A DNA stretch of 64,000 nt from Anolis carolinensis (taxonomy: Eukaryota). Below the pieces are notes generated by a model. The model did not search any database. It was given only the letters and a program-made list of their open reading frames with translations, and was not told the DNA's origin. This document shows positions 1 through 64,000 of this stretch, one piece after another. Numbering within the stretch: position 1 is the first letter of the stretch; every line of letters begins with the position of its first letter. The position numbers were made by a program, and so were the translations under genes. Where the stretch lies: NCBI RefSeq assembly GCF_035594765.1, contig NC_085842.1, positions 253,467,747 through 253,531,746 on the forward strand, in the 5' to 3' direction.

Positions 1-721
1 GTTACTCCATTCAGGAAAACCATGTAACCATCTCGAAGGTACAAGTCTTAACTCTATGTGGCTCATCAAAAGAAAACTACTCTGTTTCTAGTAGTATGAC
101 TGCACACCTAGGAATGTAATTTAGACTGAAAACATTATGTGTTCTCCCTTCATAATCTATTTTCAAGAGACATTATTATTGTTTTGTTGGCTGCTTCTAT
201 TGCTAATTTCAAGAACCTGTGACCTGTGCTAAGAGGAAATTCAACTGCCATCCTGCTAGAATCGCTGAATAAAGGGGCCAGGGACGTTCATTTTGTGCTT
301 TACTTCAGGTGGTAAATTCTCTTGGGTTGGTCCTCAGGGAGCTGTCATAAATGTGAAGGCTTTTTCCAGTGGAATTGCTGCCAGGTCAAGATTAGAAGCC
401 CTTTCATTTATTTTTCTCAGGAGAGATGGAAAGTTCAAAGACACAAATTCTGACTCAGTATGTGTCATCTTCAGGGTCAGGCAAGATTTTTACAAAGGAC
501 AAATGTTACCCTTTTGCAAGCTGAAAACACAAGTCTAAAACGTGTATTTGAGAATTATGACAAAGGCGCCAAACAAGCCAAATTCAGCATGAATTTGAAA
601 ACCTCCTTCAGGATCTTTTCCATTAATAGGAACCAATTGAAAATCATTTGTTGATGGAAGCCTTCATGCAAAAGAAATTCATTTCATTTTCTCCTATGAC
701 GAGCTTGTGTGTGGTACATAC

Positions 722-757
722 CTGGGTGACAGACATGATGTTGCAGTTGATAAGGGC
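722..757 (-). CDS. HSD17B3: HSD17B3 exon 6; later exons lie left of the window
   Basis: caacag|ALINCNIMSVTQ|gtatgt; 36 nt; matches human SLIHCNITSVVK. Confidence 0.9.
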
Positions 758-1575
758 CTGTTGGGAATAATAAATGAAAGATTATAGGAAAATTTTCTGA
801 TCCAGTAAAAACAAGGAATCATCATAAAATGTAAAAGGATACACCAGAATTGATTTTATTTTCCATTGGCAGGGTCGTTAATAGCTAAGGAAGAAATTCA
901 ACTTTGCATCCATCTATAGTCAGTATTTTATTTACTCAGCTGCAAGTCCCAATTTATTTCAATGCAGTATACTCCAAATAACTATATATTGGACTGCAGG
1001 CAACATTTTACTTTCCTAGCTACATTCAATCCACTGCAAATTTGATAATCCCCTTTGGATCCTTTTGTTTTTCCACCGGTTTTCAGGCATTTATTTGAAC
1101 GGAGGATTTGAAAATCAGAGAAGGACTTATTAAGAGTTACTGTTCAGAAGATATTATGCTACTCTCCAGTTTCCTCCCTCCATAATGGATCATTTTGTGG
1201 AGGAAAAATGACAGAAGTGTTAGTGGAAAAGCACAGGAAATGCAACTGGAACACAATATCATTTTGTCATACAAACACACACTGCAGGACCGTGGTACAA
1301 ATGTCTCCTCTAGAGGCAGAGCATTTTTATTGGCTTGTTTGTTTTTTCAGTTTGGGGGAATAAGTTTTCCAGACAAAAAAGAAAAAATTTCAAGGAACTT
1401 GGCTGGCTAATAATAATTTTGCAGAAATGCCTTTTGCATTTGTAAAGAAACTTCATCAAAATAAACTGAATCAAAATTGCCATGGCTTATTAGCCTTATG
1501 CTTCAACGTTAGTTAGTTGCCATACAAAAGGGAAATGGTTGATCATAGGAGTTCTAATTCAGAAACATTTCTTAC

Positions 1576-1643
1576 CTGATCATTGTCTGGTGCATCAAGA
1601 AAATGGCACGGGATGCTGGTCTGAAGCATTCCAACATTGTTGA
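1576..1643 (-). CDS. HSD17B3: HSD17B3 exon 5 (NNVG motif)
   Basis: gattag|VNNVGMLQTSIPCHFLDAPDNDQ|gtaaga; 68 nt. Confidence 0.95.
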
Positions 1644-2208
1644 CTAATCAAAGGAAGCAAAGTAAGTGCAGTCACACAATTATATAGCACAACTGCAAGA
1701 AATGAATTGTTCTAAAGGGAGAACAAGCTTAGCAAAACTGCCATTTTTAGGAGTGGTGGAAGGCCAGATTAGTTGGGAATAAATTAAGTAAACAGGACAA
1801 GACATTCTTTATGCATTATATTTTGCTGAAATAATGTAGAATTTTTAAAAAGCCAATATGATTGTGTGCATACTTCTACCACGATTCAGCTTCTGATTAG
1901 CTTGGGTTGGGCAGTTTGTTTTTTTGAGATGAGTTGTGGTTTGGTGATGCATCCTGACTTAATAGTTCAGAAGGAATAATTAAGAGACTGATCTGAGAAT
2001 TCAGTGAATCAACAAAAAACATCTCCTAAGTGATATCTAGCGATTTCTTAGAAAAAATTCAAACACGTATTAATCTGTTGTGACTCTTATTAATTATGTT
2101 CTTTAAACTCTGCTGTTTCATTTTTGAAGATCTTATGAAAGAAATCATCAGTAAGTATGGCTTTCTAATACATTGCCAATTTTTTTTAAAAAAATGTATA
2201 CATCAGTA

Positions 2209-2530
2209 GACCCCCTGGTGACAAAGTGGGTTAAACCTCTGAGCTGCAGAACTTGCTGACTGAAAGGTCAGAGGTTCAAATCTAGGGAGTGGGGTGAGCT
2301 CCCGCTGTTAAGCCCAGCTTCTAGCAGTTCAAAAACATGCAAATGTGAGTAGATCAATAGGTCCCGCTTCTGCGTAAAGATAACAGTGCTCCATGCAGTC
2401 ATGTTGGCTACATGACCTAGGAGATGTCTATGGACAATGCCAGTTCTTCAGCTTAGAAATGGAGATGAGCACCACTCCCCAGAATTGGACATGACTAGAC
2501 AATGTCAAGGGAAACCTTTACCTTTACCTA
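2209..2530 (+). mobile_element. Sauria-type SINE
   Basis: tRNA-like head with GGTTCAAATC box B, ACCTTT-repeat tail, flanking TATACATC duplication. Confidence 0.85.
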
Positions 2531-2971
2531 TATACATCGTTGGTTTTCTGATGTCTCAGATTTTTCTCTGAATTAGCCCTTCTGAACTATTTGGTCAATG
2601 CACTGTCCAGTCACAGGGACAGGTCACCCCATTTCAGAAAATCCATCTCAGAAGGCATTTTTATTGCCAGATTTAAATGGATGCTTGACAGAATACAGAG
2701 TATTAGGCAGAGAGATGAAGCCGCCTTAGGTGGTAGATTTGGGCAAACATAAAAATAAAGCAAATTTGTCCTTATTTCCTTCATTATTATTTAATACCCC
2801 GTGGGAATTATGAAATTTTATGGCATATGTGCCAAAATAATCTGGCTTACCTAGGAAATATTCTGTGTGTCTTTACATGGAGTGAGATGGGATGGGCATT
2901 TGCCTATCCGCTCAGGCAGTGAAAGTCTTGGGCCAACTTTGACTCCTGAAAAACACCCTTATATCACTTAC

Positions 2972-3079
2972 CCAAAATTCCAACTTCTAATCCTTGAAGG
3001 CTTTTTTCAATATCACTATATATGTCCATTTTGGTGAAGTCAGCTTGTATGATTTTCACTCTTTGTCCTGTGGTCTGCT
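2972..3079 (-). CDS. HSD17B3: HSD17B3 exon 4
   Basis: acgaag|[36 protein letters not shown]|gtaagt; 108 nt. Confidence 0.95.
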
Positions 3080-3395
3080 CTTCGTGGAAAAACAAGAAAC
3101 AAGTCTAATTCTGTGCTGTTTGAAAATTTGCAGTTTAGCTGCAAGATGGTGCCCATGGGTCACTATGTATTAAATCTATCTTACGAGCAGTGATGCACAA
3201 TGGAAAACACTTTAATTCAAGCATTTAATTCTACATCTTTAGAAATGGGGAAGGGCCTAAATATCCCAAAGGCAGCAGATCCTATCTTAGAAGGTAAATA
3301 GGGTCAGTCCTGTTTAGTACTTGGTACACACACCTTGTTGGCTCACAAGAAAAATGTCAACATTCATAGTTGGGCAGCAACTTTGAGCTGACTGA

Positions 3396-3535
3396 GGGCC
3401 CTTCCACACATCCATATAACCCAGAATATCAAGGCAGAAAATCCCACAATATCTGCTTTGAACTGGAATATCTGAATATATTCCAGTTCAAAGCAGAAAA
3501 TGTGGGATTTTATTCAGCTGTGTGGAAAAGGGCCC
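3396..3535. mobile_element. PIF/Harbinger-type MITE; relatives at 20444-20595, 41088-41155, 56966-57100 and 59011-59130
   Basis: TIR GGGCCCTTCCACAC; 3-bp TSD TGA. Confidence 0.75.
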
Positions 3536-4031
3536 TGAGTCTAATCCTATGTTTTTATATCATCCTATACCCCATTGTAAGACTAAACCAAAGCAATTTT
3601 TAAAAATCCCCCATGTTGTTTTATGTCCCCTATGACCACTAATATGGGAGAAATTGAAAAAATGAGACTACATTAGTCTTGATAAAGGTATTTTCTAATT
3701 TAGAGCTTGGAAAGTTTACTTTTAGAACTATAGTTTCTAGTATCCCTTAGCCTAATTGCACGATTGCGGCAGTGATAGCTCAAAAATTAACATTTTAAAA
3801 ATGAAATCAAGTTATATTGCAGCCAATTAACCATTTCTTATTATTTCATGGTTTATACATGTTGCGTGGATGGTTAGATGGAAAACAACATTGCTATAAT
3901 GCACATAAAATATTACACTTATCTGCAGCTCATGAAAGAAGCAAACTAGGAAGTGAAAAGAGAACAAACTATAGATGCATGGTTAAAGGTTTAGAAAAAG
4001 AAAGTTAGTTTTATTTTTTTTATATACTTAC

Positions 4032-4107
4032 CAATGTCCAAGGCTACTCTCTGCATTTTTTGGAATGTTCTGCTAATCAAAACAATATTTAGTCCCCGTT
4101 TGGCTAA
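4032..4107 (-). CDS. HSD17B3: HSD17B3 exon 3
   Basis: ctacag|LAKRGLNIVLISRTFQKMQRVALDI|gtaagt; 76 nt. Confidence 0.95.
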
Positions 4108-4627
4108 CTGTAGAAACAAGATTTAAACATAGAAACATTTCAGTATCTGAGTGATGGCAATGTGATGGGGCATTCATTTATTAGATGGAATTTCATTATC
4201 ATGTTGTCTGGCAGCCAGATATATGTCTTGCTTAGGTATTTTTCCAAAGTATGCTTCAACACTGGACTGCCTCTAAGATTATGAGCTGCTATTTTACTGA
4301 GCTCAGTGCTGACCCACGATAGTTGAGTGCCTGTGGCAAAGGAAAAGGTGGGCTCCTTCTTTTCCCCATTTCCCTACAGAAGCCAACAGTTGAATAGATA
4401 TGACCTATCACTGGCAGTGGTAACTGTTTTGGTTTAGGGGCAGAAAAGTCTATATGGTGACTCAAATGCTCCCCAAAATATCTGCCACCTGAGAAGATTG
4501 CCTCACTCTATCGAAAATGAGAATTGGCCCTGTTGTAAAGGTTATTTTTAAAATGTCTACAAAGATTCTGACAAATATTCTAAACTACTGTATCAATCTT
4601 AAGTAATTGTGTAGATGCTCTTCTTAC

Positions 4628-4674
4628 CTCAATGGAATAGGCTCTTCCAATGCCATCTCCTGCTCCCGTAATCA
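4628..4674 (-). CDS. HSD17B3: HSD17B3 exon 2 (SDR Rossmann TGxxxGIG motif)
   Basis: ttttag|..VITGAGDGIGRAYSIE|gtaaga; 47 nt, phase-consistent. Confidence 0.95.
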
Positions 4675-4732
4675 CTAAAAGATCAAAAGATCATGATCTT
4701 TCTTTGTGAAATTCTTTCTTGCGTATAAATTA

Positions 4733-5021
4733 CATAGTTTAGCCAAAGAAAATTCTTGTTGTCTTAGCTTTTAGGTCTGTTCCTGGGATTCTTTGGGGTG
4801 ATGATTCAGGAAATTGCATTGGGTAGACCACATCAACTCAAGTTTCTTAGATATGGTTATCTATGGGCAAGCAGATGGTGACTGGTATATGGCATATGTT
4901 CTGTATCTCAAAAATTAGAGTAGATATGGAAAGGCTGGTGCCATTTTTGGAATCAGCAGGTCAAACTTATACCTAGAAACAAGGCCAGTATTCCAGACAC
5001 CAAACTGTATCTTGGCCAGTG
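4733..5021. mobile_element. Second CA..TG-ended family with TTA TSD; copies at about 31690-31978, 57277-57968 and 60984-61279
   Basis: Shared ttcagaaaattgcattggatagaccacatcagctctagtttcttagatatg core; TTA on both flanks. Confidence 0.7.
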
Positions 5022-6356
5022 TTATCTCAGATCTATGGGTCTTTGTGTGGGCATCCCAGACTTCTCTGTCTTCAGGAAGATAAAGTCACATTTTGTACAA
5101 TTGAGAGAGTGAAGAATTAAAGCAAAATGATAAAATAATTAACCCAAATGAGAGATGCTATTAACAGTTTAAAAGATGCTGTTCTTGGGTAACCTTTGTG
5201 CCTGATGAATGGAGCTCAGGATTTTGTTATTGGATTAAAGCTTTAATTCATACATTTTCTAGAGGAGGATATACATTGATATTTATATTTATATCATCTC
5301 AAAATATTAACTTGGATCCTAAATTTTCAATTAGTTTATATCCATTATCTAGGAATTAGTCCCACTGAACTAAATGGAACTTATTTCTAAAATAGATACA
5401 GATTTGCACCAAATAGATACAGGTTAGCACCCACACACATACTCTCCACACAGCCACTAGACTGCTACCCAAAAAGTCTTTTTTGAGGATGAAGGCATGC
5501 CTTGAGCAATATAGTATGAGAAACTGTGGGATAGGGTCTTAAAACAAAGAATTAAAGGAAATTAATTGTATTAAAATAACCTTTCATTCTGCAAACATCC
5601 TTAAATCAACATAAGATTCACTTGTGTTTTTTTCAATTGGACTTTTAATTTAAATTATAGTGTGTTTGTCTAATTTGTCTACTGTGAATTTATGATGTTG
5701 TGTAGACTGTTTATTGCCTATGTTTGTTTGTTTTTTTGCACTTGTTGTATTTTGTGAGCCGTCTTGAGTCCCTCTGGGAGATGGTGGCGGGATATAAATA
5801 AAGTTTTATTATTAATTTCCAGAAAGCTCCTATGCATGCCTATCTCAAAATAAGTCTCACTGACTCTTCAGCAAGTGGATATTGGACTGAAGATTTGCAG
5901 TACAATCTTATGTGTGTTTACTTGGAAGTAAACCACACAGTGTTCACTAAGGTTTCATCTCTAAAAAGTGTGCACAGTCTTAATTTATTTTGATTTTTTC
6001 CTTCAATATGCTATTATTTGCACATTTATGTTGCTGTGTCCATTTGTTTCCTTTTGTGGGACATGTATATCTCAATATTCTAATAGAACAAAATACTTTT
6101 GAAAGAAGATAAAAAACACTGAGCTATAAAGGGCTACGCCTCTTTTATGAAGTACTGTAACTCTAAACTGGCTCAGCTGTCACTAGCTATGGAATGAGTG
6201 CTGTTTTAATCTGAGTTTTATGTTGTTTACATACTTATATGCTTTATTCAATTGTATTTTATATTGTGTTTATGTTCTGCTTTTTAGGCACCTTGTGCCT
6301 TGTATAAGCCTCCTCAAGTCCCTTTGGGGAGATGGCGGCAGGATTTAAGAATAAAG

Positions 6357-6377
6357 CTGTTGTTGTTGTTGTTGTTG

Positions 6378-6427
<50 letters not shown>

Positions 6428-6428
6428 T
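6357..6428. repeat. (GTT)n(ATT)n microsatellite (retroelement tail)
   Basis: Directly visible. Confidence 0.95.
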
Positions 6429-7342
6429 ATTAAAGACGATAGCAGCAATCCTATGCATTTTCACCAAGCAGCAAGACAACTGAGCTGATAAGAACCTACC
6501 TCTGAGTACATCTGCTTAGAATTAAATTGCAGATTTGGGTTAAAAGAAGCCGATAGCAAGTTCCCTTGTATGTACAGTACATAATGCATCCAACTATAAA
6601 GTTTTACTGGCAGAAAAAACACCATCCCATAAAAGAAAGGTTTGGAGTATTCTGATTTTGCAAGATGAAGAATTCACATGCAGCCACATACATCAATACA
6701 CACACATATATACTGTATACAGGATGAACCATAACATGGTATATAATTTTGCAAGCTTTCAGGTCTCCCAGAACTCTTCATCTGGCAAAGAGGCACCACA
6801 GATCAACTTCTCCCCTTATCACCTCTATTTTGCTATTACTCAATGAAGAATTTTGGAGGACTCAAGAGCCTGCACAGTCCCAATAAAGGCATTGCTTTCA
6901 TTTTAACAAAATAAAAGTCAGTTCATAAATGAACATTTGCTGCCACAACACATTATTTTTTATTTTAATTACTGAGTAAGCCCAATGCAGAATTATCTTT
7001 TTATTTTAAATTTGATAAACTTTATATTAAAAAGAATGTTATATTTGCATTAATATAGTAGCACACATTGAAATGTTGGAAAACAGGAACCTGCCATACA
7101 CCAAAACAAACCTTAAGCGCATCTAGTTTGGTATTATCTCTAGTCCAGTAACAGGTAGATGCTCTCAAGAGCTTCAGAGAAAGGTTCCTCCCAAGCTACG
7201 GATGCCAGGAATTGAACCTGGCACACAAACCTTCCATTTTACCACACAAACAAAAATCTTCAATTTTATCACCAAACTAACTGGCATTCCTATTAACATT
7301 GTATCACATCAACAACAACAAGGAAGAGGAGAGTTCCTTTAC

Positions 7343-7496
7343 CTGCCCATTCCCCCATTGATTGGAAAAAAGTTGGGGGCAAAGTACTTCGTATGTATGG
7401 GAAGACATACTTCAGGAACCGAAGGCTCTTCACCAGGAAAACCAGACAAACAATACTTCCAAGGACAGTAAGCAGATGTTGCTGGAATTCACCCAT
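7343..7496 (-). CDS. HSD17B3: 17-beta-hydroxysteroid dehydrogenase 3, coding exon 1
   Basis: ATG at 7496; MGEFQQHLLTVLGSIVCLVFLVKSLRFLKYVFPYIRSTLPPTFFQSMGEWA resembles the HSD17B3 N-terminal anchor (human ...LPKSFLRSMGQWA); G|gtaaag donor; 154 nt. Confidence 0.93.
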
Positions 7497-10400
7497 GAGG
7501 AACAATTACAAGGATCCAAGATCACGTATTGCCACTGTCTGCCTCTCTCACTTGCTGCTGATACACTGGAGCTCTGGCAACAGATACAAACTGAAACATA
7601 AAATGGTCTCCCTAATCATGAACCCCTGAGTCATAAGCATCTCCCATCCTCCCCTCAAAGAATGTGCCAGAAGTTAGAACAGAAGGGCATTTTTGGCCCA
7701 GATATGGGAACTTCGGGACAGGCAAACACAGTGACTGTCCTTACCCCCACCTCAAAAATAGGAGATGTGGAGCCAGGCTAATAATATACCTTCATCTCTA
7801 GCTGGAGCAAAGAATGAATATGTTTGGGTTTATTTGCATGAACATTAAGATTATGCTCACTCACACCATATCCACACTATTATATAAATTAGTTTTTCCC
7901 AAATGGGTGTCCTCTAGATATAATAAATTACAATACCTGTCCAACTAGCTTTCTCAAATGTTGACTCAGGACCTCATCACATTTAATAGGGGAAAGTGGG
8001 GGAAAGCATAGGGAACTGTGTTACCCCATTCCCTCCTATCTTTTCTTGTCTTATGGGATGACCAGCCATCCCACGTCCTTTTTGTGTCTTACCGCTTCTT
8101 CCCCCCTCTTTCCCCCACATTCTTCATTCAGGAGTTGGGTAACACCCGACTCCTGGAGACAATTTTTGGGCTCAGTTTCCATGCACTGCAGAAATAGAGT
8201 CCCATAGAGTCCCATTGAGTCCCATTGGAAGTGCCCTTATTTCTTCTGATGGCCTTCAAGGGATTCCATTTCTTCAGGACATGAAAGGGGAGCCCAAAGG
8301 CCATCTGATGAAGTACTCAGCTTTGAACACCTCAAATTGTATTCCTGCTCTTTAGTATCCAAATTACCATTCTTGTCTCTTCCCTTTTCATGAACAAGCA
8401 GAAATATTACATGGCATACTACAGAGAACCCTTCAAAATGTTCCCTCAGATTAAATAACTAGAATTAGAACTAGAAAACCACCAGAGAGGGAGTGAGATT
8501 AGTCTTTATAGTTAGTTATTCATGTTTTAGTATCCAATTATGTATATCTTTGTATTGGTGTGTTTTATGTTTTGTGTTTATATGATTTTTGTGTGTGTTG
8601 TCATCTGTATGTTTTTTCTATGAGTTAGAAAGTAGATTATTGGGGTGTTTTTTAACGTATAACTTTATGATGTGCTTGTTCATATCACCTTCTCCCATAC
8701 AATCCGTCCCAAACACTGAGGTCCTTTGGAGGGTGGCTACTCCAGCCAGCCAGAACCTGACTGGTGACGGTCACCCAGAGAACCTTTACATCAGCCACCC
8801 CAACAACCTGCTGGAAGAACTATGATAGCTAAATGAGCTGTCGGAATTTAAAACACATCTGAAGACATATCTGTGCATTTTATATAACAATGATTCGCTG
8901 TTTAGCTACGTTGTAATCCACCTCGACCCACAAGGAGAGGTGAGTAAGAAATAAAATGATAATGATGATTATTATTATATTTGTATTTCCCTATCAATAA
9001 AAATTAGTAGCAAAAAGATTCACTTTTTAGACTGCAACTTGAAAAGTCCTCCAAACAGTATGGTCCCCAAGTATCATGTCCATAACATTAGAAATACTAC
9101 TTCCTGTTTTTAAACTTTCCCTTCAGACCAAAGTACAACAAGGGATATGGGCCTATGTTATTTTATCTACTATGTGATTTTAAAAATAAAAACAACATGT
9201 GTGTCACAGGTTCACAATTGTGCAGCAATATGCGTTTAGTGATGGCAAGGAATTAGTTTTGGGTGAGTTAGAGCTTTGCCCCTCAGCCATTCAAAATGGC
9301 TACATCACTGACATCATCAAGTCTCCAAGAGGAAGCAAAGAGTGCTTTACTTGGCACTGTGGTAGGTATTGTGGTGGTGGTGTCTTTAAGCTGTTTCCAA
9401 CCCATAGTGACCCTAAGGAAGGCCTCTCAAAGGGTTTTCTTAGAAGGAATTGTTCAAATGAGGTTTCCTCTGTGGTTGAGATGGAGTGACTTACCCAAGG
9501 CTATCCACTAGGTTTCAAGACTGAGCAAGAATTCAATCCCTAGTTTTATAGTCCAAGGCACAAACTACTGCACCAAATAACCCAACGTTATTCTGTATCT
9601 TTCTCTTTTTCTTTATAGGGAAGGTAGGAATAGCAAAGTTGTCTGTTCTCAAATGGCTGGAAGGAGCAAGGGAAAGGAATCTTTAGGGTTATTTCCGATC
9701 AGTTAGTCAAGACAACACCAAGCATCCCCTTGTGTTCTTATCCCTTTAGTATCATCTGGTGACTCCCCTGTTGGTTAGGTAGACCCTATATTGGGAGGAA
9801 GATGAGACAGAAATATTTTTTAAAACAAATCATTCTGAGTTTTAGTCAGAGGTACATTGAAACAGTCCAAGGTGTTGAACCCTATCCTTCAGAGGAGTTC
9901 AGCACCTTGGATAGCTCATTTAAAACTTGGATTAAAATAAGGAGTGAATACACTACTGCACTGAGATTGGAGCAACCAACAAGAAGGGCAAGTGGCATTT
10001 AAAACTGGTTGCTCTCAGCCGGCATTTGCAACTCAAGCCCAGAGCAGACAGTCTATCCTCCTCTCCCCTGCATCTGGAAAGGAGTGAAATATTCAGCTGG
10101 CACTTGCATCAAAAGGAATCCTTGCAAGACCAGCCAAGATAGTCACAGGGATTCCTTGTAGCCTAAGACAGGCCTTGACTACTAGAATAACATACATTTT
10201 ACTGGCAACTATGTGTGAACAGATAAAATTAGGGTACCCTGTAAGCTCCCTTTTTGTATTGTCTGTTTTGTTCACTCCCCACTAGTACACTGATATTGTC
10301 TAATTTCATTTGTGTTTACAATTCCTCCTCCATCAGTCATCTTTTTCTTGGCAATATACTGTGGGCCCTCCATACCATGGGTTCTGCATCCACAGATTAA

Positions 10401-11773
10401 ACCAACCACAGCTCAAAAATATATTTTATAAATCCCAAAAACCAAACCTCAGTGTTGCCTTGCACTGAATAATACATTAATATGTAGACATGCCCTGCTG
10501 TAGCTATCCGCCATTTCACAGATCCTCAGACTCTCTCTGGCATTCGTTTGAGTTGTTCCAACATGTTATATAAGGGATGCCATTTTACTATGCCATTGTA
10601 TAACATCGGATTTGTATCTCCACAGATTTTGGTATCCAGAAAATCCTGGGACCAAGCTGCAACAGATATCAAGGGCCCTCTGTACTCTAACTGTATCCTG
10701 CAGACTCCATTCATCTCCATCTTGTTGCTAAGTGTCATCAAGTTAGTTTCAAGCAACTTGCGGTTTCTCAAGTAGCTCCTGACATGAATGGGAAAAAATC
10801 CCTATGACTACCCTGTGAATGAGAGACCTCCAAAATACCCTATTGTTAAGAGCCTTGATCTCTAACTATAAGCTCTATACTTTTCCTAATATGCATTTTT
10901 CCTTTCACTTCAGAAGTTCTCTGACACTTGATTTCAACACATGTTTAATGTCACAAGCCACTAGAGATAAAATTCTCAACTGCAGGGGTAAGAAATTATG
11001 TTTTGGTCAGCATTTATTAGTTACCATTAGCCAGTATAGTCTGATGGAGAGGGATGATAGGATTAGCAGTCCAAAACATCCACTAATTTCATGATTTTTT
11101 TCTGTTATCTCCAATGCATATCCATTCTACTTTTCATTTCTAATTACACCAAATCCCACATGATTTCATAGGATACCATAATTTCAGTGGCATTTTAGGG
11201 AACACAGTATAAGGAGATGGGCAGAGAAGAGATGACCACATTATGAAAGGTTACTTTAGGATTTGCTCTCTCTGTTAAGCAGTTACCTTTAATGATGACC
11301 ATACAAATACAACCAGCACAATAAAAAGGAAATCTATTATTCACACATTTATCAGACACAGCATATTTTTTGGTATCAGATGTGCTTTTTCAGTGCATCC
11401 ACTGTTAGTCTAGTCCAATCCAATATCCTGGACCTCAATGAACCCTTGGGAGTTTTGAATTGTGTAGTCTGCACCTCCAACACCTTACTAATGCAAAGGA
11501 CCACCAAGAAGAAAATTGCATGACTTTACAAATGACATTTCATGGTTTGCCAGCAATAACTTCATGCAGGTGAATATTGTTGAAAGACATCTTGCATGTG
11601 ATAGGTTCGTCTATATGCGTGCACTTGTACTACAAGGATAGAAATCATGTATAGACAGTATATGATACTCCAAGGCCCTGACTCTGGTTCCAACTCTTCC
11701 AATTGCTAGGGAAAAAATGCCTCTTAAAAAGAGAATTGTATCCTAAATGCTTACAAGAACTATTACCCATTTA

Positions 11774-12034
11774 AGCCCTCGGTGGCGTAGTGGATTAAGC
11801 TTTGTGACTTGAAGGTTGGGTTGCTGACCTGAAGGCTGCCAGGTTCGAATCCCACCCAGGGAGAGCACGGATGAGCTCCCTCTATCAGCTTCAGCTCCAT
11901 GCGGGAACATGAGAGAAGCCTCCCACAAGGATAGTAAAAACATCAAAACATCCGGGCGTCCCCTGGGCAACTTGCAGACGGCTAATTCTCTCACTCCAGA
12001 AGTGACTCAAGTTGCTCCTGACACACACAAAAAA
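11774..12034 (+). mobile_element. tRNA-derived SINE (second family)
   Basis: Box A GGTGGCGTAGTGG, box B GGTTCGAATCCC, CA/A-rich tail. Confidence 0.75.
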
Positions 12035-14197
12035 GCTATTGGTCTTGGTTATTAAGTCACTCCTAGTATTGTTTGCTCTATGCTGGGATCCCAGTGTTTC
12101 ATGAGTAGTAACCATGTAGTTTTCTTCAGAAGCACATTAGGTGAGCAGTCAATGCCATTCACAGAAAACAAGAGACAGGTCTCAAAATGTTCAAAAGACG
12201 GTTGTTTATTGGTGGAAGAGGCCAATGCCTTTTGGTCTGCAGGACCTTCTTAGGGGGCTATATAAAAGGATACCATGTAATAATTAATGCCACATCACAT
12301 AAAATCATTACATTTGTGCATTACCTATTTCCCATATATATCTCCTTATACTCAAACTGTAGAAATTTCTGAACCAGGAACTCTTGCAACATTTACTAGA
12401 CAAATCAAAACATGTGAGCAAGGTCTTAAAGTTTTTAATATTTTGCAAGAAGATGATAAAAAAACATAGATAACATTCAAGGACATCTTATGATTTTATA
12501 TAGTCCCTTGAGGAAGGCTTAAATAGGCAAAAGTTCATCAGATATTTCTATCAACCTTTTTTCCCTGAGATTAAGATGTATCTTCCCCTTGTGATTTTCT
12601 TGCAATTATGGAAAACTTCTCTGTGTACATATGTCTTTAATAACTGGTGTTCTTTGAAATGAACAAAGAAACATGAGTAATGGATGGATTGGTGCAGTGT
12701 CTGTACCCATTGAGAACGAAGCTTCTGCTTGTTTTGTGCTGATCATGTAGAGAGATTGATTAAACAATGACCCATTTATATTGAAACACATTTGTACCCC
12801 TAAGTCAGGAATAGGAAACGTTTAGCTTCCCACAAATTTTGGTCTACAACTCCTAGATGACCCAGCTCACCATGGCCAATGGTAAGGAGCTGCAGAAGTT
12901 ACAACCCAAAGAAACTGAAAGGCACCGTGCCTCTCTAGCCCCCACATTTGTGAAGTTTGCTGGAATCTCAGATAAATAATACATCTCAAAATGTGAATAT
13001 CTAAAGAAATACATACCATTTTAAAATGCACATAAACAAGATTTAGTCAATGGGGGAAATGTTACCTTAGGCAACGGACAAGAAAAATGTGCATGGTACC
13101 CATAACACAAATTTCCCTGTGAAACATCCCCAAAAATCCTTGTAGCTCAGTACAAAACAGGAACAAGACAAATTACAAAATGAGATTCAAAGAAATGCAA
13201 TACAAGATAATACTGTTGTAATTCTCTGAGAGTTCCCATTTATTCACATCTTTAGCAATGTGGCTGACCTGGAGAGGGATCTTAGCATTGTGGTGAACTG
13301 GTTAAAAATATTGATTCAGTTTACACTCAGTATGAAAAGAGGAAAATTCAATTTTGAGGCCAATTAGGAAAGGAATCAAAAATAAATCTGTCCAAAGTGT
13401 AGTGCCCTTCAGCAAACTTCCAACATATTACTGATGAGAAAGAAAAGGCACAGGAAAGGCAACCAAAATGATCTGAAAGTTGGAGCAATTTTCCTTCATC
13501 ATCCATTTGTTCTCACACACACATTCTCTATCCATATACCTACCTACATTCTTCTCTCACAGAAAACTGTTAATCCATTTTCTCACACATATATCCTCAC
13601 ATGGTCACCTATCTGTTCACAAACCCTAGTAACCTTTAGAGACCTCTGTTCAACAAAATTACAACTATGTAATCACAGATGAAACAGCCTTCTCTGGATT
13701 CAGACCATAGTCTCTATTTCACTTCGTTCCCATGAAATATTTTGACAGAGAGCAATTTGTGGATTGTTGTTCCTATTTAGTGGTGATTAGTGGCTCTACT
13801 TTAGTCCCCAGATTTTAGTTTCAAAGAAGATATTTAACATGCTGAACCTTAATAGAGTTTAATATATTCATCATTTTGGATAGTTTCTTTAAATTTCTTT
13901 AAAAACCCAAGTGGATTCACCACTCTGCTAGCATGCAACCCACCAACTGCCACTATTTTTACTTCATTTTTTTGTAAAAAAAAAAAATGTGGATGCTGAG
14001 GACTGACGCATCTCCATTCAAAGTCTGTGCAGTACACTGAACTACGGCTCCCATTTTAAGAATTTTAATATGTGAAATATTTGTGGCCAAGATGTTATGC
14101 ATTGATATAAAAAGTTTACATTTAAGTTTCTTCTTTGATCTTCTGAAGTTTTCCTTTTGCAAATACAGGTTTTATTTCCTTTTAATTAGTATGATTA

Positions 14198-14489
14198 CAG
14201 CCAGTCCCCAAGTTACAAATATCTGATTTACAAACAACTCATAGTTAAGAACTAGGGTGAGACAACAAGAAGTGAGAGAAATCTACCCCTCGGAAGGGAA
14301 ATTCACTCCTGGAAGAGTTATCATGGGGAAAAGGTGTGTCCCCTGAAGCTTTAGCTCCAATCCTTGTCTCCACAATAAGCCATTTTTTTCAAAATCCAAT
14401 TCACCCAGGGACAGAAAGTGAGGGGAAATCTTCTGAACAGGGGCACAGACAGCAAAACAAACACCACAGAGCTGTTAACTTTTCCCTGT

Positions 14490-14550
<61 letters not shown>

Positions 14551-14650
14551 GGAGTTACACTTGAAAAATGTACCTGTTCTGACTTACAAACAAATTCAAC
14601 TTAAGAACAAACCTACAGAACCTATCTTGTTTGTAACTTGGGTACTGCAT
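14198..14650. mobile_element. Tc1/mariner-type element containing an (ATCT)n microsatellite
   Basis: Imperfect TIR CAGCCAGTCCCCAAGTTACAAA / TTTGTAACTTGGGTACTGCATG. Confidence 0.65.
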
Positions 14651-15402
14651 GCATTACGATTAAAAATATGTAAAAGCTACAAAGAGAATTGACATTTTAA
14701 TTACAAGTACAAACATCTTGTAAACACATGTAAGACACATCATAACCCTACCTACCTTTTTATTATAAAAGGGGTAAGAAATCTTTGGCTTTTCCATTGT
14801 TGTTGGGCTCCATCATTACTGATGCAAATAAAAGGTCACTAATGTCTGGAGTAAAGTTTGCTCTTATTGTTAATCATCTCTGTATTGCACAATAGCCTCC
14901 CCTCAAATCCCACATCCTATGCCATTTTGGAAGGTACCTTGACCTCCCAGAGTGGCTTTTTGAGAGGCTGTAAACAATGAAGTTGAAATGTTCTTTCCTA
15001 TGTGTAGAACTTTGTTCCAAAAAGTAAGAATTCAAACTACCAAGTGTCAGAAGTCTCCAAGTCCTTCTTTCAGCCACCCTGGCAGAACATGTATTTGTAT
15101 TGAGGTGTTATTCTGTACAGTCAGTCAGTCCCAGGACAATCGACTGCATCAGGTGGGCTAATCACATTGGAGTTCCATGAAGCCACAAAGTTGGCTGGAA
15201 TCACAGAAGGCTATCCAAATGAACAACAAATTTCTTGATGATGTTCAGATTTATGACGAGGAATAATACCATAAGACCCTTGTATCTGTGAAGGATATAT
15301 CCCCAGCCGGACCGGAGTTACCTGAAACTGCAGAATGCCCAGTTCTACCCTCAACAACCAATGCAACTCTATGATAACTTCTAGAGGAAGCATATCATAG
15401 AA

Positions 15403-15537
15403 CAGTGGTTCTCAACCTGTGAGTCCTCAGGTGTTTTGGCCTACAACTTCCAGAAATCCCAGCAAGTTTACCAGCTGTCAGGATTTCTAGGAATGGAAGG
15501 CCAAAACATCTGGGGACTCACAAGTTGAGAACCACTG
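15403..15537. mobile_element. hAT-type MITE (TIR CAGTGGTTCTCAAC); relatives at 20884-21015, 24073-24231 and 33724-33860
   Basis: Fold-back structure; perfect 8-bp TSD TCATAGAA. Confidence 0.9.
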
Positions 15538-16317
15538 TCATAGAACCACCGAGAATACCTAGAAAATTCTTAGAAAGTTGATTTTTCCCAAGTGAAACCA
15601 TAGACATGGGTTCTGCAGTTGCAGTTTAATGTATCTGTTTTTTCAGAGGACAAAGGTCCTGGCTTTCACTGGCTGCACTGTTCAACTGCGTGGAACCAAA
15701 AGGACACATCATTCAATTATCTGCCCTTAGATAGAGCCATCCATCCATCAGGTGAACTATAAAGCCACTCACACAATGTAGACAATTCAAGTACAAACCA
15801 AATATGGCCCTGAATTATTCAATAAAGACAACTTGTGCAAAACAGCTGGTAATTCTTCAGTAATGTGTAGTTGATACACACTGCTCTGAGCTAGCAGGTC
15901 ATTATTATTATTTTTTTTTAAAAAAATTAAGCTAGAATTTTGGCTTGCATTCCACAACCACAGAGGAGACAAGATGACAGAAAGCCAACACCCATGGTAA
16001 TTGCACAAAATCCCAGACTGAGCAAAGATTACCACTTTTAGACATTTGTAAGGCTTCTCAGATATGAACTAAGAAATTACAAATCCCTGCCATCCATTCT
16101 GATGAGTGCAAAAGCTTACATAATTGGCCTTGGTGTAGGGATAACCAGATTTATCTGCAGTCCACAGTTTTCCATTTGTCATCATCTGACAAAAACGATG
16201 GCTTGGTTTGAGATGCCCCAATGCAAGATGAGGTAGAGCTTTCATTTTGCATTCCTCTTCAGCACAACTTCTCGAATTTTCGGGAGTTTTACAGTTTTTC
16301 CATGTTGCTTCCTTCAG

Positions 16318-16420
16318 TCAGCTCTTGGCATCTTGCATTGCCTTTTCTTCATCTATGGGGTGCTTAAGACTGTCCTGCCCCCGTATTGTTAGAAACGAAT
16401 ATCTCAACCCTCCTGCCATG
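16318..16420 (-). CDS. SLC35D2: SLC35D2 exon 12 (last coding exon, TGA at 16318-16320)
   Basis: ctttag|(C)MAGGLRYSFLTIRGQDSLKHPIDEEKAMQDAKS*. Confidence 0.94.
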
Positions 16421-16508
16421 CTAAAGGAGGAAAACAGAGAACACACATGATCAGAAAGCTATGTTACAATCCATGTGGATTCAACACAACATTCAGTATC
16501 TCACTTAC

Positions 16509-16591
16509 CAGATATTGAGCCCAATGAAATTCAGCACAGAGAATATGTAGTCTCCTCCAACCAGCATTCCAATATAAGCGATGGTCACATT
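16509..16591 (-). CDS. SLC35D2: SLC35D2 exon 11
   Basis: ttacag|NVTIAYIGMLVGGDYIFSVLNFIGLNI|gtaagt; 83 nt; followed by an 88-nt intron. Confidence 0.95.
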
Positions 16592-17063
16592 CTGTAAAGG
16601 AAGAATGCTTGATTACATGGCCTCTTGGCATCACTGTACTTTTAGATATCCTTCTCAAGAATTGCAAATAACTGAGAAACTATTCTGATATGAAACTCTT
16701 GGGAGAGAAAATATTTTGAAAGTTCCAAAGTAGAAGATGATGGGCACCCACCCTCTTTCATTATGGAAAAACTTCTTACCATTTGATAGGTCATACAGTC
16801 TTCTTGGAGAAATGATTTCATGGGCAACATCAGGATATGAATTATAAAGTCATATTTAAGCTGTGAGTAGATGATATCTTGCCTACATTGTGCCTCTTTT
16901 CATATATTTTAGAATAGGCAGAAACTTCATAGTTATTTTAAACTCTCAGCCCTCAAATTACCAGACAATTTTCTGTTTTCAAGGCTGAAAGATAATCAGC
17001 TACAGGGTGACTTATATGGCTTACATACCTATTTCTGACACTATCAGCAGTTTGCTAACTCAC

Positions 17064-17142
17064 CTTTATAGCACCAACCACTGTGGTGGTGAGGGCAGAA
17101 TTATAATGGCTGCAGAGGATTGTAGAATACATCAGAAGAAAC
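17064..17142 (-). CDS. SLC35D2: SLC35D2 exon 10
   Basis: tgttag|(G)FLLMYSTILCSHYNSALTTTVVGAIK|gtgagt; 79 nt. Confidence 0.95.
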
Positions 17143-18267
17143 CTAACAAAAAGACATGTATTTTACTATTGGATTCTCTGCACATTTTCCTTTCTGAAAC
17201 AAGCATATGTAAGAATTGTAGCTTGGAGCAGCATTATTCCATGTTAACACTTCACTATCCCACATGAAGAAGACTGCAGTCTAAAAGGAACTGAACATAC
17301 AGATCTGAATGAAAATGCACAAATTAAAGTTAGATTCTGTGGACTTTGCTGCCCTCTGTCATCCTACCATCTCACAAAGTATCATGTGGACTGTCAGAAA
17401 CTAAAAACAAAACAAAGCAATGAAAAAATCTGTAACTCAGATTACAGTAGGCTTTCTGCTTTCATGTAGATTAGGGGCACAGGACCCTGCAAAAGTAGAA
17501 AAATTGAATTTAAAAAACTAGCTGAGAAAACACTTCTCTAGAAATCTCTAGATCCTCCAGGGTGACTCCGTGGTCAACTCCTGCTGGAAGAACTTAGAGA
17601 TTCCTAAAGAGAATCAAATCTGTGAATAATCAAATCTGCAAAATTTTAATTTGCTGATTGTAACTTCATTTATTAGAATTTATATAAAATGTTCGAAGCA
17701 TCACTTTCTGCCAAGTGCAAGCCGTAGCATTACTCTAGGAGTGGGTCATATATGCCCTGACCATTCTTGTGATCACTAGGTCTTCCTGATACAAGCAACA
17801 GCAATATCAACTTATTTTCTACTTTAAAAAGAAGAATTGCTATTTCTGGAAGCTTCCGATGAAGTGTTTTCCTCTGAATAATGTAGGCCAGATATTATGT
17901 ATCTACACTATGGGAATGCCTATACAGTCATCCGATATTAATGTGGCCAAGTCATAATAAACACAGACACTCTGAGATTACAGACTCTCCTCTGCATGAC
18001 TTGTAGGGTTTAAATATGATGAATTTGGGAAGCAGAATGCTCTTGATCTTTCCTAATCTTTTGTGTGGAATGCTGTACCCTTGGAAGCCCAACTGGTTCC
18101 AATCAATGATGGCACCAGTTCGGCACCAAGTCAAAATCTGGCTCTATATCCAAGTTTTCAGGGGCCAATGACTGCATTTTCTCTGAGTAGCTGGGTGTGG
18201 ATTTCAGTTCACTGTTTTACAGTTAAGATAATTTTATAATTGCTTATGTCACATTGTTGTCACCCTG

Positions 18268-18481
18268 GAGAGCTATTGTGGTGTAGTAGTTGAACATTGG
18301 GCTATGACACTGGAGAGAAGGGTTTGAATCTCATTTTAATAATGGAAACCCACTGGTGATCTTGGGCAAGTCACATTCAGACTCAGAGGAAGGGAAAAGC
18401 ACTGAACAAACGGTGCCAAGAAAATCCAGTGACAGGCTCACCTTATCATTCCTGTAAGTCAGAAATGACTTGAAGACATGC

Positions 18482-18521
<40 letters not shown>

Positions 18522-18535
18522 CCAACAACAACAAC
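18268..18535 (+). mobile_element. tRNA-derived SINE with (CAA)n tail; decayed relatives at about 9365-9570, 19155-19330, 24590-24775 and 47845-47980
   Basis: Shared cttgggcaagtcac..gccaagaaaa core, tRNA-like head, CAA tail. Confidence 0.65.
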
Positions 18536-19056
18536 CTGAGATCTCTAGACATAGGGTGCAATGTAAAATTTGCTAATGAATAAGGCAGGTAAATAAAATA
18601 TGATTGATCTTGTCCAAATGTGCATACATGAATAGATTTGGATTGTTTTAAGCTGTATGTATTGATTCTGTTGTATGCTCCCCTTAGATCCTTGGATATG
18701 GTGGAATATTAATGTTTTTTTAAAAATAAAACACTGAAATATAAATGTGCCTTGGAAGTAAATGTATAATAATACCAGTATGGGAAGAACAACTCTTTCT
18801 GAGAAAAAACATCAACAGTCTGAGGAAATTATCTTTGCTCCTAGATAAAGAGTCATTCTAAAAATGTGCTTGGATATTATATAAAAGCTGCACAATAAAT
18901 ACATTGTTTGAAGCAACTGGACCTCTTTTTTCTTGCATTTTTACCATGGTTATTGGTTATTACCTCATTCTGCCAACTAAATATGGTCTGGGAATAGCTA
19001 CACAAGATGCACAAACATGACCACTATTCTGTGCTTATTTATTTATAATCCCTTAC

Positions 19057-19124
19057 CCCAGTAGACAGGATAGGAGAAACTGGAAGACAAATAAAATGTT
19101 TGTCCATTTCTGGAAATCAATGGC
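19057..19124 (-). CDS. SLC35D2: SLC35D2 exon 9
   Basis: ttttag|AIDFQKWTNILFVFQFLLSCLL|gtaagg; 68 nt. Confidence 0.95.
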
Positions 19125-20206
19125 CTAAAAAACAAAGATTGCATGTTTTAGGTAAGAGCCAGAATGAAGTAGTGTTTGACTAGGACTCCAGAGGAGTAGA
19201 ATTTGAATCTCCTTTCAGTCATGAAACCCTTGGGCAAGTTTCCCTTCTGAGTCTCTTAATGGAAAGCCTAGTGCCAAGAAAATCCTGTAATAGGATCACC
19301 CAAAGTTGGAGTCAGCTTGAACGTACCTAACAGAAATATTTAATTGAGAAGAAATAATTAAATCTAAAGGGGTGGGGGGGTGGGAAAGAGGAGGGACAAG
19401 TGTATGTATCAGATATTTAATTATCACAATAGGGTATATCTTCGAATGGCTTTCTGAGTTGTTTGCATGTCACTTTTAATCAACATGGATCTCAAGATCT
19501 GCTTCTCAAGACCCCCATCAATGAGTGACCATTAAAAGGAAAGGTATCTGTTATTCTCATGACACTTTCACTCCCAGACATGCTTTCAGATTATGTGTAT
19601 CTGGGGGAAAGAAAATGGAATTGGGGTGGGCATATTATGGACATACCTATAGGATTAAATTCAGTGTTATCCCTATTAAAGTAGATCCAATAAAGTGAAT
19701 GGATGCATTAGTCATAACTCTTTAAAGTCTTGTTGATTTCAATGAATCTATTTTGTGATGAATACAGTGCATAGAAAGCTGCTTGATACTGAATCAGGCC
19801 ATTGGTCCACCAAGTTGCTGATACTGTTCAATTCCTGAAGACACTAGAAATAGTACCTGGGGACCATTTGCAGAGAAATTAGGGGATCTATCACTGAGCC
19901 CAAATCCTTCCCAGTTCTCATTTTCACAACCCCTCAGTTTTGTTTCTAGGCTTGAATAGACTGTGTGCCAAGGCTACAATAAGAAAATAGAAAATGCTGC
20001 TATTTATTCTGAAGATGTAAACCATCTTTCCCAACAGATACAACAGAAAACTCATGAACCTGACCTTCAGTATGGACCTGGGCCTTAGACTTTCATCCTA
20101 GATGTGGACGAAGACCTTTCTCTTAACATCCAGGGAACAAAAAAATGAAGATCTAAGCCAACAAATGAATATTATAACCCTGAATTTTTCATTAATTGTT
20201 GCTTAC

Positions 20207-20299
20207 CCGCTGGAAGTCTCCAGTGAAAAAACTTATGAGAATTGTAGGAATTATCATAAAACAGGAATTATAAAAAATGACTCCATATTTTCCCAGCTC
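20207..20299 (-). CDS. SLC35D2: SLC35D2 exon 8
   Basis: atgtag|[31 protein letters not shown]|gtaagc; 93 nt. Confidence 0.95.
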
Positions 20300-20674
20300 C
20301 TACATAAAAGGAAATACAGACTATTAAACTGGACAAAAATAATCTAATACAGTAGTCTCATCCCACTTATTACGTAAACTCATTAAATGCGATTCAGTTA
20401 TATGTAAAGAGCTCTGAATCATAGAATCACACTGGGGGACTCAGGGCACTTCCAGACAGGCCTTATATCCCAGGATCTGAACCCAGGTTTTCTGCTTTAA
20501 ACTGGATTATATGAGTCCACACTGCCAGATAATCTGGGATAAATAGAAAACCTGGGATCAGATCCTGGGATATAGGGCCTGTCTAGAAGGACCCCTAGTG
20601 ATGCCTAGAAAAGTGTTCTCTCTAGTACTTCAGCATGCTTCTATGGTCACCTTCTGCCAGAAATTCTACCAGAA

Positions 20675-21305
20675 GTTGACCACAGACTCACATTGGAGAT
20701 CTAGACATCTCCAGGCATCTATGTGTCCTCCAACACAATTCCATATTATGCTTTGGAAAAAAAATTAAGACGGCATTCAATTCAGATAAGAACATCAGAA
20801 GTTGGGGATGATAAAGCCATTCAAGATCTTCTTGAGAAGCAATACAGCCCCAACCGCTGGGAATTGTATGCCTCATGCTAAAGCAGTGGTTCTCAACCTG
20901 GGGTCCCCAGATGTTTTTGGCCTTCAACTCCCAAAAATCCTATCAGATGGTAAACTGGGATTTCTGGGAGTTGTGGGCCAAAAGCATCTGGGAACCCCAA
21001 GTTGAGAGTTTCTGTGCTAAAGCAAGACCCTATACTCTGATCTAGAGGATCAGGGTATAATTGACCATAGACTCACGTTGGAGACCTAGACATCTCCAGA
21101 CATCTATATGTCCTCCAACACAATTCTATGTTATGCTTTGGAAAAAAATTAGACAACATTCATTTCAGGTAAGAAAAATAGCTTTCAGAGGGAACATCAG
21201 AAGTTGGGGATGGTAAGGCCGTTCAAGATCTTCTTGATGAGCAATAAAGCCTCAACCGCTGGCAATTGTATGCCTCATGCTAAAGCAAGACCCTGATCTA
21301 GAGGA
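20675..21305. repeat. Local tandem duplication of about 240 bp (20675-21047 and 21061-21305) in SLC35D2 intron 7
   Basis: Copies align from ttgacca.agactcac to ctgatctagagga. Confidence 0.9.
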
Positions 21306-21787
21306 GAACTCTGATTCTTGGCAGCTTTCAGATAGGCAATTCTCATTTTTTATCAAAATATTTAGAGGTGAATGCTCAGGAAGGAACAAAAATTTCATTC
21401 ACAAACACCTGTGGCTTAGAGGAGCAGACAGATTTTCTCAGACACTGATCATTTTTTCCAATGTAAGGCAGAATAAAGGGAAATAGATTATAAACACAAA
21501 AAGACCAAAGAAATGCTCAAACTACTTGTGGGAGGATTCTTATAGTCAAAATATATACTACTTTTTGAATAAAAGCTTTATGGCAAAGAAACCCCCAACA
21601 AACAGTGGGACCAGTTTTGCCATTAAGTAAAACCAGCTCTTTGCAGAGATGGGTCTTAACCCTCCCCAAAGGAAACTGGCTTTGTAAAATTGAATTCTGG
21701 CCTTAATTAATCTTTTCTAAGAACAATTTCCCAAACCATAAAGATATCAACTCCATGGTTGTTAGGAAAGCAACTACAAAGACTTAC

Positions 21788-21890
21788 CTTAGGGTCAATT
21801 TTTTGTTTTGTGTAAACACCATTTGCAGCAGTGAAGACATCATTCATTAAAACAGCAATATATCCTTCCAAGTTAAAAGCTAGGTCTGAT
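21788..21890 (-). CDS. SLC35D2: SLC35D2 exon 7
   Basis: ttccag|(G)[34 protein letters not shown]|gtaagt; 103 nt. Confidence 0.95.
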
Positions 21891-22290
21891 CTGGAAGAGA
21901 GAACAACTTAGGGAGAAAAGAATTCAAAAGCCCAGAGCAGGCATAGCATTTCTTCCACAGTGAGGTAGTCTACCATCTATATTATCCATTTTCATATTAT
22001 AAACTTACAAACATAAACAGTAAGCTGAAGAGTTTGAAGTAGTAAAGTCACTTTCCTATAACTGCAGTAAAATAACAAATTTGAGAATAAATGCACTAGG
22101 TAAGAGAAATACCATTCACTTTTATGGCTTCAGCTGACATTTTGCTCAGAATCTGTGCTGATTACATTGCTCACAACTTCTCCAATAATGCTTTAAGATT
22201 CCGCACCACCAAAAATTGAGCAGACTAAAGCTATGTCTACACAATCCAGGGTAAAAAGCTTTGGTGCTTGCTCCTATGTATCTCTGCAGG

Positions 22291-22542
22291 TAGGCATGTA
22301 GCCAGGGAGGGGCTTGAGGGGCTTCAGCCCCCCCCCTCCCTGAAATTGTCCGCAAGAAGGCCTTACATTTATTATTTAAACTGTTACGTTCATTCATATC
22401 ATGATCTGATCACCATGCTCAATATATTCCATATGCATGGGGGTATTGGGATAATGATACAAAAGGTTTGCTAGGGTAGATCCGCTCTCACTCAGACTCA
22501 GCCCCCCCCCCCCCCCGAATCAAAATCTTGGCTACAGGCTTG
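22291..22542. mobile_element. Non-autonomous hAT-like element
   Basis: Imperfect TIR TAGGCATGTAGCCA/TGGCTACAGGCTTG; TSD TCTGCAGG/CCTGCAGG. Confidence 0.7.
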
Positions 22543-22678
22543 CCTGCAGGCATTCCTGGAAAATTTTTGGCCATTCATGTGGCTGGATGGGTTGAGTGTG
22601 CATCAAGATAGCTACCACTGCATCACCAGCAGCAAGTAGCTCTCTCCCAAAGGATTGCTGGTGACATCACGCTTCTAG

Positions 22679-23288
22679 TAGAGATGTGCTTTCAAGACTT
22701 ACCTTGTTCTGTTTCGTGTCCCGGCTTTCATTGAGGCCCTGATTTGTTTTGTTGGGGAGGTCAGACATTTGTTTTTGTTTATTGTGGGGGGGAGAGGTGC
22801 CAGCCAAGGCCACAGCACAAGCCAGCGCCACTCAAATGCCTGGTAAGGGGTCAGGCAAAGGGAGAGGGGGGGAGGCGCAGGATGACCCAGCCACCCCCAA
22901 ACCCCCCCCCCCCCCGGTCCAGGCCTGTGCAAACAGGCCCAAAGCCTGCACCCATAGGTCCGGGTGCCCAGGTCTACGGGTGCAGGCTTTCGGCCATGCC
23001 TAGCCAGGCCTCTCAGGGCCTACAGCCGGTTGCTGAGTAAGAAGCAGTCCTTACTCGGCAATTGGCTGCAACCCCTGTGAAGCCTGGGTGCGTAGGCCCA
23101 TAGCCTGCACTCGTAGGCCTGGGAGCTTTGGGTCTACGGGTGCAGGCTTTGGGCCTAAGCACCCGGCCCTTTCATTTCAAGCCAGTTTTTGTTTCCTCGG
23201 GGGTGTTTCTGTTTTGTGCCATCCGAATGGACGATATGAAACAGAAACACGAATGAAACACATGAGACAAATACTGTGCATATCTCTA
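22679..23288. mobile_element. GC-rich fold-back hAT-like element
   Basis: TIR TAGAGATGTGC/GCATATCTCTA; degenerate TSD ..TTCTAG; large internal palindrome centred near 23044. Confidence 0.7.
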
Positions 23289-24376
23289 ATTTCTAGTGTC
23301 ATGGCTCAGCACCTGACATGGCATTACCAAAAATGTGACATCTCCTACAAGCTTTTGGAAGACAACTGTTTGCTGGCAGTGATGTAGTGGTGTGTCCATT
23401 AGTGATGTGAACAGTGAATTGGGTGAAATCCAGCCCGATCCAGCTATCAACACCTCAAAAACTGCATGATCACTCTGAAGCTTTCAGGAAACTCTGGAGT
23501 AAATCCCACATTCCATCGTCATGAAGTAATGGCTGGATGCAGTGGGTGTGTGCTGAATCCAGCCTGTGCATCAGTAACTAAGTAGTGAGTCCACTTTAAT
23601 TTGGCTACATAGACAGAGCTTAAATCTCAGGACAGAGGATCAGGCAGCAAATGGCAATGAATACAATGTGTATAGCACTACAGTTGAAAAACCTTTGTTA
23701 ATATTAAGTGGGCTTGTGGACAGCTAGGCCACTGAAGGGAATACTATAAGGGATGTTGACAAACATTATTTCAGGTTTCTCTAACTTTGATTTTCTCCGT
23801 AATCCTCAGGCTATTACTGTACCTGCTTAACTATCCCCGACCCTTTTAGTGGCTTAAGAAAACCAATTTATTGAACAACAAAAATGTCCTTAGTAGAAGA
23901 CTTTTCTGAAACATTTTGCAGCAAATGCTGGACCATCATCAACACCATCATCTCTGGTTATGTAGGGTGGGAATCACAGAGTCCTCTAAATGTTGTTGAA
24001 TTACAATTTCCAGTACTCCTCTCCACTAGCTGGTTTAGGCTGGAGAGAACTGCAGTTCAGCAACATCTAGAGCAGTGTTTCCCAAACTTTGGTCTTACAA
24101 GGTTGGGTTTGTTTTGGGTTTTTTTTTTTTTGATTACACCTCCCAGAATCCTTGATTACTAGCTAAGGCAGTTGAGACTTCTGGGACTTGATGTCTGAAA
24201 GAAGCTGGAGAATTGGAGTTTGGGAATCACTGATCTGGAGAACCACATGATTCTCACTATAATCTAGAAAGCCATTGACTAACATTGTTTTACAACGGCC
24301 CCATCCTATACAAATACTTATAACCATTTATACAATGCAACATTGCAATTAAAATGAAAAGTGTTTAAAAGCTTAC

Positions 24377-24445
24377 CCTGCTGCTATGAAAGCACCCAGG
24401 ATGATTGCAAACACACTCATTATAATACTCAGTGGATAATGTTTT
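24377..24445 (-). CDS. SLC35D2: SLC35D2 exon 6
   Basis: tttcag|(G)KHYPLSIIMSVFAIILGAFIAA|gtaagc; 69 nt. Confidence 0.95.
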
Positions 24446-25939
24446 CTGAAAAGACAAAGAGAATATTTAAACTTGCAGAGTTTATATTGACTAATTATAA
24501 GAACCAACAGATTATTTGTCCTAGGGTTATGTATAGCATTGGGAGGTTTGTAGAAACATTGTTGTGAACCTTCAACTAATTTCTAATTTACGATTACCCT
24601 AAGACAACCTTATTATGGTTTTTTGGCAAGGCTTTTCCTCAGGTTTGCCTTGCCTTGGGTAATAAAAAGTGTGACCTCTCCAAGATCACTCAATGGGTTT
24701 CCATGGCTGAGTGGGGATTCACGTCCTGGTCTTTAGAGCATATTCCAATGTTCAAACCACTACAAAATACTGGCCCTTGGTTTGAAAGATAGCATATTGG
24801 AATAAGATAAAACTGTAGGTCTCTTTATTTTATTTTATCAACTTCTGAATAAAGTGATAATAAAGTGATTCAGGGGCTTCCTTTAGAAGAGGGTGTAACT
24901 CAAGAGAAGCATCCTATGAAAATGTCCCAGGTTTAACCCACCTCTTCCAATTGAGACAGAGAAAGTTCTTAATTTGAAACTTTGGAGAAGAGTTGTTTTG
25001 GCAGCAAGATTCTGCTAGTGAACTTGTCAATACTGATCAAATAAATTCTGTTTCACACTCCATTTTCCTGGTCCTTAGTGACTTGTGAACACTACACACA
25101 ACACACACATTGTGGTGAGATAACCATAATCGGGCCACACATTTTCCCTATGCAAATTCATTTCAGTATAAGGGGGCAGTCCACATCTCCAGGCCTTCAT
25201 TTTAGATTCTGCCATAAAGCCATGCCCCCTCTGCCTTTTTTCTCCCCAGCATGCATATGAATTTATGTATTTCTTGTTAAACAGGACGTTTGCTAAGACT
25301 ATGATATTGATATGCAAGTGTCCACATACACACCCCTTCTTAAACAAAAAGTCAAACATGCTGGCAAGCATAAATTTTAAAATTTGCACCAGGAAAGAAC
25401 GACTTCCTAGAAGGAATGATCCTGTTACTGCCTGGCCCAAGTCACTTCCCACAACCTGTTCCATGTATCACTAACTCTTACTCCCAACCCCATGTTGAGG
25501 TCATGTTGCTTCAGAGGGCCAGTCACAAGCCAAAAATCTGTATTTTCAAGAAAACTATGTGGTAAAAGGCAATGTTTTTTGAACTGGATTAAAGCCCAAA
25601 GAACTGTATTGCAAGTGGATCATCAAGAATGCCAAACTGCCCAGATATGAGATGAATATGTTTTTTCATCAGTATAAACAAGTCCAGTGTCTTTTTTGAA
25701 GCCAGTTTATTTCTTTGCCCTCAATTTTGGATCTCCAGGTATTGCTGGATTTCAGCTTCCAGAATTTCCAAACAGTATGACAAATGTTCTGAGACCTGTA
25801 ATCTGGGGACCCAAGGCTGAGAATCACTGTACTAGCCAACAAGACCTATCTTTTTTATGCATTCTACCAGATAATCCAATAACATTATTTCATTGGATAG
25901 CCTCTGATGGTATTTCAAAAATGGGAGGCAAATACTCAC

Positions 25940-26011
25940 CCAAGTATAACAACTTCTAGGACTAATGTAAGAGGAATGGTAAACTTCCGAAGGACTGTAA
26001 ACATTGGCAAA
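25940..26011 (-). CDS. SLC35D2: SLC35D2 exon 5
   Basis: aaacag|(S)LPMFTVLRKFTIPLTLVLEVVIL|gtgagt; 72 nt. Confidence 0.95.
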
Positions 26012-27098
26012 CTGTTTTTGAAAGAGAGAGAAGAATACAGAAGTTGAGGTGCCTGGTCATGTCAATTGCAAGTTATTCTATCTTCATTAGTGATTTCATC
26101 CTCAGCATAGACTAGCCCTAAGAATGTACTGGACCAAATTCTCAGTTTTCTCATAGCCAAATGTCAGTCTGACACTAAAGGGTGATTAATCAGCAAAATA
26201 GTTGGGTGTGAGATTTAAAAAAAATGAAACTTAGATAATAAACAATCCTAACACACTTCAGAAGAACCACTGGGGTAGTTTGGTTGACCTTAGTTAACCA
26301 AGAGGGATGAACAACATAACCATGTCTATGTTTATTCAAAAGTCATTCTCACTGTTTCTACAGGAACTAAATCCGTAAGGATGAATTGTGCTTTGCTTTG
26401 CAGCCTAAGGCAATGACTGTGCTGTGGCTTAAACCCAAGTTGGCTTTAAAAGAGTAGGAAGAAAAGCAAAACAAGACACATCGAGCAAAAGTACAAAGAT
26501 TACTGCTGTATTTTTTCTAGTACACGTGTTATTCCTCTCTAAATAAGGCTCTGAACATGTCGATCCATTTTACATGCTGAAATTTCCAAAAGAAGGCATA
26601 TGATTGGTGATATGCTGATTCAAATTCACATGTATCCCATGAACTAATATTACATAGTAAGTTTTTTTCATGTCAGGAGTGACTTGAGAAGTTGGATCCA
26701 GGCTTGGACTCCTGCGGACTAAAGAAAATGTATCTGCTTGGTTTTTGTGGGTCTTCCTCCTCAACTTCTTTGTGCCACAGCTCACCGCATTCATGTGCAG
26801 CATCTTTAGGGAGCAGAGCTGCAGGTGCCATCTTGGGCAGGGGAAAGATACGAGAACTCAATTGCTGCCAGCCCAGCTAATATGCTTACATTTGGATTCA
26901 ATCTGCTGTGATTTCCAATCTAGCATCACACACAGAAAAAGGTTGCTCCCATTCAAATTTATGTCTACTCAAAGCTTGAAAAAGTAACTTTCAGAACTAC
27001 AATTCCCAGGACATATGCTTCAGAACATGTCAAATTTTAATCTCAAACTTTTACATGCTTATAAATATCAAACGGTATATCAACAATCTATCTTGTAC

Positions 27099-27166
27099 CT
27101 TAACTTGCTTGTGCTTGATAATCCACTTATGTGGTTTCCAACATAAATCAGGGGGAGAGGAAACAG
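27099..27166 (-). CDS. SLC35D2: SLC35D2 exon 4
   Basis: tttcag|LFPLPLIYVGNHISGLSSTSKL|gtacaa; 68 nt. Confidence 0.95.
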
Positions 27167-27954
27167 CTGAAATAAAAGGAAGGTATAAATCAAACCAAGA
27201 TGGGAAAGAATGCAGAAAGAATCCATTCAAGTTAATTTTTGACAACCAGGCAGAGTGCAGCATAGATTGAAAAAATAAAAACACACAGAATACCTTATTA
27301 ATAATTACCACTGCTGACCTTTGTTTGTATTTTCAGAGTCAAGTACAATCCCAAGTCCTGCCTCATTTTAATAAAAAATATATTGGTCTTACAAGAATTG
27401 ATTATTAACATGATTACACTCTTTAAAGGGCTGTCACATAGAAGAGGACGAAAGTTTGTTCTCCACTACTCCAGAAAGGTGGGATCCAAAGGTTACAGGA
27501 GAGTGGATTTCAACTGAATATCAGAGAATATTCAGCAATGGAACAATTAGTTAAAGAGGTGGTGGGGTCTCCTTGTCTGGACACCTTAAAAATGGGGGTG
27601 GGGGTTGGACAGCTACCTGCTAGGGAAGCTCTACTTGGAATTCCTGTATTATGTGGTGGGGGGGGGGGGGATGGTGGTGTTGGAAGCAAAGGTATGTGAG
27701 AGAGAGCAGTTTAGATCATGCCTGCCTTTGTTTACACCTCTCTGTATTTTTATTTGATCTGTATACTCAACTTTCTTGCTTCCTCCTTACCTGTATAGGT
27801 CACTTCACCATTCTTTCAAGAGGTTAGTTAGTCTGTTTGATAACTTGGTCTGGGCAGACAGCATCCATAGGGCAAATCCCAAAAAAAGATGCCAGTTTAC
27901 ACCAGAACATGACAACTAGCTTTAAGGGGCTCTTCTAACCTATGTCCTTTCCTA

Positions 27955-28372
27955 CCCTGTTTCTCCTAAAATAAGACATCCCCAGAAAATAAGACCTAGT
28001 AGAGGTTTTGCTGAATTGCTAAATATAAGGCCTCCCCCGAAAGTAAGACCTAGCAAAGTTTTTGTTTGAAAGCATGCCCGCCAAACAGAACACCAGAGCA
28101 TGCATGTACGTAAATGTACGTACCATAGAGTGTTGTACATGGAAATATTGGTAGTAACAAGAAATTATTGATAGGATTCACAGTTTGTCTGGTTATGCTG
28201 GTTTATGATGACAACTACTGTACTGTATATAATAAATGTTCATTTTTTTGTTCAGCAATAAATGTAAATTCTTCTTCATGGAAAAATAAGATATCCCCTG
28301 AAAATAAGACCTAGAGCATCTTTGGGAGCAAAAATTAATATAAGACACTGTCTTATTTTCAGGGAAACACGG
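27955..28372. mobile_element. Tc1/mariner (pogo/Tigger-like) non-autonomous element
   Basis: TIR CCCTGTTTCTCCTAAAATAAGAC / GTCTTATTTTCAGGGAAACACGG; TA flanks; repeated AAAATAAGAC motifs. Confidence 0.75.
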
Positions 28373-28547
28373 TATTCCTAAGATGGATTTCCTGAAACAA
28401 TAAAATAAGGTTTTCTTTCTTACAAGAGTATCTCCTCTTCCTACCACAAGCTCATATTGTGCTAGCCCTGCTACACTCTGCTTAATATACAAAATATTCC
28501 TACATTTAGACAACGATCTATAGGGCTCCTTCCATCTCTATGATTCT

Positions 28548-28855
28548 AAAGATAAAGATGTTCCCCTGACATTAAGTCTAGTCGTGTCTGACTGGGGGTT
28601 GGTGCTCATCTTCATTTCTAAGCCGAAGAGCCGGCATTGTCCATAGACACCTCCAAGATCATGTGGCCGAGATGACTGCATGGAGCTTCGTTACCTTCTT
28701 GCCGAAGCAGTCTACTCACATTTGCATGGTTTTGAACTGCTAGGTTGGCAGAAGCTGGGGCTAACAGTGGGAGCTCATCCCGCTTCCCAGATTCAAATTG
28801 CTGATCTTTCAGTCAGCAAGTTCAGCAACTCAGAAGTTTAACCCGTTTCACTACT
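28548..28855 (-). mobile_element. Sauria-type SINE
   Basis: Reverse complement of the 2209 element; ATGATTCTA repeated on both flanks. Confidence 0.85.
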
Positions 28856-29734
28856 ATAATTCCATGATTCTATTAACAATACAATAATATGAAGAATGCA
28901 ACATGTGACATACACATCTGAGTTAAGCCCAAAATAAGGTAGCTAAGTCAATGATGGTGCATGATTGCTTTGTATTAAGGGATGAAGAGAAATAAAGGAA
29001 GGTGAGATCCCAGGGATTGGATCCCAGTTATTCCCTAGCAGTGATCAGACCGGGGAGAGACTCATGCAAATGATGGAGAAGGTATCAGAGGAAAAGTGTG
29101 GCTTGCCTGCCGTGCTTTCTTTTAGAGCAGCAGAATGCTTTAATGACTGTGGTCAGGTGTCATGCCAATCTATGGTCAAGAATTCTTTATACATCAATTG
29201 AGCTACAAATTGCCCATTTGTTTTGACATTCCTGTGTCCAATCCCAGAACCTTAGGTTTTTTTTCAGCCAATGCCACATAACAATGCTAGGGCCCACTGT
29301 TGTTTTTTTAAAAAATACAGATAAATAAATACAAATAAACCAAGTAGCACAGATCTACTGTTGAAGTAGCAGATGGTAGCCAAAGTTTAACACTGTTAAC
29401 AAAGATAACTAACAGAATGAGAGCAATGAAGAACAACGTAGCCTTCTGCAGAAGAGAACCCAAGGAGAGGACGTGGAGTATTCCCTCTCTTGTGTCCTCA
29501 TCAAATGGGCCTATAAAACTGGTGGGATTAAGACAAAGCCTTCCTCAAAACCCACACAGGCTCATATGCTCTACATCCTACAGCTTCTATGTAAACTTGC
29601 AACAAAAAATACCCTGAAGTCTTATTATTTGTCAATTCTATAACATTTAAGAACGCATTGGATTAATATACTTGCCAATTCTATGATATTCTAGAAAGCA
29701 TTTGTAAAATCAAGAGTTATCGAGTTGTTCTTAC

Positions 29735-29821
29735 CTTCTTAGGAATACTCTTGTCAAAATCAGGGAAGTGAATGATTTTGTTTAATTTTGAAACATACAA
29801 AATCAGAATAGTAGTTACCAT
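29735..29821 (-). CDS. SLC35D2: SLC35D2 exon 3
   Basis: ccctag|MVTTILILYVSKLNKIIHFPDFDKSIPKK|gtaaga; 87 nt. Confidence 0.95.
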
Positions 29822-30427
29822 CTAGGGAAGAAGAAAAGAATAAAAAAAATGATAAATGCAGCAACAGAATAGTTAGTCTTCAGCATTTGTGGGTTCGATA
29901 TCTGCATTTTTTTTAATTTGTGGACTTTATTAATATACCCTCTGTAGGTCCTCCAGCATGACTCTATGGCCAGAGTCAACCACAGAGTCACCCTAGAGGA
30001 CCTAGGGATTCTTAGAGAGGTGTTCTCTTTGGTAAAATAATATATATATTTTTACATTCATGTTTTTTCTGTTTTGGTGGAGTCCTTTCACCCCTTGATC
30101 ATGGAAAAGTAGAAGCCTGACTGTATTTCAAATGTGATGCATAAAGAGCTAAGTCACTGCATAACAGAAGTGACATCTCCTTTTAAAGACTCCAAAGACG
30201 AGTCCCGTTTGCAGATTTCACCAATGGAGCCAATTCCTAAATTTGTGCTATTCTTCCACAATGAGAAAGCCGGGTAACTAGATTTTTGAACAGGGCACAC
30301 TTTAAAACATAAGAAAAGCCATGTTGGATCAGCCCAGGGGTCAATCTATCTTATTATTCACTTCACAATGTTGCCTATGGGATGGGGAGCTTCAAGCAGG
30401 AGTCTCCATATGGAGAGAAAAAGTGGG

Positions 30428-30480
<53 letters not shown>
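30428..30480. repeat. (ATA)n microsatellite
   Basis: Directly visible. Confidence 0.95.
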
Positions 30481-30537
30481 TTCTGAAAACTGGAGATCTT
30501 ATTTTGTCATCTGCCATGAAGCCCTTTTGAAGCATAC

Positions 30538-30571
30538 CTGTCCAATTGCAAGAAACACTGGTGATGGGAAT
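30538..30571 (-). CDS. SLC35D2: SLC35D2 exon 2
   Basis: ttgtag|(R)FPSPVFLAIGQ|gtatgc; 34 nt. Confidence 0.93.
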
Positions 30572-32109
30572 CTACAAGGAAAGAAAAGCTGTGTCATTGC
30601 AAATATTTAAAATAACACTCAAATTGCTTCAAGGAAAACAATATGTATGGTATTTGTTCACACTTGTCAAAATAAGTATGTCTACATGCCTTCAAGCCAT
30701 TTGACAATTTACGGTTCCCATGGATTTCATAGGGTTTTCTTAGGCAAGGACTATTCAGAGGTGGTTTTGCTAGTTCCTTCCTCTGCAATATAGCCTTCAG
30801 CACCTGGTATTTGTTGGTGGTCACCCATCTAATAAAAATAGCAATAGCAATAACAACAACAACAACAACAACAACCTATGTTTCTCCACGGATCAGAACT
30901 CAAAATGACTTATAACAATGAAAAGATAAATTATGTGAAGTCCACATTAAAAGTATAAACAACATTAAAAAATTAAAAACAGTTCTGTACAAATATTAAC
31001 CAGAGATGGCCCTGCTTAGCTTTCAAAATCATATGGGATCTGGTGCTTTTAGATTATTTTATCAATATGGTATTTTCACAATGGGACAATGAGCAAAGAA
31101 ATATTATTTTTCAGACTACATTTTTAATTATTAGTTGCAAGTTTCATATCCAATTAAAGCTCAAATATACTTTTTGAAAACTAACAAAGCTGTCCTCCTA
31201 TTAATATGACTAACTTCTTCTTTTAGTAAGAGTGTAAAGGAAACAATGTACATAAAAAGACCTGCCCCAAACCAAAGCTATCGCAGAAAACCACTTTTCT
31301 AAATATATTGGGAATGCTTCCTATTACAGAGCTGTGATCCTCCCAGAGAACAGTACCATTGACAAGAATCCTGAAAAACTGGTTCACGTCTCCATTGAGA
31401 AAATCAATTAATGGTTTGTCAAGCCCAGCAGTGTCATGAAACGCTATTGGGACATACATGGCAAACTTTCCAGCTTTGAGGTTAGGAATTCCACAGTGTC
31501 AGGACATGTTGAAGGAAGCAAGCTTTCTGTTTACCTGTAATGAGTTTCCAGCTAAATGCTAACATTAATTTTAAAATTCAATATGTTTTATTTTTGTTCT
31601 TAATATCTGATTGTAACTCTACTTTACCTAACACTGTTTCTGATTCCTTTAGCATGCTGAAATTGGTCACTGTGATCAAATGACTATGATCAAGGCCAAC
31701 ACACATTTTGGGACTTCAAATGTTAGCCCCGATTCTGGATATATTTGACCTGCTAATTCCAAAAAATGGTACCTGATTTCCCCTATCAGATTTTGAAAAA
31801 TGGAACATATGCTATGTATCAGTTGCCATCTGTACAGTCATAGAAAACCATGATAATCATATCTAAGAAACTAGAGCTGATGTGGTCTATCCAATGCAAT
31901 TTTCTTAATCAGTGCTCCAGATAACCCCAGGAACAAGCCTAAAAGCCATGGTACCAATCTATGTTTTGTTAGTCTGTGTTATCAAATGGCTGGGCATACA
32001 ATGGTAGTAAAACACATACATTTTGCAAACACCTGGTCTGGTTGCCCTTTGGTAATTAAAATAAAGCCCCCAAAACTGGGTTGACCTATTCACAGGTTAC
32101 TATAAATAC

Positions 32110-32927
32110 TAGGCTTGTGCAATTCAGCCAAAGGACATGACATTTCAGGGCCCATTTTTGGCTAACCCCTCATTCTGTTTACCAGGAAGTTACTCAGATT
32201 GGGAGGAGTGTTGCTGTTTTCATTTGGGAAAGATTCGGCCTATTGTCTACAATGGGAAACTTTAAAGGCTCAATCCTCTGTCATTTTACGGCCTATCTGC
32301 ATGAAACTTATCTCAGCTTTGTACCCCATTTGCAACTGCAGGCCTGCCAAGTTTCAGAATAATTCACCAATCTACTGATTTTTTAGAATTGTTTTAAGTT
32401 TTTACCATAACATTTTTTAAAAATAAGACAAACCACAAGAGAGGGTTCTGGGAATTGTAGTCATCAGTTGTGTCCATTCTCAGCCAATCAGAGCATGTAC
32501 ACAATCAGGCCTTTTATTGGCTGAGAAACAGAGGTGGGGGGACTTCAACTCCCATCATGCACCGAGAGGAACTTGGAGACTTTTCAATGCCTGCTCCATG
32601 CAAGTGCTGCTGGGAAAGCATGTTCCCAAAAGAGCCCTCTCTGGAGGAGGAGCCTAGGGAATTTTTCCAATTCTTCACTGCTGGGGAGGGAGAAAAGACG
32701 CTACAGGTAATCCCATCTTCTCCAGGAGCTCCACAGCAGACCCCTGCTTCAGGTATATTGTAGACTTAACTCCATCTTCTCCAGTAGCCGATACATTTGG
32801 CTCTTTTGATCCGTTTTGCTCAGCATTTTGGTTCCCTGCTCCCCATTCTATTTTGGGGGGATTACATGAAACAGACCACCGAATATTACAAATCACTTTT
32901 GGTCAAAAAGATCCAGGCCCAAGCCTA
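32110..32927. mobile_element. Non-autonomous hAT element nested in an older DNA transposon (about 32060-33223; relative at about 63040-63340)
   Basis: TIR TAGGCTTG/CAAGCCTA; perfect 8-bp TSD ATAAATAC. Confidence 0.85.
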
Positions 32928-33987
32928 ATAAATACTGCATCATAACTCTTACCCAGAAATGAACCATTCTGCTTTAAATAAAATGGTGAGGTGAGAACTC
33001 AATCCATCCTTGGCAAACCTTTCAAAAAACATCAAACCCCTCTGTTCTCTCCATTATGATGCCAATTCTGGCATTTTTGAATGGTGGTGGCAGGTAGAGA
33101 TGGCTGGTCCCCTGTGCCTTCTCCTCTCTAAGGAATGACCTCCAACTAATCCATGAGTTATATCAAAATCCAAAACCTATACTCATTGTATACATGAGTC
33201 AACTTATACATATATATACAGTAGGAAGTTTGATCTCCATTTCTCAGAATTCTCTGTTATCACTGATTTCCATTCTGTTCCAGAAATTGAACTTGGAAGT
33301 CTCTGGAAAGTTGAGAGACGATGAAGAAATACTTTAAATAACATAAACATCCTGGTGTCAGTACTTCAGGGATCTGAGAATTCCTTGTGTTTTTATCGAC
33401 TGCTGCACAGGCTAAAAGGTTAGCTGAGGACATGTCAACTCTGATTTGGTTAGAGAAGTGCTCAGCTTTTAAACAGAAGAGCCAAGGGTCAAGAAAGACA
33501 TGCTACAAAGGGGTCCAAACCAGCTCAGAACACCAACAATGGAACGGGCTAGGACTGTTAGGAATTGTGGGAGTCCAAAACACTTGGAGGGCCAAAGTTT
33601 GCTCATGCCTACTATAGAGTTTGATATATAGGGCATGTGGGGATTGCTTCCTGCCCAAATGGAATCTTAGCATCAGATCTACCCAGTGGCTCTCAGTTCA
33701 ATGGGGCTATGTATTTAATCTAAAGCAATGGTTCCCAACTTTTGGGCTTCCAGGTGTTTTGGACTTCAACTCCCAGAAATCCCTGCCAGCTTACCAGGTG
33801 TTAGGAAGTGTGGGAGCTGAAGTCCGAAACATTCGGAGGCCCAAAGGTTGGGAACCACTGGTCTAAAATTTCAATGTAGAGTATCCAATATGCTGAACTG
33901 TTTCCTAGAATTAGTTCAGCACTTTGGATAGCTCCTTTAAAGTTTAAATTAAAACCTAAAGTGGTTTCTCTTCTCCATTGACATGGC

Positions 33988-34206
33988 ATGTATCTATACT
34001 GTAGAATTAATGCATTTTGACACACTTGAATCTCCATGGCTCAATATCATAGAATCATGGGAATTGGGGTTTTGCATGGTCTTTAGCCTTCTCTGTCAAA
34101 AAGTCCTGGTGACTCAACAAACGATACATCACATGATTCAATAACATTGTGCCAAGGCAGTTAAAGTGGTGTCCAATTGCATTAATTCTACAGCGTAGAT
34201 GCACCC
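33988..34206. mobile_element. Palindromic MITE family (GGTGCATCTACACTGTAG ends, probably Harbinger); copies or fragments near 35010, 40445, 46973, 47980, 48425, 55867, 56213, 58070 and 58530
   Basis: Recurrent tgtagaattaatgcagtttgacacc..ggcagttaaagtggtgtcaaactgcattaattctac fold-back. Confidence 0.75.
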
Positions 34207-35390
34207 ATGGAAACTACCAATCCCCACTGGGAGCCAGCAATCACTGGTCCTGTTTGCCATTTAGGTCAAGGCCTTAAAATAGCTCACTGATTGGATTCAT
34301 TATTGAATGAACTTTTCATCGGGTGGTTAACTGTAATTTTGTTGTCTAAAGCCGGGAAGCAGACCCTTTACGTCTCAATGAAACTGGAGGAGACAAGTGT
34401 ATCCAATACTTGTACTGCACACAATTTGAGGTTTTATGGGGCGGATCCAATGGGGCTTTTCTGGTAATAGACACCGACTCATGGAAACACTTCCATTGGC
34501 ATTCTGGCACAGCATCACAAAGAACAGAGAGCCCATACCCAGGATTCACTTGATCAAGTTCTGTTGTAAGAATTTAACAAGCTCACATTTAAGACCCGTG
34601 TACTACAGTTTATAGACTATAGGTAGAATGCAGAATTTCTTATGAGTTTACATTGCATGGTGCTCAACTGTTCCAAAAGTTGTTAAGCAAGAAACCATGA
34701 AACAAGAATATCTTCTCTATATTAGATTTCTCAATTTTTGGACCTTTTTGGGAGCAGTGATAGGCAACCTGTGGCCTTTTATGTTACTGCACTACCTTGA
34801 ACACATCCATTCCTGTCTGATTTGGGAGGATAAGCAGTTCCTTGGATGGGGAACTAACAGGGAGTATCAGAGTTATCCATACAGGTTGGCAACAGATCTT
34901 GCCTGAAACCCAAGAGAGCCAAACAAGATTAACAATACTAGTTAGATAATAATAGAAGGCTTTAAGTTAGCATTAGACATCTTTCTATGTCCCTATAAAC
35001 TTTCACCCTGTGGACGCATTTACACTGTAGCATTAATGCAGTTTGACACAACTTTAACTGCCACGTTTCAATACTATGGAGTAATGAGAGTTGCAGTTTG
35101 ATGAAGCACCGGTTCTCTTTGGCAGAGAGGGCTAAACGCCTTGCCAAACTACATCTTCCATAGCATAGTGGTGTCCGACTGCATTACATCTACAGTGTGG
35201 ATGCACTGTATCTTGCTGCAGCTAATGGACATTGTGGTTATAGACATGTGATTGTACTGAGCATGTTCAGGCTCAGGACTCCATTTTTTAGTCAGTCCGC
35301 TGAACACCTCATTGGATGTATTAAGTCTGCTTTACACCTCAGTGGAGGTGGATGCATGTTGCTGTTTGGACTTAGAAGTATGATTTATGG

Positions 35391-36119
35391 TAGTGTTTCT
35401 CAATCTGGGCATCAGGACCCTTGAGGGGGTTTGTGAAGTGGGCGTCAGAGGGGTTGCCAAAGACCATAAGAAAAAAAGATATTTCTAATGGTCTTGGGAG
35501 CCCCTGGAATCATAGAATCATAGAGTTGGAAGAGACCTCGTGGGCTATCCAGCCTAGTCTATCATTGGTGGGGTTCAGAATACTCTTTGATTGTAGGTGA
35601 ACTATAAATCCCAGCAGCTACCACTCCCAAATGTCAAGGTCTATTTTCCCCAAACTCAATCAGTGTTTACATTTGGGCATATTGAGTATTCATGCCAAGT
35701 TTGGTCCAGATCCATCATTGTTTGAGTCCACAGTGCTCTCTGGATGTAGGTGAACTACATCTCCAAAGCTCAAGGTCAATGCCCACCAAACCCTTCCAGT
35801 ATTTTTTGTTGGGTATGGGAGTTCTGTGTGCCAAGTTTGGTGGAGTTTAGAATTCTCTTTGATTGTAGGTGAACTATAAATCCCAGCACTACAACTCCCA
35901 AATGACAAAATCAACCCCCCCAGTATTAAAATTTAGGTGTATCGGGTATTTGTGTCAAATTTGGTCCAGTGAATGAAAATACATCTTGCATATCAGATAT
36001 TTACTTTATGATTCATAACAGTAGCAAAATTACAGTTATGAAGCAGCAACAAAAATAATTTCATGGTTGGAGGTCACCACAACATGAGGAACGGTACTAA
36101 GGAAGGTTAAGAACCACTG
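35391..36119. mobile_element. Non-autonomous hAT element with internal direct repeats
   Basis: TIR TAGTGTTTCTCAA/TTAAGAACCACTG; degenerate 8-bp TSD; repeated gattgtaggtgaactataaatcccagca. Confidence 0.7.
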
Positions 36120-36282
36120 ACTTATGCACTTCAGTGAGTACAAGTATACCCAAAGGCTATGGACAATTAATTAAGAATGATACCCTGTGTACTCGGCACA
36201 GAGAGAACTACATTCGATCTATAACTGAACTTTAATAAGAAATGTGCCTGTATGGTGAATTAGTACAAAATGTTTGTGAGTA

Positions 36283-37083
36283 TTTATTTCTTGTGTCAGA
36301 AGTGAACCGAGAGTACAAGTTGCAATAGATTTGCAAACATAGAGATTTTTTTTAAGAAAAAAAAACTTGGCATTAATACTAAATGTCTTTTGCCCAGTAG
36401 CTGGCCACTTGGAGTGCCTCTGGTGTTGCTATTAGAAGGTCCTCCATTGTGCATGTAGCAGGGCTCAGAATGCATTGCAGTAGGTGGTCTGTGGTTTGCT
36501 CTTCTCCACAGTTGCATGTTGCGGACTCCACTTTGTAGCCCCATTTCTGCTCTGCATCTTGTGGTGCCAGAGCGCAGTCTGTTCAGTGCCCTCCAAGTTG
36601 CCCAGTCTTCTGTGTGCCCAGGAGGGAGTCTCTCATCTGGCATCAGCCACTGATTAAGGTTCTGGGTTTTAGCCTGCCACTTTGGGACTCTCACTTGCTG
36701 AGGTGTTTCTGCGAGTATCTCTGTAGATCTTAGAAAGCTATTTCTCGATTTAAGGCATTGGCGTGCTGGCTGATATCCGAACAGGGACTGGGCTGGAGAT
36801 GTCAATACCTTGGTCCTTTCATTGTTGGCTGCTATTTCCTGGCGGATGTCAGGTGGTGCAATGTTGGCTAAGCAGTATAATTTCTTCAGTGGTGTGGGAC
36901 GTAGATATCCTGTGATAATGCAGCATGTCTCATTAAGAACCACATCCACTGTTTTAACGTGGTGAGATGTATTCCACACTGGGCATGCGTATTCAGCAGC
37001 AGAGTGGCAAAGCACAAGGGCAGATGTCTTCACTGTGTCAGGTTGTGATCCCCAGGTTGTGCCAGTCAGCTTTCATACGATTT
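36283..37083 (-). mobile_element. 5'-truncated Ingi/Vingi-like non-LTR retrotransposon
   Basis: ORF 36296..37033 with SAAEYACPVW and WRALNRLRSGTTRC; AAAT-type tail; 12-bp TSD TGTTTGTGAGTA at 36271 and 37084; second 3' fragment at about 51695-51950. Confidence 0.8.
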
Positions 37084-38161
37084 TGTTTGTGAGTAAACAA
37101 GATATGTTAATTTTCAAAGAAGACTCTTTTTTTTTATCCATGACTGCATATTTTAAACTAAGAGGTTTCAAGAAAGTATATATCTTTTGGGCAACTGCAA
37201 GTTCAACTTCAAAATAACAACCATTCTCTGCTAATAAATATATTTTTGTAGTGCCATGTCAATCTGCCTCATCACACCAGAGCATGGATTCACTTTAAAC
37301 CCGGTTTCTGCTTCCTGCAGAATTCTGAGGTTTGTAGTTTGGTGAGACCCAGGACCTGTCTGGCTGAGCTGTTTAAAGACCCCTCCCTAAAGTTTATTTA
37401 AAGTTGATCCAAGCTCCAGTGTGATGAGGTCCTTTATCCTTGGCAGTTCAAAGACATGGATCTTCAGAGTGTATCCAGGCAGCCCTTTTAAAGCGGGAGA
37501 TCCCGCACTTTAAAATGGGTCATCCAGATGACGTACTACAGAAAAATGAATTCATTTGCCACAAACAAGGAAAATCTTGGTTTACAGCCAATTAATTTGC
37601 TAGCCCATTAAACACACGTCTTTCTGAAAGGCCCAGGTCCAATGGGCTATGGCCCTGAGTGGACAGGCTCACGGAGAGTCCTGGGACTTCCCTGCAGTCT
37701 GTCCAAACACCCATCCCACACTTTCTGGACTCTTGGAGCCCAGAAGGTGTAAGATTGCCCCACCCCCCCTCCCAAAACCCCTTAAAATTGTGAAAACAGT
37801 AAAAATAACTTAAGGGGTTTTGGCAGGGGGTGGCGGCTGTCTTCATGTTTTCCCAGGAGGACATATATAGCACCTGCGGAAAGTGTGGGCTTTTGGGGCA
37901 GTGTGTGGATTATAGTCCGCCCCAACCTGAATGTTTTAAACCCAGGTTGAAGTGGACTTTACTGCTGTCTGGAATCGCCCTCAGTTTAACAGCTGAGATA
38001 CCTGTGTGCCATTACATGAATGCTTATAAATATCACTGGTTCAAAGAGTTGGCTTCTAACAAGGGTACGCTTATTTTGACTAGTGGTTTTCAAACGGTGG
38101 TCTCCACATCTTCATGCCAAACGGATGTGACATCATTTATTATCTTTTCAATAAGGTTATA

Positions 38162-38350
38162 ATTGTCGAAGGCTTTCATAGCCGGAATCACAAGATTGTT
38201 ATGTGTTTTCCAGGCTGCATGGCCATGTTCCAGAAGTATTCTCTCCTGACGTTTCGCCCACATCTATGGATGCCTGCCATAGATGTGGGCGAAATGTCAG
38301 GAGAGAATACTTCTGGAACATGGCCATGCAGCCTGGAAAACACACAACAA
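38162..38350. mobile_element. Penelope pseudo-LTR palindrome (74-bp arms, 7-nt loop) in SLC35D2 intron 1
   Basis: Arms 38196-38269 and 38277-38350 are reverse complements with 2 mismatches. Confidence 0.88.
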
Positions 38351-39146
38351 CCAAGGTTATGATGGCCATTTATTTCCAACGGGATATGTGCCCTGAGACT
38401 GGGTGCAGTTATTTCCGATTCCCCCTTGTTAGTAATAGTAAGCTGTACTTTTCTGGATCTATACACAATTAAAGTCTGTTTGTTTTAGAACTGGATGTGA
38501 ACTTGTAATAAAGGAAGAGTTTATTGAAGAAAGTGCTGGTTTCTCAAATAAATACACCCGAAAGTTGGAAGGAAAGGTGTTGGTACCTTTCCTTCCAGCA
38601 ATAAAACCTGTTTGCTGGCTTTTGATGAATCACAGATCGCACCCTGCTCTCCCTTTCAGGCTCTTCAGGTGCCAGGAGAGAGACCTTTGGAACCGGGGTT
38701 TATTCTAAGCGTGGCACCTGCACAAACTTTTGAAAGATCCCAGAGGTTATTGCTTAACACTTTGACCAAGTGAGAGTTGGAGGGGGAAATGGGGCCTTGT
38801 TCCAGGCATGGGCCAACTTGGGCTCTCCCTCCAGGGGTTTTGGACTTCAACTCCCACCATTCCTTACAGCCTCAGGCCCTTTCCTTTTGCCCCTCAGCCG
38901 CTTAAGCGGCTGAGGGGCAAAAGGAAGGGGCCTGAGGCTGTAAGGAAAGGTGGGAGTTGAAGTCCAAAACCCCCGGAGGAAGGGCCCAAGTTGGCCCATG
39001 GATGTAGATGCAGCCAAAGTCTCCAAGAAGTAGGTCCTGGCCCTGATCGCGGGCAAGAAGACGTGAAACGGATGTTGGGACATGCAATCCAGCCCCTGGG
39101 AGGCTTCAGGCGAGGCTTTGCTCCATCCGAGCTGCTTGCTCCTCAC

Positions 39147-39295
39147 CTGTAAGCGGTCAGCACCGCCTTGTTGACCAGGACCATGGTGAAGGAGCAGATC
39201 CCGTAGAAGAGGGCGGAGAGCAGCTTGGGCAGCGGGGAAGCAGCCGAAGAAAGAGAAGCTGCAGCCAGCTCCGCGCCCGCCGCCTTGGCTCTCAT
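39147..39295 (-). CDS. SLC35D2: Nucleotide-sugar transporter SLC35D2, exon 1
   Basis: ATG at 39295; MRAKAAGAELAAASLSSAASPLPKLLSALFYGICSFTMVLVNKAVLTAY + AG|gtgagg; the 12 exons total 1008 nt = 335 aa + stop. Confidence 0.92.
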
Positions 39296-39316
39296 CGCTT
39301 GGCGCAGGCGCCCGGA

Positions 39317-40285
39317 CCATTCGCCCAGCGGAGGGAACGGGAAAGAAAGCAAGAGCCCCGAGCTCGGATCAGGGCCACGCCCCCTATTCGCCGACCACGC
39401 CCACTCTTTGATCGCCACGCCCACTCGCAACCTGCCAGGCCAAAGGAGCCTGCATTCGCTCAGCGGAGGAAACAGCCAAAGCTCGGGTTGGGCCACGCCC
39501 CCTGCTCGACGGCCACGCCCACACTCTCCATCGGTTGGGCCAAAGGAACTCAGTGGAGAAAGCAGCTAGAGCCAGGCTTGAGGCCGCGCCCTCTGCTCGA
39601 TCGCCACGCCCCCTCCTCGATCGCCACGCCCACTCGAATCCTGCCCAGCCAAAGGAACCTCCCATTCGGTCAGCGAAGGAAACGGCCCAAGCTCGGCTTG
39701 GGGCCACGCCCCTTACTCGACTGCCACGCCTACTCGTTCTATCTGCTCAGTCAAAGCAGCTCAGCGGAGGAAACGGACAGCGCTCGGCTTGAGGCCACGC
39801 CCCCTGCTCGTCGGCCACGCCCCCTGCTCGTCGCCCACGCCCACTCGCAACCTGCCAAGCCAAAGGAGACTCCATTCGCTCAGCGGAGGGAAAGGCCAGA
39901 GCCCGGCTTGGGGCCACGCCCCCTACTCGACGGTCACGCCCGCCTCTCTGAGTGCCACGCCCACTCGATCTATCTGCTCAGCCAAAGGATCTCAATGGAG
40001 GGAAATGGACAGAGCTCGGGTTGGGCCACGCCCCCTGCTCAATCGCCACGCCCACTCGCAACCTGCCCAGCCGAAGGACCCTCAGCTGATTCGCTCAGAG
40101 GAAAACAGCTAGAGCTCGGGGTGGGCCACGCCCCCTGCTCGGAAGCCACGCTCATCCGCTCCACAAAGGGAACGGGACTAGGAACCTGCCCCGCCCATTC
40201 GCTCCATCTGCTCAAGGAAAGCCGGAGTCAGCCCTGCCTTCCTCGCGTATCGTTCTCTCCCTCCCTCGGCCACGCCCACCCTTTC
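39317..40285 (-). promoter_or_regulatory. SLC35D2 CpG-rich promoter formed by a tandem array with about 18 Sp/KLF-type CCACGCC boxes
   Basis: About 8 units (120, 90, 120, 90, 120, ~113, ~100, partial), each with 2-3 GCCACGCCC-like motifs about 20 bp apart, directly upstream of the ATG. Confidence 0.85.
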
Positions 40286-41244
40286 CCTCCCTTTGAAACC
40301 GTTGCAGCACCGTTCGAGCGCCCCCTAGCGAGGATTCCCTTAACAACACCCCCCCCTCTATATTTTCTTTCCCACTCCTCTTCCTTCATTGACCAGGTAA
40401 GAAGCTAAAAACAAAGGATGAGAAGACACGCAATGCAGGAAGCCTCGACATCGTAGAATGAATGCAGTTTGGCGCCACTTTAACTGGCCTGGCTCAATGC
40501 TATGGGATCTTCGGAGTTGTAGTTTGACAAGGTCTTTAGCCTTTTTTTTTGCCAGTGTGAATACTTTTCAGGACCACACGCTGCTCTTTAGACCCTCTCC
40601 TCCCTACTCTACCGACTTTGCAAAAGGCTCTACAATGGGCCCTTGGTATTTGCTATCGTCCTAGATAACAAAACCCATGGCTGCTCCGGACTCATTATTT
40701 ACACTGGGATACAAGTATAGGGAGATGGCATCCCTTAAATGGCAAAACCAAGATTTGGTTATTGGATTAAAAAAAATACATTCCAGCTGTAGATGGTCGA
40801 ATCTGTGGAAAAATTAAATACAGAATTAAAATTACAATAGTATAAAAGTGTGGCAAAATTGCCTCAATGTGGGCAGTGCATTGCTTCACAGGGACAACTG
40901 GAGCCCCTTACATACAATTGTAATTCAAAGTGGAATTTGCATTTCTAAGTCATTACTATAACACGTATCATTTAACATAAATGTATTTATGTACCCTTCA
41001 AATAATTACCATAATTATTAGCTACTAAAGGGCACATATAATTTGAAAGGACACCCTGTATTTATTTTTATTTTATAAAACCCACTGGGGGCCCTTCTAC
41101 ATTGCCATATAAAATCCAGATAATCTACTTTGAACTAGATTATATGGTAATGTTGTCTTTGCCTTCAACTGAGGTTGAGTATGATGAAATGAAGGTCTCC
41201 AAATGGATTTCTGTGGCTGAGCAGAAATTGTACATCTTGGAGAC

Positions 41245-41485
41245 AAGCCTCTTCCACTTAATGTTTTGTCTGTTTATGTTTCAGTTTATTTCCTAAAGTG
41301 TATGTCATCTTTGGTTTGTAGGTTTCTTAGCTCTATGTACTTGAAGCAGTGGGAGGGGCTGCAGACCATGCGACTGGTTCAATGACTGTTTAGAATGCAG
41401 TTTCAAAAGGATGACAGTTGAGGAGTGACAGGTGAAGCTTGAGTCTGTTTGAGTACAGAAGCCAGTGTTAGGAGTTAGAAGATAG
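41245..41485 (+). repeat. Dispersed direct repeat (possibly LTR-like); second copy at 51958-52195
   Basis: Shared ttcttagctctatgtacttgaag.agtgggaggggctgcagaccatg.gactggttca..gagtacagaagccagtgttagg. Confidence 0.75.
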
Positions 41486-42260
41486 TTGAGGCTTGAGTCC
41501 CTTGGAAGTAGACTGTTATGAAAGAGAGCTGTACAGAGCAATATAGTTTTGAAGAGACTGTTAAAGACTATAAGTTAAAGACACAAACTTAAATGTGTTA
41601 AAGTTTAACCTGACAAGAAATGTACCTGTATATTTAAATACATGAAGTGATGAGTAAAACAAACATGTTATTTTAAAGAAGTCTCCTTGAATCTTTGTCT
41701 GCTGAGTGTGGAATAAAAACAAGTTATTTGCGTGCCCAATATTATTACCCAATAAACTAAAGGAACACTTCTGATACCCTGCTACCCATTAGGTTGTGAT
41801 CCTAGGAGGTCATAATCCAATAGTCCAATAGTATCACTGGGCTCTTGGAGTCCTAGCTTGTGGACCACTACACCACAGAAATATCTGCTTCACTATGTGC
41901 ATCTAAAAACTTATCTCAAGTATAATGAGATCCAAGAAGGTGTGGGATCTCATTATTTGCACCGCTATTTAAATGTAACAAGAATGTGTGAATACTTTCC
42001 CCTTTGAATGTTTAAAAGGGCAAACAATTAATATTTTGGCCACCAAGTGCGTAGGAAATCTGAACAAGGTCTCTGATGTATACACAATGCATTCATGCAG
42101 CAAGCTTTCCTAATTTCAATGTCAGAAAACTATTCCAACTAGTTCTCAATAAAAACCAGACACAGGAACAGAATTGCCAGGATGTTCTGCATGAGGTTGA
42201 TGGGAGTAGATTGGCTACAGATAATTCAAGTTATCACCACTGACACAAGTCAAGCAACTT

Positions 42261-42266
42261 TTTATT
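42261..42266 (-). terminator. Candidate ZNF367 polyadenylation signal AATAAA (implies a ~2.5 kb 3'UTR)
   Basis: tttatt on + at the end of an AT-rich, mostly repeat-poor stretch below the stop codon; other AATAAA/ATTAAA candidates exist. Confidence 0.45.
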
Positions 42267-42865
42267 CAAAGCTTATTAGAATTACAGCATTTAAACTCAT
42301 GCTGAAAGTACAACTTAATCATGTGAAGCAGAGAATCCTTGAATCGCCACATTTAAAACATTTTAAAAATCGATGCAATGGTTCCAAAAATGTATTTTAT
42401 ACATAATTGGTAAAGCAGCTAGGCAGAATGTGTTTTGATTAAATACATATTTTAATATGTATTCTGTGTAAATGTGGTGAAAAGGGGAGGAACTTTATGT
42501 GTATCAACAAGCCAGGCCTTGTTCTCATATGTAGGGGATGTGGTCTCCTACAATATTCCAAGAAGTGCAAGCATTTTTCCCTTGCAAACTGTCTACAAAC
42601 ATTAATACATAATTCTAAGGATGTACCAAAACAAAGCACATACTACAGCCAAAGGGATAGATTCAGATATCCCTCTACAAAAGCTGACCGTTCCCACTTT
42701 CCTCTTAAGATCTAAGTGCTCCCTCAAGTATTTAAGAGGAAATATTTGTATGAGATACTTGAATCCAAAATAGAACATAATGATAATCTTAGAAGTAAGC
42801 AATGTGTACTACCCCAGCATCTGCAGTCAGTATCCACCATTCATTTATCCATGTCTAACAAATTA

Positions 42866-43173
42866 CACTATGTAACAATATTTGAAAAACATTCTGTTCC
42901 CAGTCTGAAAGTGTCATTTCCTGTTTAATTGTGCAGTACATACTCTGAAAGTAGTTATATTCCAGAAACTTTGTTTTTGTGGCTATCACAAACTATGTTG
43001 AATTGGTTGAGATTCTATAAGATATTCATTGAAAAATTATAGCAAAATGTGCTGCAGGACGTCCCACAAAAACAAAGTTTTTGCAATTTAATAAACTTTT
43101 CCCATGTTGTTATGAGAGAAGAAATAAGGAAAGACATTTATAACCCAGGAACAAAAAATAATTTTACATAGTG
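42866..43173. mobile_element. CAC..GTG-ended DNA transposon (Chapaev3/CMC-like), non-autonomous; inverted copy at 58837-59551
   Basis: TIR CACTATGTAA/TTACATAGTG; 3-bp TSD TTA (TAA in the second copy). Confidence 0.75.
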
Positions 43174-44725
43174 TTATATTATGTCTTTAGCTGTTTCCTA
43201 GGGCCTCCAGTGTGACCCCCATGGTATTCTTGGACCAGAGCTTGCTATTAAAATACGCTTTTGCGTAACCACATAAAAGTCCAGGAACACATCTCCCACA
43301 AACACAGGGAGTATACCTTAATAAAAACTGTATACTTTAATCCTGCCTGTTAGGACACTGGCCATTAAACTTCACAAGTATGCGTTTTCTTTGCATATTT
43401 GCTGAGATCAGAAGGAATCCAATTCCAGAATGAAACAGACATTAATTAGACAAAGATCAGGTAGTTCATTTGCTTATACCTTAGTAAGTAAGACCTGTAC
43501 CTTAGTAAGGGTCCACAGCCTATTACGTACTTTTACTCATTTGCTCAGACAGTTATAAAGGCACAAGTCGAGCTTATGATAAATTATTTAAGAATACAGT
43601 GTCCAGCCAAAAAATTATTTTTATTGCTCAAGAGCACTAAGTGCTATCTCTAACTTCATTTACGGGAAGAATACTACCACAAGTATCTCAACACTTGCAA
43701 CTACTGCTGGAAGCCTATTTTCCTAATTGCAATTTTATCAAAGACTGAACTACAGTTAATGAACACAGACTTGGCTGTAAGTTCAAATAAAGCAGTAAAA
43801 TGAAGTTATTTAAGAAAAATAACTATTTGCAAGAAAATCTTTTGAAGCGGCAGTTTAGTGTTTGCTATTACGGTAATATATTTTACTACAAACCAATGTA
43901 AGCATGGAAATATCTGAACAACACACAAATGCTGTAGTTACAGGATCTCAGAAATCTGAAATTCACACTTACTGTGATGCCATGATACCTAAATTTTGCA
44001 AGATTAATCACTCAGTTATAGATAAGTTGAACAATGTGCAAACGTTCCCAACATTCTAGTAAGAACAACAAGTGCTACTCAACCAAGAGTCTGCTGAGAT
44101 CTCAGTCCGCAAATACAAAGTCACTCTCCATGTCAGCAGCCAGTGAAGATCCTGAACAATGTCACCCAGCTAAGCTATTCAATGCTTCTACAAGATGAAG
44201 ACAACTATTCTGGCATTCTTGTCATTAATGGTAAGCAAACACCAAAGACTGAAAAGACATGGATGGGTTAATCTTTAGAGGATTTTTTTTCCAAAAAAAT
44301 ATGTCCACTAAAACCTCCCTTTATTCCAACCTAATGAGTTCAGAAAGTGCTTCCTGTAAGAACTGAATGAAAGAATGACTGGCATCTTGATCTTTTACAT
44401 AGAAGCAAGTCCCACTGTTTGCAGAAACTTACTTCCACACAGCTGAGATTAAACAGCATAACCCTAATCTTGCAAACGGAACATTCTATTACATGAGTAT
44501 TTCCCACACTGTGTTAGTGTGTCCCTATTTACAAAATACTTAAAAAGCTTTACAACTGTCTTACCATAAAAAAAGTGCAATTCTCTCACCCCATTTTCCG
44601 AGGCAACAACATTCTTCATAATTTCTACGTACATAATAGCAGCCTATAGAAGCAAATAAGGTGCTTAGCTTATGCTCAGAAGCTAATTGGTTTAAGTACC
44701 AAAATGCAGTAGGTCCAGTTTTCTA

Positions 44726-44963
44726 CTATTGCCGAAGTGGTGCTCCGGCCAAATTTGCGAGCTCAATGAGCGCCAGTGCACCATGCAAACGTTCACGCTG
44801 TTCTTGCAGCCGGCTACAAGGGGTTAAATGGGCAGCATATTTATCCTCGTCCTCATCATCTTCAGACTGAAGATATTCCATGGGATCTTGCTGCTCTTGG
44901 TCAGGCTTATGGGTAGTCTTACTTTTCAATGTAGGTGTACGCTGTTCTCTCATCTCCCAGTAC
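44726..44963 (-). CDS. ZNF367: ZNF367 exon 5 (last coding exon)
   Basis: tgacag|YWEMREQRTPTLK...RLQEQRERLHGALALIELANLAGAPLRQ*. Confidence 0.96.
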
Positions 44964-45216
44964 CTGTCAATAAAAATGGAACTTAACATTACAATTGTTA
45001 CTAAAACATAGCTATTCAGCCCCTGCATGATTTCTATGTAGTTAATCTAAGAAAGAACTTTTGTTCTTTTGAAACGAAGGTACATTTTAAAGTCATAGAC
45101 AGTAGGATGTGAAATATACCTAAAAATGCCAAGGTAACTAAAAATATAATGTAGTGGCTCCACCCAAATTTAGCATATTCTACGCCTTTAAACTTAAATT
45201 TATATAGAAGACTTAC

Positions 45217-45355
45217 TTTGCTAACCATTCAGCAACAGCCTTGTTGTCTGCAGTTTGCTTTTTGTTCAACCTGTCTGTTGGTTCTTCTCTCCTTAGCTTT
45301 GCATACGGATGCTTGGGACAATGACGGTTTGCATGTGTGAATCTGCTTACACATC
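45217..45355 (-). CDS. ZNF367: ZNF367 exon 4
   Basis: aataag|GCVSRFTHANRHCPKHPYAKLRREEPTDRLNKKQTADNKAVAEWLA|gtaagt; 139 nt. Confidence 0.96.
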
Positions 45356-46308
45356 CTTATTAGAAGAAAACACACTGAGCAGTTAGATACAGAGCCATTA
45401 CACCATCTGCCCTATGCATACATTATTAATTGCCTTTGGTCTGAAGATTTGTTGTAAAAACATGCACTCAGTGGTTATTATGGCCTGTGCAGACAGCAAA
45501 GTCTGATGTGGCTAATATTTTCAAATCAATACGAAGAATTCAGTTCACCTTCCAGGCTTGTTCCAGCTTCCTTACTCATAGCCTTAAAGATATTTTCCTA
45601 CAGCCACAATTTCTAACTATAAATGTATTCTCTGAATCATTCTTTCCCACAGAAAGTCATGTCTTCATGAGATTAGCCCTAGTAAATCTGAATTATCTGT
45701 TTAAGACAATGAAGCATAAGTCTATGGGAGAAGCACATGGTTCTTATGCTGGAAATATATTTTCATCACCACTGAATTATCTTTCAATAACTTTATATAT
45801 GTTCTTTACCATTAAGGCTCCAGGCATGACAATCATACTGAAGAGACCCCCAAACTCTCGTTCTATCAATTACCCATTAACCCCCCCCCCCCAGTATCTT
45901 TTTCTAATGTAAATCAGATAATCCCAATTCATCTTCGTTCATGCAACTCCATCCCAACGTTATTACGTCCTCAGCATGATCTGAGGAGATATAATTCATG
46001 TTTCACTAACAGAATCTTCTTTTCAGTGATCTACCCCATCACCAGGTATTATTTCTTATTGAGGTTTTAGACCTCCTTGCACATTCCAAGATACAAAGCT
46101 ACATTTTTCACCCACATCCTTCCTCTCAACAATCTCTTGAAAGCTTTTTCAAGTAAGAAAGCCCCTCTCCACTGAGATAAGTATAAACACACAGGGTATT
46201 AACTTCTTTACAGCCTAGTAAATAAACATGGCCAGATTAGTAACTTTGTGGTCTTATTTACAAGACTGTAATTCATAGAAGCACATTTGATTATAAGTGA
46301 TCTTCTCA

Positions 46309-46485
<177 letters not shown>

Positions 46486-47191
46486 TTACCAGGATCCTTT
46501 GTGATAACCAAAGTAAAACTCTTTCAGGAACTCTGATTACAATGTGGCCAAAATGTTAAGTATTTGTTTATTTTGAAATAGTTATTGACAATTTTTCAAC
46601 AGTTCAATTGAAAAGATCTTTATCTGCACTCTTTGGGTACAAACTCCATTTTAGTAATTTCAAGAGCTTGATACAAACTGATATTGCTCTCAAGTTACCA
46701 TAGTAGATTCTGAAACTCTTGAAAGCAAAGCTATACTTTGGAGCTAAGTTAACACTCCTTTCAGTGAAAGCACATACTTAAAAACAAACTTACAATCAAA
46801 ACATTCAGTCTGAACTTAATTGCCACAATAAAGTATACACTAAAAAGATGAGGTAGTGGCTGGCAATTACAGAAAGTGACAAGAACTTAAGAGTAATGAT
46901 ATTTTTCTGCCATTATTCACGAAAATATAAAAATTAACACAATTTTATTAGCTGGGCAGTTGCCTCACCATACTACAACTCCCAGGATTCCATAGCATTG
47001 AGCTACTGGCAGTTAAAGTGCTGTCAGACTGCATTCATCCTACAGAGCAGATGCACCTATAGACTGACATGCTAAAATCGTTAGCATGTTATATATTCTA
47101 CTCTGTCACTATCAAATGCCTTTCCATTTTTCTTCAAATTTTCAATAAAATAAATCTTGTTTCTTCTTGGCTACATAGGAATTCCACTTAC

Positions 47192-47342
47192 CAGTGTGGG
47201 TTCTTCTGTGTGCCTGTAAAGACTTCTCTCGCGGAAAGACTCTGTTGCAAACATTACAGCGAATCCTACTAGAAGAATGTTCACCTTCATTTATCAGATC
47301 TCGGACTGTGTCTGCTCTTGGACGGCCACGTCTGATCCCATC
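47192..47342 (-). CDS. ZNF367: ZNF367 exon 2 (finger 1)
   Basis: tattag|DGIRRGRPRADTVRDLINEGEHSSSRIRCNVCNRVFPREKSLQAHRRTHT|gtaagt; 151 nt. Confidence 0.97.
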
Positions 47343-48892
47343 CTAATAAAGTTAACAGGCCATGATCAAAGCTCTAATACTTGTAGAAAGAAATACATAC
47401 TTCTAATGAAATCAATTGTAAAAGAGACCTAAACTCATAAGACATGTAATGTTAGCCATGTGTCTTGGAAGTTCCATGCTTTGAAATGTATCCTTCAACA
47501 AATTTGCCCACTCTAGGAAGTAACAATGTACCCTATGTTGGCATGTATTTAATACAATACAGGATAAGATCCCTTATCTGGAATTCTGAAATTCTCCACA
47601 CAGCCATCTTTGCTTTCTGATGGTTCAATGTACATAAATTTTGTTTCATGTTCAAAATGATTTAATTTATTTAAATTTTATAAATATGATAAGATGTATA
47701 TGAAGCATAAATAAATGTGTTTAGTCTTGGGCTCTACTGCCAAGGTATCTCAAAATGTACAGGTAATCCTAAATCTGGAATCTAAAACATTCTTGGTCCC
47801 AAGCATTTCCAGTTTGAAATCAGATTGTTTTGACAAAACGCCACCATGGTGTTGAATTAAAGTTCATGGTTTGAACCCCCATACAGCCATGGAAGCCCAC
47901 TGGGTGACTTTGGGCAAGTCACATTCTCTCAGCCTCAGGGAGCGGCAAAAAACAAATCTTGCCAAGAAAGCCTTGTGCAGGAATGATGCAGCTTTGACAT
48001 ATTAATAACCATGGCACAATGTTATGGAACCAAGGCAGTGGTATTTTGCAAAGTCTTGAGCGTTCTCTGCTATCTCACCAAACCACAGCTGTCCATAGTA
48101 TTGAACCATGGCAGTTGAAGCGCATTAACTCCACAGTGCAGATATACTAGTCATTGCAGGATTTACCATTGTGCTTAGGTGTGCACAGGGCCCCATTGGT
48201 GGGGACGGGGATTACTCCTGCCATTTTTTCACAACAGATTTTGCTTATGTGCTGCAATTCTAAATTTGAAGTCATTCTGTTTTGGAGCTATTCCAGACAT
48301 AACAATAGAGTTGATAAGTCTATAGGAGTGTGCCACAAAGCAGGCAGTGTAGGCTTACCTCCTTCAGGGCCAAAATAAGCTACCTCATAACTTAAATTTG
48401 TTTTAAATCTGGCACTGCCCCCAGTTCATCTACACAGTAGAGTGGGACATCTTTTGAATGGCCCTGGCTGAGTGCTATGGAATCATGGGAGATGAAGTTT
48501 GACAGGGTGTTTGGCCTTCTCTGGCAAAGAGTGCTGTTGCCTCGTCAATTTCCAAAACCAGGATTCCATAGCATTGCACCATGGCAGGTAAAATGATGTC
48601 AAACTGCATCAATTGACAAAGAGGACAAAGGGACTACCTTGGGCATTTCAAATAAACTGGGGCAACTAAATTCGTTTAAAAAGAGAGGACTATCCTTGAA
48701 CACTCAGGAGAGTAAAGGCTATTATTTAAATCAGGCATGGGAAAATTTTGGCCCTCCAGGTGTTTTGGACTTCAACTCTGATTTAAAGGCTATATATGAA
48801 TGTGTGTGAAAAAACAAAATAATTCCAGGGCAGATACAAAGAGTTCGGTAAGAACTCATCCACACTTTTTCTGCAGCACAGAAACAACTCCC

Positions 48893-49699
48893 TTGTCTGA
48901 GTTTTCCAGGCTGTATGGCCATGTTCCAGAAGCAAGTTCTCCTGACGTTTCGCCCACATCTATAGCAGGCATCCGCAGAGGTTGTGAGGTCTGTTGGAAA
49001 CTAGGCAAAGGGGTTCATATATCTGGTGAAGGTCTAGGGTGGGAGAAATAACTTTCATCTATTGTGTAAAGTGAATTTTGCAATTAATCACCTCGATTAC
49101 CATTGACAAGCCTTGCAGCTTCAAAGCTTGGATGCTTCCTGCCTGGGGAAATCCTTTGTTGGGAGGTATTAGCTGGCCTTGATTGTTTCATGTCTGGCAT
49201 TCCCCATTTTCAGAGTGTTGTTCCTTTCTTTACTGTCCTGATTTTAGAGTTTTCTAATACTGGTAGCCAGAGTTTGTTTATTTTCATGGTTTCCTCCTTT
49301 CTGTTGAAATTGTCCACATACTTGTGGATTTCAGTGGCTTCTCTGTGTAATCTGACTTGGTGGTTGTTAGAGTGGTCCAGCATTTCTGTGTTCTCAGATA
49401 ATATACTTTGACCATGTTGGTTCCTCAAGTGCTCTGATATAGCTGACTTCTCTGGTTGAGCGAGTCTGCAGTGCCTTTCATGTTTGATTCGTGTCTGGGC
49501 AATGCTGCATTTGGTAGTCCCTATGTAGACTTGTCCACAGTTGCATGGTCTACGGTAAACTCCTGCAGAAGTGAGAGGATCCCTCTTGCCCTTTGCTGAA
49601 CGTAGGATTTGTTGGATTTTCTTAGTGGGCCTGTAGATAGTTTGGAGGTTGTGTTTCTTCATCAGCTTCCCTATGTGGTCAGTGGTTCCCTTAATGTAT
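48893..49699 (-). mobile_element. Penelope-like retroelement 3' part: GIY-YIG endonuclease remnant + pseudo-LTR with hammerhead motif
   Basis: ORF 49210..49662 has GVYRRPCNCGQVYIGTT..RIKHERH..SAISEH..REATEI..FNR (GIY-YIG/Uri domain); degenerate hammerhead at 48941-48981. Confidence 0.9.
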
Positions 49700-49789
49700 T
49701 ATTAGTATTATAATATTTACTTATACCTCGCTGTATCTCCCCAAAGGGGACTCAAAGCGATTTGACATAAAACCATTAATATACAAATA

Positions 49790-50067
49790 TGCAAACATTA
49801 CTCCACAGCTGCTGCAGAAATGCCTCCAACAGACAAGAGTTCTTTCTCTCACCTGATCTCCCTCGGGAGGGCATTCCAAAGCCAGGAGGCCACTACCGAG
49901 AAGGCCCTCCCCGGTAGATCTTATACCAATATACCTCACAACCTCCGAGGATGCCTGCCATAGATGTGGGCGAAACGTCAAGAGAGAATTCTTCTGGAAC
50001 ACGGCCATACAGCCCGGAAAACTCACAGCAACCCAGTGATTCCGGCCGTGAACGTCTTCGACAACAC
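49790..50067 (+). mobile_element. Penelope-like pseudo-LTR, inverted relative to the 48893 copy
   Basis: cacaacctccgaggatgcctgccatagatgtgggcgaaacgtc..cagcaacccagtgattccggcc; reverse complement of 48900-48990. Confidence 0.85.
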
Positions 50068-50403
50068 AACTCCCCCTTTCCTCTTCCTAGACCACAGGAA
50101 AAGAGGGTCCCGCCAACTGCGCGTGCGCCACCTGTTTCTCGCCGCGCGCCCGCACTCCCACCCGCTGATTGGCTGCCGCGCCTGCCTGCGCGCGAGACGG
50201 CAGTTTAAAAGCAAAGGAGGGAACACCCCCTCTCTGCCCCACCCCCCAATCGATGGTGTTTTGGCGCGCGGAGCTGTCGTCACAGGGAAGCGTGAATCAG
50301 AAAAGGGGGCGGGGTTGCTGGAATCCCCCCCCCCCCCCGCGCGCCAACGGCCTTTCTTTCCTTCTCCCCTTCCCGTGTAACCCTTCCCGCGCTGAGGGCT
50401 CAC

Positions 50404-50730
50404 CCGCAAGTGCCCGCCGAGGCCGCTGTCCGGGCTGCCGGCTTCGTCGTCTTGAGGAGGCGGCTGTGGGGCGGCTCCTCCTCCTCGCGCTCCGTCGGCG
50501 CGGAGAGCCTGTGGCGGCGGGCTGAGCGTGACGTTGTGCGCGTTCTCCCCCCAGCGCCACGGGTAGACCATGAACTCGCTGAAGCCCGGGCTGGTGGGCA
50601 CCGGGGGCCCCAGGGCAGACGCTGCCACCGCCGCCTCCTCCTCCTCGCGGGGCCGCTTGACCGGTGTGGTCTTGATGACGGAGACCAGGACGCGCTTCGG
50701 GGACTCCGCCGGGCGCAAGAGCACCGACAT
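50404..50730 (-). CDS. ZNF367: C2H2 zinc finger protein 367, exon 1
   Basis: SPKRVLVSVIKTTP and PTSPGFSEFMVYPWRWGENAHNVTLSP are ZNF367 signature blocks; CGG|gtgagc donor; 327 nt; the 5 exons total 975 nt = 324 aa + stop. Confidence 0.93.
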
Positions 50731-50779
50731 CCCGTCTCGCTCTGGCCCGCTTCCCGACCGCGCCGCGACTCGCCAGCCC

Positions 50780-51125
50780 GAGCCGAGACTTTTCCCGCGT
50801 TACGTTTCGCGCCTGGGCGGGGGGTGGACGTCAACAGATCGACAGTCGTCTCCAACCAATCACCTCACAGCAAAATGCCGGACTCTTCGGCATCAAAGGG
50901 AAAAGAGGCGCGCGGGGTGGGGCTTAGCTATAACCCGGACTGCCGGTTGGATGGCGGTGACTCAGCGCTAGCCAATAGAATTCGAAAGCAGGCTGAGAGG
51001 GGCGGGGCTCCGGCAGTGAAAGACTGTTTAGAGGCGATTGGCCTTCGCGCTGGAAGGAGGCGGGACCTGTAGTACTGGCGGTTAAATCGGCAGTAAACAT
51101 GTTGGTCTGTTTTGGCGCGTTATTT
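50780..51125 (-). promoter_or_regulatory. ZNF367 CpG-island promoter, cell-cycle type (E2F + NF-Y + GC boxes)
   Basis: TTTTCCCGCG 50790, TTTCGCGCC 50805, TTTTGGCGCG 51110; CCAAT 50856 and 50972, ATTGG 51037; GC boxes near 50815 and 51000; TTCGAA (CHR-like) 50981. Confidence 0.75.
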
Positions 51126-51269
51126 ATACTGAGGCTGGGCCTGGCCTGTGGTAACTGTCTTGCTGTATCTGTTTATCTCGTGGTGCATCCATTTAAACTG
51201 TGACGCTGAAGCAATAATACACAATAGTATTGAAATGCGGGAAGTTATTTTTGAGATTGTAACTTCCAG

Positions 51270-51668
51270 AATTGGTTGCTGTGGGTTTTGGGCTGTATGG
51301 CAATGTTCCAGAAGCATTCTCTCCAGACGTTTCGCCCACATCTATGGCAGGCAACCTCAGAGGTTGTGAGGTATATTGGAAACTAGATCAGTAAGATTTA
51401 TATATCCGGAATGTTCAAGATGGGAGAAAGAACTCTTGTGTGAGGCAGGTATGAATGTTGCAAATGGCCACCTTGATTAGCATTGAATGGCCTTGCAGCT
51501 TCAAGGTCAGGCTGCTTCTTGCCTGGGGGAATCCTTTGTTGGGGATGTTGTCTGGCCCTGATTGATTCATGTTTGGAACGTCAGGAAAGAATGCTTCTGG
51601 AACATAGCCATACTGCCCAAAAACCTCATAGCAACCCAGTGATTCTGGCCATAAAAGCCTTTGACAAC
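51270..51668. mobile_element. Penelope-like fragment (minus, 51270-51575) joined to an inverted pseudo-LTR piece (plus, 51576-51668)
   Basis: Same family as 48893-49200; the inverted piece starts at AACGTCAGG. Confidence 0.85.
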
Positions 51669-52372
51669 TTCCGGAATCCAGTGCACCTTCACAGTATTTA
51701 TTTATGGTGTCAGAAGCAAATTGAGAGTACAGTTTTAATGTATTAAAAAAACCCTCAAAGTTAAAAACTTGGCCTTATACTAAATTTCTTTTGGCCAGAA
51801 GCTGGCCACTTCAAGTGCCTCTGTAAGAAGGTCATCCACTGTGCATGCAGCAGGGCACAAACCATTGTAAGTGATCTGTGGTTTGCTCTTCTCCATACTG
51901 CATGTCCACTTTGTAGTCCCATTTCTGAAGATTTGCTCTGCATCTCATGGAACCTTTTCAAGCCTCCTCTATTTAATGTTTTGTCTGTTTTATAATGTGT
52001 CATTTTATTTCCTGAAGTGTATATCTTCTTTGGTTTGCAGTTTTCTTAGCTCTATGTACTTGAAGAAGTGGGAGGGGCTGCAGACCATGTGACTGGTTCA
52101 CTGACTGGATTATTTTTAAAGGGATGACAGTTGAAGAATGACAGTTGAGGCTTCAGACTTGAGTACAGAAGCCAGTGTTAGGTGTTTGAAGACAGTACAC
52201 AAATATAAATATATGGCATAAGTATAAAAACAACAATACATGTAACATACCAATAAAAATAGTAAGAATTATAAAGATTCCTAAAATGTAGTAAAACCTG
52301 TGAAAAAGCTGGCTATCTGCAATAAAAAGTGTAGAGTGGCACAATCGGTGGGTCATTGAGATGGTGGATCAT

Positions 52373-52647
52373 TGAGTACACAGTCCCAAAAGCCTGTTTG
52401 AAGAGCTATTGTTTTTAAAATTTGCCCGAAAGGCTTGAAGGGTGGGGGCTAGCCTAATTTTTTTTAGGGAAAGTATCCAAGAGCCAGGGAGCCAACACTG
52501 AGAAGGCCCTCTCGTCCCCACCAACCATATCTGAGACAGTGGTGGGACCAAGAGAAGGGCCTCCCCAGCAGATCTCAATGCCCATACCGGTTCATAGAAG
52601 GAGATGCAGTCTCGAAGATAGGTTGGACCTGAAGCATATAGGATCAT
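52373..52647 (-). mobile_element. L2-like LINE 3' fragment; a related plus-strand fragment lies at about 8690-8960
   Basis: GPTYLRDCISFYEPVWALRSAGEALLLVPP..WILS..IRLAPTLQAFRANFK resembles the L2 ORF2 C-terminus. Confidence 0.6.
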
Positions 52648-52737
52648 TGGTCTCTAACTGAGCAAAGTTCCATTTTGTCTTCTGTGCCATCAGCTGGAAA
52701 CCCCTCCCTCGAGGAACATGCTATGCTAATATAGTAT

Positions 52738-52741
<4 letters not shown>

Positions 52742-52805
<64 letters not shown>

Positions 52806-52960
52806 ATTGCATATAATATACAATATAATTTACAATAATAAATAATAGTTAATATATTGTATGTACATGTAATATTGATAATAATATAATGTAATGCAAT
52901 ATAATACTACTAATAATATAGTAATATTAATTATATATTATTTATTACATGTAATATTAC
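52742..52960. repeat. (GT)n(AT)n microsatellite followed by an AT-rich low-complexity tract
   Basis: Directly visible. Confidence 0.9.
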
Positions 52961-53579
52961 TAGTAATATTAAAGTATAGTGGTGTGGTGCAATATGCTGG
53001 TATATAGTGCTAGTGTTGTGCTGTGCTGGTGATATAATACGCTGTATGTAAATATTTGTAAGCCACTCTGAGTCCCCTTCGGAGTGAGAAGGGTGGGATA
53101 TAAATGTACTAAATAAATAAATAAAGTCGCCTTCTAGGTTTGTGCTTTTGGACTCATCACAAAATTTCAATATAGCATGTTGTCTTCAAGGCATTTCCAA
53201 CTTCAGGTGTCCTTAAGGTGGCTCCTTATGGGATTTACTACGCAGGATTGTTGCGAAAAGAAACGGGAGGGGGAGGAGAGCTGTTTTGAGATTGGCCAAT
53301 CTGCACCATGAGTTCTGGCCAGGTTTTTAATGTACTTGCTGTGTTTTATGTGTTTTATGATGTGGTATATTTATTTTGTTTATATTGTTTTAATTCATGT
53401 ACTATGTTTTTACTTATGTTTTGTTAGGCTCGTTTCCTTGTGAGCAGCCCCAAGTTCCTTCGGGGAGATGGTGGTGGGATATAAAAATAAAGTATTATTA
53501 TTATTATTGCCCATACAGGCTTAAGAAGAATAATCAAAAGAGTTAACTTATCAGGATACCCTATTTGGTGGAGACAAGA

Positions 53580-53900
53580 CTTGATGAACCAACCTAGATA
53601 CAGCATATTATTTGGTAACACAGAAATGCTGGACCACTCTAACAACCACTATGCAGACTACGCAGAGAAGCCACTGAAATCCACAAGCATGTGGACAATT
53701 TCAACAGAAAGTAGGAAACCATGAAAATGAACAAAATCTGGCTGCCAGTATTAAAAAAAAACTCTAAAATTTGGAGAGTAAAGAACAACACTCAGAAGAC
53801 AGGAATTCAAGACATGAAACAATCAGGGCCAGCTAAACCTCCTAACAGGATTCTCCCAGGCAGTAAACAACCAGTCCTCGAAACCGCAAGGCCATTGAAG
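53580..53900 (+). mobile_element. Penelope-like GIY-YIG C-terminal fragment
   Basis: ..NTEMLDHSNNH..EATEIHKHVDNFNRK*ETMKMNKIWLPVL; reverse complement of 49110-49430. Confidence 0.85.
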
Positions 53901-54310
53901 TTACTACTGAAACTGGGCTTGGCTTGGGGCCGCTGACTTCTCTGCCAATGCTCAACTTTCAACTCTGTTCCTCCTGGGCTTTAGTGGTGACTTTTGTTTT
54001 TATTTTGCTTTCAGATTAAAAAAAAATATTATTCTTTTTATTTTGTGGAGACTTCTCTTAATTTTCTTGCTGGCTCATGTTTATCACTGATGACTGAGCT
54101 TAGCAAAATATACAATTTAATTATATTATGTTTATTTAAGTTCAATTATGTATTTTTATTTAATTTTATAAGTTTATTGTGAGATTGTTTTATCTACCCT
54201 TTTTAACTTGATTCATCATTGTCTGTTTTCGGCATTGAATGTTTGCCATCTTGTTACCTTTGTTGGAAACTGCTCTGAGGTCCTCGGTGAGATAGGGTGG
54301 GGTCCAAATA

Positions 54311-54344
<34 letters not shown>

Positions 54345-54500
54345 TTGTTGGAAGGCTTTCATGGCCGGAATCACTGGGTCGCTGTGAGTCTTTCGGGCTG
54401 TATGGCCATGTTCCAGAAGATTGACCTCTGAGGATGCTGGCCACAGATAAAACTTCAGAAACATGGCCATATAGCCCGAAAGACTCACAGCAACCCAATG
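54345..54500. mobile_element. Penelope pseudo-LTR inverted repeat (48-bp arms)
   Basis: Arms 54372-54419 and 54453-54500 around a spacer containing cctCTGAGGAtgc. Confidence 0.8.
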
Positions 54501-54516
54501 GTAATCATTATAATTA

Positions 54517-54839
54517 AAGTAGAGTCTCACTTATCCAACATTCACTTATCCAACATTCTGGATTATCCAACACATTTTTGTAGTCAATGTTTTCAATACA
54601 TTGTGATATTTTGGTGCTAAATTCGTAAATACAGTAATTACTACGTAGCATTACTGCCTACTGAACTACTTTTTCTGTCAAATGTGTTGTATAACATGAT
54701 GTTTTGGTGCTTCATTTGTAAAATCATATCCTAATTTGGTGTTTAATAGGCTTCTCTTTAATCTCGCCTTATTATTCAACATATTCGCTTATCCAACATT
54801 CTGCCGGCCCGTTTATGTTGGATAAGTGAGACTCTACTG
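54517..54839. mobile_element. Tc1/mariner-type MITE; second copy at 57403-57720
   Basis: TIR AGTAGAGTCTCACTTATCCAAC; TA flanks. Confidence 0.85.
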
Positions 54840-54939
54840 TATTATTATTAAAAGCTAATCAAGGTGAGCTCTGTCTTGGGCTCGTCCATGAGTTCACGGA
54901 GTCAGAAGCAACTGAACGAATAAACAACAATCACGGTGC

Positions 54940-55133
54940 CCAATTATTACATTTACACCTGCCTCAAGCAGGCAAGAGCTCTTTCTTCCACCCTGGACTT
55001 TCCACAGATATATAAACACTCTCGCCTAGTTTCCAACAGACCTCACAACCTCTGAGGATGCCACAGATGCAGGCGAAACATCAGGAGAAAATGCTTCTGG
55101 AACATGGTCATACGGAAAACTCACAGCAGCCCA
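54940..55133 (+). mobile_element. Penelope pseudo-LTR abutting the HABP4 promoter
   Basis: TATATAAA 55009, hammerhead motif 55049-55085, then aggagaaaatgcttctggaacatgg. Confidence 0.85.
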
Positions 55134-55139
55134 CCGACT

Positions 55140-55536
55140 ACTTTTCCTTCGCGAGTAACCACGTGACGCCATAGACGCTCTACACTATTGGTCCACGGCG
55201 TGGGAAATTCTATAAGCGCGCTCGGATTGGCCGGTTGAGGGGGAAAGAACGCACGGTGCCGATTGGGCGATGACTCGGCGTCGGAGGGACGCATTATTGG
55301 GTAAACCCCCTCCGGCAGAGGCGAGGGCGCGGATTGGTGGCGTCTTCCTAGCGTGGGCCGGCTCCTGAGCGCGGATTGGCCAGAGCCAGGCGAAGGGGCG
55401 GGCGCGCGGGCATGGCGTGGTGACTTGGGCCGCGCCGAGGCCGCTCTCGCCCTTTCTGTCGCAGTCAGGAGCGGGCGGGTGACGGTGCCTCCTCCTCATC
55501 TCCCTCGTCGTCGTCCTCGCCCTCCTCACGGCGACG
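55140..55536 (+). promoter_or_regulatory. HABP4 CpG-island promoter/5'UTR with E-box and six inverted CCAAT boxes
   Basis: CACGTGAC 55160; ATTGG at 55187, 55226, 55262, 55296, 55333, 55375; GC box near 55395. Confidence 0.8.
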
Positions 55537-55852
55537 ATGATGAAGGGCGCGCTGGCCAGCCCCGTGGCCGCCGCCGGCCCACCCGCCGCCATGCAGGAGG
55601 CCTTCGGCTGCGCCGTCGCCAACCGCTTCCACCAGCTCCTCGACGACGAGTCCGACCCCTTCGACATCCTGCGCGAGGCCGAGCGGCGCAAGCAGCAGCA
55701 GCAGGGCAAGAAGCGCGAGGAGGCCGCGGCTCCGGGAAGGAAGGCCGGCCCCGGAGCAGCGCCTCCCGCCAACGCCGCCAACGCAGCCAAGAGGGAGTCC
55801 CAGAAGGAACGCAAGGCCGCAGCCCTGCAGCCGGAGAGCCCTCCCGCGCCCG
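55537..55852 (+). CDS. HABP4: HABP4 (Ki-1/57, SERBP1 family) exon 1
   Basis: M(M)[53 protein letters not shown]; G|gtagga donor; start at 55537 or 55540. Confidence 0.94.
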
Positions 55853-56808
55853 GTAGGAAGCCACAGGGGCGCATGTACGCACTGGAATTAATGCAGTTTG
55901 ACGCCGCGGCCACTTGCTATGGAATCCTGGGAACTCTGCTTTGGCAGAGAAGGCCAAAGGCCTGGTAAAAAGTTCCACACCATTGAGCCCATAGCATTGA
56001 GCCGCGGAAGTTGAGGTGGTGTCAAAGTGCATTAATGCTTTGATATAGATCAGGTCTGGGCCAACTTGGGCCATCCGGGTGTTTTGGACTTCAACTCCCA
56101 GCATTCCTAACAGCCTCAGGCCCTTTCCTTTTCTCCCTCAGCCGCTTAAGGGTTAAGAAATGCTGGGAGTTGAAGTCCAAACCACCTGGAGGGCCCAAGT
56201 TGGCCCAGGCCTGATCTATACTGCAGAATGAATGCGGTTTGAAACCACTTTCACTACCATGCTTCAATGGGAGCAGGGACTTTACTGGTTTTGGCTTTCT
56301 CTGCCAAAGTGTGCTGGTGCCTCACCAAATTAGAACTCCACAGCATTGAGCAATGGCAGTCCAAGTGATGCTAAGCCATATTCATTCTACAGTATTCGAA
56401 TAAATCAGCTCTGATCAGTCTACCTCCAAATCTCTCCATGTTGGTGATGCACTTTTTAGTCATGCGTCCTTTCGCGACACGGTAGTTCGGTATTTCCATT
56501 TTACTGGCAAACCAACCCCTTGTAAGAATTTCATACAATATGTAATATCTATCTATATTAATATATGTTTCATGTAATCTCGATAAAAGAGGCTTGGAAT
56601 TTTCGATAGCTGCTCCACGTGGTTTATCACAAACTTCATTGTCAACAGATTTTTTTTGTTTCAATTTTTGAGGTAATTACTACAACTCAATCAATAAATC
56701 GTACAAATTATTAAGGCTATAACAGTATTTACGCTTGAACAACATTAGCCTTTGTTTGTTGGGCAGAGTATTTTTTTATGTGACTAGTGACTTCAAGTGA
56801 CACTAGTG

Positions 56809-56942
56809 CAGGCATGAGCAAACTTCAGCCCTCCAGGAGTTTTGGGCTTTAACTCCCACAATTCCTAACAGCCTACCGGCTGTTAGGAATTGTAGGAGTT
56901 AAAGTCCAAAACTCCTGGAGGGCTGAAGTTTGCCCATGCCTG
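56809..56942. mobile_element. hAT-type palindromic MITE (TIR CAGGCATG.GCAAACT); relatives at 38803-39000, 56051-56213 and 57779-57889, halves at 33550, 48732 and 58659
   Basis: Near-perfect hairpin; 8-bp TSD CACTAGTG on both sides. Confidence 0.9.
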
Positions 56943-59174
56943 CACTAGTGTGTCCCAACACACTGGGCCCTTCCACACAGCCCCATATCCCAGAAGACCA
57001 AGGCAGGAAATTCCACATTATCTGCTTTGAACTGGAATATATGATGGTGTGGACTCAGATAATGCAGTTCAAAGCAGATATTGTGGGAACAGTTTGGAAA
57101 GCTCTGGTGTGTACACACCCCAAACTGACTCATCCTTTCTGATCCCTTTCCTGCCCTCCAATAGCATCTAGATATGTTGTGGCATAGCAGGAAAAGTGGG
57201 GTGCAGAGAGGACACTCCCTCCTCACCTCATGATGTTTGACAGGTCAAAAACTAGAATTACGTCTCAGAACAATTGCATAGCCCACAAGTTTGGTTTTTT
57301 TTTTCTTGTTGTTTAAACCTGTTTCTGGGATGATTTGGGATGCTGATTCAGAAAATTGCAATTGGATAGAACACAGCAGCTATACTTTGTTAGATATGAT
57401 TACAGTGGAGTCTCGCTTATCCAAGCTAAACGGGCAGGCAGAAACATGGATAAGCGAATATCTTGGATAATAAGGAGGGATTAAGGAAAAGCCTATTAAA
57501 CATCAAATTAGGTTATGATTTTACTAATTAAGCACCAAAACATGTTTTACAACAAATTTGACAGAAAGAGCAGTTCAATACGCAGTAATGTTATGTTGTA
57601 ATTACTGTATTTATGAATTTAGCACCAAAATATCATGACATATTGAAAACATTGACTACAAAAATGGCTTGGATAATCCAGAAACTTGGATAAGCAAGGC
57701 TTGGATAAGTGAGACTACTGTATCGTGGTTTTCTATGAGTGAGCAGATGGCGATGGGTAGATGGCTTATGTTCTATTATAGATATGGGCAAACTTGGACC
57801 CTCCAGGTGTTTTGGACTTCAACTCCCACAATTCCTAACAGCCTACCGGCCTACCAAAACACCTGGAGGGTCCAGGTTTGCCCATGACTATTCTATTATC
57901 TCAAAAACTGGAGCTGAGAGGAGGAACTGGTTGCCATTTTTGGAATCAGCGGGTTAAATATACCCAGAAGAGGAAATATGCTTGGGGTGGGAAGAGAGGG
58001 AAGGAGGCCGCATTTCGGACTGGAGAGAGGCAGGGTGCTGCGTTTACATGGGCCTCTGCCCTTTGAGTTCACCTTTGACACTACTGTCACTGCCCTATGG
58101 TATCCTTGGAGTTGTGTTTTTAGAAGGTCTTTGGTGTCTTTGGGGTGGAATCGACGCGGCTTTTACACCGCTATAGCTGCTATGGTTTCAGTGCTGTGGA
58201 ATGCTGGGAGTTGCAGTTTCGCTTGGTCTTTGAGCCTTCTCTGCTAAAGAATGCAAAGGTTAACTCTCAGGATCGAATTGCATTCATGGGACAGTGTGGC
58301 TGCACCATGCGTGGAGTTCGGGGGCCTTGCTTGCGCGGGCGGGGGCAGTGGCGGAAGAATCCCGCGCCTCGTGCTCCCCGTGGGGCCCCTCCCTTCCCCT
58401 AGTGCTGGGCTTCCGGCTGCGCCTGCGCAGAGAGGCGCGATTGTGGCGTCTGCGGGGGAGTTTCCTCCTCACCTCCCAGCCCAGGGCACGCCTCCAGATG
58501 CACACATTTTAAGCCCCAGGCCTCAGTGGCGTGGAGTCATGGGAGTTGTCATTTGTGTCTTCTCTGCCAAAGAGTGCTACAGCCTCAGCAAACTACAACT
58601 ACCATGCATCCATAGCATTGAGTTACAACAGTTAGGGTGTTGTAACTCAATGCTATGCGGCTGAGAGGGAAACGGAAGGGGCCTGAGGCTGTTAGGAATT
58701 GTGGGAGTTGAAGTCCAAAACACCTGGAGGGCCAAAATTTGCCCTTGCCTGAGCTATAGGGACATATTACATCTCGAGACTTCCAGTAATAGTAAGCCTG
58801 ATATGCTACACAAATGATATAGCAATATAATAATAACACTGTGTAGAACACTATTTTTGTTCCTGGATTATACATTTCATTTCGTAATTGGTTCTAACAT
58901 AAAAGCATGCAAAAAGTTTATTAAACTGCCAAAACTTTGTTTTTGTGTGTGGAACATCCTGTTATAGCACATGTTGCTATTGTTTTTCAAAGTCTCAACC
59001 AATTCAGTTTAGGCCCCTTCCTCACTGCCATACAAAATCCAGTTTATCTGCATTAAACTGGATTATATGGCAGTGTAGACTCATATAATCCAGTTCAAAG
59101 TAGACAATGTAGATTATATGGCAGTGTAGGAAAAAGAAATTTCTGGAGTATAACAACTACTTTCAAAGTCATTA

Positions 59175-59483
59175 AGGTAAAGGTTTCCCCTGACATTAAG
59201 TCCAGTCATGTCTGACTCTGGGGGTTGGTGCTCATCTCCATTTCTAAGCCGAAGAGCTGGCGTTGTCCGTAGACACCTCCAAGGTCATGTGGCCGGCATG
59301 ACTGCATGGAGTGCCGTTACCTTCCCGCCGGAGCGGCACCTATTGATCTACTTACATTTGCATGTTTTCGAACTGCTAGGTTGGCAGGAGCTGGAGCTAA
59401 CAGCGGGCACTCAAGCCGCTCCCGGGATTTGAACCTGGGACCATTCGGTCTGCAAGTTTAGCAGCTCAGCGCTTTCGCCACTG
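59175..59483 (-). mobile_element. Sauria-type SINE nested in a DNA transposon
   Basis: aaggtaaagg tail; same family as 2209 and 28548. Confidence 0.85.
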
Positions 59484-60852
59484 CACAGTTAAACAGGAAA
59501 TAACACTTGCAAATCAGGAACAAAAAAGTTTTCAAATTTTGCTGCATAGTGTAATAAAAGGGACTATCTGAGGCAGATGTAGCTCATTGAGATACAGTTC
59601 TACAAGCCTTGACATTTAATATAGTGCTTTTGGTTACTGTCAACGTTGCAGTGACTAATTACACGATTTTACTTATTTCGTGTCAAAAGCATTACATTAA
59701 AAACTAAGGTTAGAACTGATAAAATAAACGGACAACAAGCAGCTAAATAGTTTTAGACCAAAAACGGGCAACAGCGACTGCATTTTCTGTAGCTTTAAAC
59801 AGTCCTTTCTTGTGCATGAGGCAGGGCAGATGCTGAGTTGTTTGTTCTGCTTCATAGTCGCACAAGGTGGAAGATTCTTCTATGTAGTGCCATTTTGCCA
59901 GGTTGCCTTTTGTTCTGCCAACTCCACTTCTGCGACTGTTCGGGGACTTCCAAGTTGCCCATTCTTGGTTTGCCCCTGGAGGAAGACCCAGATAACCCAG
60001 ATTTCAAGATAACCAAGATAAAGAAGCAGATCTTAGTGAAATGATTGGGGAAGTTGTGCCCCTCTAGACTATATGTATTTCTCATCAACCTAAGCAGCAG
60101 TGTCCATTAGGAGGGATTGTCGAAGCTGCAGTCTGGGAAAATTTGAGGGTGAATTCCCCATCCTTGACTTATTGGAACCGTTTGATAGTCCCATTGTATT
60201 ATAGTGAAAATGTAACAGCAGTATTAAGTTTCTTGATAAATTTTATGCTGCAGATGTAAGGGAAGAACTGCTGAGTGAATCCTGTTGTTAATATTGGTGC
60301 TATGAAGATAACTTGCATAAAGCTTCTCGCCTGGGATTTACTTCCTTCTAACACCGCTGTTGTCTTACTGATACTTTTATCTTCCTTTGTTATTGATGGT
60401 TAATCCACATAAACAAGTTCTGTGCAGAATGCTTGAGTATGCATGCAGTGCTAAATTCATTGTGAAATGCTGCTACTGCCTTTTCCCATACTTTTTTGTA
60501 TTGTTACAGAATGTACTTACAGACTCATGTCTGTACAATGCATCCTCTTGTTTTTACACAAGCGCTCACAAGCTAGAAGTTGAATTCATTATCACTTCTA
60601 CTGCTTGAACTGCCTAACTATTTCAAGTGCAGATTAATTTACTAGATGTTTCTATGCCTGAGGTTATCTTAGGTTTTTCCAACTTAATGTTATGCTACTG
60701 TCAGTAGTACATATCAACAGTGGTTCGACAATAGTTTTCAAAGTAGTTCTATTTTATGATTGGCATCTTCTTGGATGTTACTACATTTGGTTCTCCATAT
60801 TCCTGGGGTTAGGCATGCAGGGTCCCCATGAAAGTGGAAAAATGTGTGTGTG

Positions 60853-60886
<34 letters not shown>

Positions 60887-62439
60887 AAAAACACTTTTTT
60901 CCTGAGATAATTTCTGCTAGATGTTGATTATGGAGTTGCATTGGAGGAGTTGAAGATTCCATATGAATCAAATAATTAATAATTTCAGTGGCCAAGACAT
61001 ATTTTGGTGCCTCAAATGTTAACCCTGTTTCTGGGTATATTAGACCTGCTGATTCTGAAACTGGCACCAATTTTCACCTGTCAGTTCTAGTTTTTGAGAT
61101 GCAGATGCCACTTACCAGTCTTCTTCTTCTTGCCCATAAGAAATCATGATAACCGTATCTAAGAAACTAGAGCTTGTGCAGTCTATCCCAATGCAGTTTT
61201 CTAAATTAGCGCCCCAAATAACCCCAGGAAAAGGCCTAAAAACCAAGACACCAAGAAAAAAAACTTTTGTTTTTCTATGTTAATCCACAAAAGTTAACAC
61301 TATAAATGTGGCGGTCTGCTTGCACGTTCTCTCCTGCGTCCACAACTGTATAAATATGCTTTACATCTAAGGCTTTAATTTCATCCTGTATTGCATCTGT
61401 AGACTTTAATCTACAACTCACATTGAAGCAAAAATAATTTTATCTTTAAAGTGCTGTTGTATTCCATTTTATCTCCCTTTCCTTTCCTATGCATTGAAAC
61501 AAGTTTACAAAATGACAGAAACAATGAATTGTCATATTCTCTTACCTCTTTTACAAATGAATTAATATTAGGTTTTCCTCTCACAACAACAGAAAGCATG
61601 TAAGACCTTTTGGCAGCTGCCAGACAATAATGCTGCTGTTTTCACAGTTGGTTGGTTGACTTTCTGCCCATTATCTCTATGGGCAAATCTAGGGATTTGT
61701 CAGCTGTGTACAGTTCTGATTCTGCCAGATTGTAACAGCATGTAAACAGCATTCAGAAAAGATTGGAAAAATACAATGGCTCTTGTACATATATTTCAGT
61801 TAGGAACAATACTCTATCTTATTATTCTGTTATAATATTCATTAGAATATATAAATTTTACATGTGCTCAGACAGCGTAGAGATGCTACATTTGTTGTAA
61901 CTGGTCCTGAAAAGGTGCCTATGCACACGATGGCAGAAGTTTCCCCTGTTTTAAAGAATAAATATAACTGCTTTAACATTCTAATATTGGCCAATCTTCT
62001 ATTCCCCCCCCCCCCCCCCCCCAGTGAAATCTCATTGATGAGTAAGTGTGATGAAAATTCAGAGGTCTCTTTTTGATAAATGTCCCTTACCTATACACAC
62101 GTGAGTTCAGTATGGATATTTTTGCCTATTTCTACTCTCTTGTTTGTGATCAAAATTTCTATCACTTGCTCAGAGTAGCAATTAACTTGATTCGCATAGA
62201 CTTCTTTTTCAGTTATTGTGATGTTTGATTTAGCAGCAAGAAACCCATCAGCTATTTGTCTTTAAAGAGCATTATCAGTGATATGGAAAAATTGGGCCTT
62301 CTAAATGTATGTTGGTTTAACTATTTTGCTATGCTTCTCCATACATGCATGAACTTCATAACACGCAAAGAACTCCCACTTACAGAAATAAAATTATTTT
62401 AATGGAATAAACTGAAAATGTTCTCTTGGCACTCCATAG

Positions 62440-62587
62440 TCCAGAAGCGAGCTCCAAAAAGAGGAGAACAGCAGGGATGGAATGAAAGCAGAGGTACAGA
62501 TGTAAAGCAGGATAAAGCGGAATGGAAACCCTTCAGGGAATACCGTCCTCATGATACTGAAAGACAAGCAGAGTTAACACTTGAAAG
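62440..62587 (+). CDS. HABP4: HABP4 exon 2
   Basis: ccatag|[49 protein letters not shown]|gtaagt; 148 nt. Confidence 0.93.
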
Positions 62588-63439
62588 GTAAGTGCTGCTA
62601 TTGAGCATGTATAGTAGCCCATTGAAGTATTTTAAGTTTATTGTACAGGCTGCCATTTAGTTAGCAAGTTGGTTAGATGTTTCCAGGAGATAGTCAGCAG
62701 ACCCTCCATAGTGGCCAGCAAACTTGGTTCAAATGGCTTCCTTCCTTCCTTCTTTCCTTCATATTTGTAATATGAGTGGCATTTTCCTTTCTGCTGTTGC
62801 TGCCTCCTTCGATGTAATGCATCAAAAAGTTTGTTGAAATGTTGGGCTACCATTTATAGAATATTTCCCTTGGAATGGGATCAAGGAAATCTAAATCACT
62901 TCCATTTCTGGAGATAACAGTAACAGAATAATGTTTAAGTATTACTCATTGTAACGAAACAGTTAGTTTTGATTTGGTGTTTGCACATTTTCAGGAAAAA
63001 GTATTAGGCGCATGAGATTAAAATGTAGTTAAACTACCCAATATAGTCATGTATAAGTCTTGAAATTATAGCTTAAAAAATCAACTCAAAACCTGGGTTG
63101 ACTTACTTACAGGTCAGTGGGAGTGCTGTATTATACATTAAATCTTACCAAAAAAATTATCTCCTTCTGTGAGTAGAATAGCAAAAGGCAAGAGTTTAGT
63201 CCATCTCAGAGGAATCTAAAACAACAACGGCCCCCTCTACACTTTGTGCCGTGGTGCTGCTTCTGGCCTTTTTGAATGCCTGGCTCCAGAACCTGCCCTC
63301 CATTTATACATGAGGTCAAGTCATTTATAAATATATACGGTAGCTGTTACATATCATGATGGTATTTCTAGTGTATCAGCTTGAAGGTGATCTTTCTATA
63401 AGCAGAAACAAGCTAAAACTAAAGCACATTCTCATTTAG

Positions 63440-63601
63440 GCCAGTGGACCGATTTGATCGGGAAAGGCCAATGCGAGGTCGTGGCGGAGGAAGAGGTGGA
63501 ATGCGAGGCAGAGGAAGAGGTGGTGGAATGAATAGGACTTTCAATGGCTTTGATCAAAGAGGGAAACGGGAATTTGACCGGCAGAGTGGAAGCGATAAAA
63601 C
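63440..63601 (+). CDS. HABP4: HABP4 exon 3 (RGG box)
   Basis: atttag|[54 protein letters not shown]|gtaagt; 162 nt. Confidence 0.95.
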
Positions 63602-63818
63602 GTAAGTGCTCTGTATTTGCTCTTTCTATCTTCATATGTATCTTAATAAATAGTGTCTTAATAAATGGCACATAGATGTATCTTAAAAATAACACCTTTT
63701 CATGGATAATTGTGGTACAAAGTTTAACACACACATTCAACTGAATTTTGTATAGCAAGTAAAATACCTTGATTTCCATAATGAAGAAAACTAACACAGT
63801 TACTGTTTCTGTCTCTAG

Positions 63819-63890
63819 CGGTGTCCGAGGAGAAGAGAAACGGGGTGGAAGTGGACCTCGTAACTGGGGAACAGTTAAGGATGATCTGAG
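63819..63890 (+). CDS. HABP4: HABP4 exon 4; gene continues beyond the window
   Basis: ctctag|(T)GVRGEEKRGGSGPRNWGTVKDDL|gtatga; 72 nt. Confidence 0.92.
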
Positions 63891-64000
63891 GTATGATTAT
63901 GTGTTTTAGAGAGTGTCCTGGCTTGTAATTTTGTTAATCTGATGTGCTGCTTGTCCTCACCTCAGCACCTTGCATAGCTATGAGCCTGTTGTTGTTGCAT

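Follow-up and report, generated by a model that had tools for sequence, protein, structure and literature searches.

The window analysed here, a stretch of 64,000 bases of Anolis carolinensis DNA, contains a minus-strand gene whose first exon has its coding part at 39147–39295, with the ATG at 39295. Among named relatives, the exon 1 peptide comes closest to Anolis sagrei SLC35D2, whose first nine residues are identical, and the A. sagrei protein maps to 12 coding exons on the minus strand, from 39295 down to 16321. Exon 1 translation and 12-exon mapping thus bear out the assignment to SLC35D2 that was made in a preliminary description of this DNA. The gene codes for a Golgi sugar transporter. 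According to the accessible part of PMC9368800, UDP-GlcNAc is supplied by SLC35D2 and may be used for heparan sulfate. No in-frame upstream ATG which would lengthen SLC35D2 was found. The SLC35D2 model of Lacerta agilis carries about 100 additional N-terminal residues, whose comparison with the translation of the array described below was not significant (E 0.57).

Directly upstream of the gene a diverged tandem array (39317–40290) is embedded in a CpG island (39100–40500). CpG islands are commonly defined by a GC content >55%, a CpG observed/expected ratio >0.65 and a length >500 bp; the 5' end of SLC35D2 exhibits the values of a CpG-island promoter, with a GC content of 0.65, a ratio of 0.81 (array) vs 0.31 in the window and a length of about 1.4 kb. 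High-copy repeats begin at 40453, right at the edge of the island, and TATA-like hexamers are absent from 39200–40500. A further gene on the same strand as SLC35D2, which we take to be ZNF367-like, ends about 4 kb upstream of the array; those pieces of it that were scanned gave no Pfam match. HABP4 is located upstream of SLC35D2 on the plus strand (Pfam IHABP4_N, E 1e-34). The window holds two more CpG islands arranged head to head, at 50050–51050 (first exon of the ZNF367-like gene, minus strand) and at 55050–56000 (HABP4, plus strand), each carrying 6 GC/GT boxes in mixed orientation compared to 20 in the array.

Further elements were noted in the window. In SLC35D2 intron 1, a loop-free hairpin element at 38807–39000 has 97-base arms that are 95% complementary; it is presumably MITE-like, and a resembling sequence seems to lie near 56100–56300. 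At 38150–38350 a short repeat is represented by two pieces in inverted orientation, with the frames of both strands translating to a nearly identical peptide, and related pieces are found near 48800–49050, 49800–50000 and 51100–51250. The minus-strand open frames 36296–37072 and 49210–49698 resemble retrotransposon remnants, presumably a reverse-transcriptase tail and a GIY-YIG-like endonuclease, respectively, with no Pfam family at E 0.01.

Layout and history of the array

The eight unit starts given in the preliminary description were recovered at 39361, 39480, 39570, 39690, 39781, 39900, 40013 and 40113, each at most one base off. Read on the minus strand like the gene, unit 1 (39361–39479) is of a long spacer type with three boxes (39375, 39395, 39415) and unit 2 (39480–39569) of a short type with two boxes (39493, 39513). 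The long type with three boxes recurs in unit 3 (39570–39689; 39584 as a variant, 39604, 39624) and unit 5 (39781–39899; 39795, 39815, 39835), the short type with two boxes in unit 4 (39690–39780; 39704, 39724). Unit 6 (39900–40012) is short with three boxes (39914, 39934 as a variant, 39955) and unit 7 (40013–40112) long with two (40026, 40046). Unit 8 (40113 to about 40222) is a degenerate short type (40126, a variant at 40146 and a GC-box variant at 40189), followed by the relic of a ninth unit (about 40223–40290) with a single intact box at 40270. Measured between first boxes, the units are 118, 91, 120, 91, 119, 112, 100 and 100 bases long.

Towards SLC35D2 each unit proceeds from its boxes via about 20 bases to a pyrimidine-rich head and a spacer, and the final head stops 22 bases short of the SLC35D2 ATG. 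This gene-proximal copy (39317–39340), pyrimidine-rich on the minus strand, is 83–92% identical to three internal copies and is a putative start region. The proposed recurrence of a unit segment near the ATG stands, with one mismatch in the 18-mer quoted for it, and the array does take in the gene-proximal segment. Out-of-frame ATGs are located at 39320, 39455, 39531, 39665 and 39875, all of them except 39531 being those carried by the head and the long units.

The motif CCACGCC occurs 18 times on the plus strand of the 64,000-base window, always within 39375–40270 and never outside this interval, and the three copies on the opposite strand (55197, 55414, 58528) are distant from the array. In 1000 dinucleotide shuffles of 39317–40290 it was counted 0.25 times on average and three times at most. 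The previously reported 18 motifs and three variants (39584, 39934, 40146) in a single orientation were confirmed, with the GC-box variant at 40189 as a further member. Likewise, the described sub-repeat of ~20 bp was recovered by TRF in two places (39583–39635 and 39793–39842); 20-bp sub-repeats begin 79 bp upstream of the ATG and continue further upstream. The units are 65–88% identical with spacers included, so that similarity reaches beyond the motif as in a homotypic site cluster. Many sites of one family (18 motifs vs at most 3 in shuffles) together with this wider similarity characterize the array as such a cluster. With a minisatellite repeated in tandem in the proximal promoter, it also resembles an Sp1-site promoter VNTR.

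The alternation of ~120 and ~90 bp that had been described applies to five units, but not to the others (112, 100 and 100 bases). Similarly, the suggested dimer of ~210 bp is reflected by TRF (period 211, 2.7 copies, 80% matches), but the real higher-order unit is a ~100+91-bp dimer, present four times, with extra boxes on top. Without their middle boxes units 1–7 measure 99, 90, 100, 91, 99, 92 and 100 bases, and the 120-bp units equal 100-bp units plus a third box. Evidently, the 120/90 rhythm originates from extra 20-bp boxes that were added to ~100+91-bp dimers. Two spacer types, each marked by common indels, alternate in units 1–7, and the long/short split ranks first of the 35 splits of seven units, with an identity of 0.795 within and 0.728 between types. 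Identity, conservation and tree counts took in seven of the eight units, unit 8 being left out; unit 8 itself clusters with the short type. In the tree of the seven units none of the four inner branches was supported, and the best tree does not separate long from short types.

The third box agrees with its neighbouring box in 20/20 positions in unit 5, where the middle 20-mer copies the first, in 17/20 in unit 3 and in 13/20 in units 1 and 6; the third boxes accordingly differ in age. The mean corrected distance between units outside the boxes amounts to 0.38 (0.31 within type), and due to this distance the amplification of the array is regarded as old. From the layout we infer that a module of two boxes at a distance of 20 bp was duplicated, its copies diverging into ~100-bp and ~91-bp types, that the ~100+91-bp dimer was then multiplied four times, and that single 20-bp boxes were gained or lost later in units 1, 3, 5 and 6. 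The turnover of single boxes seems to be still ongoing. With respect to the direction of copying, either a promoter that was copied outwards or a repeat that turned promoter would fit without an outgroup.

Helical phasing of the boxes, which had been proposed as well, could not be upheld. Adjacent boxes follow each other at a distance of 20 bases (1.9 turns); nothing of longer range, however, exceeds chance: the coherence of the boxes at 10.5 bp is 0.21, as the phase is broken by the inter-unit gaps (71 and 78–81), and 3683 of 20000 null arrays do as well as the best period of 10.04. The suggested G-quadruplex potential was not corroborated either. The array holds no canonical pattern (G3, loops 1–7) and one with loops ≤12, and with 5 G4Hunter windows beyond 1.5 compared to 42 it is weaker than the island of the ZNF367-like gene.

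Two further readings of the array were tried and rejected. As an array of CTCF sites, whose core is resembled by the first boxes, it was discarded, the 13-mer overlapped by nine boxes being one to two mismatches off the consensus with a G at the second C position; this second C is near-invariant in the CTCF core consensus. A CTCF-like site with one mismatch to the CTCF consensus lies on the minus strand at 40319–40331, just upstream of the array and before the repeats at 40453. The plus strand exhibits a stop-free frame of 453 codons (39047–40408) that spans exon 1 and the array, a length reached by 2 of 1000 shuffles. This length is unconvincing, since the choice of the region depended on its stops and the array has only 8 stop triplets, for which the chance of one stop-free frame across the array is about 0.12. 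Coding was rejected, as there is no Pfam match and the 20-bp gaps described below would shift the frame. The frame stops just past a donor-like CAG/GTAAG (about 40396–40403) and might indicate divergent transcription out of this CpG island.

Copy number and length differences in public runs

The presence of 39010–40420 in public runs was scored by sampled words, of which 20 runs from 7 studies contain 0.67–0.95; no RNA run was among those listed. Furthermore, the contigs of 4 of the 24 listed runs (X11, X17, X18 and X21) were aligned to the region at 80% likeness. Run X21, from another organism, matches the flanking repeats only and was not counted as evidence on conservation. In X17, the deepest run, the depth over the array is 70–100 vs 95.5 over exon 1 and intron 1, while the flanking repeats reach depths of 1e4–1e6 with thousands of contigs at 80% likeness. 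As contigs of three runs carry the array, its depth in X17 equals that of the unique flank and the flanking repeats are hundreds- to thousands-fold deeper, an artefact and, at this likeness, a dispersed repeat are both dismissed. Further copies of the unit are absent from the 64-kb window, and the many genomic copies typical for the monomer of a dispersed satellite or transposon were not seen in X17 at 80% likeness. A dispersed satellite or transposable element, which the preliminary description had named as a refuting case, is thereby contradicted at this likeness.

Capture of a mobile element, whose 5' monomers or LTR repeats would have been taken over as a promoter, has precedents in the accessible text of PMC5381506, where the promoter monomers of mouse and rat L1 are described as CpG-rich and tandemly repeated, and 70–100-bp tandem motifs are described for several L1 5'UTRs. 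However, no contig family was found on the array in X17 at 80% likeness, whereas the old flanking repeats draw thousands of contigs, no element body adjoins the array and the plus-strand open frame has no Pfam match. A single bin (39788–39874) shows a small unexplained excess worth about 30 letters. Altogether, we regard such a capture as very unlikely. The excess of contig depth in this bin is seen in X17 and X11 and absent in X18; it reflects either the longer allele or a short similar sequence that belongs to another locus.

Assembly artefact had also been named as a refuting case. An artefact might account solely for the exact 20-bp duplicate of unit 5, which the main contigs of X17 and X18 lack, as do probably those of X11. 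For the array as a whole the artefact is refuted and its probability is practically negligible: the units are only 65–88% alike, in three runs the contigs agree with the array except for 0–3 other differing letters each, and 20 runs contain it. The longest exact internal repeat has 28 bases, which is shorter than the 31-letter word, and the contigs can therefore not have collapsed units.

Gaps in the contigs were placed via the depth per bin. In X18 20 bases are missing at about 39596–39615 (unit 3), a difference carried by one contig of depth 4.5; unit 3 is complete in X11. Both X17 and X18 lack 20 bases in the bin 39788–39874 (unit 5). Run X11 has 30 gap letters, 10 of them near 40350 and 20 unplaced, which most simply, and probably, fall into unit 5. 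Thus, 20-bp gaps relative to the window were found in 3/3 runs of the organism, with the unit-5 copy being a possible assembly error. Among the four sequences compared, only the window has the extra box of unit 5, which could be due either to a rare allele or to an error of assembly. An X18-like allele would carry 16 motifs rather than 18. The word share expected for the shorter allele (0.90) fails to reproduce the common value of 0.85. With regard to unit-number polymorphism, for which genotyping had been suggested, no gain or loss of a whole unit was observed in the covered parts of the compared runs (X11 lacks cover in 40571–41005, X18 in 39005–39467).

An apparent insertion in unit 1, where an X17 contig fits to 39414 and continues with 589 unlike letters, was rejected as a ligation junction at GATC. 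The breaks in X17 (39414/39410, 39602/39617, 39988) coincide with GATC sites, and so does an insertion of 4 bases at 39044, which resembles a library that was cut and religated; X17 is consequently uninformative on the unit-3 box. Runs of this kind, which gain GATC or break at GATC sites, can imitate insertions.

Conservation and proposed function

The boxes exactly match the Sp3 consensus NGCCACGCCCMCN 14 times and the BTEB4/KLF16 consensus 17 times, in each case on one strand, and neither consensus occurs outside the array on any strand of the window. Both are printed in the motif table within the accessible part of PMC10434948, which agrees with the earlier identification of the motif as the Sp/KLF GT-box. 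Sp/KLF proteins are accordingly predicted to bind the ~20 GT-boxes of the array. In seven of the eight units, 3/126 letters of the 9-base box cores deviate from the consensus compared to 91/495 elsewhere (Fisher 5e-7). As a control for ascertainment, column shuffles gave two equally conserved windows in 85 of 5000 cases (p about 0.017); after ascertainment the excess conservation of the boxes is modest. A second conserved block, GCCAAAGGA, is found once per unit in units 1–7 (39439, 39539, 39648, 39751, 39859, 39981 and 40070) and differs in 3/63 letters. Since it is nearly as conserved as the GT-boxes, another factor may matter. In some units the block holds an NF1-type half site, but this short motif is common across the window.

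A methylated and closed array whose activity is independent of unit number was the remaining case that had been named as refuting. Outside the cores, 7/42 CpGs are changed to TG/CA (about 8% per letter), and transitions were counted in 31/243 of the other C/G letters (13%). As non-core CpGs decay no faster than other C/G letters, a methylated history is argued against; decay of the methylation type is not observed among the units. Run X11 comprises only 19.7 million contig letters, yet two of its contigs cover 39005–39669 and 39716–40542, and its repeat-to-array depth ratio of about 190–250 is 30–70 times lower than that of X17 (6,800–17,300). This pattern is a weak hint at open or unmethylated chromatin or an enrichment library, with summed contig depth being a poor measure.

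On balance, we consider it rather probable that this single-copy array represents an old local duplication of the proximal promoter module of SLC35D2 and acts as its CpG-island promoter via Sp/KLF. In such a promoter, Sp/KLF factors on the boxes would drive TATA-less transcription, additively or synergistically, and their binding would keep the CpG island unmethylated. For Sp1, synergy across several sites and the protection of CpG islands from methylation are described in the available part of PMC5168829. Productive initiation would occur mostly in the gene-proximal head, at about 39320–39350, and the upstream units would serve as activating sequence. Owing to the out-of-frame ATGs which they carry, transcripts from distal units would be poorly translated, and distal units are accordingly more plausible as activating sequence. 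The reduction from 18 to 16 sites is expected to have a small effect. In the accessible part of PMC3118111, an Sp1 core promoter of 222 bp became only 1.4-fold more active when it was doubled by engineering. Furthermore, more Sp sites need not raise expression, as XRCC5 repeats were reported to reduce it (PMC4829605, in part) and Sp3 can repress promoters with multiple sites (PMC5168829, likewise in part).

It appears unlikely that every unit is a whole core promoter which fires its own start site at this polymerase II gene, with the ATGs of the long units damping distal transcripts and the number of boxes or units tuning Golgi UDP-GlcNAc in wild lizards. The models for a start site in every unit would be rDNA spacer promoters or L1 monomers.

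The main rival of the promoter-module reading is that the array is a mutational by-product: an open Sp/KLF promoter active in the germline would duplicate its own sites, only one or two gene-proximal units would matter and the rest would be tolerated. As far as the available text of PMC8559717 goes, short insertions (5–20 bp) in human spermatogonia are enriched at SP/KLF motifs and often duplicate the motif, and neighbouring sites commonly originate by local duplication (PMC3188502, in part). This explanation agrees with the 20/20 duplicate of unit 5 and with the differences of 20 bp from run to run. However, the boxes of distal units are nearly intact too, with spacers being 18% off consensus, and the spermatogonial mechanism is described for short insertions, not for units of 100–200 bp. 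We therefore rate the by-product explanation as a possibility of clearly less than even chance.

A protective rather than activating role, in which the boxes and the upstream CTCF-like site would shield the island from repeat-borne methylation and from read-through of the upstream gene, is distinctly unlikely in our view. It would be consistent with the high-copy repeats from 40453 at the island edge, the hairpin element at 38807–39000, the CTCF-like site at 40319–40331 and the same-strand gene ending about 4 kb upstream, which we assume to be ZNF367-like. Protection of the Aprt CpG island by Sp1 sites is described in the accessible part of PMC5168829; however, three Sp1 sites are enough at Aprt, and protection is compatible with the promoter-module reading.

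Comparison with known systems

Tandem repeats of Sp1 boxes which drive TATA-less transcription are known from the 21-bp repeats of SV40 and the 48-bp repeats of mouse Dhfr, which, unlike the array, consist of three to four short repeats without a higher-order unit. TPMT, ALOX5 and CSTB are, in addition to XRCC5, examples of promoter minisatellite VNTRs with Sp1 sites. Promoter VNTRs are common according to the accessible part of 10.1101/2020.11.03.367367. The human 21-bp promoter VNTR of XRCC5 (PMC4829605, available in part) shares with the array a repeat of ~20 bp with one Sp/KLF site in the proximal promoter; its repeat number differs between alleles, to which the 20-bp differences between window and runs may correspond in the array. 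XRCC5 carries 0–3 near-identical copies in an otherwise unique promoter, whereas the variable 20-mers of the array are nested in eight diverged ~100-bp units (four dimers) that fill the whole upstream kilobase.

Homotypic clusters formed by local duplication, as described in the accessible parts of PMC3188502 and PMC8559717, are likewise made up of adjacent sites that share their descent and resemble each other outside the motif as well, and SP/KLF sites are prone to short duplications. Within these texts they are described up to about 50 bp, while the array adds levels of 100 and about 190–210 bp and comprises about 20 sites in a single orientation.

The spacer promoters and enhancer repeats of rDNA (PMC12326227, in part) also place duplicated promoter sequence upstream of the main promoter, with CTCF as upstream boundary. 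This likeness concerns the layout only, since rDNA repeats involve RNA polymerase I, multicopy genes and TTF1 terminators, whereas the array adjoins a single-copy protein-coding gene of 12 exons and thus falls outside the rDNA-spacer class. The monomers of rodent L1 5'UTRs (accessible part of PMC5381506) resemble the array in being CpG-rich, arranged in tandem, about 200 bp long and equipped with promoter signals, but belong to a dispersed retrotransposon, whereas the array is single-copy.

In a literature search of titles and abstract openings, with subscription journals mostly outside its scope, we found no paper on the SLC35D2 array and none on a promoter array of higher order at a vertebrate gene of single copy. 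In principle such an array is nothing new, since Sp1-site promoter repeats and duplication-derived site clusters are well established. It stands out by its unusual scale and nesting, with levels of 20 bp, ~100 bp and ~190–210 bp and eight copies of one module. The array thereby constitutes a natural dose series for the question whether extra Sp/KLF sites are selected or piled up by mutational bias, which is left open in the available part of PMC8559717; a sign of extra demand for UDP-GlcNAc in lizards is not contained in the array. By analogy with the systems above, the array would work like an Sp1-site promoter VNTR of the XRCC5 kind which is nested in a homotypic cluster made by duplication.

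Follow-up and report, generated by a model that had tools for sequence, protein, structure and literature searches.

The hammerhead motifs in this part of the Anolis carolinensis genome belong to the Penelope-like element (PLE) Poseidon_Ac (PAc), whose ribozyme is real and already known (Frangieh et al. 2024, PMC11167929). The local motifs are very probably mutated, likely inactive PAc hammerheads located at the junction of the pseudo-LTR (pLTR) and the open reading frame (ORF), which derive from separate 5'-truncated insertions and seem to be decaying neutrally. The window, that is, the whole stretch of DNA analysed, is 64 kb long and corresponds to the ZNF367–HABP4 locus. Statements on PMC11167929, PMC4209133, PMC8557442 and the 2026 retrozyme preprint refer to the available portions of these sources.

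Hammerhead copies

The four copies of the motif found in the window are as follows:

48941..48981, minus strand: copy A, PAc hammerhead with A6C; helices I and II and the ACGU palindrome intact; start codon at 48972
49942..49982, plus strand: copy B, with U4C and a helix I mismatch; start codon at 49951
51323..51363, minus strand: copy C, with A9U and a helix I mismatch
55049..55085, plus strand: copy D, with its core exact (CUGAGGA), helix II shortened to 3 bp by a 4-nt deletion, and ACAU in place of ACGU

These copies and two half motifs (38268-38301 and 54425-54447) are all present at the positions and on the strands where the initial annotation had placed them, and its description of the lesions in copies A, C and D is correct. 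In copy B it had recognized the core defect (CCGAGGA), but the helix I mismatch was overlooked. Copies A, B and C each differ from their majority sequence at 2 of 41 positions; in copy A these are A6C and one change in loop II, and in copy C the A9U substitution also destroys the start codon. A lesion in the core or in helix III is present in every local copy.

The motif has a helix I of 3 bp and a helix II of 6 bp. The majority sequence contains the CUGANGA and GAAA core, the palindromic 15.2-16.2 positions, the G10.1-C11.1 pair and an extra base after A9. The 3' arm of helix II, for which the consensus GYRGGC had been proposed, reads GUGGGC in the majority and GCAGGC only in copy D. Among the window copies, variation of helix II is confined to copy D, where the deletion takes away the pairing partners.

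The family was also assessed from contigs of 4 of the 24 listed runs, in which shares of depth do not represent copy counts. At 49981, G accounts for 96-99.8% of the family depth, which restores helix I of copy B. The contig alignments on copy B do not list the C-to-T difference expected at 49946 (U4), nor any difference in 49926-49970; its absence at 49946 is probably due to the nearness of the point where the aligned pieces are clipped. The U4 consensus is therefore taken from the published sequence and from 4 of 5 copies in the window. The CUGANGA/GAAA core claimed for the consensus is held in the majority of the window copies, with U4 not supported by the contig depth.

Comparison with known hammerheads

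Compared by eye, the majority sequence of A, B and C matches the published PAc RNA throughout (41 of 41 positions). Counted on the same majority, the cut site follows the start codon by 26 nt, which is also the published distance for PAc (PMC11167929). The species, the start codon at the beginning of stem II, the 3' ends at the tail positions and the GIY-YIG end of the ORF preceding the pLTR are also the same. The window differs from PAc in containing only truncated and mutated copies, with no RT domain and no intact tandem. The assignment to a PLE with a minimal type I hammerhead is in agreement with this identity. The location proposed for the motif, inside the pseudo-LTR, is correct only in part, as the motif extends across the junction of pLTR and ORF and includes the start codon. 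The activity predicted for the family consensus should also be qualified: PAc RNA does cleave in vitro, but only when the PAc protein is present (PMC11167929). In the literature on the Penelope/Poseidon hammerhead of Anolis this was the only paper found, and a term search of the available text of the 2026 retrozyme preprint gave neither Anolis nor lizard.

The motif is similar to the metazoan PLE minimal hammerhead (min-HHR) described by Cervera and De la Pena 2014 (PMC4209133). Both have type I topology, no helix III loop, palindromic 15.2-16.2 positions, an extra nucleotide between A9 and G10.1, and the G10.1-C11.1 pair; in both the copies are mostly isolated, with opposite-strand pairs near each other. 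The helices differ in length, 3 bp (I) and 6 bp (II) in the window compared with 4-5 and 7-8 bp for Schistosoma. The reptiles with min-HHR named in the available part of that paper are turtle and snakes, and Anolis was not among the names found there.

The hammerhead families of Rfam (e.g. Hammerhead_1) share with the motif the core consensus CUGANGA...GAAA...UH, while the motif is without helix III. Scans of the whole window and of two sub-regions with Rfam gave 65, 2 and 2 matches at E<=10, with no hammerhead among them, and this check, proposed in the initial annotation, gave no support. The miRNA matches in the window were rejected as repeat hairpins with scores under the gathering thresholds.

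A motif-descriptor search, also proposed there, gave matches in its relaxed form. The whole window was searched on both strands and compared with 100 dinucleotide shuffles. The strict descriptor had no match in the 64 kb on both strands (shuffle mean 0). An exact core with any dinucleotide gave one match, copy D (mean 0.01, reached in 1 of 100 shuffles); allowing at most one core mismatch, with the palindrome and a helix II of at least 5 bp, gave three (mean 0.08, reached in 0 of 100); and the loosest descriptor gave five (mean 0.82, reached in 0 of 100). The relaxed descriptors were picked with the copies already known, and these chance tests are therefore not blind. One match of the loosest descriptor, 23899-23942, is unrelated to the PAc copies. 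An exact pattern with the core left free matched nothing in metagenome_contigs or in viral_contigs.

Chance matches to a short consensus could account for the motifs if the empty Rfam and strict-descriptor results are considered by themselves. This explanation deserves practically no credence in view of the three relaxed-descriptor matches against a shuffle mean of 0.08 and of the homology among all copies, which extends over 100-300 nt. It is refuted by the homology to the PAc ribozyme, since the majority sequence is that of the assayed molecule.

Element remnants and copy ends

The PAc sequences surrounding the motifs, with positions counted from the start codon of the ORF, are listed below:

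48898..49698, minus strand: PAc insertion with 5' truncation; ORF C-terminus (GIY-YIG) at 49698-49213, followed by pLTR, ribozyme and the beginning of the ORF up to +75
49926..50068, plus strand: short PAc insertion with copy B, from -25 to +118, tail included
51274..51668, both strands: inverted PAc pair with copy C; minus arm 51576-51274, to +83; plus arm 51577-51668, from +24 to +115
54931..55133, plus strand: PAc pLTR remnant with copy D, ending at +85; 5' edge approximate
38163..38355, both strands: fold-back PAc pair whose junction lies within the ribozyme; the plus arm reaches +86 and the minus arm +114
54346..54500, both strands: inverted PAc pair; minus arm from +40 to +116; the plus arm contains the 5' half motif (54425-54447) and an internal deletion, and ends at +88
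53579..53892, plus strand: second PAc GIY-YIG C-terminal and pLTR remnant, without ribozyme

The endonuclease remnant at 49698-49213 (P0001) has 83% identity to the C-terminus of P0002, an A. carolinensis protein of 836 residues. Pfam and PDB searches with P0001 gave no match, and its GIY-YIG label was taken from the domain order in PMC11167929. Alignment with tblastn places Met1 of P0002 inside the motif at 49951, 48972 and 38270. An RT domain is present in P0002, and its residues 75-654 had no significant tblastn match in the window. The lack of an RT domain and of a full tandem is expected, because the copies are 5'-truncated.

The two arms are identical at 53 of 58 positions in the pair 51274..51668, at 43 of 48 in 54346..54500 and at 72 of 74 in 38163..38355. 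In the last of these, both arms are without the CUGA core. The half motif at 38268-38301 forms one arm of this fold-back; the minus-strand arm contains a second half motif at 38245-38269 with intact GAAACGUC. The earlier listing of copies was also incomplete, as a further fragment begins at 51577 on the plus strand. PLE insertions with inverted 5'-truncated copies and tails of 30-40 bp were described by Craig et al. 2021 (PMC8557442). The three inverted pairs of the window are similar, with one arm about 30 nt longer in each, but they are very short. The 5' edges of the inverted arms are found at -2, +8, +24 and +40 and none at +30, numbers too small for a test of breakpoint clustering at the cut site.

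The 3' ends fall mainly into two classes. Four of the nine ORF-start fragments end at +83 to +88, four at +114 to +118 and one at +75. Contigs aligned on copy B (2,446-41,032 in four runs) have loose ends which, among those listed, cluster at 50035/36 and 50068/69, and the DNA beyond these ends is AT-rich. The reverse-transcription start of PAc was published at 111-118, with the tail between two sites (PMC11167929).

Proposed mechanism and decay

In an intact PAc element the ribozyme overlaps the start codon and, according to the published in vitro work, cuts 26 nt beyond it only with the PAc protein. As it has no helix III of its own, the PAc ribozyme would most likely need two paired RNAs. 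Dimer cleavage of PLE hammerheads was reportedly described by Lunse et al. in 2016. By analogy with the min-HHR (Cervera and De la Pena 2014), two PAc RNAs could be joined through the ACGU palindrome. It should be noted that in the available text of PMC11167929 the word 'dimer' denotes the protein in 5 of 5 occurrences. With ViennaRNA, which ignores the non-canonical core, the hammerhead dimer of the majority sequence is predicted at -18.0 kcal/mol compared with a dimer minimum of -35.3 kcal/mol.

Reverse transcription of PAc would begin 85-118 nt into the ORF, the +85 site being suggested by the copy ends. With such a start inside the ORF even very short insertions keep the ribozyme, and this would explain why so many motifs are isolated. 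Once inserted, the copies seem to undergo neutral decay. The CpGs of the ribozyme (C11.1/G12 and C15.2/G16.2) are changed in 5-26% of depth, and the control CpGs in 12-17% (50015/16) and 27-34% (50043). The family CpGs in the ribozyme decay like the control CpGs.

The A6C and U4C substitutions were reported, in the available part of the literature, to reduce activity strongly, with some activity left in other hammerheads. This partial activity, and the presence of all helices in copy A, are points against considering the copies dead.

Position relative to the host genes

The first coding exons of the two genes are located as follows:

50404..50730, minus strand: ZNF367 coding exon 1, 100% identity to A. 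carolinensis P0012
55537..55854, plus strand: HABP4 coding exon 1, Pfam IHABP4_N, E 2e-34

ZNF367 intron 1 spans approximately 50403 to 47343 and contains copy A in sense and copy B in antisense orientation. Copy C is found upstream of the ZNF367 start codon, and copy D about 450 bp upstream of that of HABP4.

The sense orientation of copy A raises the question of whether a local copy has been co-opted, either copy A slowly cleaving the ZNF367 pre-mRNA, with a second PAc RNA or PAc protein as helper, or copy D acting on HABP4-directed transcripts. Copy A keeps 3/3 pairs of helix I, 6/6 of helix II and 4/4 of helix III, and its A6C is predicted to disrupt the competing upstream hairpin described below (pair probability <=0.02). 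In addition, hammerheads with A6C are active in Mn2+ or at high Mg2+, according to the available part of the published work. However, in the same available material one ribozyme, assayed at 0.3 mM Mg2+, slowed with A6C from 0.30 per minute to 3.6e-6 per minute, the parent PAc ribozyme is silent without protein (PMC11167929), and freeing the core of copy A from other folds would cost about 4.5-4.8 kcal/mol. The ORF remnant adjoining copy A is degraded, copy D with itself forms only 2 of 4 helix III pairs, and ZNF367 intron 1 is without two near-complete copies on the same strand. Co-option is therefore very improbable, and neutral decay of inactive copies is the preferred reading.

Role of the ribozyme in PAc

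The local finding is of little weight, as the element, its ribozyme and how the latter behaves in vitro have all been published, and such remnants are very numerous in the genome. The window illustrates PAc biology in its two 3'-end classes, fold-back insertions and post-insertion decay. The larger question is the in vivo role of Penelope hammerheads.

Even in intact PAc the ribozyme might be a passenger, retained mainly through its overlap with the start codon, the first ten codons and the region that is always copied. This concerns the family role and is compatible with the local motifs being dead copies. Insertion in vitro is unaffected by catalytic mutants and 0 RNA-seq reads start or end at the cut site (PMC11167929), while Naiad elements, in the available part of their description, reach very high copy numbers with no canonical hammerheads. 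Nevertheless, positions C3 and G8 precede the start codon and are reported conserved across Anolis species, a C3/G8 compensatory change gave rescue (PMC11167929), and minimal hammerheads recur across PLE clades. A passenger role is thus possible but doubtful.

Pairing of the catalytic UGAGG with a CCUCA immediately 5' of the motif is predicted, with weak support (17 of 300 shuffles); an upstream inhibitory hairpin may already be shown in Fig. S2C of PMC11167929. We consider it rather unlikely, though conceivable, that the PAc ribozyme is a protein-triggered off-switch of the mRNA, in which CCUCA would serve as a lock, the dimeric PAc protein would open it and join two RNAs by their ACGU palindromes, and the result would be negative feedback. 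Such cleavage would part the start codon from the ORF, so that the feedback would act on translation and not on an insertion step. The predicted hairpin offers a cheap way to test why the PAc ribozyme needs protein.

Hammerhead motifs and their genomic setting

The four hammerhead motifs and two half motifs listed in the initial annotation are all present as stated. Differences in the full-length copies A, B and C are relative to their 41-nt majority sequence.

48941-48981, minus strand: copy A, with A6C and a change in loop II
49942-49982, plus strand: copy B, with U4C and a helix I mismatch
51323-51363, minus strand: copy C, with A9U and a helix I mismatch
55049-55085, plus strand: copy D, with an exact core, a 4-nt deletion giving a 3-bp helix II, and ACAU for the ACGU palindrome
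38268-38301: half motif
54425-54447: half motif

Both strands were scanned with a descriptor and compared with 100 dinucleotide shuffles. The strict hammerhead descriptor gives no match on either strand of the window. The relaxed settings, picked with the copies already known, give one match for an exact core with any dinucleotide (shuffle mean 0.01) and three with one core mismatch permitted (shuffle mean 0.08; equalled in 0 of 100 shuffles). The loosest setting gives five, one of them unrelated, against a shuffle mean of 0.82. No hammerhead match was found in three Rfam scans at E<=10, consistent with the motif's lack of helix III.

The five coding exons of ZNF367 are all on the minus strand, and the exon at 50730-50404 matches Anolis carolinensis ZNF367 with 100% identity; HABP4 exon 1 begins at 55537 on the plus strand. 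Intron 1 of ZNF367 holds copy A (sense) and copy B (antisense), while copies C and D and the 54425 half motif are located between the two divergent genes. The N-terminus of P0002, an A. carolinensis protein of 836 aa with an RT domain, maps within the motifs, with Met1 at 49951, 48972 and 38270. A 162-residue frame upstream of copy A has 83% identity to the C-terminus of P0002. At A, the ORF end is followed by pLTR, ribozyme and ORF start, which makes this copy a partial tandem. Comparison of P0002 with the window detected no RT-coding sequence. The C-terminal end of an annotated A. carolinensis AKAP7 isoform (P0007) is the C-terminus of the PAc (Poseidon_Ac) endonuclease, which is likewise matched by a Pogona calmodulin methyltransferase isoform (P0006); this is either exonisation or an annotation artefact.

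Relation to the assayed PAc ribozyme

The interpretation first given to these motifs, defective copies of a Penelope minimal hammerhead with an active family consensus, is supported by the available text of Frangieh et al. 2024 (PMC11167929), where the PAc hammerhead was assayed; the ribozyme and the finding are thus already known. By eye, the majority agrees with the template in the methods of that paper at 41/41 positions. The published PAc ORF starts at stem II and the cut site lies 26 bp past the start codon, the same distance as in the majority (26 nt). According to that text, cleavage in vitro is RNA-catalysed and protein-dependent: it is abolished by C3G and by G8C, with partial rescue in the double mutant, and requires the PAc protein but not its endonuclease. 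In vitro insertion is normal with catalytic mutants, and the same text reports no RNA-seq reads starting or ending at the site. For minimal hammerheads of Penelope-like elements in general, the available part of Cervera and De la Pena 2014 (PMC4209133) describes inactive monomers, weakly active dimers, and mostly isolated copies with some opposite-strand pairs.

Folding of the family ribozyme

In the computed folds, copies B and C and the majority form helix II with a probability of 0.91-0.99, and helix I is absent from the monomer. The sequence CCUCA is found upstream of the motif in all four copies. For C, D and the majority, its pairing with the core UGAGG has a probability of 0.81-1.0; B keeps four of the five pairs, and A has lost the pairing. 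Freeing the core costs 6.2 kcal/mol, compared with 4.5 +/- 0.9 kcal/mol when the upstream 16 nt are shuffled. This cost is matched or exceeded in 17 of 300 shuffles, so support for the hairpin is weak. The hammerhead dimer (-18.0 kcal/mol) is far from the predicted minimum (-35.3 kcal/mol).

The PAc protein is predicted as a dimer (PMC11167929, available text). It may serve as a chaperone that opens the competing folds and brings two RNAs into pairing. Cleavage would split the start codon from the ORF, and feedback on translation is therefore possible. That the hairpin might be a lock, opened by the protein to yield such feedback, is an unlikely proposal; no statement on translational feedback was found in the portions of PMC11167929 available.

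Activity of the local copies

The local copies are probably not active. A6C and U4C are reported to reduce hammerhead activity strongly, although not always to zero, and self-pairing of D provides only two of four helix III pairs. Among contigs aligned on copy B, position 49981 is G in 96-99.8% of family depth, so the helix I mismatch of B is private. Measured in contig depths, not copy counts, ribozyme CpGs are altered in 5-26% of depth and control CpGs in 12-17% (50015/16) and 27-34% (50043), and a sign of constraint is thus absent. As a point against this reading, the contigs of four runs on copy B show no listed variant letter at position 49946 (U4), nor elsewhere within 49926-49970. The likely cause is an end effect, with the site too close to the clipped end for calling. 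U4 (T at 49946) is backed by four of five window copies and by the published sequence as available. Copy A is the only one that is both sense in a host intron and in possession of all helices, which leaves a small chance of residual activity.

Anatomy of the insertions

Ends of PAc copies and arms, as distance from the ORF start codon
Copy A end: +75
Copy C end: +83
Copy D end: +85
38268 arm end: +86
54425 arm end: +88
38245 arm end: +114
51577 arm end: +115
54346 arm end: +116
Copy B end: +118

In all three inverted pairs (arm identities 72/74, 53/58 and 43/48) the two arms differ in length by about 30 nt, as described for the tails of Penelope-like elements in the available part of PMC8557442. 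Family contigs aligned on copy B in 4 of 24 listed runs (41,032, 35,818, 20,913 and 2,446 contigs per run). Among the matches listed for these four runs, loose contig ends pile up at 50035/36 (+85/86) and 50068/69 (+118/119), with AT-rich sequence beyond. In the available text of PMC11167929, PAc RT initiation is placed at 111-118 and the tail sits between two start sites; we infer that +85 is the second. Short insertions include the ribozyme because copying begins just ~85-118 nt into the ORF, and its abundance is therefore accounted for without local function.

A fold-back PAc insertion at 38163-38355 has arms 97% identical and a junction within the ribozyme. A single long hairpin is predicted for 38190-38350 (-151.6 kcal/mol), and the insertion has a sub-threshold Rfam miRNA match. 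If transcribed, it could give rise to double-stranded RNA.

Other features

A minus-strand frame at 39143-39260, ending in ...LLSALFYGICSFTMVLVNKAVLTAYR, resembles exon 1 of a nucleotide-sugar transporter gene, probably SLC35D2 judging by sequence and synteny. The GC-rich region 39300-40300 may be a promoter region containing a tandem repeat, since its long stop-free frames translate into repeated units; four frames searched against Pfam gave no match. Repeated sub-threshold Rfam matches to mir-5408 on both strands mark another family of repeats, short and palindromic, presumably a miniature inverted-repeat element:

15429-15511
20910-20988
33752-33834
38833-38974
56077-56187
56835-56916
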